A DNA stretch of 64,000 nucleotides, taken from positions 90,458,001 through 90,522,000 of the forward strand of contig OX597819.1 of assembly GCA_951406725.2 (NCBI GenBank), given 5' to 3'. The DNA is from Octopus vulgaris. Lineage: Eukaryota. Under the pieces are notes generated by a model. The model was not told where the DNA came from. It saw only the letters and a program-made list of their open reading frames with translations, and did no database searches. Positions within the stretch are counted from its first letter, which is position 1. The number at the start of each line of letters is the position of its first letter. The translations under genes were made by a program, and so were the position numbers. Of the stretch, positions 1 to 64,000 are shown piece by piece.

Positions 1-176
1 GAAAGTAGAATTTGCCAAAGCCCCATTACCTGCTACTGCTCTCTACACCAATTATCCTTTTCCACCCTACTCTAATGTTAACTTCAATCATCGACCTCCT
101 GGGGCCCCTCCAATTCAACCAAACATTTCTGCTGGTGGACAGAACCAGAACAAAGGTCGAGGAAGAGGCATCCTTG
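1..176 (+). CDS. RNA-binding protein, internal exon A (5' part outside window): KVEFAKAPLPATALYTNYPFPPYSNVNFNHRPPGAPPIQPNISAGGQNQNKGRGRGILG
   Basis: Open frame from nt 2. Ends at a GTAAGT donor (177), phase 1, matching exon B. KVEFAK resembles the last beta-strand of an RRM and is followed by Pro-rich and RG-rich sequence. Confidence 0.8.
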
Positions 177-849
177 GTAAGTTTTATATTTTTTATGGGG
201 TAGCATGTATGGTGCATTTAAAGAATGTGGTATAGTGTCTACATGGCACAGCATAAGCAATGGTTGGAATCTAGCTGAAACATATAAACAGCTTGCAGGA
301 CATTTTTCCTTGAAATTTTACCTTGTTTGTTGAATATCTTATTTTTGATAAGACAGTTTTCCAATGAAGTAGACATGTTAGTTTGTTTCTCTCCTTCCTT
401 CCAACAAATGAGACAATAAGTTGGGATTCTAATTGCCTAGTCAGTGTAATAACAATATCAATCATTGATTATTTGAAGCCATGATTTTGCAATTAGCAGC
501 TACTGGTACATTGATTGACTTGCTTTGTTCTCCCTTTGTTTGATATCACTACTCTCAAGTGGTCATATGACTATAATTAAATTTATGCAAATAATCTTAA
601 ACAAGATATCCTTTTCAAAACAAATGTCAAAATTACTGGAATTGTTGAAGCAAAATAGCTCTGAGAAATTTAAACCCTTTTTTCCATTGAATGTAATAAG
701 AAGGGAAATGGTTGACATTTTGGACACTATTCCTTCATCAGAAGAGAAGAAAAAAATGAGAATAACTGAAAAAATTTTTTAAAGATATTTTTCTTTTAGC
801 TGATTGTAAGTTTGAACAGTGATTTATGGAAATTAATTTTTTTTTTAAG

Positions 850-997
850 GTCGTTCGCCTGTAGATGCTCGTGGTGGGCAGTTGGAAATAGCCGGAGTTG
901 TCGTTGGCAGTTGGGGACCAAATCTTCATGGTGCGGCCCGAGGCCGTGCATCTAACATGGCTCCACAAGTTATGTCAGTTGGAGGACCAGGCAAAAG
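850..997 (+). CDS. RNA-binding protein, exon B (GRSPVDARGGQLEIAG...MSVGGPGK)
   Basis: Poly-T plus AG acceptor (848-849), GT donor at 998. 148 nt, phase 1 to phase 2, open and GC-richer than the flanks. Confidence 0.85.
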
Positions 998-1103
998 GTA
1001 TTATAATTTCATGCACCTTTTAATTGAATATATCTAAAGTGTACTTATATTGATTGTTTTTTTTAAATAATGAAGCAACTTAATCAGATATTTTATTCAT
1101 TAA

Positions 1104-1224
1104 CCCTTTGAGCCTGACCTCCTGAACCTTATTTGGCCATATATCTGACACTCCACAGGTAGAGCGGTGCTATGGTATAAAGAAAAGCCATCCACTGGTA
1201 AACGGGTGTTATGGGCTCAAAGGG
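1104..1224. mobile_element. 121-bp piggyBac-type MITE
   Basis: TIR CCCTTTGAGCC / GGCTCAAAGGG with TTAA on both sides (1100-1103, 1225-1228). Confidence 0.85.
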
Positions 1225-1496
1225 TTAAACAAGTTTTTCATCTACAAAATATTTTTGACACATCAGCATGAATAAAATCTATGCTTTGCTGAGGAGGTTT
1301 AAGATCAACACATGCCTAGAGTTATCCCTAATACTTGCTGAACTAATTAAAATGTTAGATATCAGTCATTATGTTAATGTTTTTTTGTTTAAATATTTGT
1401 AGATAGATTATTGATGCTAGTCCATTTTTTTATAAATGGACAAAATATTTAGAGGTTGATTGATCTTTATCAAGACAAGTCCTTAATTTTGTTTAA

Positions 1497-2572
1497 CCCT
1501 TTCGTTACCAAACCGCCCAAAGCCGCCCGAAAAAAAATTTTGGTTTATGAGACCAAAGCCGCCCGAATTTACCTATTCATATTTAAATGAGAATATCAGA
1601 GCAAATCTCTTCAGTACATTCGTGAAAACACGTATTATACTTCGTAAACAGTTCAACTACAGTTTTGTACAATAATCGAAGTGTAATTTTAATTCCGTGA
1701 ATTTTGGGAGATTTTTTTCCGAAATTTGTTCCTATTGTTTTCAAAATTTGTAATTCTGACAAAAAATGGATACGAATTTCATTATATCAAGCAGCAAGTC
1801 AGAATTCGAAGGATTTTCTACTGAAGACCTTCATAAATCTAACTCTATGACTGAAAAAAAAAAGCATGTGGTATTTGATAATGAATCTGATGTTTCATTT
1901 TCCGAAAGTGAAAACAGTGAATCTGAGATCTCCGATAGCGATAAAGAAAACGAATTGGCACCTGAATGGAGTGAAAATTTAAAAACTGTTTTTTTCTGTG
2001 ATTTTTCTGAAGAAATTGGACCAAGCCACAGACTTTCCCAGAAGAGTAAAGCCTTAGGCTATTTCTCTTTACTTTTTCGAATGAGCCCATTTGAAATCAT
2101 TACGGCGAAAACGAACCGTTACGCTAAACGTAAACAAAGCGAAAGAAAGGATACTTTGTGGTTTCCCACAACCTTAAATGAAATTAAGACTATTTTGCCA
2201 TAAATATTATTATGGGTATCAGAAAGTTACCCAGAATAACAAATTCTATCGTAAAATTTTGTTGTATACCCAATTGAATATTAGCTAATAACCCATTTTC
2301 TATAGCGATGTTTGAACAAAATTTTAATAATTTTATATTTTGTGGAATTTACCTGTATCTACCTGCAATTAGAGTCACTTTGTGACAAAAATTATAGTAT
2401 AGAATTGGTTGAGAATATTTCATTAAATTATCTTCCAAAAATCAGATTAATATATCGATAAATAAAAAAGTTATAGTTGTTTAATGAAACCAGACTAAAT
2501 TTATGATTACGTTAGAAATTAATTGAAACACATAAGGAGTGTATTTTGGTCAGAAATATAGTAACGAAAGGG
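1497..2572 (+). mobile_element. Internally deleted piggyBac element with N-terminal transposase remnant (ORF 1766-2203)
   Basis: TIR CCCTTTCGTTAC / GTAACGAAAGGG and TTAA TSDs. Acidic N-terminus plus YFSLLF..TNRYA..W.PTT..EIK, continuing frameshifted as FAINIIMGIRKLPRI. Confidence 0.9.
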
Positions 2573-2882
2573 TTAAGAAATATTATCCAACTATCTAAAA
2601 GAATAGCAGCAATCTCACAGAAACATTCACACAAAACAAATCTACTTGTATTTTGAGCCAAAAAGAATCTTTATAACTCAATCTCCTGTGTTTGGCTAAT
2701 ACATTCCTAGATAGACTTGATTATAATGCTAAGTTAGGACTAAACCACAACCTGTTATAAAAGCTGAAAAGTAAAGAGTGGGGATCAGAGCATTACTGGC
2801 CAAATTTAAACACTTTTACACAAATACATTTAACAAAGTATAAATTTTGAAATATATTTCTTGTGAAAATTTTATTTTCCAG

Positions 2883-2970
2883 AGTATCTCGTAATGTTGC
2901 ATCAAACAGGGCAATCCGAGGAAAAGCTTCAACAGCACTTTATGGCATGGGGAGAGGATTAAGGCAATCA
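2883..2970 (+). CDS. RNA-binding protein, exon C (RVSRNVASNRAIRGKASTALYGMGRGLRQS)
   Basis: ttttattttccAG acceptor, GTAAGG donor at 2971. 88 nt, phase 2 to 0, in frame with exons B and D. Confidence 0.85.
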
Positions 2971-3004
2971 GTAAGGAACCTTGTATTTTCTTCAATCATT
3001 TATT

Positions 3005-3710
3005 CTTTTACATGTTTCAGTCATTTTGACTGTGGCCATGCTGGAGCAATGCCTTTTAGTCAAAGAAATGGAACTCTAGACTTATTCTTTGTTAGCCTGG
3101 TACTTATTCTATCAGTTTCTTTTACTGAACCGCTAAGTTACGGGGATGTAAACACACATCAGTTGTCAAGCGATGGTGGAGGGACAAACACACAAATATA
3201 TCATGGGGGCCCCCTTTGGTCACGACACTGACCATGGGATTGCACCTAGAAAGTTACCCTCCTAGTCTGGGCAAGGTTGTTTATGGAAGACCAGCAGTCG
3301 CCCATGCATACCGGCCTCCCCTCTGCACGCCTCCAGTGTTATCCAAAGAAAAGGCAACAGCCGATACAGCTTGGCACCCATGACCTCGCAACTCATTTCT
3401 ACAGCTGAGTTAACTGGAGCAATGTGAAATAAAGTGTCTTGCTCAATAACACAACATGCAGCCTGGTCTGGGATTCGAGATCACAACCTCACGATCGTAA
3501 GCTCAACGCTCTAACCACTGAGCCATGCACCTTCACAAATATATATATATATATAATATATACAATGGGCTTCTTTCAGTTTCCATCTACCAAGTCACAA
3601 GACTTTGGTCGACCCGAGGTTATAGTAGAAAACACTTGCTCAAGGTGGAACTGAACCCAGAACCATGTGGTTGGGAAGCAAGCTTCTTACCACACAGTCA
3701 CACCTCGGCT
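3005..3710 (-). mobile_element. Cluster of nested tRNA-derived SINE fragments
   Basis: Reverse-complement matches to the SINE at 28821-29218 and to the family at 39968-40230. Confidence 0.75.
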
Positions 3711-3730
3711 TTTTTAATTTTTTTTTTTTA

Positions 3731-3936
3731 TTACCCTTTTGATACCAATTCACCTACAACTACAGCTGATTCCATGACACAAACTTGTTTTAGAACAAGC
3801 TGAATCCTGATTTTTCAGTTATGTGATTATTAAGCTGGTCTTTGGAACAAAGTTATTTTATTTAATTCCCCTCCTCCCAATAATTAACTGAAACAAAAGC
3901 AGTCTTTTAACAGAAATATTATAACAAAAGTGTTAA
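3731..3936. mobile_element. Degenerate piggyBac-type MITE
   Basis: Ends ttacccttttgatac ... ataacaaaagtgttaa resemble the TIRs at 1497 and 2572. Confidence 0.5.
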
Positions 3937-4321
3937 GATGATTTGTAACATCTGACAAAGAACAACTTTTATGTCCATTTTGCTAAAATACAGAACAGTA
4001 CTAGATTCTCTGTGAGCACAGTGTTTGGACTATGGAGTTGACATTGTCCATCTTATGGAGTTGACTTTGCCCATCAAATTAATTATCCATCTTACAGTGT
4101 ATTTTTGAATTTTTCATATTGCAACTGTACACTATTTGATTTGCTGGTGTTGTCTGTACTGTACAATTTTAAAAAAATTATTCCAATGAACAAATACGCA
4201 AAAATTTCATCTTATGTCACTTGACAGCCTTTTGTCAAACTAAAGTAGATTATGTATTGTTGTATTTGAATCCTATCTCACACAAGCCAGCTTACTGACT
4301 TTTTATTTTTCACTTTGTCAG

Positions 4322-4479
4322 AATGAAGCTCGTTTTTCAAGGGGTCGAGGTTTCCGACCTCCTACCAGGCGTCCATTGAGAGCTCGTCCAAGGCCAGGAA
4401 GTAAACCAAGAAATGCTCGAGGAACTGGTGCAGTTGCTATTGTCCGTGGAAGAGGCTGCACTGTTGAAATTTCAGGAGA
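4322..4479 (+). CDS. RNA-binding protein, exon D, RG/RP-rich (NEARFSRGRGFRPPTRRPLRARPRPG...RGRGCTVEISG)
   Basis: cactttgtcAG acceptor, GTAAGT donor at 4480. 158 nt, phase 0 to 2. Confidence 0.88.
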
Positions 4480-4759
4480 GTAAGTACTCAATTTGGGTAT
4501 CCTAAATTTAGTGATGTAACTTCAATTTTAAATTTTATAATATTCAATTGTGATAAAATCGTTCATTGACTAAGTTGATTTATACTTTTAACATGAATCA
4601 GTTCCTTGTTGGTTTTCTTTCAGCATTTTGTAGTGCACTCTAGTGGTAAAGAAAAAACAAAAACAAACAAAAAAAACAGGCTAAAGTTATGGCATCAGCA
4701 ATCAATTCAAACTGTGTGACTCTGGAATCAAAATTTAGTAATTGTACCAAATGTGTGTT

Positions 4760-5490
4760 ACAGACAAGAGAGACGTTTGCGCTGGTATGGGCATATGGCG
4801 AGAATGGATGAAGATAGTTGTGTGAAAAAGTGCCACACCCTAGCGGTTAAGGGAACCTGTGGAAGAGGCAGACCCAGGAAAACCTGGGAGGAGGTGGTGA
4901 AGCACGACCTTCGAACTTTAGGTCTCACTGAGGAAATGACTAGAGACTGAGACCTCTGGAAGTATGCTGTGCGTGAGAAGACCCGACAGGACAAGTGAGA
5001 CCATAACCAGTGGCCTTCTACATGGGATGTAGCCAGCCCACTTATGCATACCTTCCCTTCTTGGGACACAAAACTCTACTTGTGAAGACCTGTTGAGGCA
5101 AGTGAGAATCAGAATCGAAATCGATCAATGGAAATTGCAGCTGAGTTACCAGTGCCGGTGGCACGTAAGAGAACCATCCGAACGTGGCCTCGTGCCGGTG
5201 GCACGTAAAAAGCACCATCCGTTTGTGGCCGTTGCCAGCCTCGCCTGGCCCCCATGCCGGTGGCACATAAAAAGCACCATCTGATCATGGCCGTTTGCCA
5301 GCCTCGTGTGGCATGTAAAAAGCACCCACTACACTCATGGAGTGGTTGGCGTTAGGAAGGGCATCCAGCCGTAGAAACATTGCCAGATCAAACTGGGCCT
5401 GGTGCAGCCTTCTGGCTTCCCAGACCCCAGTTGAACCGTCCAACCCATGCTAGCATGGAAAGCGGACGCTAAACGATGATGATGATGATA
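4760..5490 (+). mobile_element. 5'-truncated RTE-clade LINE: RT C-terminus, 3' UTR and (GAT)n tail
   Basis: RRLRWYGHMARM...RGRGRPRKTW motif. The 3' UTR is shared with many copies in the window. Confidence 0.9.
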
Positions 5491-5841
5491 CTTGTAATTT
5501 TAGATTCATTGAAACTTAGATCTTGCAACTGTGTTATATAAATTTGAAAAAATTCAAGGAACATGAGGAAATTAGCTAGAAGATAGATATATTGCATGCA
5601 GTGGACGCTAGATAATTGTTTAAGCAAATATGAAAGAATTGTATGAAAACCAGTTGGAGTGACAAAATGTAAATTAGGATAATCAAAGAAACACAAGAGA
5701 AAGTGTGATGTAGACCTGGGAAGCTCAAACCAAATAATGAGATTCTTAAAACTTTATATATGTATGTATATATATATGTGTGTGGTTGTGTTTGTATCGA
5801 TTTTTGTTCTGTTCTAATTCTTGTATTTTCTATTATACCAG

Positions 5842-6133
5842 GACTGGCTCTTCTGTAGTAAATATGTCTCAATTTTTATCCAACTCTGAAAGTGATAAAA
5901 CTGGTAAATATGCTAATGCTGATGAGAAGGTCAATTCAAATAGTGCAATAAGCAACAAAGACAGAAAAGCTGGTGGTGTCGTCAACAACAACAATAATAA
6001 CAACAACAGCACCAATAATAACAACAACAACAGCAACCATGACTCCAATGAAACCAACTCTGTCTCAACCAAAAAGGAACAAACTAATAATGGCCCCTCT
6101 TCAACGGAGACTATAGTCATGTCAAAGGCTTAG
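5842..6133 (+). CDS. RNA-binding protein, terminal coding exon E with poly-Asn tract (ETGSSVVNMSQF...NNNNNNNNSTNNNNNNSN...MSKA*)
   Basis: tattataccAG acceptor, phase 2 joins exon D. Same frame as ORF 5780..6133, TAG stop. Confidence 0.8.
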
Positions 6134-7911
6134 CTTTCCAACTCAAGCCTGTTTTAACCCTGGTTCCTGTGACAGCAGAAATGTCCGGTGTCCACATCAT
6201 TCCATTGTGTTTGTCCATTTTTTATATATATACATATATATTTTACTCAAATCATTATTGGTAAAACATGAAAAGAAAAAATTATTTATTCATTTAAATT
6301 ATTTTAGCTTTTTGGTTTGCTCTTTTTTTTTGTTTCTCATTCATTAATTGGCTGAACAAAACATTTTTTAGTAAATTTTGTTACTCATTAGTAATTAGCA
6401 TCATTTTTTTTATGTGTGTATAGGTGTGTGTGTGTATGCATGTGTGTATACATGAGTGGATGTGTGTACACATTTTAAAAATTTGCAATCATCACCACTA
6501 AAATAACATTACTTTCTTGAGATTTTTTGATATTTGCAATTGCTTTTTTTTTTTCTTTTTTCGTTCTGTTCTTGATAAAAACTTGTATTGAATGATTTTT
6601 AAAAAGATCTTAATAGCAATAATACTAGCATGACTCAGTATGTTAAAATTAATCACTCTATGAATTTATGCAGGTTGTTTTATATGTCTTACATGAAGCA
6701 GATTTTTTAGTTTGTTTCCTTGAATTTTCAAAATTCATTATATCAACACTTGCTCTACACATAAATAGCATTCAATGAAAATGGGTACTTTTCAATCACT
6801 CTTCTGGATATTTCCTCGATTTCACAGTCATATATTTAAATTTTAAAATAGTTCATTTATAAAGTACATAGTAATTGCTAGCTTATTTACAAGATGACAT
6901 TCTAAGTATTTTAGTCTTAGGGTACTATATAGTGTGAACAACTCTTCATTGGATAGCACCAAGTATTGTAAACTTAACGATTGTTAAGTCAATTGCTGTG
7001 TGAGTTGAGTTATAAAAGGTAAAGTTTGCTCTAACGTGTTTAACTTGTCCATAATGCACCAGATGAAAGACAATCTTCGCTTCAATGTTGCAATGTAAGT
7101 GCTATCTGTATCAGATGGCTTATTGTAATATTTGTTGCTTGAAAAGATAATCCAATTATTGTTAGATAATTTTATCAAGACTGAATTGCAATTGCAGTAT
7201 CTTTGTTAATTACATGTTTATTTAGTTGTAATTTACTGATTTATTCTAGCTGAGCCTAAACCTTATTCTCTAATGCTTTTTTTTCTTTTTTTTCTTTTCA
7301 TGTTTTACCAGACACCTGTTTATAGTCCATTTGTAACAAAAACTCATTCATTTACAAATATTTTATGCCTAAAAGTATATTCTTCAGATCATAATTATTC
7401 TGAGAGCTTAATCTAAACTGATCAGATGAGAGGAGAATGCAAAAAAAAAAAATTAAAAAGCCATTATTTTGTTTGGATAATATTTGAAAAATGTTTTGAT
7501 ATTTAGTGCATAAAAAAGTTGGACTGGATTAGATTAGCTGATCAGTGCTTTTGCATGCTTTTTGTGCATGCATGACTATCCAGTTGGCATCTGCACTTAT
7601 TTGTGAAGATATACTGTATCATACATTGGAATCCTTGGTAACTCAATATGTTGCTATTTGGAGTTTTCGTTCATTGGACTATCTGACTGATTCATTAGAA
7701 AGCCAAAATTTGTTCATGTTCCATTTATGGAGCCAAAACAATCAGCTAAAGTTCACTCTTCCTTTTCTCTCTCATACTGCATACTCTAACTCTTCCAAAA
7801 AAAAAATGTTTGCTGGTTGAACATTAGCTCAGTGTTTTAGCTCTGTTTCAAAACAGTGTGTCCCCACTTCATCTTGTTATTTAAACATCTGTATGCTTAC
7901 TGTTGTGACAG

Positions 7912-7941
7912 GAACCATGCTGTGCAGGGAATTAAGCCTGT
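7912..7941 (+). CDS. Candidate 30-nt alternative microexon of the RNA-binding gene (E-NHAVQGIKP-V)
   Basis: tgttgtgacAG acceptor and perfect GTAAGT donor (7942-7947). Symmetric phase 2-2, stop-free in the exon D frame. Confidence 0.55.
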
Positions 7942-8091
7942 GTAAGTACGGCTGAAGTTGATTTATTTTTGACTGCATTTTATACAGAGAAATGTATTAT
8001 TTTTGTACATTTCATATTTGTTTTTGTACAATGACAAATTTCTTTTTCTTTTTTTTTTTTTTTGGCTTTTTTTTTCCCCTTGTGCTGGCAG

Positions 8092-8113
8092 AGGCTCATT
8101 TAACAAAGAATGA
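8092..8113 (+). CDS. Candidate alternative last exon, coding part (GSFNKE*)
   Basis: About 40-nt pyrimidine tract (8041-8081) then CAG. Phase 2 compatible with exon D or the microexon, followed by TGA TGA. Confidence 0.45.
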
Positions 8114-11100
8114 TGATGCCTGTGTCAGTGACTACGATATGCAAGATGGGCTGTGCTACTACTATTAGTACTACGACTACGACAACAGCAGCCATGATCG
8201 AGTGGTGATAATGAGACTTGGCTATCACTGCGAGCTTCCGCTGCGAGGGCAGTCAATAGTTATTAAGCAAGTACTGCCTCTTGAAATAATTAACCAACTT
8301 TTCAGGCACCTGAAAGTATTACTGAAAAAGAAAACTTTTTTTTTTTTTTCCAGCCCCACTTGCTCTCTCTCTTTTGAAAAATCTGTTTTAAATGATAAAC
8401 ATTATACCAATAACAGAATTCACCTCCAACCGCAGATGTTCTCTTAAACAAAAGACTTATTTGAGTTTCTAACGTAATCCTAATGTTACTATGGATTAAG
8501 TCATTAGATGGGAAACTTGAAAGGTGCCCTTACCAGACGTGGGCCTGGTCTATGGACGCTTGGTTTCAAAAAAACAGAACAAATCAGAAAACACAATCAC
8601 TGAATATATTGTGCTCTTTCCTTTTTATTTTTTATCCCAACTAAACCTGATGCTCTTTAGATCATATTGAATTATTTCTGATTGCAAAAAATAAGTGAGT
8701 TTTCATGGCAAGTTACTTTGTATCCAGTTTTAACTAGATTTATCTTAAAATCATGTGTAGGTCTAGTTAGCTACCATGACATCTTATTTTTTTTATTATT
8801 CTTAATTTCTCACTCTGTCTTCATGTATCTACAACATATAATGTTGGACTTAACAGGATGCACATAATGCCTTTTATTTTGTGTTCATTATATGATATGA
8901 TTTGATTTTTTTGTTTGTTATTTTAATTCTTTTAATTTCTTCTATAATTTCATTATTGTCCTATTTCCACTTCTATCTACTAAACTAAATATTTGTCTTT
9001 GTGAGTTGCTTTACTTTACATTTTTAAAATCAGACAGCTGGGACAAAGTGCTTAATGATTTCAGTTCTAATTGATATATTCAGGTTTGTCTGTCAAGTCT
9101 CGTTAGCACTACTTGGTAGGGAGGAAATATAGACTTATATCTGTTCCTACAAAACAAAACTGATTTATTAGCCTAACTATGCACCAACTTGTGACCAGCC
9201 AATCGATGGCTGCAAAATCATATTCCATAAACTTTTATAATTCACAGTTGATACTGCATCAGATGCTGACTAGACTAATATAACATTAAAACAAATGACA
9301 ATAAACACACTTGCTTCAAATAAGCAATCATTCTTTATCTTGATTTGCACCAAAAAAAAACAAGTGCAATTCAGTTTCCTATACCAGATTGACAAATCAG
9401 CTTCCCAATAGAATTTAGTGACTGACATTTGATGAAACTATATCAATTTAAGGTAAATAAGCCATTTTACATAATTATGATATGTTTGTAAAACATACCA
9501 TTGGATGAACTTTTCTCACCTTTTTATGATCAAGCATCTTAAATTCTATTGTCTTAAATGCTGAATTATTGGATACTTAAGGTACCAGTTTCTTGATGCA
9601 ACATAAAGTAACTGAAAAATTCATGGCCTCAATAGGAAAGAAAAAAAAATTGAAGAACGTTTTTGTGAGGTTCAGTTCTCAAACTTTATTTTGCTGTCAT
9701 GTGAAAAAAAATATATATATTGGATCGACTAGTGACCTTTTTAGAAAAAACATTTTTGGTTTGTAAACAGGGGAAAAAATAATTTCTAAAATGCATCCTG
9801 TTGTCCCAGTAGCTTTAAAAGGTATGACAAAAAATATTTAACATTAAAAAAAAATGAATGCAAGGGAAAATGCTTAAGATAACTGCTGTAGTTTAGTAAT
9901 ATTAAAAGGAGCCTTACAAAATGGTGTCCTTATTTTCTTTTCCCCACAGATTTGACAAAACCAAGAAGCAGACTGAGTCTCTAACTCTTAAATTAAACTT
10001 AACTTGGTTACTTCAAGCATCAAAGCTGTAAACTTTGCAAAATGCACCCATGTGTGTACTTTTACCTCACCATATGTTACTGTCTTTTTCATGATTCAGT
10101 GATTTTGGCTTAACATTATGGCTTGAGAATGTAGATTCCAAATACAAATTGAAAAGGAAGTTATGAGTTTTTTTAAACTTTTTCTTTTTTTTTTTTTAAT
10201 GAAAGATGATAAAACTTTACTGAGAAATATTGAATTTGCTACCAACAAATCTTGTTGGTCAAGCATTGGACTGGCATTATGATGCCATGCTGAGTATCTT
10301 TATTATTTTCAATTGTAATAAATATCCTAACCTTACTCTAATGAAATTTAATGTCTAGTGACATCACTCATAAGAGTTAATGTCAAATTAGCAAATTATG
10401 CTGAATCAGAAGTAGCAAGAATTGATTTTATTTCAACTTTATTTTTTCTTTTCTCCCTTCCCATTATGTAAACTTTTGCTAAATTGTCTAAAGTATGAAA
10501 ACTATCAAATAATAATAATAATGCTAACCAGTTCCTTCTTTTTCTATGTGGTCTGGATTAAGTTTGGACAAACTTTGTAGCTTTTAAAAAAAAAATATTA
10601 TTAGTGTGAGTCTTAAGTTTTTTTTAAAAAAACATTTTTTAAATTCTTTTAAATTGAACTGACTCTTATTTCATTTTACTTGTCTTTATATAATATGTAC
10701 TGTACTTGCCTAATAGTAAAATTAACTTTTTGTTAATCCCAAATGTAGATATATAATGGTAAAAAAGCTGAAGCTTTTAACATTGTAGTTGGAAGCAGTA
10801 GTGTTTTTGTTTTGTTAGAATGTCCTTCATTTTTTTTTCCTTAAATTCATTTTAATTTTTCAACCTATATATTTTTCTTTAACTTTTATGTAATGTATGG
10901 GTTCCACTCCAGAGTAATTAGTGCAAAGAATGATGATGAAAATGGATTATTCGAAAAATATTATATTAAAAGACTATGCTTATCTCTAGACACCTTTTTG
11001 TAAGGTGGCATCGGAGATGTCTGAAGAGAATTATAATCGAAGTTAAAAAATATAACTCTATTTCAGATATATATATTTATATATATATATTTCACACTTC

Positions 11101-12989
11101 TTCCCTAATATTGTTTTTCTTTCTCCCCTTTTATTATTTCTAATTCTGGATTTCTTGGCAATATAACTTCTGTTCCAATTTTTTAAAATATTGTTTTCTA
11201 ATGGCCATTTAAAGAGTCAATGCTTTCATTTGGGAGGGTGAGCTATAGGTAGTTGCATATTACACACACATGTACACACCTAAACTCTAAATATTTGAGT
11301 TTCAATATTTGCTTTTTGTGCTGTCTCTAATTTGTTCTCTGAAATGGATATGATTAGTGTCACTTTCCAGAACAATTTTAAATTTGCTGGTTGTGGCAAT
11401 CCTCAATTTTTATTCTATAACATAGACACATTTAAATATGGTTATTTTGTGGACATCCAACTTCAGATGTCACCACTACTTATAATTCTGAAATATTTGA
11501 AATTTTTAATGTTACTCTCATTTAGTTGATGAATTGGACATGATTTTAATTTTATTGAAAGACATTTATTCAAGAGAAGTGTGTAAAATCTAGAAGTTTG
11601 CATTAAGTTTTGGCTAAAAATAATCTAGCTCTGAGATATTTCTATTAATATATATGCAAATACATCTCTTGGATTGTTTCCTTAAAAAGGTTCTTATTGA
11701 TTATTACCTTTTGACATTGCCAATCATGTATAAGAATTGCAATAATAAAGCTGTTTTCATTCAGCTATTATATGCTGCTTCAAAAACTGCTTTTTAGCTT
11801 TAAAACATTGCCATTCTAGATAAGTAAGTTTATATTTGATCAGCTCACCCTTCATATTATTGAATTCAATTCAGTTTGACTTAGCGTCACATGTTCAACT
11901 TTTTTTTCTCTTTTTCTCTTTTTTCAAAACAATCCCATTACATTAAGTTTTCTTGATATGTAATATATTTGCTAGTTCTTGTTTTATGATGGTTTTTGTT
12001 CAGAAATACAAACAAAACACATTAAGGCCACTTTTTTTTCTTTTTCTTCTTCCCTAACATAATAATTTGTCTATGCTCTTAATTAGGCTTTGCATGAACT
12101 GAAGTGTGGCTTCATTACTTAACTATATTGAGGCAAATAATTGCTTTCTCCTCTTCTCTTCTGTGCAGTGTACACAGCTGTATAAGTAAATATAAATGGT
12201 CGTTTATTCTTTGGAATTTTTGTTCACTCACTTGGTTGGTTTCTTAACCTTTTCCTCTTTCTTGGGACTCTAATGATTTACTAAAACAGACCAATATTAA
12301 CATTGCAATACATTTTCTCTTTTTTGTTTTTCTTCCCCTCTTTTTGTCAATATATATGTATATATATCTATATACACACACACATACATACATATATATA
12401 CATATATATATATATAATTTTTTCTTCAAGCATGTGTTATTTTATCAAAACAAAATATATTTGCTTTTAGTTTTAGTGAAACAGCAAAATTATTGATGTT
12501 AAAAAAAATAGTTATATCTATAGACAGAGAGTGTGTGTGTACTGTGCATCGTAATCAGCTTCATCTTACTCTAAGGTATGAACAAACTATCCCTTTCTTG
12601 CCCTATGCCCACGAGCTGAAGTGAGGATGACATCTCCGGTGCATCTTGTATTAAATATCATTTAATATAAGACATGTTATGACAATATTCTAGCACCCGC
12701 TGCTTCAATTTCAGCTCTCAACTATTCCCCTGGCTAATGTAGCCACTATATATTTTAGGGGAGAGAAGGGCAACTCATTTTTTTTCTTCTACTTCAATCT
12801 TCTTCCCTTTCATTTCAAGAACTTTTAATCAGGGAAAAATAAGCCCAAACCCAACTGTTGCTCTGACAGTATACTTAGGTATAACTACAACTCTATTCTC
12901 TCTACCAATCTCAATGGTTTATCACTGTACGTTGCGGAGGGCTAAACCCAGTGGTCAAAGCTCACAGTGGTATGGTTTGTCGTTATTTT

Positions 12990-12995
12990 AATAAA
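12990..12995 (+). terminator. Candidate distal polyadenylation signal
   Basis: AATAAA followed by tgttgttttgtg and T-rich tracts. Transposon remnants resume shortly downstream. Confidence 0.45.
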
Positions 12996-13382
12996 TGTTG
13001 TTTTGTGGAAATCTTTTTTGCCTTCTGTTTTTTTTTTCTTTAGTCTTCTATTTAACACAGCATTTGGAATACATGTACATTTTTTTTGTTTCAGTTCCAA
13101 AAAAAAAAAAACCCACTTAATTCAGGAACTTAAAATCAACCAGTTACAGGAAAACACACACATATATGTATATAGTAAAAGAGTGCGAAGTCCTGCCTCT
13201 TTGTTCATATTCGGACACGTTTCTAATATGTTGCTGGGCTGATAGCAGCAAATTTTGTGTGTGTATATATATGAAGATATAGAGAGGGGAGAAGAGCAGT
13301 TAAAAACCAAACTCCATTCATGTTTAATGGCTGTTGTTTGACTCAATAGGTTTCCTCAAGCACGGAGTGTTACCTGACGATT

Positions 13383-14650
13383 CAAAGGTACTTTTTAAAT
13401 GGGCTGGTTATATGACACTGGTGTAGGCTACAGCTGTAATCTCACTTTCCTTGCTGGGTCTTCTCAATCACAGTATATCTCCAGAGGTCTGTCTTTCGTC
13501 AACATTCAAAGGTCATTCTTCACCACTTAATTCCTTGTCTTCCTGGGTCTCTCTTTTCCATGGGTTCCTTCCACTGTTAGGGAGTGACACTTCTTCACAC
13601 AGCTCTCCTCATCTGTACGTAGCACATGACCACACCAGCGCAGTCATCTCTCTTGCACACTACATCAGATGCTTCTTATGTCCAACATTTCTCTCAGGAC
13701 GCTTACACTCAGTGGATAATACTAGCTTCATTTCTTTTGAGCCTATGCATGTCCTCAGTCACAGCCCATGTTTCACTGCTGTGAAGCATGGCAGTTCACA
13801 CATACATGCATCATACAATCTACCTTTAACTCTGAGTAAGAGGCCCTTTGTCACCAGTAGGGGTAGAAGCTTTCTGAACTTTGCCCAGGCTATTCTTATT
13901 CTAGTGGTAGCACTCTCTAAGCATCCCCCCCCACTTGATCACATAGGTAGCAGAAGCTATCAACTACCACTAGTTTCTTCCCCTGGCATATGATGGAATC
14001 AGTTTTCTGAGCATCTGTAGTGTTTATTGCCCCTGTGCAGCTGCTGCACACAAAAGCTATCTTCCCAGTTAACCTTCCTTTGATGTTGCTGCACTTATGT
14101 GTCCATAGCTTACACTGGGTACATCTTACAGAGTTTCTACCTACACCTTTTATGCAGATCGAGCAGGGCCATCTACTTGAAGGGGTTTGTGATGTGTTTA
14201 CCTTCGTACTTACTAAGACTTTGATTTTTGCAACATTGACTCTAAGGCCCTTTGATTCAAGACCTTGCTTCACCTGAAACTTCTCTGGTTCTGGTAGTAA
14301 TTCCATTATGAGAGCAAGGTCATCAGCATAGAGGAGCTCCCAGGGGTACCGTTCTTGCCTGGAGGACTATGATGAATCAGAGAGGGGTTATATTACGCGA
14401 AGCCCTACTTCTACACGGAATTCTTTGCTATACTTATTGCTGGCCTTTACCTTACTAATGGCATCCCTGTTCAAGGCATGTACAGCTCTTATTAACCACT
14501 CGTCAATCCCCAATTTCCGCATCTACCAGATAAGGGATCGGGGGACCTTGTCAAAGCCTTTCTCAAAGTCAACAAAAGACAACTATAGAGGTTTATCTCT
14601 GGTTAGGTATTTCTCCTGCAGTTGCTGTACCAGGAATGTAGCATCAGTGA
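13383..14650 (-). mobile_element. Degenerate RTE-clade LINE reverse transcriptase fragment with embedded Cys-rich module
   Basis: FVDFEKGFDKVP, PWELLYADDL, GLRVNVAK and WPCSIC..GVG.NS..CTQCKLWTH motifs, with frameshifts. Confidence 0.85.
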
Positions 14651-14984
14651 TGCTACTATCTGGCAGAAGCAAATGATCAGATATGAACTGGTTGTAAAAG
14701 CTCAAATGAGCTGTAGCAAGCAGTAAGGTTGAATATAATAGACACCTGCAGAGGGACTTCACCCTGCAGACCTCAGATTCCTTCTAAGATTGATCTATAA
14801 GAGTATGATGCTCTAATGACTGAGCTATGTACATATATATATATATATTATGTGTATGTATATATATGAGAAGAAAATGGATATAACAATGGGAAACTCA
14901 TGGTTTATGCTGGCATATCTATATACACACATGTATACATACATATGTATATATATTGTATATGTGTGCATATGTCTATATATT

Positions 14985-15415
14985 ATTGTTTAACGTCTGC
15001 TTTCCATGTGGGCATGGGTCTTCGGAAGTAAAGTTTATTGTCCAATGAATGGGGTATTTTCATAAGTAGGCTGGTTACACCCACTGACATAGGCTATGGT
15101 CTTCTCAAGCAGAGCATATCTCCAAAATCCCGGTCACTAGTCAATGCCTCGGTAAGCCTCAATGTTGCATGGTCGTGTTTCATCACCTCATCCCAGGTTT
15201 TCCTGGGTCTACCTCTTCCACAGGTTCCCTCAACTGCTAGGGTGTGACACTTTTTCACACAGCTGTCCTCATTCATTCGCAACACGTGACCATACCAGCG
15301 CAGTCGTCTCTCTTGCACACCACATCTGATGCTTCTTAAATCCAATTTTTCTCTCGGGGTGCTTACACTCCATTATGTATGCACACTGACATTACACATC
15401 CAGCAGAACATACTA
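14985..15415 (-). mobile_element. RTE LINE 3' fragment
   Basis: RRLRWYGHVLRM...GRGRPRKTW, homologous to 4760-4990. Confidence 0.85.
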
Positions 15416-15419
15416 GCTT

Positions 15420-15521
15420 CATATATATATATACTTATATATACATGCACATATATATATATATATATATATACATATATTCATGTATATATATACACAC
15501 ACACACACACACATTCATATG

Positions 15522-15553
<32 letters not shown>

Positions 15554-15598
15554 TACATATACACATATATAAAGATATATGCACTTATATATACATAT
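15420..15598. repeat. Compound (TA)n/(CA)n microsatellite
   Basis: Read directly from the sequence. Confidence 0.9.
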
Positions 15599-16559
15599 GA
15601 CAGATTTTTTTCAGAATCCGTCTACTAAATCCTCTCACAAGAATTTGATTGGCCCAACGTTTATAGTAGTAGAGACATGTCCAAGATGCCGCATAGTGGG
15701 ACTGAACTCGGAATCATATGGTTGGTAAGCAAGCTACTTACTGCACAACTGCTACTGCACCTATATATATGTATGTGTGCATCAACTATTTTAAATTGAT
15801 AGACTTGAAATGCTGCTTAGTGAAAAGTTACAATGTACTAAATTTCAGGCAAATTGAACTAAAGTTCTCCTGCCTGATTCAAGAACTCGTAACAATTTAG
15901 AAAGATAGTGTTTAACCTGTACTCAAACATGTTTTTTAACTTGTACCAGTGGAACTTCAAACACAAAAGGAAATGATAGACAAATGAAACCCAGGTAAAT
16001 ATATCTTGGAAGTTGTTCCCTTTCTGTGAAAACTCATGTTTGTATCAATTCTCTAAATCAGTTATATTGTGTCGTCCATTTCAAATTACTATAATTCACA
16101 GCTCCAAATACTACCATAACTTTCAACTAAGATGTTTCAGAGCCTCTATATAGCTTCTCAGCGTGCTTGAAATAGCAGCAACCAAATTTCCTTCAGATAA
16201 CACCTACCATCTTTAAAAAGGTTCACATTAGATAATGTGGTTTTGAATATGCTATTTCTGAGAGAGAAAAAAAAGTGGTGGGGTCTCAGGTTTGTTTGAT
16301 CAATAGTATATTTAACAACTATATGTGGTTCTCTTCTTGAGCCTTCTAACTTTGCAGCAGTTTACTTTATTCAAAATGTAAGAAATTCTTTAGCTTTGGA
16401 AATCGAATAAATAGGCCAAATCTGTGTTCTGGATTTCACTTCCAAACTATGCTCAAGTTAGGAAACCATAATAAAGTCACTCAATTGAACAGCCAAGTTT
16501 CTTGAATAATACTGTCTTTCTAATAAAAGTTTTGTAAGTCCTAAATTCTAGGACTGTAC

Positions 16560-16760
16560 TCATCATCATCATCATTATTTAACGTCCGTTTTCCATGCTA
16601 ACATGGGTTGGACTGAGGGCTGGCAACCAGATGGCTGCACCAGGCTCCAGTCTTGATCTAGCAGAGTTTTTACAGCTGGATGCCCTTCCTAATGCCAACC
16701 ACTCTGAGAGTGTAGTGGGTGCTTTTTGCAGGCCAGTCAGGCAGTACTGGCAATAACCAT
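16560..16760 (-). mobile_element. RTE-tail SINE/LINE 3' fragment
   Basis: (CAT)n followed by tttaacgtccgttttccatgc, the reverse complement of the 5340-5490 tail. Confidence 0.8.
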
Positions 16761-16909
16761 AACAATGTGGTACACCTAGAATACTAACTAAAATATGTTC
16801 ATGTGATCTAATATTTGCATATTCAGGGTAGACCATTTAATTGAATACTTTGTCACTTATCTGCTTGTTACAATCCCTACGATTATTGAATAATTCAGCA
16901 TTCACTACC

Positions 16910-17512
16910 TGTGTGAACAGCCATGCTTACATGGCAGTGAAACATGGGCTGTGACTGATGAGGACATGCATAGGCTTGAAAGAAATGAAGCTAGTATTCT
17001 TCACTGGATGTGCATTGACAGTTTATGTGTACAACAGTGTAAACATCTTGAAAGAAAAGTTGGGTGTAAGAGGCATCGGATGCAGTTTGCAAGAGACGAC
17101 TGTGTTACTATGGTCATATGATGCAAGTGGAGGAGGACAGCTGTGTAAAGAAGTGCTGATCTCTGTGGAAGGAGTAGTCCCAGGAAGTCATGGGACAAGG
17201 TGGTGAAGCATGATCTTTGAACATTGGGCCTCCCAGAGGCAATAAAGTGACCGAGACCTTTGGCAGTATGCCATGCCTGAGAAGACCCATCAAGCCAAGT
17301 GAAATTGTAGTCATGGCTGATGCTGGTGTCATGTAACTGGCACATAAAGAGCACCCATTACACTCTTGGAGTGGTTAGCATTAGGAAGAACATTCAGCCA
17401 TAGAAACTACGCCAAATAAGATTGAAACCTGATGTAGCTCAACAGCTTACCAGTTTCAGTTAAACTGTCTAATCCATGCCAGCATAGAAAGGAGATGCTA
17501 AATGATGATGAC
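16910..17512 (+). mobile_element. Older RTE LINE 3' fragment with (GAT)n tail
   Basis: Decayed homolog of 4760-5490. Confidence 0.75.
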
Positions 17513-17869
17513 AAAAATAGGAGGGCTGCCATCAGGAAGAGCATCTGACTACATAAATTCTGCTTGTCCAATAGAAAAGTAGGCATTGAAACGATGATGA
17601 ATTAGTCAGAAGGGGTTCTCATTACCTCATTCTCTTACAGACTGACAAGATTATGAACTTTCATAATCTCCAGGGGCAAATGGCAATTTCAGAAAGTAGC
17701 AATTCCATTGATTGAGGTCTAAGTGACACAATAGGAGAGAAATATCAACCACTTGAGTGGGAAGATAAGTGCTACTAGCTAGTTCAGGGAACAAGGAGGT
17801 AAAAATAGAAGAAACTTGTACGAATCAATTGTAGCATGTGAATGAGTGAATTTTAGCTAATCTGAGTAC

Positions 17870-18048
17870 AAATGTCTTGTTTTCATTAAGTTTTGAATTA
17901 AAATCTTCCACCAAACCTTAATCACAATTTATGTTCCTAACACTAGCTGAATGATAACTAAGTTATTTTACTAAATTCTTTGTTATATTTAAAGTAATTT
18001 AAAGAAACACAGAGCATCTCAAAATAAATACAGTAACGAATGGTTTAA
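17870..18048. mobile_element. Partial piggyBac-type MITE (right end)
   Basis: Ends cagtaacgaatggtttaa, similar to GTAACGAAAGGGTTAA at 2561-2576. Confidence 0.45.
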
Positions 18049-18377
18049 GGTACTAGGATATGACTTGTGGAAGTGTTTTTATGCTGCCATTTATAGCAAG
18101 TTGAGCAACTGTCTCCACTTGTGAAGAAAATAAGTACTTCGCAAGCAATAAGGTTGCCTCTCAGGAGAATAATTCTTATATTTAACTATTACTTAGAAAT
18201 AGAACAAATAATGTTCTATATGATTCAGTTTTTAATGTATTTTCACATTTTCCAAACTAGAAACTAATTTTTTAAAATTTACTCAATTCACAAAGCTGGA
18301 TATGAGAGTATAATGCCATAAAATTAAAACAACCAAATAATATAAAAAAAAAGAAAGAAAACACAAATTTATAGATA

Positions 18378-18469
18378 TTATTTTATTAAAACTAGTGTAG
18401 TGTATTTAGAACCTGATAATCCTCCAAACTGAAAACTTGGTGATGGAATGACTTCTTTTAGATGAAAAT
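18378..18469 (-). CDS. EEF1AKMT2: EEF1AKMT2 exon 6, terminal (DFHLKEVIPSPSFQFGGLSGSKYTTLVLIK*)
   Basis: tttttacAG acceptor, phase 1. Family motif P.F.FGG..G, TAA stop. The six exons sum to 660 nt (219 aa plus stop). Confidence 0.93.
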
Positions 18470-20239
18470 CTGTAAAAAGAAAAATGTTATAGGTTAAAAG
18501 GATGAAGGACAGCTATAGCATGTCCAGGGTCTCCTAGCCAAGAACAGGATCACAACTCTAGCAGTGCATTAGAATATCAAGTTATCCTCAAGCCAGAGAC
18601 ATAGTCTAATTGTGTTCATTTTCCTCGTACTAAAAGATGAGTATAGCCAACAATGTGTATTTTAGCTTGGGTCACAAGGTTCAATTCATCCTTAAGTCAA
18701 GTTTTCTGAAATGTATGTGCACACATTTGAAAAGGTAGTTTTAGACATAATGCCTATGGGAGGAGACAAGATACCGTAAAGTGATTTCCATGAATCTTAA
18801 TATATTTTATACAGGCCAATTAAACATTTGAATTTCTACCGGGCCTACTTACTACTTCATAGCACTGGTACTTATCGAGCTTGAAGCCTGATGCACCAAA
18901 CTACATTCAGGAAAATATCACATATAGCCCCACCAATATGCAGACAATGTGAAAGCAGATTATAAAAAAAGAAGCAGGTTGCCTGAACAAATGCAAAGAG
19001 TGAAACATCAGTTTTAAAAGTGTGTGTGTATTATTAGCAGTGCTCCAACATGGCCACAGCCTTAGAGCTGCAACATAAAAGAATATGTTTGTATGTGAAA
19101 ATAAAAAAAAGTATGAAATTTTAAAAATAGATGCTTACTTATTTTGTTTTTGTGTTAGTATGCAGTCAGCAAGATATTCAAATTCAAAGAACAATCATCA
19201 TTTTCAATTTCAATTTTCCATCTTGAAATGAGGTATAATAACTAATACATCAATTTATAGTAATAAACATTTCATCATCAATTGAGAAAACATTTCGTAG
19301 TGGAAGACCTTTATCTGAAACAACTGGTGAAGCCTCAATGACTGGATGGTTAAGATAATGGTTTAATAATTAAAAAATCTGACTCTGCCAATGATATTGT
19401 TAAGCTATGACTCTCTAATTGACTCAGTTTATCTGACAGAAAAATAAGTATGTTGCCTTTTTCATACATCTACAACAGCTGTTTGCATAAGTTTTCCAAT
19501 TTTTAGCAGACTTGTAGTGCACACTCTAGTGAAATTCCTCTCTCTTTTATTATATATACATACATTCAAACGCAACAGATAACAGCTAACTTTTGGGCGC
19601 TCTTTGGATCCCATTGTGTCCACCACTGATTGGTTGGTATTGGCACAATTTGTCTCTTAACTCTAGTGTGCCAATATGCAACTTAACCAATCGAAGTCCT
19701 TAAATAAGATTACATGAGACAGTCTGTTCACAATCCAATTTTCAGCCAACTATTATTTATAAAACTCACCTTCGCCTTGTCTTGATGTCTTTGGTTCCAA
19801 AGCTTCTAAGGCTTAACCACTGACCACACGACACAGCCAGTTCCAGCGATGACACCAGACAACACATGTCCAACAACATTACAGCAACTTCCATCTTCGT
19901 CGCCACCATCATGGTTCTCACCAACATCATAAACAGCATCGCTGTACAGGTTATAGCATAGCGCTGTCCGTGAGCTACCTCACCATGGTTAACAGCAAAC
20001 ATGCAACCCACTCAGATGCATGTAAATATATGAATAAATGTTCTCCAAACCTTCCATTCAGTTGCATCTCTCTTTTCCAACTGACACATTATATGTATTA
20101 TTTCAGCCTTCTGATATGAGTCGTTTAGATGGTCACAACACATACCACAGACCACTATCTATAGACTAATAGTATTTCAAACAAGTTGGGGGGAAATGAA
20201 CATAAAGAAAAGATCACTAATTGCATAATAAATACATAC

Positions 20240-20468
20240 CTCCTTTAAAATGTTCTAGCAGCTGTTTTTCAGTCCAGTTACATGAAGTTATAATAAAAAT
20301 GCCTGAGTCTACCAAAATTTGTCCTACTGCTGCAACATAAGCATTTTTAAAATGCTCAAATTGTCCTGGCATCAAAGAAATAGCATCAAATGTACCTTTA
20401 TCATGGCATACTTGATATTTCTTTTGAAGGCTAATTGCATTACAGTCCTTTTCCAATAAATCTGCAAC
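20240..20468 (-). CDS. EEF1AKMT2: EEF1AKMT2 exon 5 (VADLLEKDC...HDKGTFDAISL...IFIITSCNWTEKQLLEHFKG)
   Basis: Diagnostic DKGTFDAISL and ITSCNWT motifs. AG and GTATGT boundaries, 229 nt, phase 0 to 1. Confidence 0.96.
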
Positions 20469-20569
20469 CTGTCAAAATTTAAGAACATAATTATGTTTTA
20501 GCCATTTGCCACAGTTAAGAAAGAACTATCAATCTTATATGAACAGCATCACATTAATTTCTGCCTAGA

Positions 20570-21400
20570 TTAAATAGATTTTTTTTTTCTAGTAACCAAA
20601 TACTGGTTGCAATTCAACTTGTGATAATTTTTTTTTACAAGTCTAAGATTGGCTTGAAAGCTGCTTAGCAAGAAAACTACTTTAGTTGGAACAATTAGAA
20701 AGAACAGAGTTGAACTTCCAAGTGCTTTCACAAATGGAAAAGAAAGAGAAATCAACAGCACAATATTTGGATTTCAAAAGGATTCTAAGATCCTGTCTTA
20801 TTGTCCCAAGAAAAATTATGCTGTCACACTTATGAGTACAATGCACTCTCGGCCTTCAATTGATTCAAAAAGTGCTGAAAAGAAGCCTGAAGTTATTACA
20901 TGTTACAACAAAACAAAAGGAGGAATAGATACCCCAGAGAAGATGGTAAGGACATACACTTGCAAAAGAATGACTCAAAGATGGCCTATGGTTATATTCT
21001 ACAATATGATTGATATAAGTGCAGTGAATGCTTTCATTGTTGCTAAACAGCTTCACTTGCAAAGTTTCAAGGATAAAAGAAGACAGTGCCTAATTCAGTT
21101 AGGAAAGGAACTTGCTGGAGTTAATGCTGAACAAGAACATGACAAACAATCTTCTAGTTCTGCTAACATTTGTCAACCAAACAAGAAAAGAAGACGATCT
21201 TTAACCTCATTTGAGATTCTCCTCAACCAAAGAAAAAAGGAAGATGTTCTTTGTGTGCCCCCCCCCACTCTAAAAAAAAGACAGGAAAACCAGTACTACA
21301 TGTAAGAGTTGTAATATCCATGTTTGCCAAGAACATTCCAATGTTGTCTGCATTCACTGCGATGAAGACCTGTAATTCTGTTTTTTTGTAATTTTAAGAA
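20570..21400 (+). pseudogene. piggyBac (PGBD4-like) transposase remnant in EEF1AKMT2 intron 4
   Basis: TCDNFFTS, LVGTIRKNR, YNKTKGGID, RWPMVIFYNMID and a C-terminal Cys-rich tail. Contains stops and frameshifts. Confidence 0.9.
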
Positions 21401-21620
21401 TTTATAATATATTCTGTAAGCTGTATTTTTTTTGTATTAAATTTGTGAGAAACAGTAATTTGTCATTCAACTGATAGCATATATAATGTAGCCAAGAAAT
21501 AGTGTTAGTTTGAATAAAATTTAATTAAAAGAAAATTATTGAACCCGGTTGATAATTGGTGACATACAAGAAAGACATGACAGTGCTAACACATTAATTT
21601 TACATGAAAAATGTTCTTAC

Positions 21621-21728
21621 CTCAAAAGTAATATGGTTAATATTTTTGTTTTTAGCAACTGCTTTGGCAAAATTTACAGCATTTTCAGAATAGTCCAAGC
21701 CAGTGAGACATGAAAACCCCTGCTCAGC
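21621..21728 (-). CDS. EEF1AKMT2: EEF1AKMT2 exon 4 (AEQGFSCLTGLDYSENAVNFAKAVAKNKNINHITFE)
   Basis: Post-I motif LTGLDYS. AG and GTAAG boundaries, 108 nt, phase 0-0. Confidence 0.95.
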
Positions 21729-22539
21729 CTGTTAATAAAGATGAAAAGAGTAAATGGTCAGCTTGTTTTCACTCTCATTAGTAAATTACATGCTATCATT
21801 TTTAGTTCTCACTGTATAACTTGATTAATAGCAACAAAGACCAACAGCTGAAATTTTACTTTAGCAATCTGGGGAGGTCTTTTTAAATACCTTAACTTTT
21901 TTTTATGTATTATTTTTGTGGAAGTTGTATAGTTGATAAATTAGACCAGTCATGAGCAAACAACTGTCCACAGGACTTTTTGAATGGCATGTCTAATGTT
22001 AAGCCATATCTCATGCAGCTTGCTTCTCAAAATAAAAAAAGGCTGGGGGTAGTGGGGGGCGGGGGTTGACCATGCCTGAATCAGACCAAGATCATAAATA
22101 ATTTTCAAGGTGCAATGGGTAGGTTCCAATCAAAGACTGCAGCTGGCAGGTTTCAAAAAGCAAAGTTTCTTGTAGTATTTGAGGAAACACAATAAATATA
22201 CATGACAACGAAGTATCAAATATTTATCAATCAGGTGTTTAGCTTCCTCATGTATCTACTACACCTATGACCAAAATGCGTTATCACAAACACAAGAGCC
22301 ATTCTTCATAGTAGAACATTCCTCACCCTTTAAAGTGTCGATATTTACTTAAGACTTTAAAAAAAAATTTTAAAAGGCAATGTATCTCTTTGATGCTATT
22401 TTCATTATTGTCATTTTGCAATGTTTGCTTGCTGGTATGGGTTAGATAGGACAATTCCAGCATAATATTTCACTCTTGCCACTGTCTTTTGTCATCTAAC
22501 ACAACAGAGAAAATAACCAATCTTTGTATATTCTTATTT

Positions 22540-22733
22540 TTTTACTTGTTTCAGTCATTTGAGTGCGTCCATGCTCAAGCACCGCCTTTAGTTGAGCAAA
22601 TTGACCCCAGAACTTATTCTTTGTAAGCCTTGTACTTATTCTATTAGTCTCTTTTGCTGAATGGCCAAGTTATGGGGACATAAACACACCAGCATCAGTT
22701 GTCAAGCGACGTTGGGGTGACAAACACATACAT

Positions 22734-22780
<47 letters not shown>

Positions 22781-22955
22781 CATACATAGACGACAGGCTT
22801 CTTTCAGTTTCCGTCTACCAAATCCACTCACAAGGCTTTGGTCAGCCCAAAGCTATAGCAGAACACACTTACCCAAGGTGCCATGCAGTGGGACTAAACC
22901 CAGAACCATGTGGTTGGTAAGCAAGCTACTTACCACACAGCCACTCCTGTGCCTA
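22540..22955 (-). mobile_element. Full-length tRNA-derived SINE
   Basis: Reverse complement of 28821-29218, including the internal (TA)n/(CA)n tract. Confidence 0.88.
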
Positions 22956-23524
22956 TGTGCATTTTTTTTTTCATTGGATGCCCTTTTGTTAGCCACTTTA
23001 CTGTATACACTAGTTATGTTTTATGGTACTTTTAACCCTAGAAGTGCCTACCAGGCCTACAGAATCCCCTCTACCTAGAATCAGGTTTTATTCAGTTACA
23101 GCTCTCATAGAAGAGTGACCTTCATTGTGGCATGCAAGGCTCCATATCAAATATATGGGGCTTCCAGAAGAAGTAAAGGGAAGTGTTTTAAAATTTAATG
23201 CCTTTAATAGTATTGTAATACTCAATAGTGAAATAAGAATATCTATTTTTGTTCAGATAACCACGATGTTTTTTACATAAGAGTACAGTGCACAACCAAA
23301 TGCATTATCTAACAGTCCTAACCAGTAAACTGAACCATGCTCATTTGCTTCAATTAGTCTATGTTAACATTACATTTTTAGGGTTCATTATACCAAAGGT
23401 GTTTAAGTAGGTATCATCATTATCATCAACATCTTTCTATTAAATTTTTTATTTTCATGCTGGCATGGGTTGGGCAAGTTTCATGGTGTCACATTACTTG
23501 CCTGTAGTCAGCTATATATATATA

Positions 23525-23681
23525 GTTAGGAAGGCGTTAGGAAGGGCATCCAGCCGTAGAAACACTGCCAGATCTGACTGGGCCTGACGAAGCCTTCCAG
23601 CTTCACAGACCCCAGTTGACCCGTCCAACCCATGCTAGCATGGAAAACGGACGCTAAACGATGATGATGATGATGATGATG

Positions 23682-23682
<1 letters not shown>
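23525..23682 (+). mobile_element. Young RTE-tail fragment with (GAT)n
   Basis: Nearly identical to 42308-42450. Confidence 0.85.
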
Positions 23683-23712
<30 letters not shown>

Positions 23713-24845
23713 GATAAAGTTTTTAGTTGAAGTCGAGAGTCACCAATTATAACAGGCAGGTTATGATAAATCCAAAAGCATGCGAAGTAAAGTTTGAGGT
23801 CTCTTCATTGTTTAGTAGTAATTGCTGAGACAGATAGAATGACATTGTAAGGGACAGAATTAGAGCTATAGAGAATTCTGTGGTGTTGTCTCACAACTGC
23901 TGACAGGAATTTTCATTTCTCTTGCTGACTATTATATTCTAGCAGTCCTTTCCTTAACTAATTGAGTCATCACGAGCTGCCTCGTTCAGTTGTCAACAAG
24001 TGACTAACTGATTTTTGCTTGGGGTATGCTTGCTTATATAAAGATCCAGAAGGATAGATATATCATTGAGAACAATAGATTTAGTTAGTGGTCTTGTTAT
24101 CCCTATGCTAGCTTTTGGTGAAATAGAAGAGGTTAGAAAGAGTCAAGTAGTGAAAACATTATTTCAGCCTAGCTAAAGGCATCTGGAAAATGTAAAACTG
24201 TTGTCAGAGAAAAAAACCATTGTTCCACCGTGGGAAATGTTCTGTAGCAGTGTTAATTTAAATTTGGCTATGGTGGATCGAATCCACTTCATGCATGCAA
24301 GATTCACTACACACACTCCTCTTGCCAGTGAGCGTTCTGGTAAAGAAACAAACAATCGAAGGAAACAAAGAAACGCATGGTAAATGCCTTGGAATGTTTT
24401 TGAGCAGTGAAATGCGTCTGGTGCTGTTGTTGTGGTTAATTGCTGAGTTAGCAAGGACAACAGTGTAGCATGCTGGAGTGATGCGCGAGACAGGTCATTT
24501 TCTCTGTTAATTACTTGACCAAACGGGGGTCTAACAGGGTGAAATTATGTCTAAACATGAGCGCAGAGCATGTGATCATCCGACGTGCTTCGAGTCGTGA
24601 GAAGAATTGAGCTGACGCAGACATATTGCAAAACAAAGGAGTAGATGTGCATAACAGAGGTGCATGTGCTTGTGTACAATAGAGCTTACAAGGCCAAGGC
24701 TAATGCTAGTGCATTGATTACAAATACTGTGTACAGTATTGAATATGCCAGTGATCAATGCAGTAAGGCTGAGGCTGCCAGCCGGTGCATGAGGTATTAT
24801 ATGCCTCGATCGTGCAGGAACAAAAGTGTGGCATGCTGACGCATT

Positions 24846-25784
24846 GTTAGTTAGTTAGTTAGTTAATTTGGCTCAAAAGCAAATAGCAAGGCCATGTAGG
24901 GGGACATGGAGTTAAGTACAGGGTGGTGTTCTTGTAAAGAGTTCAGGCCACTTGAGGTCAAGGGAGGCTTTGAACAAAGTGGTCGTCGGCATCTTCACCA
25001 TCTCGTCTGGCAGCTTGTGCCACGGATCCGCAACCCGGAAGGAGAAAGCTCCTCTCCTTCGATTGAGATGAAATCGTCGCAGGTAGAGCTTTTCGGAATG
25101 ACCCCGCAGCCGACGCTCTGGAGCAGGAGTGAAGAACAGCTCTTTCGAGAGGTTACACTTTCCGCTTATGATGTTGTGGGCGAGAATGAGATCACCACGG
25201 CGGCGGCGTTTTTCAAGAGAATAAAGGTCGAGCGTCCTCAGCCTTTCTTCATAGGACAAATTTCTGAGACCATGAACCATGCGGGTAGCCAGCTTCTGGA
25301 CTCTTTCGAGATGCTGTATGTCTTTGAGGAGATAAGGAGAAGAGGCTTGAATCCCGTACTCCAATATGGGTCTCACCAGCGTGACATAGACTGGTAGGAA
25401 TATGGCTGCTGTGAGCATTCCGAATGACTGTCGAATCAAGAACAGAATTCCGCGTGCTTTGTTGGCAGCAAGGACGCACTGGGCCGAAAGCGAAAAGGAG
25501 GAATCCACCAAGATACCCAGGTCCTTTACCCGATCAGTCCTCTCCAGCAGCAGACGACCCGGCTCGAAATCAAGTTGAGTTGCAGGAGGAGAGCCAACAG
25601 GCAGATGACAGCACTTTGACACGTTCAGACACAGGTCCCATTCGTTAGACCACTTCCAAATTTGGTGGAGGCATCGACGAAAATCCTCTATATCACCGCG
25701 AGGAGCGACCAGTTTGATATCGTCGGCAAATAGAAGGGTGTGTTGCGTGAGGTCGTCGGGCAAGTCATTTATGAAGACTAAGAA
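24846..25784 (-). mobile_element. 5'-truncated CR1-clade LINE nested in the LTR element (ORF 24912-25763, RT C-terminal half)
   Basis: FINDLP, LLFADDIKL, DLGILVD, LVRPILEY, LERVQK.ATR, SYEERL and RGH motifs. (TAAC)n tail at 24846-24866. Confidence 0.93.
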
Positions 25785-26094
25785 CCAAGCAACTTTCTCT
25801 ATGTTTGCATGACCAACCTAGGGTCTTACAGAGATGAGTTGTGTCTACAAGGGTGCATTGAGTATGGAAAACAAGTGAGAAAGGCATGTATGGTGCATGA
25901 ATGTGACAGAGATAGCATTTATGTGTGCAGATACGTGCACAAGGCCAGGCACTGAGGAAAGGTACAAGCGTGTGTGTATGCAACAATACAAACGTTTGCA
26001 AAGTAAACGAAAAAAAGTACATGCAAAATATGAATAATGATAAAGAACATTCAAAAAGATATACACACGAATTTAGCTGTTTTAGTGAAACGAG

Positions 26095-26190
26095 TCATCG
26101 CAGAATTTGTGCATCGCGGAATGTGTGCATCACTGAATGTGTGCATCGTGGAATGTGTGCATCACGGAATGTGTGCATCGTGGAATGTGT
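26095..26190. repeat. 16-bp tandem repeat (gcatcgtggaatgtgt) x about 6
   Basis: Read directly from the sequence. Confidence 0.85.
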
Positions 26191-27650
26191 GACTCATAAA
26201 CAAATGTTAGTGTACAGTGCAAAAAGAACAATAAAATAAGCAAAAATAACAAACCTAACTGAAAATAGTATCCTTTGTTAAAAGTCTACAGCTGAAAGTG
26301 AAAAGAATATGTGCATGCAAGTAAAAATCGTTGTTGAATGTCTATGTGAGAGTCTTATGTACATGCAAAAGTTCATAGACAATGCAGGGTTTGTACGTCG
26401 GGACAAGACGAAAAGCGTGTGTGTGCCAGAAAGGTTGCTTGTGTGGGCTTCCGTATTTTCTTCCAGCTAGTTTCTGGGCATGAAGCTGTTGAAATGTTGC
26501 GCTTATAGGCTTTTATGGTCGGCAGATACCTTGTGCGTCAGCAGTGTTGCATCTTGGTGGTGACGAAGGTTGTCATTCGTTTTTCTTTGGTTTAGCGACT
26601 GTAGATATTCTAGTTCTTTAGTTCGAATCAGTAAAAATGCAGCGGCAAGTAGCATCGGAAGGTAGTAATTCTCTTTACATGGGTTCACCAAGTTGTTGGT
26701 AATGCAGCTTCAGAAGGCATCGATTCTTTCGCTCGGGTCGACAATTGTGACTGTTGGTAATGCAGTTTCAGAATTCTTTTTCACGGGGTCACCAATTGTA
26801 ACAGTAGAAGAATTGATTTGTTTTGTTGAAGTCGAGGGACACCAAATGTAACGGTAAAACTTTGTAAACAATATTATGAATTTGTCGGAGTCACCAATTG
26901 TAACGGGAGATATGGATTAGTAAATATTATTATTATGATGTCAGGGTCAACAGTTGTGACGATAAAAAGTTGTTATAATCACATGTAAAATGTGAAAGAT
27001 GAACAATGCATGAAGTTTTATCGAAGTGATTATTTACCATTACGTTACAAATACCTTGCCTCGACGAGCAGGTTTTGATACATCCAAAAGTATGTGAAGT
27101 AAAGTTTGTGTTTGTGTCCTCTTCATTGTTTAGTAGTAGTAATTATGGAGTCAGATAGAATGATGTTGTAAGAGAACAGAATTAGAGCTAGTGAGAATTG
27201 TAGGGTGTGGGACGTTGCTGACGGTAAACTTCATTTCTCCCTCTGACCAAGGTTCTAGCTGGCCAGCCAGACTACGTTCTCACTGAGTTTGTCACCGAAC
27301 GGTCACTATCTCCGTTGAGTTGTCATGACTGTGACAAACTGACTTTTGCTTGGGGTGTGCTTGCTTATATAAAGATCCAGAAGGATAGATATATCATTGA
27401 GAACAATAGATTTAGTTGGTGGTCTTGTTATCTCTATGCTAGCTTTTGGTGAAATAGAAGAGGTTAGAAAGGGTCAAGTAGTGAAAACATTATTTCGGCC
27501 TGGCTAAAGGCATCTGGAAAATGTAAAACTGCTGTCAGAGGAAAACCATTGTTTCACTGTGGGAAAAGTTCTGTAGCAGTGTCAATTTAAATTTGGCTAT
27601 GGTGGATCAAATCCACTTCATGCATGCAAGATTCACTACATATCTATATA

Positions 27651-28495
27651 CTAGCAAAAGCAACTGTCCTTTGGACAGTTTAAGTTGCTTTGGTGGTATT
27701 TTTTCCATCAAATAATTGAACTACCTAGGTTTGAGTAGCATAGCAATCTATGTTTCTGATTAACCTAGGAATGGAAAATCAAATTGAAGGGTAGTTATAG
27801 TGGATGTCATTGGACTTTAATGATCATAGAACATATAAGTTTGCAAGCGATGCAAAGTAGAGCTACTGAAGTGTTTTGGGAGTAGATTACAGGTAATGAC
27901 TACAAAATATAGTTGTTTTACATGAAAGTGACATTTTTTATCAGAAACAGCCTCATAAATGATGTACGGAAATTGAAGGAAGACATTGAAACTTCTCTGT
28001 GAGTTTATTTCACTCAACAGCAAAAGGAGCCATTTTTTCAGAGAGATAAGCTAACAAAAACCCCTTTATTCTGTCTTCTCACATAGCCTGTGCATAAACT
28101 AACAGTGAATGCCACATAAAGTTAAATTGGTATGGAGCTTTCTGAAAGATACATGTAGCTCTCGCTAGTGGAAGCAAAACTCGGCGGGATTATGATGTAA
28201 GCGTGTGCTAAAACCCCTCATTACCCTTTTTATTTTTATGAATTTTTACAAAATTTTTTCAACTCTGTCTTCTGTATAATGGAATTGATGTGATTATGCA
28301 AAAAAAAAAAAAAAATTTTTTTTCCAAATTCTTCCCCGCCACATTTTTCATAATTCGTGGTTTTAAAATACAGACAATCCAAATCTACTATTCATTTCTC
28401 TTTATAATAACCACTAAAATTTTTAAATACTTTTATGGACAAAAGTCAATCGACAGTCTTCATACTTTTTCACATAATCTTGGACTTTATATCTG
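27651..28495 (-). mobile_element. Helitron-like non-autonomous element (3' end firm, 5' end uncertain)
   Basis: Hairpin AACTGTCC-ttt-GGACAGTT (27662-27680) lies 7 nt from a CTAG terminus (27651-27654) followed by T on the minus strand. Confidence 0.55.
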
Positions 28496-28820
28496 AAATG
28501 CCAGTGACATGCTGTATGTCCATCAACAATATTAGCAGACAGACAGCCGTACAGTGGGAACACATATAGTACATGTTGTTGCTTTCACCAAACGATTTTT
28601 AGAACGAACTCATTGCATTTTTATTAAGCCACCAACACAAAAATAGTCATACAAGTGTGATAGAAACTTAAGACTAAAAACACCAAGAATCTTTGTGTTA
28701 TGGTAGAAATAGGTCCATCCAGTAGAGCTACTATATCAATGTAGTTGAGTGTAGCTATGTTATGACATAGATATATACGTCTGGTGTAAAATGCTATTAT
28801 GCAAATAAATGGAGTGGCTA

Positions 28821-28993
28821 TAGGCACAGGAGTGGCTGTGTGGTAAGTAGCTTGCTTACCAACCACATGGTTCCGGGTTCAGTCCCACTGCATGGCATCT
28901 TGGGCAAGTGTCTTCTACTATAGCCTCAGGCCAACCAAAGCCTTGTGAGTGGATTTGGTAGACGGAAACTCAAAGAAGCCCGTTGTATATATG

Positions 28994-29024
<31 letters not shown>

Positions 29025-29218
29025 CTGTGCTTGTCCCCCTAGCATTGCTTGACAACCGATGCTGGTGTGTTTACGTCACTGTCACTTAGCAGTTCGGCAA
29101 AAGAGACCGATAGAATAAGTACTGGGCTTACAAAGAATAAGTCCCAAGATCGATTTGCTCGACTAAAGGCAGTGCTCCAGCATGGCCACAGTCAAATGAC
29201 TGAAACAAATAAAAGAGT
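28821..29218 (+). mobile_element. Full-length tRNA-derived SINE (reference copy of the dominant family)
   Basis: A box TGGCTGTGTGG, B box GGTTCAGTCCC, core cttgggcaagtgtctt, internal (TA)/(TG) tract, A-rich tail. Other copies near 15595, 22540, 33820, 52165 and 57011. Confidence 0.9.
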
Positions 29219-29634
29219 ATCGCAGAAATGTATGTTAACACAGACTGCACTCCGTACTACACAAACATAGGTACGATACTCAGTATTCACTATTCAACTA
29301 CCAACTGCTAAACCAACACGTCATACTAACAGGGTTAACCAACACAATCAAACTAACACCATCAACTATCCTCTCTGACAGTTCACTCAGTTCATATTTA
29401 TTGTAATCGGTTAGTCCACCTTCAGTCATGTGGGGGTGTTCAGGATTTTCCCCATAACAGACTAGTTTGAACAGATGGAACTATCTTTACACAGGTTGGA
29501 TTTGGTAATTTAAATGCTAAACAGTAAATAAAATGCAAGGCAATGTATATGATACAAAGAGTGTGGGTCAATAAAATGAAGACATGCATCATGAAAATAC
29601 AATACATAGAATAATTATTTTAAACTTTTCTCAC

Positions 29635-29752
29635 CAAAGTTATCAGAAAGAATCCATTTCCAGTGCCTAAATCAACTATAGCATCAGTATGTTTTATTTC
29701 TTTGCAGGTTTTTATCCATTCAATGATATTTTGTTGACACTTCTTTCCAAAC
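29635..29752 (-). CDS. EEF1AKMT2: EEF1AKMT2 exon 3 (FGKKCQQNIIEWIK...IVDLGTGNGFFLITL)
   Basis: SAM-binding motif I DLGTGNG. AG and GTGAG boundaries, 118 nt, phase 2 to 0. Confidence 0.95.
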
Positions 29753-30469
29753 CTTTAAAAAACATATATACATTTTAAAAGTCATTTTAATGGTATTATA
29801 AACCCTGTTAAAAATTTAAGACCAGAACACTTTAAAACCAATCACACATTAAAACTTATTAAGGAACTTAAAGGAACATTATTTTTATATGTAGAAATAT
29901 TTAAAGATATCTAAAGAAAAAGCAAAAAATTAAAACATCTGTGAAGTAAAATTAAACCAAAGTTGTCTTGAACCCATAGGTGCAAAGGTCAATAAAATTG
30001 AGCACCAGACGTGAAGTGGTTTTCATTTAATTGACTAAACTTCTCATTTACAAAGTTATGAGCTCTTGCAGGTAGGAGAAATCATTCATCATCATCATCG
30101 TTTAACGTCCATTTTCCATGCTAGCACAGGCTGGACCACATAATTCATTTAAATTTGATGATGATAATGATAGTGGTGATGATGATCACTTTCTTGCTCT
30201 TAACGACAGTAAAAAGAAAGGGATTTAGAATCTCATTGTACTCAACCAACTACAATATATCACTGTGGTCCCAGACCAGACTCAAATACAGGATAATTGA
30301 TTATTCTGGATCTATGGGTTATATCTACACATTCTATTTACTATTGTATACAAAAGGTTTTCTGAAGAAACAGTAAATGACAGGATATTAAGCATAAATT
30401 ATAGTGAAAGGCATACAGGAAGTTGTGACATTCATATCTTTTCCAAGAATATTGATTTTTAACTATGCA

Positions 30470-30842
30470 CAAGGACACCAATTTCTGGGCATGGTGTAAT
30501 TGGTTATATCAAACCCAATACTTTCTTTTATCATCCCTGGAAGGATAAAAAACAAAACTGATCTTAGTGGAATTTGAACTCAGACAGCTGGCCTTGTTTC
30601 AAAATTTGAAACCAATATTTAATTGCCACACTCAAAAGTGTGGCAATTAAATATTGGTTTCAAATTTTGAAACAAGGCCAACCATTTCAGGGGAAGGGTA
30701 AGTCTATTAAATCAGCCACACTGTCCAATTGGTATTTATTTTATTGATCCCAATATGATGAAAAGCAAAGTCAACCTTGGTGATGAAATGCCACTAAGCA
30801 TTTTGTTCAGTATGCCAATGATTCTGCTAGCTTGCTGCCTTG
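30470..30842 (-). mobile_element. SINE fragments (ggcagaatcattagc / gagttcaaattcc family) around a perfect palindrome
   Basis: Reverse-complement homology to 34625-35170. Confidence 0.7.
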
Positions 30843-31558
30843 TGGCAACTATTACAAGATATTTTGTCCAATTCGCTACCAATTATTTTAACTCAACACT
30901 TTTTTAAAGAATATTAACTTCAGATCTGAATATCAACTTCCTAAAGGAAAGAGTCTGCTACATGCAGTTACACACATTACCAACATCTGTCACAATGATG
31001 GTAGTGTGAGTTATATTCAAGTGAAAATAACTTTTACAAAGATATTTATTTTTCTAAAGCATGCAAGTTCAAACAAGTCTGTATGCTATGAAGACATGCA
31101 GACAAAAACTAGTTTCTGGTTTCTATTTATTTGTACTGATTGTCTATTTATAAGGATGACTTCAGTAATCTTATGTCTGCTTATATATCCTTAGTTATTC
31201 TGGATTGGAAAAGAGCAAGCTAGACAGGAAACAAAATATCAGGTTTTTTAGTCATAACAAGTTGAAGGTAGGCAGTGAGCAAAATATTCAGCACTCTAAA
31301 GGTGAGACACATGAAGTAGTTTGAATTTTAAGAGTATTTGCATGAATCAGAATGACAGTGAGAAGTGTGCTCAAACAATACTGGAATACTTAGCTCCCAG
31401 AGAATGTGAAAAGAAAAATGTATATAGAAGTGAGTTATTGAATGAAGAGTATGAGCAAGATAGTGAAAACCTACATTCACTGGAAACACCAGGAAAGCAT
31501 CAAAAGAGTCAGCATGAAACAGAAATTGAATTTCCTCAAATTACACAGTACCATCTTA

Positions 31559-31995
31559 AACCTCCGAAAAACCTCTCTTGCCAACCTCTGGAAAACCTCT
31601 CTCGCCAACCTCCAAAAAACCACTCTTGCCAATCTCCGAAAAACTTCTCTTGCCAATCTCTGAAAAACCTCTCTCACCAACCTCTGAAAAACCTCTCTTG
31701 CCAACCTCTGAAAAACCTCTCTCACCAACCTCTGAAAAACCTCTCTCGCCAATCTCCGAAAAACCTCTCTTGCCAACCTCTGGAAAACATCTCTCGATAA
31801 TCTCCGAAAAATCTATCTTGCCAATCTCCAAGAAACCTCTCTTGCCAACCTCTGAAAAATCTCTCTTGCCATCCTCTGGAAAACCTCTCTCGCCAACCTC
31901 TGAAAAATCACTCTTGCCAATTTCCGAAAAACCTCGCTCGCCAACCTCCGAAAAACCTCTCGCCAACCTCCGAAAAACCTCTCTCACCAACCTCC
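31559..31995. repeat. 24-bp minisatellite (cctctgaaaaacctctcttgccaa) x about 18
   Basis: Read directly from the sequence. Explains the repetitive ORFs in several frames. Confidence 0.95.
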
Positions 31996-32155
31996 AACAA
32001 TCTCTCCCTCCTCCAGCCGACAGTTTTTTGTACTTTTCACAACAGAAAATACACCTTTTGTGGCAGTTATAATGAAATTGCTTTTTTATATCAGAGTAAT
32101 AAGGCGTTTAAATAGAACATCCTTACCCCTGGGAATTACCGGGAACACCAGCTAG
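31996..32155 (+). mobile_element. Helitron-like 3' terminus adjoining the minisatellite
   Basis: Imperfect GC hairpin ccctgggaattaccggg, then aacaccag-CTAG-T (32152-32156). Confidence 0.5.
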
Positions 32156-32159
32156 TGCC

Positions 32160-32575
32160 TAGCATATGTGGTGATCACAAGGGTTTTCTTAGTGTATTGC
32201 TCTTGTTTAAGTGAAATGAGGTGTGGTAATGCTTTCTAGATGGAGCAATGCTTGTGTTGTTTTGCTGTTACAGGAAATACAGTTGACATGACTCCATTAG
32301 AGGGTACATTTAAGGTCCCTGTTCATAGAATCAGTGCAGATTTAGTGTAAGGTGTCTAGGTTGCATGGGAAAGGTTAAGGAAGACTGAATGGTGCTATCA
32401 TCTGTAAAACAGTAGGTGTCACAGGAGGCGACAGCAAGTAGGTCATTGATGTGTAAAAGGAAAAGAATGGGCGACAGAATTGAACTTTGGGTACAGCAGA
32501 GTTGATAGAGTGTGGGTCAAGAGAGAGAAGCTCCACCAGCACAGGCTGCATTAGTGTAATCTGACAGGATACTAC
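32160..32575 (-). mobile_element. Old CR1/L2/Jockey-group RT fragment
   Basis: Minus strand reads roughly ILSPILFLLHINDLL...YCFTDDSTI. Confidence 0.65.
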
Positions 32576-34048
32576 TAATCTAATTTCTCTATGTAGTTTC
32601 TTAACTTACAAGAAATATCAGCCAAATCTCCCTCAACCATATCCTGCCAGCTTTAAAAAAAAAGAAGGAAAACAACATAAAGCATGAAATAAAGATAGGT
32701 TGGTCATTGTTGGAATGTCTTTGATAGTAAGTCTACATAATCAGGATTGATTTGGGGATATACAATAACAATAGACACACAGAAATTCATTAGAGAGTAG
32801 AGAGAATGCAATATGTCAGGATTGTCACAGGATTAATCAATGTATAAGATACAACACACAGATCCTTCCGAGTCATACTATGTTTCCATCTGGTTAAGGA
32901 TTATACTTCACATTCCAACAGACTAAACAGCATGGTTCTCAGCTTATAAAAGGAGGGAGAGAGAGACCGGGGATGATAGAGCAACTAGTACTAACCTTTC
33001 CCATGTTGTTTAGTACCAGATCAACTAACTGTTCAATAAATTAGATTATCATACCTATAAAAAACATTCTTCTTCTAAAAACCACCAGCTGAGTTTACAA
33101 GGTCATTAAATTTTCAATGCCCAGACCCTCTTAACTATAAATAAATACCATTATAAAGTGCAGTGGGACAAGTAGTGATGGTAATGTGTAACCCATAGGT
33201 GGTAAGCTTAATCCATTAAATGGTTTGGCACCACCATGTCTTTTGAGTGCCTTTTTTTTTTTTAGCAGTTGCATGCATTTGAACCAGGTCTCCAATCTAA
33301 GGAAAATGTCCTCCATTTTTTCCCACTAGTTACAGAAGCCCTGAGGAAAGAGGTGGGGGCTATAGATATTAACCATCTTCTTCTGCTTTAAACTACTGAA
33401 AAAAGAAAAAAAAAACTATTTTGTAAGCTTATTTTGCTGAAATGGACAAAACCAAAGATAGATAAAGTATTTCTAACTACAGAAACAAATGTTTAGCATG
33501 GGAAAATTGAAAATCATCATCATTATCATCATCAATTCAATGCCTACTTTTCTGTGGTTGCTTGGGTTGAATGGAATTCGATGAGGTGGATTTATTTTAT
33601 GGCCAAATCCCCTTCCTGTCACCAACCCTTACTTGTTTTCAAGTAAGGTATTATGTTTCCATTGAAGATTAGAAGGACACCGCTTGCATAAGGGTGACAC
33701 TTGCTTTTCAACTATCATGTGATGTCAGAGCAAGGAGACAGTAACCCACACACATACATACATACATATAGCATGGACAACAGACATTAAATGACGATGA
33801 TGATGATACACACACACACACACACAACAGGCTTCTTTTCAGTTTCTGTCTACCAGATCCACTCACAAGTCTTTGATTGGCCTGAGGCTATAGTAGAAGA
33901 AACTTTCTTAAGGGCCACACAGTGGGACAGAACCTCAAACAATGTAGTTCGAAAGGAAACCTCTTACCACACAGCTACATATGCACTAACTATAAGCTCA
34001 TGTTAAGATAAATAAAAAATACAAAAGGTTGATATGTGATTTTCTTAC

Positions 34049-34114
34049 CAAACGTCTCCAGTTTCACCATTATCCTCAAAATTTGTAAATTCTTGTTTAT
34101 AGGTATTTTCCCAA
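34049..34114 (-). CDS. EEF1AKMT2: EEF1AKMT2 exon 2 (FWENTYKQEFTNFEDNGETGDVW)
   Basis: ctttttcAG acceptor, GTAAGA donor, 66 nt, phase 2-2. Matches the family motif W..Y..E...F...G..G..W. Confidence 0.93.
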
Positions 34115-34494
34115 CTGAAAAAGAATTCAGAATTAATAATACTAAATTTATTAATAATATATTTAGTTCGACTTCATTATCTTTTCTTGTCATATTTCCA
34201 TCAGTTGAATTTCTAGTTTCTTTAAAATTTGTGACAATAACACCTGCCACCACCACTGTCCTCATCACCATTTTAATGTCCACTTTTCCATACTCTCACA
34301 AGCTAGATGAAATTCACTGAGACTGACTTTCTACAGTTGGATGCTTTTTTTCTGTTACTAATCCTCACCTGCTTCTCCCTCAGAAATATTTCCCCTTGTT
34401 TTTTGAACATAAACAGCACAATGGCCAGATCTCATCATTTCACATCTGTTTTCCATCCTGGCATGGGTTGGATGGTTTGACAAGAGCTGGCAAG

Positions 34495-35180
34495 CCAGAT
34501 TGATAAAATAAGTACCAGTTGAGTACTGAGGTCAATGTAATTTACTACTCCACCACCACCACCACCACCACCACCACCAAATTTATTTCAGGCCTTGTGC
34601 CTACAAAAGAAAATATTATTGTTATTAAGGTGGCGAGCTGGCAGAATCATTAGTACAGCAGGCAAAATGCTTAACAGCATTTCATCCATCTTTACATTCT
34701 AAGTTTAAATTCCTCCACAGTTGACTTTGCTTTTCATCCTTTCAAGGTCAATAAAATAAGGACCAGTTGAGCACTGTGATGGATCTAATCGACTTACAAT
34801 CTTCTTTGAAATTGCTGGTCTTGTGCCAAAATTTGAAACCATTATTATTAGTATTATTATTATTGTTATCATTATTAAGGCAGTGAGTACTGAAGTTGAT
34901 GTAATTCACTTAACCCTCCCCCAAACTTGCTGGCCTTGTGCCAAAATTTGAAATCATTATTAAGCCAGTAAGCTGGCAGAATTGTTAGCACATTGGTCTA
35001 AATGCTTAATAGCATTTCTTGTTTTCATGTATTGAGTTCAAATTCTGCCAAGGTTAGATTTGCCTTTCATCCTTTTGTGGTTGATAAAGCAAGTACAAAT
35101 TGAACACTGGGGTCAATGTAATTGACTAGTCCCCCTCTTCACAAATTTTAGTCCTTGTGCCTAAAGCAGAGAGGACTATT
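34495..35180 (+). mobile_element. Tandem cluster of SINEs (ggcgagctggcagaatc...gagttcaaattc...agtaccagttgagcactgggg family)
   Basis: Three to four homologous units separated by (ATT)n. Further copies on the minus strand at 36780-36985, 43170-43500 and 44520-44960. Confidence 0.8.
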
Positions 35181-35339
35181 ATTGTCTGTTTTGTACTTCC
35201 TGTTATATATCCTGTAGGGCCAGCTCCCTATAGCACCTCATGCCCTGTGGGCCTGAGGTGCTATAGGGTGGATAACACTTCATTGTCGGTACTCTCCAAA
35301 ATATAGCTGTTTCATGAAATGTGATCTTCTGGATTGCAT

Positions 35340-36413
35340 AAATATTGATGTTGCTCAGAAGAGAGAGTGGGAGAGGTTTGATCAGTTGCCAGGACTGAAT
35401 TGAAGCTGAGGAAAACAACCTAGGCCAGTATATAAAAAATACCGTGGAGTCACTGTTGAAACGCATAAAGAAGGCTGGTGCCATCAAAACTAAAAATTGT
35501 GTAACTAAAGAAAAATTTAAACAAGAAATGAACAAAAAAAAAAAGAAAAGAAAAAGCATGGTAGGAAAAAATGCACAGTCAGTTTGCAAGAGATGTGAAT
35601 GCCAAGACAGATACAGAGGACCGATGGCTATGGATGAGGAGGAATGATTTGAAGATAGAGACAGGAGCACTCATATGTGCAGCTCAGGAACAAGCATTAA
35701 GGACTAATTATATGAAGTGCAGAATTGACAACACTACTGATAGCGGCAAATGTAGAATGTGTGGTGAGAGAGGTGAAATGGTATGGCACATCGTTAGTGA
35801 ATGCCTGAAATTGGTACAATGTGAATACAAATGATGCCATGACAATGTGGCAAGAATGATCCATAGGGAAGGTCTGTTGAAATCATGCCCTACAAAGAGC
35901 AAAGACATGGTATGAGCAAACCCCAGAAGGAGTCACCAAAAATGCAAACTGCAAAATCCTGTGGGATGTAATGATCCAGTGCGATCACCTGACCAGACAG
36001 AGGAAACAGGACATTGTTGTGGTGAATAAAAAACAAAGAACATGTATGATTATCAACATAGCATGCCCTGGTGACAATAGGATCAATGTGAAAGAAGAAA
36101 AAATAAACAACTACGACAATTTAAAACGGGAAATATGAAGGTTGTGGTTCATGAAGAGAGTAGACATGATACCAATAGTAATTGGTGCACTTGGAAGTAT
36201 CAGCACTCAACTACCAACATGGCTGAAAAAGATTGATGCAAGTGTGAAGGTAGAACACCTACAAAAATCAGCATTGCTTGGAACTGCAAGAATTCTTTGC
36301 AGGGTTCTTGAAACATGACCAGTAAACAAGTATCACCTTAGTCTACAGACACTTTCCATCATACCCAGCAAAATAAGCTGTGAGTTTTCATATAATAATA
36401 ATAATAATAATAA
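35340..36413 (+). mobile_element. R4/Dong-clade LINE 3' remnant (CCHC finger plus restriction-like endonuclease) with (TAA)n tail
   Basis: ETGALICAAQEQALRT, CRMCGE...HIVSEC, ILWD..IQCD, DIVVV, PIVIGALG and LQKSALLGTARIL motifs. Confidence 0.9.
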
Positions 36414-36779
36414 TGACCTGGGAATTGATAAACAAAAGATGTGGTATCTTAATGCAAGAACTGTTCCTGTTATTGTAGGTGCCCTAGGCATGATAAAAAA
36501 AAGGGATGTCAGCAGCATCTAGATAAGATCTCAGGAGAACCATGTCTCAGAAAAATTCAAAAGATTGTGCTAACAAGTACTGCCCACATCCTTAGAAAAA
36601 CCCTATCCATTTAAATGTGTGTGTTGTATTGCATGAAGATATTTCACTACCTCCCCTCCCCAAGCTTTCAGTCATACTGTAACATCTCTTATCCTTCACT
36701 TGCCCTAGGATGCTGTGTGTGACTCGGCAAGTGACTGTAACAAAGATTCAGATTAAAAGTAAATAATAATAATAATAAT
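36414..36779 (+). mobile_element. Second R4/Dong-type 3' fragment, different subfamily, with (TAA)n tail
   Basis: KMW...TVPVIVGALG...IQKIVLTSTAHILRKTL. Confidence 0.8.
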
Positions 36780-38485
36780 CCTTTCTTCTGTAGGCATCAA
36801 GACTGAAATTTGGGGGAAGAGATTAAGTCAATACATCGACCCCAGAGTGTAACTTATTTAATCGACCTCGAAAGGATGAGAGGTAAATCAACCTCATTGG
36901 AATTTGAACTCAGAAAAGACAGACAAAATACTGCTTAGACTTTCTCCTGACATGCTAATGATTCTGCCAGCTCATTGCCTTAATAATAATAGTGCAAAAC
37001 AATATAAACAAAATAATTTAACACAGTTCATTGCCTTGTAATTAAGTAATGTTAGAATGTTATCAATACTTTTCCAGATAACAATAGAGAACATTAAGCG
37101 AAATTTGTATTGCTAGTGTCACAATTAGTGAATTCTCAGTCAATCATAATCAAGGATAATTGTTGACGTATGTGACTGTTTGTGTGTCAGATGGTAGAGA
37201 GTAGGAGTTACCGTCTGACAACCTGATTTTTATTCCCTGATTTGAGGCTCATTTCTGATATTTGTAATGCATATGCTCCTTTCCAAAGCAAAGGAACATG
37301 AACATGACAAATCCTGTATCGATGTTGCCCATAGATAACAGAGTAACAGGCATTAAATGATACACATCATTGTTGCTATTGCTGTCGCTGTCATCATCAT
37401 TTAACATCCATTTTCCATGCTTGCATGGGTTGGATGGTTTGACAGGACCCAGCCAGCTGCAGGGTTGCATCAAGTTCCAGTATTAGCTCTGGTATGATTT
37501 CTATTGCTGGATGCCCTTCCTAACACCAACCACTTTACAGTGTGTACTGGGTGCTGTTCTCTTTTTGTATCAATAGCACTAGTAAGTTTACCAAGTAAGG
37601 GCTATGGTAGAGCACACTTGACTAAGGTGCTGTTCAGTGGAATTGAACTTAAAATTACATTGTTGTAAAGCAAGTTTGTTAACCATATGCCCTGTTACAC
37701 AATGGTAACATATGGTTTCAAAAGAAATTTAGCACTTACTTCTAGCAGATAAAGAAACTACATAGAGACTTCTTATTGACTTGAAATATATCCAGCTTTG
37801 GTAATTAGTGCCAGAAAAAACTATCTAGAAGTAGAGAAAAATTATCCTTCTATATAAAACACCAGGAAAAAAAAAAGAAAAATTAAATGAGTGAATCTGA
37901 AACTTTGTCAAGTCACCATCCTCTTGGCTCTAATCCAGACCCACAAATGTTCACCCTACTTTATAGCATAACCCAGAAGGGTGGATTACACAATACCATA
38001 GATGATAATAACAACACAGGGTATTTCAAAAACAATAACAGTAAGCCCTATACTTCGTTTGGAATGTATTAATTAATGACGCCCACATCAACAATTCTAC
38101 CATCCCCAGAGGCATAACAAACCTAACTTTAGATACCAGTGTGTTAAACCTTATTGTGGTGGTAGTGGCATATTTAGAATTTCAATGTATGAGATATTAT
38201 TGGATTGACAGCTCGAAAAATCCCCCTCAAGGCAAACATCTCCCTATCGTTGTTTCTGTTATATATGCTTTACACTTTTTTTCCCAGTTAGTCAGAAGAG
38301 AAGAGTCTATGCTCATGAACTTTAGAAACCCTCTCAAACTGGTGAGATTGCTATCTATATATATCATCACCATCATCATTTAATGTCTGCTTTCCATACT
38401 GGCATGGGTTAGACAGTTTGACTGGAACTTGCAAGCCAGAGGGCTGCATTAGGTTCCAGTTTGATTTGGCATGGTTTCTAATATA

Positions 38486-39724
38486 CAGGGTGCGAAAGCT
38501 ATTTGAGGACAAATTTATGTTTATAAAAAAAGATATATATTTATCAAAAAATGCAATGAGGATAAAAATAAACCTTCTTTTCTATAATGCTACTCAGTAA
38601 AGCCACATTCAGCTTCAACAACTGCTTTGATATGAGACCTAAATCATCTGCATGCTCGAATCAAGTGGTCCTGGTTCATTTTGGACATAACTCTGACTAT
38701 GGCAGCTTTCAAAGGATCTTTGGTGTTATGAGCGTGTTCATCGACCTCTCTCTCAATGATGCTCCACATGTAATAGTCCAATGGATTGAGATCTGGGGAA
38801 TTAAGAGGCCAAATGTTAGGGGTTATGTGATCATGAAAATTTTCAGCTATCCATTCCTGTGTTACTAGAGCCATGTGTGATCATGCAGAGTCTTACTGAA
38901 ACACATATGGCCTTCCTTTGTATACACTGTCTAGCCAGGGCTTAACAATTATTTCCAGGACCTCAATGTAGGTGGCAGTGTTAACTGTAAGGCCTTGTGG
39001 AAAGAAGTACGGAGGCTTCACATGTCCTTCATTGTTGACAACCCCTAAAACCATGACAGTTGTAGGAAATTTTGTATGCATAACACTTGGAACTTCAGAA
39101 GGGTCTGCATATAACCATCTATCATTTCTTGTTAACTTTTTGATCTTGGTCAAAGTTTTTCTCTTCTGAGAAAAACAAAATCAAATCTTCTGCTGGATTT
39201 TTCTGTTTAAGAGCCATTTAGATTTGATGTAGTGATTTATTTTTGCTTTTTCTGACAAATTGACCTTTCCTCATCATATAAGACATATCTGATATCTTCG
39301 TGGACAACATTTCTGATTGTTCCTTCTGACAAATGAAGATCTTTTGCAATTGACTTCATGGATTTTCTGGGATTGTAACCAATGGTTTGTTGAACTTGCT
39401 GGATAAATTCAGGTGTTCTGATGATTTCAGAGTGTTTAGAATGCTTTTTATGCCTCAATACTAGTGATATGTTTCCATCTTCAGTCTCTAGCTCCTTACA
39501 AACTTTGTAGATGAAATACCTGGCAACCTTTAAAAGTCGAGATATTTCAAAATCGCTATGCTCAGCCTTTATAACCACAATAACAATAACTGCATGCTTC
39601 TGCATTTCTTAAGTAAGCTGAGAGTCAGCCATTATTATTTCCTGAACAAAGATTATACAGAGTTAGCAAAAAATGCAGCAATGACTCTAAAAAAGGTATG
39701 TCCTCAGATACCTTACGCACCCTG
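38486..39724 (-). mobile_element. Full-length, inactivated Tc1/mariner element, DD37D (maT) family
   Basis: TIR CAGGGTGCG.AAG.TAT.TGAGGACA at both ends, TA flank on the left. ORF pieces 39237-39605, 38893-39153 and 38644-38874. 37 residues lie between FQ*D and the D of SPDLNPLD. Confidence 0.92.
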
Positions 39725-39967
39725 TGTATATATGTATGTATATCTGGTACTCAGTCTGAACACTTAATAGTCAATAACTGCATGAAAAACAGAATGAGAG
39801 AAATCATTTGTAATAGAGAGAGGGTCTAGTCTGAGTACATGTAACAGAATAAACTCCACTAATGCTAGCCAAAAACCAAACAGTGTGTTACACCTACAAC
39901 ACTAAAAAGACAAAGTATAGTCAATCTAGTGTCAGATGTACGAGTGCTCTATTTTTCCAATGAATCA

Positions 39968-40230
39968 AATAGGTAAAGGTGAAGTTACCCTCTCAAGTCC
40001 TGCCAACACACAAGGGCTGGTTTCCTCGGTTTCCATGGCATGTAAATTCCCCAACTGGATGGGATACCGGTCCATTGCAGGATTACTCATTTTTGCCAGC
40101 TGAGTGAATTGAAGCAATGTGAAATGAAGTGTTTTGCTCAAGAACACAACACGTCGCCCGGTCCAGGAAACAAAACCACAGTCTTATGATCTAGAGTCCA
40201 ACACCCTAGCCACTAAGCCACGTATCTCCA
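39968..40230 (-). mobile_element. tRNA-derived SINE (third family)
   Basis: Minus-strand head gtggcttagtggctagggtg and core ttcttgagcaaaacacttc. Homologous to about 3390-3530. Confidence 0.7.
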
Positions 40231-41399
40231 CATATATTGAATCAAATATATCTACCTAACTAAATAAAGGCTGGATGATAAAAAGGTAGAGAGATTTAAG
40301 ATGTTCAATGTGCTTATCTAATCCAAAGTTCAAACCCTATAATAGAAATAATTTCAAGGCCGTAAAATAGTTCTAACATCAGTTCAATCCATGATTGAAT
40401 AACATCTTCATACAATCCATTTGAATGACTGAAGCATCAAACTTGAACAAACAATACTTCATAAAAGCATAGAAAATGATGAAGTTCATGGTGTGCTTCA
40501 GATTTGTTATTATTTAGCTCCATGTCAACCCTGGTTAATCAAACTTGTGATTGACTAAATTTTTTAATGTGTCTTTTCTTTTTCCAAGAGATAAGGTGTA
40601 CTCTGGACTACATCATCCAACGTGTCCTTCCTTTTTTAAAAAGTTAGAGTATAATTTAAGGTAAATTAGACGTTTATCTCTGGCAGATCAAGTTGACTAA
40701 TAGAGGCTCCCTCATTAGCTCATATCTCTAGATTTAGTAGTATTAGGTAAATGAAAGATGAATTCAACAACATGAAGAGAGACAGCATTCTAATTTACTG
40801 CTGGTAACATACCCAGATGTTTGTTTATCCAACAGTTAGGTGAATAGAAACCTATAGAATTCAGTGACTTGCATGACATCATTAAACATCTGGTTGTGCC
40901 AGTTCACTTCATTTACTTTCTAAGCAAGTCAATTACTGCTGTTGCATAGGCTGACTTGACATGTCCTTCAAGTACAATATGAAGGTGAGACCGTCATGTC
41001 GTGACAATTCTTTTTGACTTCTGGGACATTTTCATTTCTTGTACCAATTATTACTATTTACTCTTATAAGTGGGATAGCCATATATCTCATTGAGTGCTT
41101 AATGAATAAAATCTCATACATAGGATTAAACACTCTAGCTATCAGGTACATGAAATCCGTGTTTAGCTCATTGGAAGCCTATAAGCAATGGTGTGGTTGT
41201 TCACAAATTCTGATATAAATTCTTTAAAAAACATATAAAACATTTTAATTGTGATCATCCTATACCTTTTTTTTTTTTCAGGATAGTGTGCATACTCTGA
41301 CCCACTGGCTCTGAACCCCATCACCTGGGAAGCCTATGAGGATAAAAAAGGGTATGGACAAATTACTATCCATGATAAATGAAGATGGTTTTTTAAATT

Positions 41400-41582
41400 C
41401 CGGCACGTAAAGAGCACCCACTACACTCTCGGAGTGGTTGGCATTAGGAAGGGCATCCAGCTGTAGAAACTCTGCCAGATCAAGATAGGAGCCTTGTGCA
41501 GCCATCTGGTTCGCCAGCCCTCAGTCAAAATCGTCCAAACCATGCTAGCATGGAAAGCGGACATTAAATGATGATGATGATA
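41400..41582 (+). mobile_element. RTE-tail SINE fragment
   Basis: ggcacgtaaa...aggaagggcatccagc...(GAT)n. Confidence 0.85.
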
Positions 41583-42117
41583 AAAGAAGAATTATATAGA
41601 AGCAAACTCTACTCCATCTTCTCATTACTAAAGAAATGGAGGCAAACATTTTCATTAATACTGGGGGCAGAGCTGATATTTGAAAACCCCTGCTCTGGCC
41701 TACAATATATCTTTTTTTTTAAAACAGTAGCATGTGTTGAGGGATGCTCCCTCATTGGCTCACTGTAACCAAAATGACAGTATAAAGGAAAGGAATGTCA
41801 TAGTTTAGTCTCACTGTACACAGTTAATGTCATAGTTTAGTCTCGCTGTGCACAATAGTTAATGCATACCTAAGTTGGAAAACAGCAGAAGATTAAACAT
41901 TATCTATGGGATCTGTGGTAATAAAAAAACAAAAAGGTGAAATGAGTTAGCACTTTATATATCTATAGGTTCATCATCGTTTGCAAGAAATAATACTGAT
42001 TTTAACTTCTGTTTTGCCATGCTGATGAATATTAAATGTGTCAGTAATAAATTCTTGATCTTCCGTCTCCCACAATGACAGACCGTAACTTCTTATATAT
42101 AGATAAAATAATGAAAA

Positions 42118-42450
42118 AAGCCAGCCTCGGCTGGCCCCCGTGCCGGTGACACGTAAAAGCACCATCCGTTCGTGTCCGTTGCCAGCATCGCCTGGCCCCG
42201 TGCCGGTGACACGTAAAAGCACCATCCGTTCGTGGCCGTTTGCCAGCTCTGTCTGGCACCTGTGCAGGTGGCACGTAAAAAACACCCACTACACTCGCGG
42301 AGTGGTTGGCGTTAGGAAGGGCATCCAGCCGTAGAAACACTGCCAGATCTGACTGGGCCTGACGAAGCCTTCCAGCTTCACAGACCCCAGTTGACCCGTC
42401 CAACCCATGCTAGCATGGAAAGCGGACGCTAAATGATGATGATGATGATG
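42118..42450 (+). mobile_element. RTE-tail SINE fragment with about 60-bp internal tandem units
   Basis: Homologous to 5150-5490. Confidence 0.88.
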
Positions 42451-42639
42451 CTAACATCAAGTATAGACTATGCAAATCAATACAAAACAATTGACCACAT
42501 CATTTCTGATAGCCCGATTTTTACCAGGTCTGAGTGTAATTACAAACATTAAATCAAGTTAGCAGCTTTATCCACTGAGCAATAAGTTGGCATAAGAATG
42601 CAAAAGAAATGATATAAGCATGTACCTAACACAATACAT

Positions 42640-42875
42640 GACTAACAACCAAACCTCAATCAGCTTGGACATGCCTACCCAGACTGATAAGAAGATCAAA
42701 GCCATCCAGATCTAATTATCCAAAGACTGGAACAAAAATGCCTTGACTCTAATTGACATCTTGATTCCTTCTGAGCAAAACGTTATCCAGAAGGAAGAGC
42801 AAAAATTGTCAAAGTACAGGGATCCTGAAATTGAAATATGCAGAATGTGGTGTATAAGAAAGATAATGACAATTT
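42640..42875 (+). mobile_element. R4/Dong endonuclease fragment
   Basis: PDLII...LIDILIP...EEQKLSKYRDPEIEICRMW. Confidence 0.65.
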
Positions 42876-45359
42876 GAGAGGTAGGTAGGTAGGTAGTTTG
42901 TTTATTTGTTTGTGTTTGTGTGTGTGTAAAGAAAAAAAAAAACCATAGAGTTCTAAACTTTACCCACAGTGCCAAAAATAGCTCTGCTGAGCATAGCTCA
43001 AGACACTTTCAACTCATTAGTGCAGCTCAAACAGTACACTGCCTACACACAACACATACCATATACAATCACCATCTAGTAATAAATTATCTCTTTTTGT
43101 GAATAGTTTTTAAAAAATTATTCAACATTGCCATTTTGAAAATCAATTGATAACACATCTAACCAGGTCAGCAACAATAATCCTTTGGGCCCAAAACCTG
43201 AAATTTTGTTGGGAGGGGACTAGTCAATAGCATTGACTCCAGTGTTCAACTGGTACTTAATTTTATTGACCCTGGAAAGATAAAAGGCAAAGTTGACCTC
43301 AGCAGAATTTGAACTCAGAATGTGAATAGGTACAACTAATACTGCCAGACAATTTATCCAATACTGACTCCTAACATACACACAAGGCATAAATTTTGAG
43401 GTGGTTATAGCTAATTATATCAAAGCTAGTACTTTAGTACTTAAATTTATCAACGTCAGAAGAATGAAAGTCAAAGTTCACAGTGGGATTTGAATTCATA
43501 ATAATTTCTTTATTTATCACTAGTATGTCAAGAGAGGAAACATCACAAGAACACATTACAAAAGCAGTGGGGGATTTACATAGAACTGAGAATGAGGAAA
43601 CGGACATAAGAAATAATAAAAATTAAATGAAATAGCCGTACAGAACAACACCCAGGATCAATCAAAGATACCCACAGACCCAGATGGTCCTTACTAAGTA
43701 CCCTCCTCTTCTAGTTGTTGGCACATGGACCCTACTTTAAGTACATGTCAAAAGTAGGGTCTATTCACTCAAGTCATATTTCACTCTCATTCATATTTCA
43801 GCAAATTTACTGGAAGTTGACACTGTCTTTATTTTTACTTTCTTTCAGAATATTTGACTTGGCCAAAGAAGAAAGTTACTCTTAATCTAGTCAACCATGC
43901 AACTTCTTACACCATAGTTACTAAACAGAAGAAAATAGCTGCCTTTCCTGATCAAAGGAAGTTGATAGAGTGATTTTCACAATGAACTTGCCTGACAGCT
44001 AATGCTGTGCTACATGCAACAAAAACTCCACATATGTCAACAATATTCAGATACTGAACAAATACATACAAAACAAGTTCACCACTGTACAGGCCCAGCT
44101 AATGGCATTTCTGTGCTTGCAGAGTTTATCCTGAAACCAAAGGTACAGTTGAATCAACACCAAATCAGGAATCAAGGATTTCTGAGAGTTGTCCATAGTC
44201 CCCTCTCAGAAAGTCCTTCAGAATAGACTTTCCAATGGATGTTCACCTGAGTCCCCTTTGAGAATGTCATCAGTCTTGCATACCATTAATCCTCTACAGA
44301 AAGCAAGGGTTTATGTACCACCATCTACACAGCCTGGCTGGAGAGCTGTGGGTACTTGGCAATGCTTCAGACAGCAAAGGATGCCTGACAAACAACACTA
44401 TTAGTGCATCATTAGTCATAGTATACTGAATCCTCTACACAGGTGTTTGTAGCAGATTGACCTTTTCAGACCAATGGAATGCATTTGGTTAGATGAACAA
44501 CAGTAGTAGCAACAACAACAGTTTCAAATTTTAGTACAATTTCAGGAGAGTGGGTAAATCAGTTAAACCATCTCCAGGGTTTAAAAGGTACCTATTTTAA
44601 CAAACCCGAAAGAATGAAAAGCAAAGTCAACCTCAGCAACATTTGAACTCAGAACATAAAATCAGAAGAAATGCTGTTAAGCATTTTGTCCAATGTGCTA
44701 ATGATTCTCCCAGTTTGCTGCATTAATAATAATAAAAATAATTTCAAATATTTGCCACAAGGGCAGCTTGGGGGGGGGAAGGGATTAAGTCAGTCAATTA
44801 CATCGACCCTAGTGTGTAACTGGTACCTATTTAATTGACCCCGAAAGGATGAAAGGCAGTCAACCTCGGCAAAATTTGAACTCAAAATGTAGCGATGGAC
44901 AAAATAACGCTAAGCATTTCGCCTGGCACACTAATGATTCTGCCAGCTAGTTAGTTGCCTTAATAATAATAATAATAATAATAAATTATAATAAATCTTC
45001 CCTATAGCAAGACATCTCTGCTTGTCCCTGGCATAAAGCCACTGCTCAACCCTCTCAAATATTCACCCCACTTAGTCAAGAGGACTTTTTCATTTTTCCC
45101 TTTTTTCATCTTTTCGTGTTTTTTCTATGTAAATTGTTTGGCAATCTCACTAGTGCTGGTGGCATGGAAAAAAAAAAAGCACCAAATACGCACTGTAAAG
45201 CAGCTGACCTTAGAAAGGGCATCCATCCATTGAAACCAAGCCAAACTTGACTTGGAGCACAATGCAGCCCTGCAAGCTCACAGGATCCTGTCAAATAATC
45301 CAACTCATGCTATCGTGGAAAAGTCATTAAATGATGATGATGACAACAAAGATCTAGAC

Positions 45360-45632
45360 TAATGGTTCACAAACTTTTTTAGGCTCCCACCCCATTGGTG
45401 CCCAGGTCACATTCCTGGTGCCCCACCCCGATTCACCACCACAAATATAGGCCACTTTCTGAAGCAAATTCAAAACAACTGTATTTCACAAATAAACTTA
45501 ACCTAATTAACCCATAATTTTGTTGTCCATACATCCAACACTCCATTTTGGTGACCCATTATCACCCCACTTTTCTTCAATGCACCCTGGATCTTTCCAG
45601 GAGGGCAGTACTGCTCACTTTGGGAACTACTG
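45360..45632. mobile_element. hAT (Charlie-type) MITE
   Basis: 8-bp TSD atctagac (45352-45359, 45633-45640). Ends resemble CAGTGGTTCCCAAA / TTTGGGAACTACTG. Confidence 0.8.
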
Positions 45633-46390
45633 ATCTAGACTGATATGTTTAGAAAACAAAATTAAATTTTCATTCTAGTCAGACATTTTTAAAAGTCACT
45701 AGTACAGTAAATAGAAACATTCTACTCATGAATCAAAGCTAGGCTGTAGATTTCATACATTGAGAAATTTTCATGTGAAAATAGATGCAATATGGTTGAA
45801 TGAATAATATATTGGACAACACTATTCATAGGTCATTAGTTTAAACCCTCTAAATGTGTTTCATTGTGATTCAAAGTAGAATATGTTATTCTACATTGAG
45901 TCAGTTCACCTGCATAAGCAAGCCCAACATTGATAAAATATATAAATGCCACCAAAGTCCTGAGAGTCTTTTTAGGGCTTAGCTGAGGTCTTGATTCGTA
46001 GTATTAAGCATATGAGAGATTAATCAACTCCAGGATAGGACATTCTTCTATTGCAACTAAAATTGATTTCTAACATAAGTACAAAGTTTCATATTTGGAT
46101 TATAGGTACAGTAAAGTTAATTATACTGACACTGTGCTTGGCTGGTAATATTTTCTCAAACTTGGAAACGTGAAAGGCAAAACTGATCCTGGTAGTATTT
46201 GAACCAAGTATGTAAAGAGTTATAGGTAAATACTGCAAGATAATTTGTGCAATGGTCTCCTGGTACTGCAACAACAAAACTAACATACTGAGTTCAAATA
46301 TTGCAATCTTTCCCATCAGTAACATTTATTATATCAGTAATATACAGAGCTTAAGCTTATGATCCAAATAAGAAGACAAATAGTTTCGCA

Positions 46391-46620
46391 CATCTTTAAT
46401 GACCAATTACATTTGTTTCAGTACCATTGCATGCAAAAGTTCCATGTGAAAAGTTACATTGTGCGCAATGTAAGAGCACACCTTTTAATGCAAGTCTGAT
46501 GAAGTGCCACTCTAATGTTTAAAACCACAAATATCACATAACTTTTCACAAGGAACTTTTGCATGCAATGACATTAAAAACAGTGATACTGAAATAATGG
46601 TAAACTGGTCTTTAAAGATA
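46391..46620. mobile_element. Foldback MITE
   Basis: Inverted arms cattgcatgcaaaagttcc.tgtgaaaagtta / taacttttcacaaggaacttttgcatgcaatg, with outer atctttaa.gacca / tggtctttaaagat. Confidence 0.7.
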
Positions 46621-48019
46621 TGCTAAACTCTTTCTTTCTCTTCTTATTTGGATTATGCTTTACTTTTCGCTAGACGCAGACATTGGATTTACTAGTGTGG
46701 TATCTGGAATTTCTACACCAACAGAATTTTAACCTACCCTGAGTCTCCTCAAGCACAAGTTGAGTGCTGCATTGGAAATGCTCTGATTTTCTACCCTTTC
46801 AAGACCACCCATCCATCCATACATACATACATATATATATATACATACACACACCACCTGAAAAAAAAAAAAGACCTCTACTGTTTTAAGTGGCATGATA
46901 ATTCAATATGGTTAAACAACCAGTGTTTACTTCCAAGAGTTTGTAAAAGTTTTGAGTAAAAACTTTTTGAATTATACAGGTTTGAATAATATAACAACTT
47001 GTATAGAGAAAATTAACATTCTTTAATTACCATATTAAGAAAAAATCAAGATTAAGTTAAACATGTAGAAACGGCATTTTGTATTTGTTCTCGAAATAAA
47101 TTTCTTTGTGGTCCGTGTGTAGTACGAATGTAGAATGTTGTTGAGATAAAAGAAAGAAAATCAACATACGTTTGTAATCTAGCAGAATAGAAATACAGCA
47201 AATTAATAACTCATTCAGCTGAAATGTATCTCATATTAAGACTAACTGGTACAAGAGTAAACAACCGATATTATTGGGTGTTTGTTCAAGGTGAGCTCAT
47301 ATTGAAAAAAAGAAACAAGACAGTTGGTTCTCCCTTGCTGAGAAAAGAGAGTTTTGAATTACATTTTACATAGCCAGTACATGGCTGAGATGTACTGTTC
47401 TTGGATTGCTTCGATAAAACCAAACCTGCCCTTGGTTGTATGAGAGTCACAAGTGAGTTCAAAAAGACAACCTTCAGAGATGTAATAGTGCAGATGGTAA
47501 TATATAAAATAAATCAAATGTCAATGATTAGATCAATAATACAAGCATGAATTTGAATTAGAAAAGTGGAACTTGCCCTATATATCTAGAGCTTGCCAGA
47601 CAAAGACCATTAGTAATTACATGAGAAAACACCCACAATTCTGATCTTCCAGATCAGATACCATAATTTGTTTCTACTATTTTATCCCTACAAGGTCATT
47701 CATTAGTCAACCAGTGCCAGCAAGTTAGGCCATCCTATTGCGAATGTTCAGCACAGTGAATTATCCTATTTAGACTCAATATTTGTTCCGATATCTCCAT
47801 GAATCAATGTATGTCAGACACACTGACGTTACATTGTGAAAATGAAATTATCCAGTTAACATAGCTCTTTTTCACTCCACAAAGATACTAAAGGTAAGGT
47901 GTTTGTATCTATTTATATATATATAAATATTGAAACAAAACGCTTAACACACTACTAATTTATAAACCGATGTAACTGTCATTATGCGTTGTATCTTTCA
48001 ATTGTTCTATCCAATATCC

Positions 48020-48412
48020 GGATATTTTCGGTTTGACCGGCAGTTTTTAAAAATAATTTCCACGCAACTAAATACTTTTAAACTTCGTATACTGGTAGAA
48101 TGTGTTTATAAGACATCTTTTTCTCTTGGCTTTATGGAGAAAATTCTATAGTTTGTAAGATATTTGTTGTATTTTCTTCAATTTCAACCAATCAATGACG
48201 TCTATTGAGGTGAAAACATTCTGTGCCGTATGAATATGTCCCTCGTTTAAGAAATAGATTGGGTTTATTTACATTTCTGAAGAAAAAAAGATACCCTTCC
48301 CCCTAACCCTAAAACAGATTGAAATGCAATAGATCGATACTAGGGTCATAAATTATGGGTGACAATTTCATATGACAGCTAGAAAAAACTGCCGTTCAAA
48401 CCGAAAAGATCC
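48020..48412. mobile_element. 393-bp MITE with GG...CC termini and 8-bp TSD (Merlin/MULE-like)
   Basis: TIR of about 29 bp GGAT[CA]TTTTCGGTTTGA[AC]CGGCAGTTTTT. TSD caatatcc (48012-48019, 48413-48420). Confidence 0.88.
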
Positions 48413-49499
48413 CAATATCCTTAAACTCTTAGTGGCAACGAAACAGTCTCTCTGTGGATAAATTAAAAAGGGTCCTGAGTTGCTGCTGATCGAAATGGGT
48501 CCGGCTGAGCCCTTGCTTTCTCTCCACGAAAACACGGCATATATAGACAAATGTGTGGCGAAAATAAAGAATACGTACACCCGGTGGTTAGATTTAGGAG
48601 TAGGGGTTAGGGTTTGGGGTTTTTTTTACCTCTGCCCAACGAGTTTACATGTCAATACATACTGGCTAAAATATATAGATGTATTTTGTAGCACAATTAA
48701 AACAGGAACAAGTTATCTCAATTGAAAGTATGACAAGGCAGCCAGCCGTTCTAGAATGTAATCGCTCACAATTGTCATGAAAATGATAGGCAGATATATT
48801 AATCTTTCGAGTGACAATCCGTTAGCTTGATTCATTTTTTGTTTCTCAACTTGAAGCTTATAATGGTGTGCTATCAGTTACATTAAATCTTAACTAATTT
48901 GTAAATCAAATGTCATTGGTTTGTTATATAAAAAATTTTGAGAATATGTCTCAAGTGTCAGTAGTTTTACAATCATTTTCATATTATCTGTCAGCAGAAG
49001 TGAAGTTTTAAAAGTTTTGAGTGTTTGATGATTATTGATATCTCTTCCTCAAACAGTTCTCTTCGTATTTATTTATTTTTTCTTCCCGTCTGTAAGAATA
49101 TCTTACATTTATGTTAAACTTCACATGACCATAACTTTCATGTTACTAAAGTTCCCCTTCCTCGTACCAGTCTGAGTTTTTTTGTTTATTACAAATTTGT
49201 GGGAGTTTTCTTCGCATAAGCATTTTATATAGTTCTTCGTACTACAAATCTGAGACAAGGACATGTGACACTGAAAGCACAGCTAGATAAGGGCGTTAGC
49301 ACTTAGTAAAATAGAAGAGACACAGTAAAATAAATATACAAATAAATAAATAGGGAATTTTAACTGTTAGTATCAAGTTAGGTTTAAATTTCTGTAACTT
49401 CATATCAGAGAAAAGATTTCGAAATAACAACCCTGTTTGTTCAATACTAGCTACTGAAGTTATTATTGAAAAACTAATCAGATTTTGTTTTATTCCTAC

Positions 49500-50013
49500 C
49501 TTAGGACAGAATTACAACAACAAAAAGTATACCGACACAACTATGCCCCTCCCTTCGACTTTGTTTCCTCAACACTTTCAGAAAAAATACGGATATCTTT
49601 TAATGAAAATTTAAACAAATATCTTTCAGGTGGTGTTAGATTACAATTATATCAGAATTTAATGTGAAAAATAAATTGGTGGGTGCGAACACATCGCATA
49701 TTTTATTTCATGTCAGTAAGTGCGTGTGTGGTCGCAGGCGCACCCACCAATTCTTTTTTTTTTTTTTTTTAACTGATTCCAATATAATTGTAACTTGCAC
49801 CATCTGAAAGGCATCTAAAAAATTTCAATAAAAATATTTCAGAAAATTATAAGGAAACAAAATTGGGATATTTACCTACAAACTTTTCTCAACAACACTA
49901 AGAGTAAAATATGTTTTTATATGACACATTCATTCTACCAGTGTGCGAAGTTTGAAAGTGTCTAGTTACAAAAAAGTTAATTTCTCGATCTGCTGTTCAA
50001 AGGGAAAAGATCC
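49500..50013. mobile_element. Related MITE with internal inverted repeat
   Basis: Ends ctgttcaaagggaaaagatcc and carries the reverse complement of aaacttcg.a.actggtagaatg. Internal arms aattggtgggtgcg / cgcacccaccaatt. Confidence 0.6.
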
Positions 50014-51029
50014 TAAAATTGGTAGGAGACACTCAAATGGCATTGTCTCAAAATACAGTAACTCAAATAAGAAAGCGATTATACTTTCTCTTAAAGACAT
50101 TTAAGGCCTCAATTAGCGACTCTTCGATGAAAGCAGCAACTTATAATAGTAGGAAAAATTAAGTTTGATAGTTTTCTATTAGAAAATATGTTAACACTGC
50201 CCGTGTGCACAAAAACTAAATCTTTCGCAGTAGAAGTTTCAAACGAACGATAGTAAATATGAAATAAAATAGTATCGCAAAAAACTGGGATACAATTGGT
50301 AACTTGGTAATAAGTTAATCACACATTTTTAATTCAATATTTTTGTAGAGGTTTATTTACGCAGAGATATTAAACTTATTCTCTAGTAGGGTTAATTTTT
50401 AATTCCAGCTTAATCTTTCTAGAAATAGCAACCAAATCTCTCTCAAATCACGTGCTTACAACTTAAATAAAGGACATACGTAAACGAAGGTAACTTTATA
50501 TCAGTCATGGGCAGCCTGCGATCCGTGGGACTTTCGGAATAGCATGTCTAACGAAAAATTTCCGGCTCTACATGGTCGTTCGACTTGCTAGATATATCAG
50601 CCAAGTTGCCCTTGAACCACAATATTCTTTAAAAAGCTCTAGGTATAATGTCTGAAAACATGGGATGATCAAAGTTGAGAAACTTTCCTCAAATATATGC
50701 ATAAGGGTTAAACAACTACATTTTATTTATTTATTTAATAAACAGGTTGGTTTTATATGACATAATAATAATCGGCTACTGCTGTTGACTGATATTTTGA
50801 TCAGGCGACCCAAAAGAGAATCATGCAGCTTAGTCAGAATCATAAGACGATTTTCATTTCACAACACAACAAATTAAGCTTATCAGGAAGGAGAAGTTAG
50901 AAAGAGCTGTACTAGAGAGAGAGAGAGAAACAGATTTTAAGGTGATTATATGGAATTTTAAATTATAATTAATTGAAGCGCTTTCATTCATCATATTTCA
51001 CTACCAGTGGCCTAAAGAGTCAATAAACA

Positions 51030-51261
51030 TATTATTCAATATAAAATAGTGTACATTTAAACACAAAAAGAAATTACCTATAACACGCAATTTCATGAAA
51101 AAATAAAAACTTTTACCTTGGTAAAGTTTTTATTTTTTCATTCCCTTTGAAATTGCTCAAAGTTTTGTGGTTTTCGATTGTTTTGATTGTCTCCTAGCGT
51201 GTAGAAATTGTCTGTTATAAGTAATTTCTCTTTGTGTTTAAATGTACACTATTTTATATTG

Positions 51262-51270
<9 letters not shown>
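51030..51270. mobile_element. Foldback element with about 65-bp inverted arms, abutting (TA)n
   Basis: atattattcaatataaaatagtgtacatttaaacacaaa... pairs with ...tttgtgtttaaatgtacactattttatattgaataatat. Confidence 0.8.
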
Positions 51271-51300
<30 letters not shown>

Positions 51301-51485
51301 TACGGCATTCTTGAATACCGATTATTCATGTAATTGTAGTAAATTTTAACTTCCATTTCTAAAACTAGATGGAACTAATCCTTTTCTTTTTATATGTTTA
51401 AAACTGTTTCTTTATCCGGATGTTTAATATTTCCCAAGTAAATTTACCATTTTTCGAATTCATAATTTCTAACGGCAATCTTTCG

Positions 51486-51883
51486 TCTTTTCGGTTTGAA
51501 CGGCAGTTTTTTAAAATAATTTCCACGTAACTAAACACTTTTAAACTTCGAATACTGGTAGAATGTGTTTATAAAACATCTTTTTCTCTTGGCTTTATTG
51601 AGAAAATTCTATAGTTTGTAAGATATTTGTTGTTTTTTTTCTTCAATTTCAACCAATCAATGACGTCTATTGAAGTGAAAACATTTTGTGCCGTATGAAT
51701 ATGTCCCTCGTTTAAGAAACAGATTGGGTTTATTTACATTTCTGAAGAAAAAAAATATACCCTCCCCCACCCCTAACCCTAAAACAGATTGAAATGCAAT
51801 AGATCGATATTAGGGTCATAATTATGGGTGACAATTTCATATGACACCGCTAGAAAAAACTGCCATTCAAACCGAAAAGATCC
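51486..51883. mobile_element. Second copy of the 48020-48412 MITE (left tip eroded)
   Basis: Colinear near-identity over about 395 bp. Confidence 0.9.
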
Positions 51884-52164
51884 GAATACTATATCAGTCA
51901 CTATTCATTCAGTAACACAGTTATCATTTCAATAAAAGGGACTTTGTTTTTTTTTTTGTTTTTTTTTTGATAAAGCAGTCTTCTTGAGATCAAAGACTCC
52001 TTACAACTAAGGCTTTCTTTTATATACACATTTTACAGTGCTATATAATAGCAACAATCTCCCCGGACCCTCTGAGCTCAACATTACAATTTTCACACTT
52101 ACAATGGTCCACACTTGAAAGAATTGACTCAATAATACAAAGGCGATTCTGTTACACATTAGCA

Positions 52165-52840
52165 GGAAAGACATTCAAGTTATCATACTTCTCGAACACA
52201 TGGTCTTGTGTTTAGTCCCACTTCGTGACACTTTGAACAAGTGTCCTCTACTAATAGCCTCGGGCAAACCAGGGCCTCGTTGGTGGATTAGGTAGATGGA
52301 AACTGGAAGAAGCTTGTTGTGTGTTTGTGTCTGTGTTCCTTATCACAGATTGACAACCAGTGTTGGTGCGTTTCAATCACTGTAACTTAGCGGTTTGCAA
52401 AAGAGACAAACAGATTAAGTACCAGAAAATAAGTACTGGGGACGATTAGTTCAACTAAAATTCCTCAAAGTGGTGCCCCAACATGGTCACAGTCTAATGA
52501 CTGAAACATGTAAACAAATAAAAGAGTAAAAGAATATGGTTCCAAATCTCAATTCTCTTCTGATCTTCTGCATCCAGCAAAGTAAAAAAATTTACTACTC
52601 ATTAACAAAAAAAAAAAAAAAAAAAGCTATTTCCTAAGCACCAACCGATCATGGCCGTTGCCAGCCTCGCCTGGCACTTAAAAAGCACCCACTACACTCA
52701 CGGAGTGGTTGGCATTGGGAAGGGCATCCAGCTGTAGAAACACTGCCAGATCAGACTGGGCCTGGTGCAGCCTCCTGGCTTCCCAGACCCCAGTCGAACC
52801 GTCCAACCCATGCTAGCACGGAAAGCGGACATTAAACAAT
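52165..52840 (+). mobile_element. tRNA SINE (52165-52530) and RTE-tail fragment (52645-52840)
   Basis: Homology to 28821-29218 and 5280-5480. Confidence 0.8.
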
Positions 52841-54409
52841 GAAGAAATTCACTATTTCTCAACTTTAGTAACACTTCTATGCATGTTAAGGTGATAAACA
52901 ATTGGCAATCACTATAACTTATATGGGAAAAAATTGTTAATCAATGATGATGAATTGTATTTCGACTTAAAGGTATTGGTCAACTAAAACAAAATAAAAG
53001 TTGATGGAACAGTGAAATCATTCAGTAATGATTTTATCTCCTTCTCAACTACTCCTACCCACCCCTATTATAATGTGGAGGAGACATGTATTCCCCTTTA
53101 TAACAAGACACCTGTGCTTGCCCTCTATTATACTTCAATCATTTAACACACAGCATAAAGCCACCTCCCCCTCGTAAATGCTCTCCCACTTTGTAATGAA
53201 AGCTTTTTCCTTTTTCCCCTGTTCTTTTTGTCTTACAAAAGTTACTTGGGCAACCTCACTAGTGCCATTGACACACAAAGAAAAAAAAACGCAGCCAGTA
53301 TACAGTATAATGCATTGCCAGTTAATACTGAAACTTGGCACAGCCTTGTGGATCACTGGATACTGTCAAACTGTCCAACCCATGTCAGCATAGGAAACAG
53401 ATACTAAATGATGATATAATTTATAAAGTAACATGGGAGTAAACCCTGAAATACCAACTACAATATTTTGCTTCATTATTTCAATTAGTAAGTTAAAAAC
53501 CAACAGATAAGATTAGTGTGCTATGACTCATTCTAAATGTCTAACAATACTGACTAAATTTACTCAACTTCCCTGTTTTTTTCCCATTACTTTTAGCTAC
53601 TAACACAGCTATATTAAAGAAGTAGAAGAGAAAATTTCTATGGACTGGTAAACAATTTCTATGGGCTGGTAAACAAGAGAAAAAACTGCAGGAATTCAAA
53701 CAATACATAACATCACATATTTTGTCATCAAACTTTGACACCAGACAGGATGTCAGTTGTGTTGGATCGGGCACCATATTGGGGCAACATGACTTCTGAG
53801 ACAAATGTCATGTTATTTCCTATACAGCAAAGGCACATTCAAAAATCAAGCAATAAATTTGTCAAACTGAAATGAAGGCTTTGCTGTGGTATTAACATGA
53901 TAAATTCTATATAAATGTAAATGGAAGACCATTCAACATAGTGACTTTCAACCACTATTAACATTATTTAATGGAAAAGAAAAAGCTTTCACTGATAATA
54001 CTTCACTAGATACTAAAAATAGATGCCAGTTACCAACTACAGTTCATAAAAGGCATTCATAATCCAGTAGATGTTGTCTTTTTAGCCAATAACAATAACA
54101 GTGTATGCTGATGTGGATGATTATTGTGAAGAGAGCAGGATTAATTGAGTGCAGCACTTGTAGCTCAAGAATTTTAAATCAGGGCTGTTGATACAAGAGA
54201 TTGATCCTTTCTAATTCTACCAATGGCTTTCTAGATAGCTTGTGGGGTCATAGAAAGCAAAATTCCAATTCTCATAGAAGCTGTTAATGCTAAGCCTCCA
54301 CATCAATAGTTGCTGATAAACATTCACTAACTGAAGGTGGAATATTTCTTAAGTTTAATGAAGGCACCACAACAGGGGAAGTGGGGATTTTTGTTTGTTT
54401 GTGGGAGTT

Positions 54410-55790
54410 AGTGTGTTTGCGAGGGTGGGTTTTTTTTTTTTGTTATTTGAGGGGCCTGGTGCTTGCGACAACATTTTTTTGTTTTCTTCACAGTCCACTC
54501 CAATGTGGCTCTTTTTTCCGCATTGGTAACAGGTGGGCTTACTGCCTTACACCTGTACCCTAAGGTCCACATTCTCCCCTATGAGCACTCTCTCTGGTAG
54601 GACCTGAATGTCCTTCTGTTTTCCTTGAATTAATACTGTAATGTTCCACCCTAACCAACTCTGGGGGTGCGGAACTTGTCGTTTGTAATATTTTTATTCA
54701 GTCCGTCCTATTAAACACAGGATAGCAACCACTTCTTTCGGGTCCACTTTAGGTGGCACTTCATTGATTCTTACACGGGACGTTCTTCGTCCCATATAAG
54801 TTGGCAGAAGTACCACTTCTTTGGACTTCAGGGGACACACGAAATGCCCGTGGGCCACCTCTTCCTTTGAGAATTGGACCTCAACAGAACCATATGCCCG
54901 TCCCCTCGATATATACACTATATCCCTCCATATCGGGGACAGGCACTTTTCGATTGTTTCTTTTTCGAAGTGTTTAAGCCTTTTGTCTTGTGGGCAGAAG
55001 GTTTTATACACTATAGTCCGTTTCTCTGTTTCTAACACAGTGGAGGAGGGTGATATCACATCACCTCCCTCTTCCTTCATCCTTTTAAAATATCCCTGCA
55101 ACATATCTGCCAAGATATCAATATTTTCGGTTGCCACTGCGGCAACTACCGAAAACTTTTTCACAGTGTTGGCACAATTGCTCTCTACAAGAGCACTTTT
55201 TTCAAGAATGATTTCAACCGACATGGTTGAAATAAATATAATTCAAGAGAAAAGGTTTCCCTCTCGCAGAGGACAAAATTAATCAATTTGTATTACTGCA
55301 GTCCAAAGTTCAGATCCCACCCCCGCTGGGGGGGCAAGACATAGCAGCAAAGTCTACGACGATTCGAAATGAATTTTTTCCACACAATAATGAAATATAG
55401 AATCCAAAATAGGGGAAACCTATATTTTTTCCTCACAACAAGGACAACAGTTCAAATCTCACCCGTACGACGGGCGGATGCCACAATAGAGCCTACAATG
55501 GCTAAAATGGGAAGCCTATAATATGTTTCCCCTTAATGAGGATAACAGTTCAAATGCCACCTCCGCTGGGGTGGGGCGACAATAAAGCCTACAGCGACTT
55601 TAACAAGTTCAATATTAATAACTTCAATATTTGAACAATTACTTCCTCCCATCACCGGGAAAAAGCACAAAAATTTTCAAAGTTCACGAAAATATTCAAC
55701 AAAAAACATTCAACAGTAGAAAAATTATCCACGTGCAACAAAACGTTTTACTCACCGTCAAAAAAAGACGTCTGTTTTCAACAAAGGTTA
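54410..55790 (-). mobile_element. 5' end of an L1/Tx1-like LINE: repeated 5' UTR plus decayed ORF1 (ORF 54694-55224)
   Basis: RRM-like VEVQF and RVRINEVPP segments. Downstream CCHC knuckle CYQCGKKSHIGVDC at about 54490-54532. Confidence 0.7.
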
Positions 55791-57010
55791 AGCAAGCTAC
55801 TTACCATACAGCCACTCCTGCGCCTATATAATATGATTTTGACAAATTGGAAGGATTGTTAGAGTATCGCAAAAATTGCTTTGTGTAATTTGTTTACGAT
55901 TTTAACATTCTCATTTCAAATCCTGCCCAGGTCAACTTTGCCTTCCATCCCTCCTAATTGAAATTAAGTACCTGTCAAGCACTGGGATTAATGGTATTGA
56001 CTAAGCACTACCCTTGCTGGCCTTGTGACTAAATTAGATACCCTTATTTAATAAACATTAAGTTTGTAATTTTGCTCCGAAAAAACTTTCTGTAACAAAA
56101 AACACTAAAAATAAATTTTGTTGTAAAAACTTTAACGAAATGAAGTTTGTTCAAATCCCACTTGAAGGACTAATGTAATAGATCATCACCAAGCATGAAG
56201 TGGAGCTATGCAAGATGGTCACAACTGATACATATATTCCACTAGAACGGGAGCTACACAAGTTGGTCGCAGTTAATATATATTTTACTGGAGAGTCAGA
56301 TTATAATTAATTTTATGGGTCAAATTATAATTAATTTTATGGGTCAACTGCGTAGTTAAAGGACCAATGAATATAGATCCGGACAAGATGAAGACAAAGG
56401 TACCATTATTATTTTACTTGAAACTAGATTTAATTTACATGCTAGCTGACATGTTCAAGATGTTTGGGAAATTAGCCTCCTTAAATTTGTGACATAGTTC
56501 ATATTTTATATAAGGAATTTGAACAGGTGGGTCCTGCTTCTATAAATCTCAATTTCATTTTAAACCAAACTTAAACACAGAGCTTATGTATGGTGCTCAT
56601 ATACTATCAGGATCCCTTGAAGAATCAGAGGTAGGTAATCAAAATTGCTGGAAACTGACAAGATCATCATCATCATCATTTAACATCCGCTTTCCATGCT
56701 GGCATGGGTTGGATGGTTTGACTGAGGACTGGTGAGCCAGAAGGCTGCACCAGGCTCAATCTGATCTGGCAAAGTTTCTACAACTGGATGCTCTTCCTAA
56801 CACTAACCACTCCAAGAGTGTAGGTGTTTTATAAATTTTACTTTGATTGGTCTCTGTAAAAAAATAGATTTGGTCATTGTCATGTCATCACTTCAGCTAT
56901 TAAATAGTGAAACTATCTATTGCTTTTGATATATCAATGATAAATATATTTCAAATTATAAATATTGTTAAATGACAATTTTCAGTTGAATATTTACATC
57001 TCAACTTTTA

Positions 57011-57370
57011 GGTGCAGGTGTGGCTGTTGTAGTAAGAAATTTTTTCTTAACTAGACAGTTCTGGGTTCAATCCCACTGCATGACATCTTGGACAGGTATC
57101 TTCTGCTTTAGCCCTGAGCTGACCAAGGCCTTTTGAGGAGATTCGGTATGTGGAAACTGTAAGAAATCCATGAGACATATATGTGTGTGCATGCACGTGT
57201 ATGTATATTTGTCTCCCACCACTGCTTGAAAACTTAGCAGTTCAACATTAGAGACTGACAGAATAAGGACGAGGGTTTAAAGAATAAGTACTGGGGTTGA
57301 TTTGTTCGACTAAACCCCTTCAGTGCACCAGCATGGCCACAGTCCAATGACTGATACAAGTAAAAGATAA
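57011..57370 (+). mobile_element. Diverged tRNA SINE
   Basis: Homologous to 28821-29218. Confidence 0.8.
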
Positions 57371-57384
57371 ATTTTACAAAGTAC

Positions 57385-57761
57385 GGAAAAACTTACTTTT
57401 GTACCCCACCCCCATAAAATTTTTTTGAAAAGATATTACACATGGCAGAAATTTGATTTCCTTCCATGTCTTATAATAAAGATGAGAAAGTCATAAAAAT
57501 TAAGAATTTCTATTAAAAAACTTCATTTCTGTATTATGTATATTCCTGTCCCAATTTGCCCTACGTTAAGGCCTAAATTGCCTAATTATGAAATTTGGGA
57601 CATGAATATACATAATACAGAAATTAAGCTTTTTAATAGAAATTCTTAATTTTTATAACTTTCTCATCATTATTATAAAACATGGTAGGAAATCAATTTT
57701 CCACTATTTGTAATATTTTTTAAAGAAAGGTTTATGGTGGGGTACAAAAGGAAGTCTTTCC
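57385..57761. mobile_element. 377-bp foldback MITE with GG...CC termini and 8-bp TSD
   Basis: TSD caaagtac (57377-57384, 57762-57769). Inverted arms of about 170 bp. Confidence 0.9.
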
Positions 57762-59652
57762 CAAAGTACACCTCCACAAGACAATAAAATAAAAGCTGCT
57801 AATGTTGTAGATGGCTAAAATTGGAGATCCTCTAAAGATCAAAAGAACATAATTTATCTAAATAGGAATTATGGTTCAAATCTATAAGTAAAACAATTAA
57901 GATTCAATACTTTTATGTTAAGGATGGGACAACACTTCCTCGTCTGACTCTGTTTTGATTATCTCCCCCCGACTCATATCGGGACCTTAAAAGTATACAA
58001 CACCGTTAAATGCTGTCACGCCAATTCACTCATACTTGTTATTTATACAACTAGGATGCACAAGTTAAATATTCTTCCCTAATACAATGTATAAGGTTTT
58101 AGGAAATCTTTCGGTAAAAGTCTATGACGTCATGAGTAGAGCCAAACAAACTGGCATACACACACACATGCACACTCATAACAGATGTCATATACTAATA
58201 CCAAAATATTGCCTTTTTTGTGGTCTTACGCTGTAACTGTGTCGTTGTTTATTTAGATTTGTTATTTGTTCTATAGTTTTGCCGGTTTGTAAAAATTTAC
58301 CGTTTTGCCTAACGACATGGTTAAATAAAATGTTTTTCTTACCGGTTTAAAAATCTCGACTAGATTTTATAGCATCACGCTATCTGTTAAATAATAATCT
58401 GATTTGTTCAATTGATGTTAATGATGAGGAAATAATGATTTAATTAAATTATTAGGTGATGTGTATAATACTGCGAAACAGAATGGTAAGTCTACCAATT
58501 AGCATCCGACCATTGCCATTCAACTTTAGTCTTGTAATTTGTTTAATGCAGGATAGTACTACAGTAATCATGTGAATGTAAAATCGCAAGATCGAAACCG
58601 TAAAGTACATTGAAGCAATATACTTTAAAACGCGGGGCGCGTGCTACCCGATTAGTCTGGTACTGATTGCGAAAATGTCAATTTTGTAATTTCTAAAGCC
58701 GTGACCTTATCTAATTTTATGTAAAATATTCCAAGCAACAGAGACACTGCAAACTAGCAAATTAAAAAATTCGGTCGACAAGTTCTTTTACCAGTAAAAC
58801 AAGATCTTGCGGAGGTTGGGGTGGGGGGATCAGGTACCGTTCTCACACTTTTTCGTATTATCCTGAAGTCATGTTGGAATGAAAATAAAATGAAAAAAAA
58901 AAGTATGGTGGTCTCGCGTTCAAAGGAACCCCTACGTAGTGACTTGAACAGCTAGAAATAGCAGCCATATCGCCCTCAAATTGACACCCTATGACTTTAC
59001 AAAAAGATGCGTTGGATAATGTGGTTCTTATTTCCTTACTTTTACGAAATGTTCTTGGTTCCTTACATTACGAAATTACGACTGGAATGCCTTTAATCTA
59101 AAGTTTGCTCGACCGGGGCTGACCTGCGGTCAAACAACTTGAATCATCTAAACAGACTACTATACTGTATGGGTGGAACTGCATGTAGCATTCAACGGTC
59201 TGCCATATCCTGTGGGAAATCGCGGTTAGTTATTTTAAACGAAACATCTCAAAATTTTATTAGCTGCACTGGAACTCCTGTTTACATCAAGGGGAATTCC
59301 AAAACGAACTATTCCCGACAACAACCCACGTTTTATACTTTTATACTTTATATTCATTAAAAGATTTTTTGCGAAGTTTCTACAGGTGCATCATACATTA
59401 TAGATAGACTATGCTATAACGTATTGTTTTATATATAGAAATTGGTTTATACACTTATCTGTGACATTGTAACTCGATATCAATCAGTTTTTGTTTGTGT
59501 GCTTGTTCTGGTGGGTTTTTTCTTTTGTCAAATACAGGTATTATAAGAAAAGCAAAACTAAATTTTGATTAAATACTTTTCGGTTGCAGTCTATGTTTAT
59601 GATATGGTATTTTCTATATATTGAAGGCAATTAAATAAGTGGATATACTTAC

Positions 59653-59699
59653 AATTCTTTAGTACCGAGTTCAGATGCTTGAAAATCCTTGTTTTCCAT
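59653..59699 (-). CDS. EEF1AKMT2: EEF1A lysine methyltransferase 2 (METTL10/Efm4), exon 1 (MENKDFQASELGTKE)
   Basis: Family motif S-x-LGT[KR]E. GTAAGT donor, phase 2. Confidence 0.9.
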
Positions 59700-59960
59700 C
59701 TTTATATTTTTATCAATGAATTTCTTCTCCACGCTGCCACACGTCAAGTTTGAAGAACGATAACTCCATTTAGAAGTCTTCCTGCTTTCTTCTTGTTGGA
59801 GTAACCTCTTCTTGTCTTGCGTTATTTTTAATAACCCATCCATCCACCTTCTTGGACCCCTGTCCCTGAAAGGGTCATAGGATTAGATGTCTTCAGGCGC
59901 CTCCTCCATAGGGTCCTATCATTAGACTTTCCGGCGGCATTCCAAAGCACGACCAACTGA
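59700..59960 (-). promoter_or_regulatory. Probable 5' UTR and proximal promoter of EEF1AKMT2
   Basis: Directly upstream of the ATG. CpGs appear better retained locally, and there is a TGACGTG (CRE/ATF-like) motif at about 59740-59746 on the minus strand. TSS not determined. Confidence 0.35.
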
Positions 59961-60583
59961 GATATCCAACTAACAATAACCGTAAAAGAAAAAAATCTTT
60001 AGATTTAACTCAGTACAAAAACAGTGAATTTGATCTTCTGGAATAGAGTGAATTGAAATTCTAAATTGATGGCATTCACTTGTGTTTTATTGTTTTTCTG
60101 TTGCAATTCCATTTACATCTAGGATGTATTATAAGAATGTGAGTCGACCACGGTATTTCACTGGTACCTTTTTATTATAGACCCCCGGGAATGGTGAGAA
60201 AAGAAATTAGTATGTAAAGTGGTGTAACTGGATATTGATCTCTAACGATTCTGCCAATTTTTTTTTTATAGTATTGTATATTCCAAAGTGTCCAAAACTA
60301 TACAATATTATTAAGAAATAAAATAAAGTGATAGGATTTTAAGCTATTATCACGATTCTTTCACGACGTAATTGTTTCCGTTTCAATACACGATCTTAGT
60401 TCAAGTATTTGTCAAGCATTTGCTAAATGCATGCATGTGAAAAGTAAAATACAATCTAAGTTGACATAATAAAGTTATAGAGTTTATGAGAGAAGAGAAT
60501 GTTCTGATATTAAGGAATTTCTTAAGGCAACTGAAGCAGTAACTGAACAGATCCACTGAGAAATACAGTCACGAGTATTATTT

Positions 60584-60748
60584 ATCATATGGAGTAGTGG
60601 TTAAGAGCGCGGGCTACTAACCCCAAAATTCCGAGTTCGATTCCAGGCAGTGACCTGAATAATAATAATATAATTACATCGAAAAATACCTTGGGGATGA
60701 GAACCCAGGTTCGAAATTTCCCCCAAGACACCTGATGAAGGCTGGAGG
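60584..60748 (+). mobile_element. tRNA-derived SINE, truncated at the junction with the HERO LINE
   Basis: A box TGGAGTAGTGG and B box GAGTTCGATTCC, followed by a non-tRNA body. Confidence 0.7.
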
Positions 60749-60749
60749 T

Positions 60750-63700
60750 TATGCCGCCATGTGCTAGTGCCAGTCTGCAATTTGACAGAACATGTCTAAC
60801 CGTCGCTTTCTCTCCGTATCTACACTCATCGGTTGTTTTTATGTTCCACCGGACTAAGTTCGCCTGTGAGAGTAGAACGTCGAAGGTAGACTTAATCAGG
60901 AAGGATGTTCTTGCTTGTTCCCAAGCCCAAAGTTCCTTCCATGATATTCTGCGGTTGATCACATATTCCTCCCATCTCAGGAACTATCCCTATTGACTGC
61001 ATTGCACCAAATGTGCATTTCGCCTTTCTTCTTCCTCCTTTCTCACTTCGTATACCATTGCCTCTTTCATCTCTTTTAGACTGCTCTTGCAAAATGGCCT
61101 GAAATTTTGCGACCCTAGGCCGGTTCTTGCGTCGCTCCGACTATATCTGCGTGCCTTAGTTTTCCGATCGCCCGGTTTACTGCCTCTTCCGCCTTCCATT
61201 TCCTCCCTGTTCGTACTTTGGAGGGTTTTCCCGGATGCTCTGATCTTTTGAATACCTTAGCATCATTACTGTCCTTACCTTTCCTGCCTTATATTCTTCA
61301 GCGATTGATGTTATTGGTAGTTGCAGCACGGGTTTTCCATATAGTGCAGTTGTATTCAGTGGTTTCAGCAGACCAAGCCATTTTCTGATAAACACACTGC
61401 ATCTTTGTTCCATCCTTTCTACTCTACTCGAGGCTATTTCGTACATTTGCAATGGCCACATTATTCTTGGGTACAGCCCAAATTGCAGTATCCAACATTT
61501 GAATTTTCCCGGCAGCGTTGTTCTGTCAATTGCCTTTAATCCTTGTTCTACTAACTCGTGTGTTTCTTTCCCTTGCTTCTTATCATTAAAAAATCTCTAT
61601 ACCATATGCCGAGACTCTTTACTGGTCGTTCTTTCACCGTTGGTATATCTTCACCTCCTATCCTGAATTTCACTTCTTCTTGCTTTCCTTTCACGAAAGC
61701 CACACTTCGAGATTTTTTGGCTTTGAATTTCATCCTTGCCCAGCCTATCAGTTCGTCCAACCGCTCTAACGTTCTCTCTGCTGCTTCTCTACTTTCCGAT
61801 AATATAGTTACGTCGTCCATAAAAGCCCTTAATGGTGTCTTTGTAACAGCTTTCTCACAGTTTGTAGATCTAAGTAACATTTCCATGGCTAGCACGAATA
61901 AGATGACTGATATCGTGCATCCGGCTGCAATACCTATTTCAAGCCTTTGCCACTCCGTTGTGAACTTTCCTGCTGTAAATCTCATCCTCAGGTTGTCGTA
62001 GTACTACATGAGCATTTGTTGAACATCTTATGGAATCCAAAAGAAATCCATCGCTGTTTTTACTACTGCGTGCGGAACAGATCCATAAGCATTGGCAAGA
62101 TCTAGCCAAACAATATACAGGTTTTTCTTCATTTGTTTTACACAGATGATGGTTCCCAGATGGCAAATGCGTATTATATGCACCCAGGGATTCCTGATTT
62201 TTGGATTGCTTCATTAACGTACCCGTTATGCTGTACGAATCTTATGATTCGTCTAGCAATTATTCCGAACATGATTTTCCCGTCAGTATTTAATAATGAA
62301 ATTGGTCTAAATTGACCTAGTGTTTTTGCCTCTTTTTCTTTAGGTAGATAGATACCTTCAGCTATACACCATCGCTCCGCTATATCTTTCTTCTTCCACA
62401 TTTCTCTTATCAGTGCAAACAGCTGCAAACGTAATTTCGGGCAATATTTATATACCTTGTAGCTCACTCCACCGTTCCCCGGTGAACTTTTTGCTCTTGC
62501 TTTTCTTATGAACTCATCCATTTCTTTCCATTTGATGTCACTCAAATCAAATGGTACTCTTATTTCAGGTGGTTTCTTCAGTCCGTGCATTTCTGGGAGT
62601 ACTTAATTTCTGTCAGAGTCGCTGTATGTCTCTTTCAGATGTTGTTCGAGCTCTTCTTTCGTGCAATCCAATTTTCCGTGTTTACTTTCAGTAAATAGAT
62701 GTTTCGCATATTGATAGGGATTGTTCACAAAGCTACGATAGTTTTTTTCTCTCACCTTTCTTCTGCTCCTCCTTCTCTGTTTTCTTAGCAGATCTCGATG
62801 CCTCTTTTTTATCTCTTCATATAGCTGCTTTAGCCCTTCTCTTTCTTCCTCCTTTGCATCCCTCCATCTGGTTCTGAGTTTTTTCTTCTCTTCTCGAATC
62901 TTTGCGATCCGTCTTTCTCTCCTCAATGGTCCGCTCTTTGCCGTTGATTCTACCTTCCCTGTTGTTTCCAGTCCAAATCTTTCTCTCCTTCCTGGTAGAT
63001 TGTATTAGCCAGGTTTTCGAGCTTTTGTTCGTCGTCGCCTTTGAATTTGGTGGTCATTCTTGCTACCTCGTCGTCAATTTTTTTATAACTCGCTGCGTCA
63101 TTTGCTTTCGGTTACTTAATCTTTGTCCTCTTCACGCCTATCAGTCTTTTTGACTGTTCCAATTCAACTGTGGAATGAACCTCGCTATGGTTATTTTCCA
63201 GTGGGGTCTGGCCACACGTCTTATGGTTTATCAACCCACGTTGTTGAATTACTTTCTTCTGACACACCTTCCCTTGGTAGATTCTCAGCCCGATGTAACT
63301 AGCAAACACCTTCCGCAGCAGCTGAACTCCTCATCTACCATTCCTGTACCGTTTCCTTTCTCATTGTCCATTTCCGGTCCAAGTCCATTTCGTTTTTTTT
63401 CCATCCCTATTTGATCCTTTATTCTCCCCCCGTGGTCCGGGATCTTGGGGGCATGATTTCCCATCTTTTTTCGTTGCAATTTTACACCGGATCGGGCTGC
63501 AAGCCCATTTGATCCTTCGTTACGCTGTCGTACTGTCAAGCGTCTCTCCGCTTTGTCATCCCTCTTTCTGGATTGTCAGCAAGTCTTTCCCTGCTGTCAG
63601 TATCTGAGGAATTACGACCGTGTTTCGTGGTCTGTTACCACAACAGCTCCTTTATATGATCCGGTTAGCTCAAGACATCATCAGAAGGAACCACGTCCGG

Positions 63701-63780
63701 TTTCGGCCCCTACTCCTCTACCGTTTTGACGTGCCCCCCCCCCCCCCTTCGGAGGTGTCTTCAACTCTGGTGTTGGGTGC
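60750..63780 (-). mobile_element. HERO-clade (restriction-like endonuclease type) non-LTR retrotransposon, frameshifted and 3'-truncated
   Basis: N-terminal C.CG...GLRI.QGK.C finger. RT motifs FRPISLLNTDGK, WLDLANAYGSVPH, GIAAGCTIS, RAFMDD, MKFKAKKSRS, LPGKFK.W. FLIKSTFDVL and HVLSNC knuckle. The endonuclease domain is missing. Confidence 0.9.
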
Positions 63781-64000
63781 ATATCTTCTTTTTTCTTCTT
63801 TCTTCTGTTCCCTGGCCTCTTCGATTATATACTATAATGTATATGAATTATTAAATTATACAAGAAACCATATAGGCTTTTGTCAATTCGATTATTGCGC
63901 TCCATTTATTATAAAATACCATGATTTCTTTAACGGGAAAAGTTTAAGCGCACACACACAGCTTTAATAAAACATTGTTGAAGTTTTTTTTTTTCCGTGT

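Follow-up and report, generated by a model that had tools for sequence, protein, structure and literature searches.

In textbook accounts, an LTR element is primed at a single site, which fixes a single LTR end. Retroviral vectors built with two primer-binding sites (PBSs) reportedly show frequent initiation at both, to go by the title of a 2004 study by Voronin and Pathak. Among natural elements, the CsRn1 clade of Ty3/gypsy (CsRn1, PwRn1 and AgCR) combines a tRNA-Trp PBS with a 4-bp target duplication and a CHCC Gag, according to the available part of its description (PMC2582038). For Ty1 and Ty3, the accessible text reports a bipartite PBS and dead-end plus-strand DNA that runs into the tRNA (PMC5371799), and for HIV-1, the portion of the source at hand describes copying of the tRNA primer that continues beyond m1A58, with minor plus-strand products that extend to modified base 37 (PMC13191261). 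Here, we analyse a 64,000-nt stretch of Octopus vulgaris DNA (the window), in which an LTR element carries six PBS-like sites in a row. We denote the repeated units rungs and the row a ladder. Our preferred reading, which we consider probable, is that the element is primed at alternative rungs and that rungs are born by reverse-transcriptase slippage, as a ratchet, and not by self-insertion.

An earlier note on this DNA had described six PBS units on the minus strand, and the ladder is confirmed by position, tRNA match, a rung scorer and three independent runs (Table 1). Successive sites start 56, 52, 50, 51 and 53 nt apart, and the PBS match contains a one-base bulge or slip in rungs 3 and 5. 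The LTR-end motif that the note placed ahead of each PBS is present in rungs 1–5, as GT(T/C)ACA followed by 2 nt, and rung 6 has no clear hexamer. The scorer, fixed at ≥13 of 19 and run on both strands, gave five matches in the 295-nt ladder versus three in the remainder of the window (128,000 positions). Because each of three independent public runs has one contig that reproduces 26690–27015, with 0, 0 and 2 differences, the ladder is no assembly artefact; a contig from one run presumed to be RNA covers 26686–26895 and is not counted as evidence. The ladder goes unreported by Tandem Repeats Finder at a score of 30 and so does not qualify as a simple tandem repeat. The note was right that spacers 4 and 5 duplicate one another (pairwise p = 0.001), but its view of the three upper spacers as unrelated fails for spacers 1 and 2, which belong to one class and are parsed as AA (pairwise p = 0.035). 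Rung 1 has a degenerate PBS whose mismatch adjoins the priming end, and rung 2 gives the best predicted tRNA duplex (−25.1 kcal/mol). The start of rung 4 resembles the PBS-leader of coding relatives (about 30 nt, 87–94%). Rung 5 has a second tRNA-complementary box at 26710–26718 (p = 0.002), which in rung 4 is shortened by an 8-nt deletion.

Table 1 Features of the element in the window (PBS start, first position of the PBS-like 13-mer on the minus strand; match, ungapped match to the complement of host tRNA-Trp(+CCA))
Feature	Coordinates	Strand	PBS start	Match	Remarks
5′ LTR to first LTR-end hexamer	26955..27640	-			starts TGTAGTG
TATA-like box in 5′ LTR	~27363-27372	-
Rung 1, class A	26905..26960	-	26952	11/13	GTCACA end; AT-rich spacer
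Rung 2, second class A copy	26853..26904	-	26896	12/13	GTTACA end
Rung 3, class C	26803..26852	-	26844	8/13	GTTACA end; bulged PBS
Rung 4, class F	26752..26802	-	26794	11/13	GTTACA end
Rung 5, class G, paralogue of F	26696..26751	-	26743	8/13	GTCACA end; decayed PBS
Rung 6, class Z	26678..26695	-	26690	9/13	last PBS-like site; internal region next
Internal region	24312..26677	-			common to other family copies; partly to non-autonomous element L215
16-bp tandem repeat	26096..26191	.			in internal region; copy number varies across family
LINE fragment, 4-bp-repeat tail	24846..25785	-			later insertion into element
Polypurine tract	24312..24326	-			resembles those of coding relatives
3′ LTR, U5 partly deleted	23710..24311	-	23745		own class C rung

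Judged by its sequence, the element appears to be a non-autonomous LTR retrotransposon, as the note had proposed: it has two TG...CA LTRs, a PBS and a polypurine tract, and no gag or pol of its own. The only frames of at least 120 aa are in the LINE insert, apart from a 123-aa frame at 24173–24544. The LINE fragment, which has a weak RVT_1 match under the Pfam cut-off, is absent from other family copies, and the element measures about 3.0 kb without it. The note had placed the LTR at 27068–27640, but 27068 is merely where the alignment with the deleted second LTR stops; the LTR runs from 27640 to at least 26955. Contigs in three public runs break off at 27640. Outside the PBS region, the internal region shows no DNA-level similarity to the coding relatives (tblastx results comprise the best 20 matches); L003 and L004 have a much expanded version of its 16-bp tandem repeat. 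A TA microsatellite and a SINE adjoin the 3′ LTR where it stops, at about 23710, and this copy has no recognisable target duplication. Its LTRs are 95.3% identical in U3, where the best match of either among other tested copies is 93–94%, and 72% identical in a segment on the R side, a value that falls short of the 5th percentile for unrelated pairs; the copy looks like a hybrid. Elsewhere, the window holds a minisatellite (31559–32006; about 19 copies of a 24-bp unit), both strands of which have long open frames, and a MITE-like inverted repeat of 149 nt, 87% complementary, with arms 34 nt apart (57409–57740).

The ladder is a family trait. Across the 2.8-Gb genome (227 contigs), a DNA search gave 43 matches to family copies, and exact matches number 95 for a 19-nt rung-A motif and 210 for a 22-nt U5 motif. 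The note had suggested counting PBS units in genomic copies; all 23 of the 5′ ends with intact U5 and internal region have two to six rungs each. A rung consists of a GTTACA-like LTR end, a tRNA-Trp PBS and 20–45 nt, and we name the classes A, B, C, D, E, F/G, T and Z. In this notation, the window ladder is A A C F G Z, and other copies have ADEZ, ABEZ, ACDEZ, ACDFZ, ACDFEZ, ABCDFZ, DDDEZ and FZ. There is mostly one order, with skips and local duplications (class D is in triplicate in L245), and the close paralogues F and G are swapped in L009. Because rung classes and their order recur across copies, the ladder is neither unique to this locus nor one decayed repeat; the host tRNA-Trp matches as well, and all three outcomes that the note had named as contrary to its reading are thus absent. 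Metagenome contigs scanned for two linked rungs gave no match. Other LTR families of the same genome have short ladders (L221, L222, L223, L225, L226, L257, L260, L262 and L265), of two or three rungs, in which the first spacer is a near-perfect tRNA-Trp copy of 24–50 nt; in the first five of these loci the copies measure 24–32 nt. A 909-aa frame in L226 was rejected as a helper gene, since it has a LINE-type reverse transcriptase. Segmental duplications multiply single insertions (L232–L235, L228/L229, L126/L149 and L213/L214).

The complementarity of the PBS to the 3′ end of host tRNA-Trp is borne out by genomic tRNA-Trp genes: the 3′-end pattern has 39 genomic matches versus none for a control pattern, and ARAGORN called tRNA-Trp(CCA) in two of six submitted loci. 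About 16 of the gene matches cluster at G000:C6:58378997-58461520. Pairing with the tRNA 3′ end is predicted to give duplexes of −20 to −25 kcal/mol for exemplars of classes C, D, E, F and G, −25 kcal/mol for the PBS of a coding relative, −18 kcal/mol for A and Z, −14.1 kcal/mol for window rung 5 and −6.5 kcal/mol for B. In addition to the ratchet, selection may act on the ladder, which would capture more tRNA-Trp and helper reverse transcriptase or would survive the decay of a single site. The universal retention of several rungs in intact 5′ ends, versus a single PBS in 12 of 12 coding-type relatives examined, and the recurrence of ladders in other families of this genome point that way. The first seven PBS bases of classes A–D are also more alike between copies (0.89–0.96) than the spacers (0.73–0.78), in a comparison that is weak and mixed by region, with class A loci sampled via their PBS; in E, F and G, however, the PBS is no more alike than the spacers, and the D box stands at 0.86 versus 0.80 for its neighbours. 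Many rungs, such as B and window rung 5, have decayed, and the ratchet alone already predicts that rungs persist. We hold such selection to be possible, if rather doubtful.

Family copies end at different rungs. We assembled 110 distinct ladders starting with A, from 94 of the 95 rung-A motif sites and from DNA-search and LTR-end-plus-PBS loci; the set consists mostly of rung-A-pattern loci, counts L202 twice and includes a few, among them the window, on which the parser stopped early. Of these ladders, 104 stop, 84 of them at a hexamer at least 5/6 like GTTACA, versus 134 of 1,768 control positions (7.6%). Of the 58 LTRs that have both ends defined and lack an internal region upstream, 31 are flanked by an exact 4-bp target duplication, or 42 if one mismatch is allowed, against a permutation mean of 2.7 and maximum of 10 (10,000 permutations); it is absent in exact form from 27. 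The duplication accompanies 20 of the 35 LTRs that end after A and 11 of the 23 that end after longer ladders (AA, AB, ABC, ABD, AC, AD and AT), compared with 1/58 at the inner first rung and none for 3-bp and 5-bp offsets. Flanks of TA or CA type, in which chance matches are easier, occur at 21 of the 58 LTRs, and outside them 23 of 37 duplications are exact; these 21 5′ flanks suggest that the family favours TA or CA microsatellite targets. A second sample, 30 of the 210 U5-motif sites chosen regardless of ladder and read by eye, has LTR ends before A in 5, after A in 12 and later in 11, with one interrupted and one continuing into the internal region. The several integrase ends that the note had envisaged are thus found in integrated copies.

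Could these ends have arisen after insertion? Microhomology deletion from a 5′ rung to the end of the 3′ LTR would keep the duplication and would account for single LTRs that have one, including those with a tRNA copy, and rung ends have 6–11 nt in common with the LTR end. Yet at least two rungs remain in 11 of the 30 ladder-blind LTRs, too many given the competing 600-nt LTR homology, and intact 3′ LTRs behind a polypurine tract, which such deletion leaves unexplained, vary likewise; we consider this route very unlikely. These true 3′ LTRs end without any rung in L141, after A in L228, after AC in L138, L143 and L246, and after ABC and a short rung in L278. The two ends of one copy also differ: L138 has ACDEZ at its 5′ side and AC at its 3′ side, with LTRs that are 93.8% identical and have private variants in common, and the 5′ and 3′ ladders are AFGZ and A in L130, ACDEZ and A in L139, and ACDFEZ and none in L141. 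This paired comparison leaves out L228/L229, whose LTRs are 71% identical overall (L228 serves solely as a 3′ LTR end), L133 and the SINE-interrupted C29 copies L232–L235. As stops at varied rungs come with target duplications, and as the two LTRs of a copy mismatch, several rungs have served as the integrase end. If the row were a target or decoy for fragments from the tRNA-Trp 3′ end, an integrase end in front of each site would be needless, yet every site has one, and such ends are used. The array reading would draw on the fact that the predicted RNA has, towards its 5′ end, several sense-strand sites that are complementary to the 3′ end of the tRNA; we give that reading hardly any credence.

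Under the established scheme for LTR elements, the PBS that primed fixes the end of the 3′ LTR, two bases ahead of it. The variable 3′ ends therefore bear on priming, which is read here from integrated copies, and the note's suggestion of several priming sites gains support to that extent. If each lineage had one working PBS, with upstream rungs as U5 fossils, downstream rungs idle and ends that track subfamilies, then priming at D or F could account for all ends after A, AB, AC and ABC; rung A, moreover, is nearly always degenerate and lies within the LTR. However, the LTRs of L043, L161 and L173 extend one to three rungs beyond a class D site with a 12/13 match, L107 and L169 end after D or E with D in place and have exact duplications, and L139 and L141 end before D although their 5′ ladders contain it. 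Because ends fall both past D, with D present, and before it, at least three rung classes appear to have primed, and we judge a single PBS per lineage unlikely. Strand transfer may add variation of its own: in L246, R-U5 is 98–99% identical between LTRs, yet rung C is in the 3′ LTR only. This case and the LTR mismatch of the window copy could both be explained by two-RNA copying or by an out-of-register transfer, and later gene conversion is also possible.

The origin of rungs is suggested by copies of the tRNA primer itself. Read-through was sought with a 24-nt pattern that combines TGG with the tRNA-Trp complement beyond position 58. Of its 54 matches, 41 were examined; the omitted ones are ten without TGG that resemble tRNA genes and three others. 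The 41 tRNA-Trp copies reach positions 26–53, most commonly 38 (6), 45 (5) and 48 (5). A new LTR end follows within 45 nt in 7/41, and a further PBS within 60 nt in 7/41. Among the first 30, the LTR end of the locus itself is re-copied exactly (≥8 bases) after the tRNA copy in four, versus 0.17 expected. In L069, L081 and L258, of sister families, an LTR whose start is confirmed by homology is followed by PBS, tRNA copy and LTR end, with an exact 4-bp duplication. L089, of the ladder family, has a tRNA-copy rung after A and a duplication two bases short. LTRs of the L069, L081 and L258 type could also be one-step deletion products, and re-priming is not proven by them. L092, L070, L074 and L076 (~1500) join an LTR end, a tRNA-Trp copy and an inverted LTR-end copy; L092 switches to sense tRNA sequence, and a hairpin junction results.

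Such joins bear on the note's proposal of successive self-insertions, here beside the PBS and followed by deletion. One tandem arrangement of internal region, LTR, ladder and internal region (L237) is what self-insertion would produce, but rungs keep only the last 6–20 nt or so of the LTR end, new rungs consist of a tRNA copy and an LTR end, and a whole nested LTR within the ladder was not noticed among the 23 5′ ends. We regard self-insertion as extremely improbable. Older rungs may preserve traces of the primer. Classes D, F, G and, weakly, Z have a box complementary to tRNA positions 39–50, 10–13 nt after the PBS (p = 0.0008–0.018 in a register-anchored test that was designed after the box was seen). 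The same test found no tRNA-derived spacer in classes A, B, C and E, and unanchored local alignment of ladder spacers with the tRNA complement gave nothing significant (p = 0.06–1.0). By analogy with Ty1 and Ty3, the second box may be a working second pairing site, or it may be a relic of read-through. L227 resembles a tRNA copy rejoined to a template rung at the second box, which fits either.

We propose the following course. Priming at rung n would carry rungs 1 to n−1 into the new 3′ LTR and make the GTTACA of rung n the integrase end, and the 5′ side would retain the whole row whichever rung primes. Plus-strand synthesis would overrun its stop into the tRNA primer or the leader and slip back onto the last 6–20 nt of U5, and the slippage product would be a new rung. 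Out-of-register strand transfer, or copying from two different RNAs, would delete or duplicate rungs and keep their order. Since every rung carries its own end and primer site, additions would be tolerated and would accumulate as a ratchet, in which old upstream rungs would decay to ordinary U5. In Ty1 and Ty3, the PBS is not inherited from the tRNA, as the consulted part of the source has it (PMC5371799), and with a PBS of that kind rungs could therefore diverge.

The enzymes would be supplied by CsRn1-like Ty3/gypsy elements of the same genome. Exact matches to the LTR end plus PBS number 27, and several open into reverse transcriptase, RNase H and integrase frames and a CHCC Gag. The Gag motif (CX2HX9CX3C) is found in the putative helpers L209, L213, L214 and L218 and the order reverse transcriptase, RNase H, integrase in L209, L212 and L217; a motif pattern for protease gave no match in the putative helpers. 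Coding relatives and the ladder family have TGTAGTG...GTTACA ends, the PBS, the polypurine tract and 4-bp duplications in common, the last being present in relatives L210, L214 and L215. Judged from the shared termini only, these relatives are likely the helpers. L215 also contains, at 561–3370, a young non-autonomous element with LTRs that are 99% identical, a 4-bp duplication, helper-type LTRs and one 18-nt PBS; its internal sequence recurs in the ladder family and may correspond to a packaging region. The leaders of L208–L219 have, about 20 nt past the PBS and behind an A-run, a 7–9-nt match to the T-stem/variable-loop region of tRNA-Trp, possibly a second pairing site.

Hundreds of integrated copies form a natural record of alternative priming, of tRNA read-through that reaches the genome and of two-template copying, and this record can be read by comparing 5′ with 3′ LTRs. 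It suggests concretely how U5 can grow and how PBSs turn over, and LTR finders will mis-set the ends and ages of ladder-type families. More tentatively, and with less than even confidence, we suggest that the ladder is a self-extending, order-preserving primer cassette, with rungs gained by copying the element's own tRNA primer, used interchangeably, the choice written into the daughter 3′ LTR, and selected by winning primer and enzyme from single-PBS helpers. If so, primer choice would set LTR length, and old primer sites would be absorbed into a lengthening U5.

A literature search, with subscription journals, Repbase and supplements outside its coverage, found no natural ladder of LTR end plus PBS. 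The present data supply family-wide rung counts, target duplications at several rungs and new-rung intermediates. Two-PBS retroviral vectors are laboratory constructs, whereas the ladder is natural, heritable and variable in length and has an integrase end for each site. The CsRn1 clade resembles the ladder family in its tRNA-Trp PBS, 4-bp target duplication and TGT...ACA ends; however, the available description mentions one PBS, and the ladder element has no gag/pol and two to six end-plus-PBS rungs (PMC2582038). Because it lacks gag, with the CHCC Gag motif absent, we do not file it as a CsRn1 member. Ty1 and Ty3 likewise have a second tRNA-pairing box, but, in the text at hand, one priming site and no repeated LTR ends (PMC5371799). 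Drosophila gypsy has two PBSs, of which the second is located elsewhere and dispensable, and no repeated LTR ends in the portion of the report available (PMC1635307). HIV-1 read-through, as far as the accessible text goes, is seen as non-productive and stops at position 37, whereas here such copies have entered the genome with a new LTR end attached, and 38 is the commonest stop (6/41) (PMC13191261). TRIMs, Helenus and Cassandra are, in the part of the source consulted, also non-coding LTR elements that are mobilized in trans and have a PBS in common with their helpers (PMC10886601). TRIMs, however, are shorter than 1,000 bp, against about 3 kb for the ladder element, and in place of the tRNA-like LTR sequence of Helenus, or a tRNA-like promoter, the ladder element shows short antisense matches of 9–13 nt at its rungs, tied to the PBS (PMC10886601).
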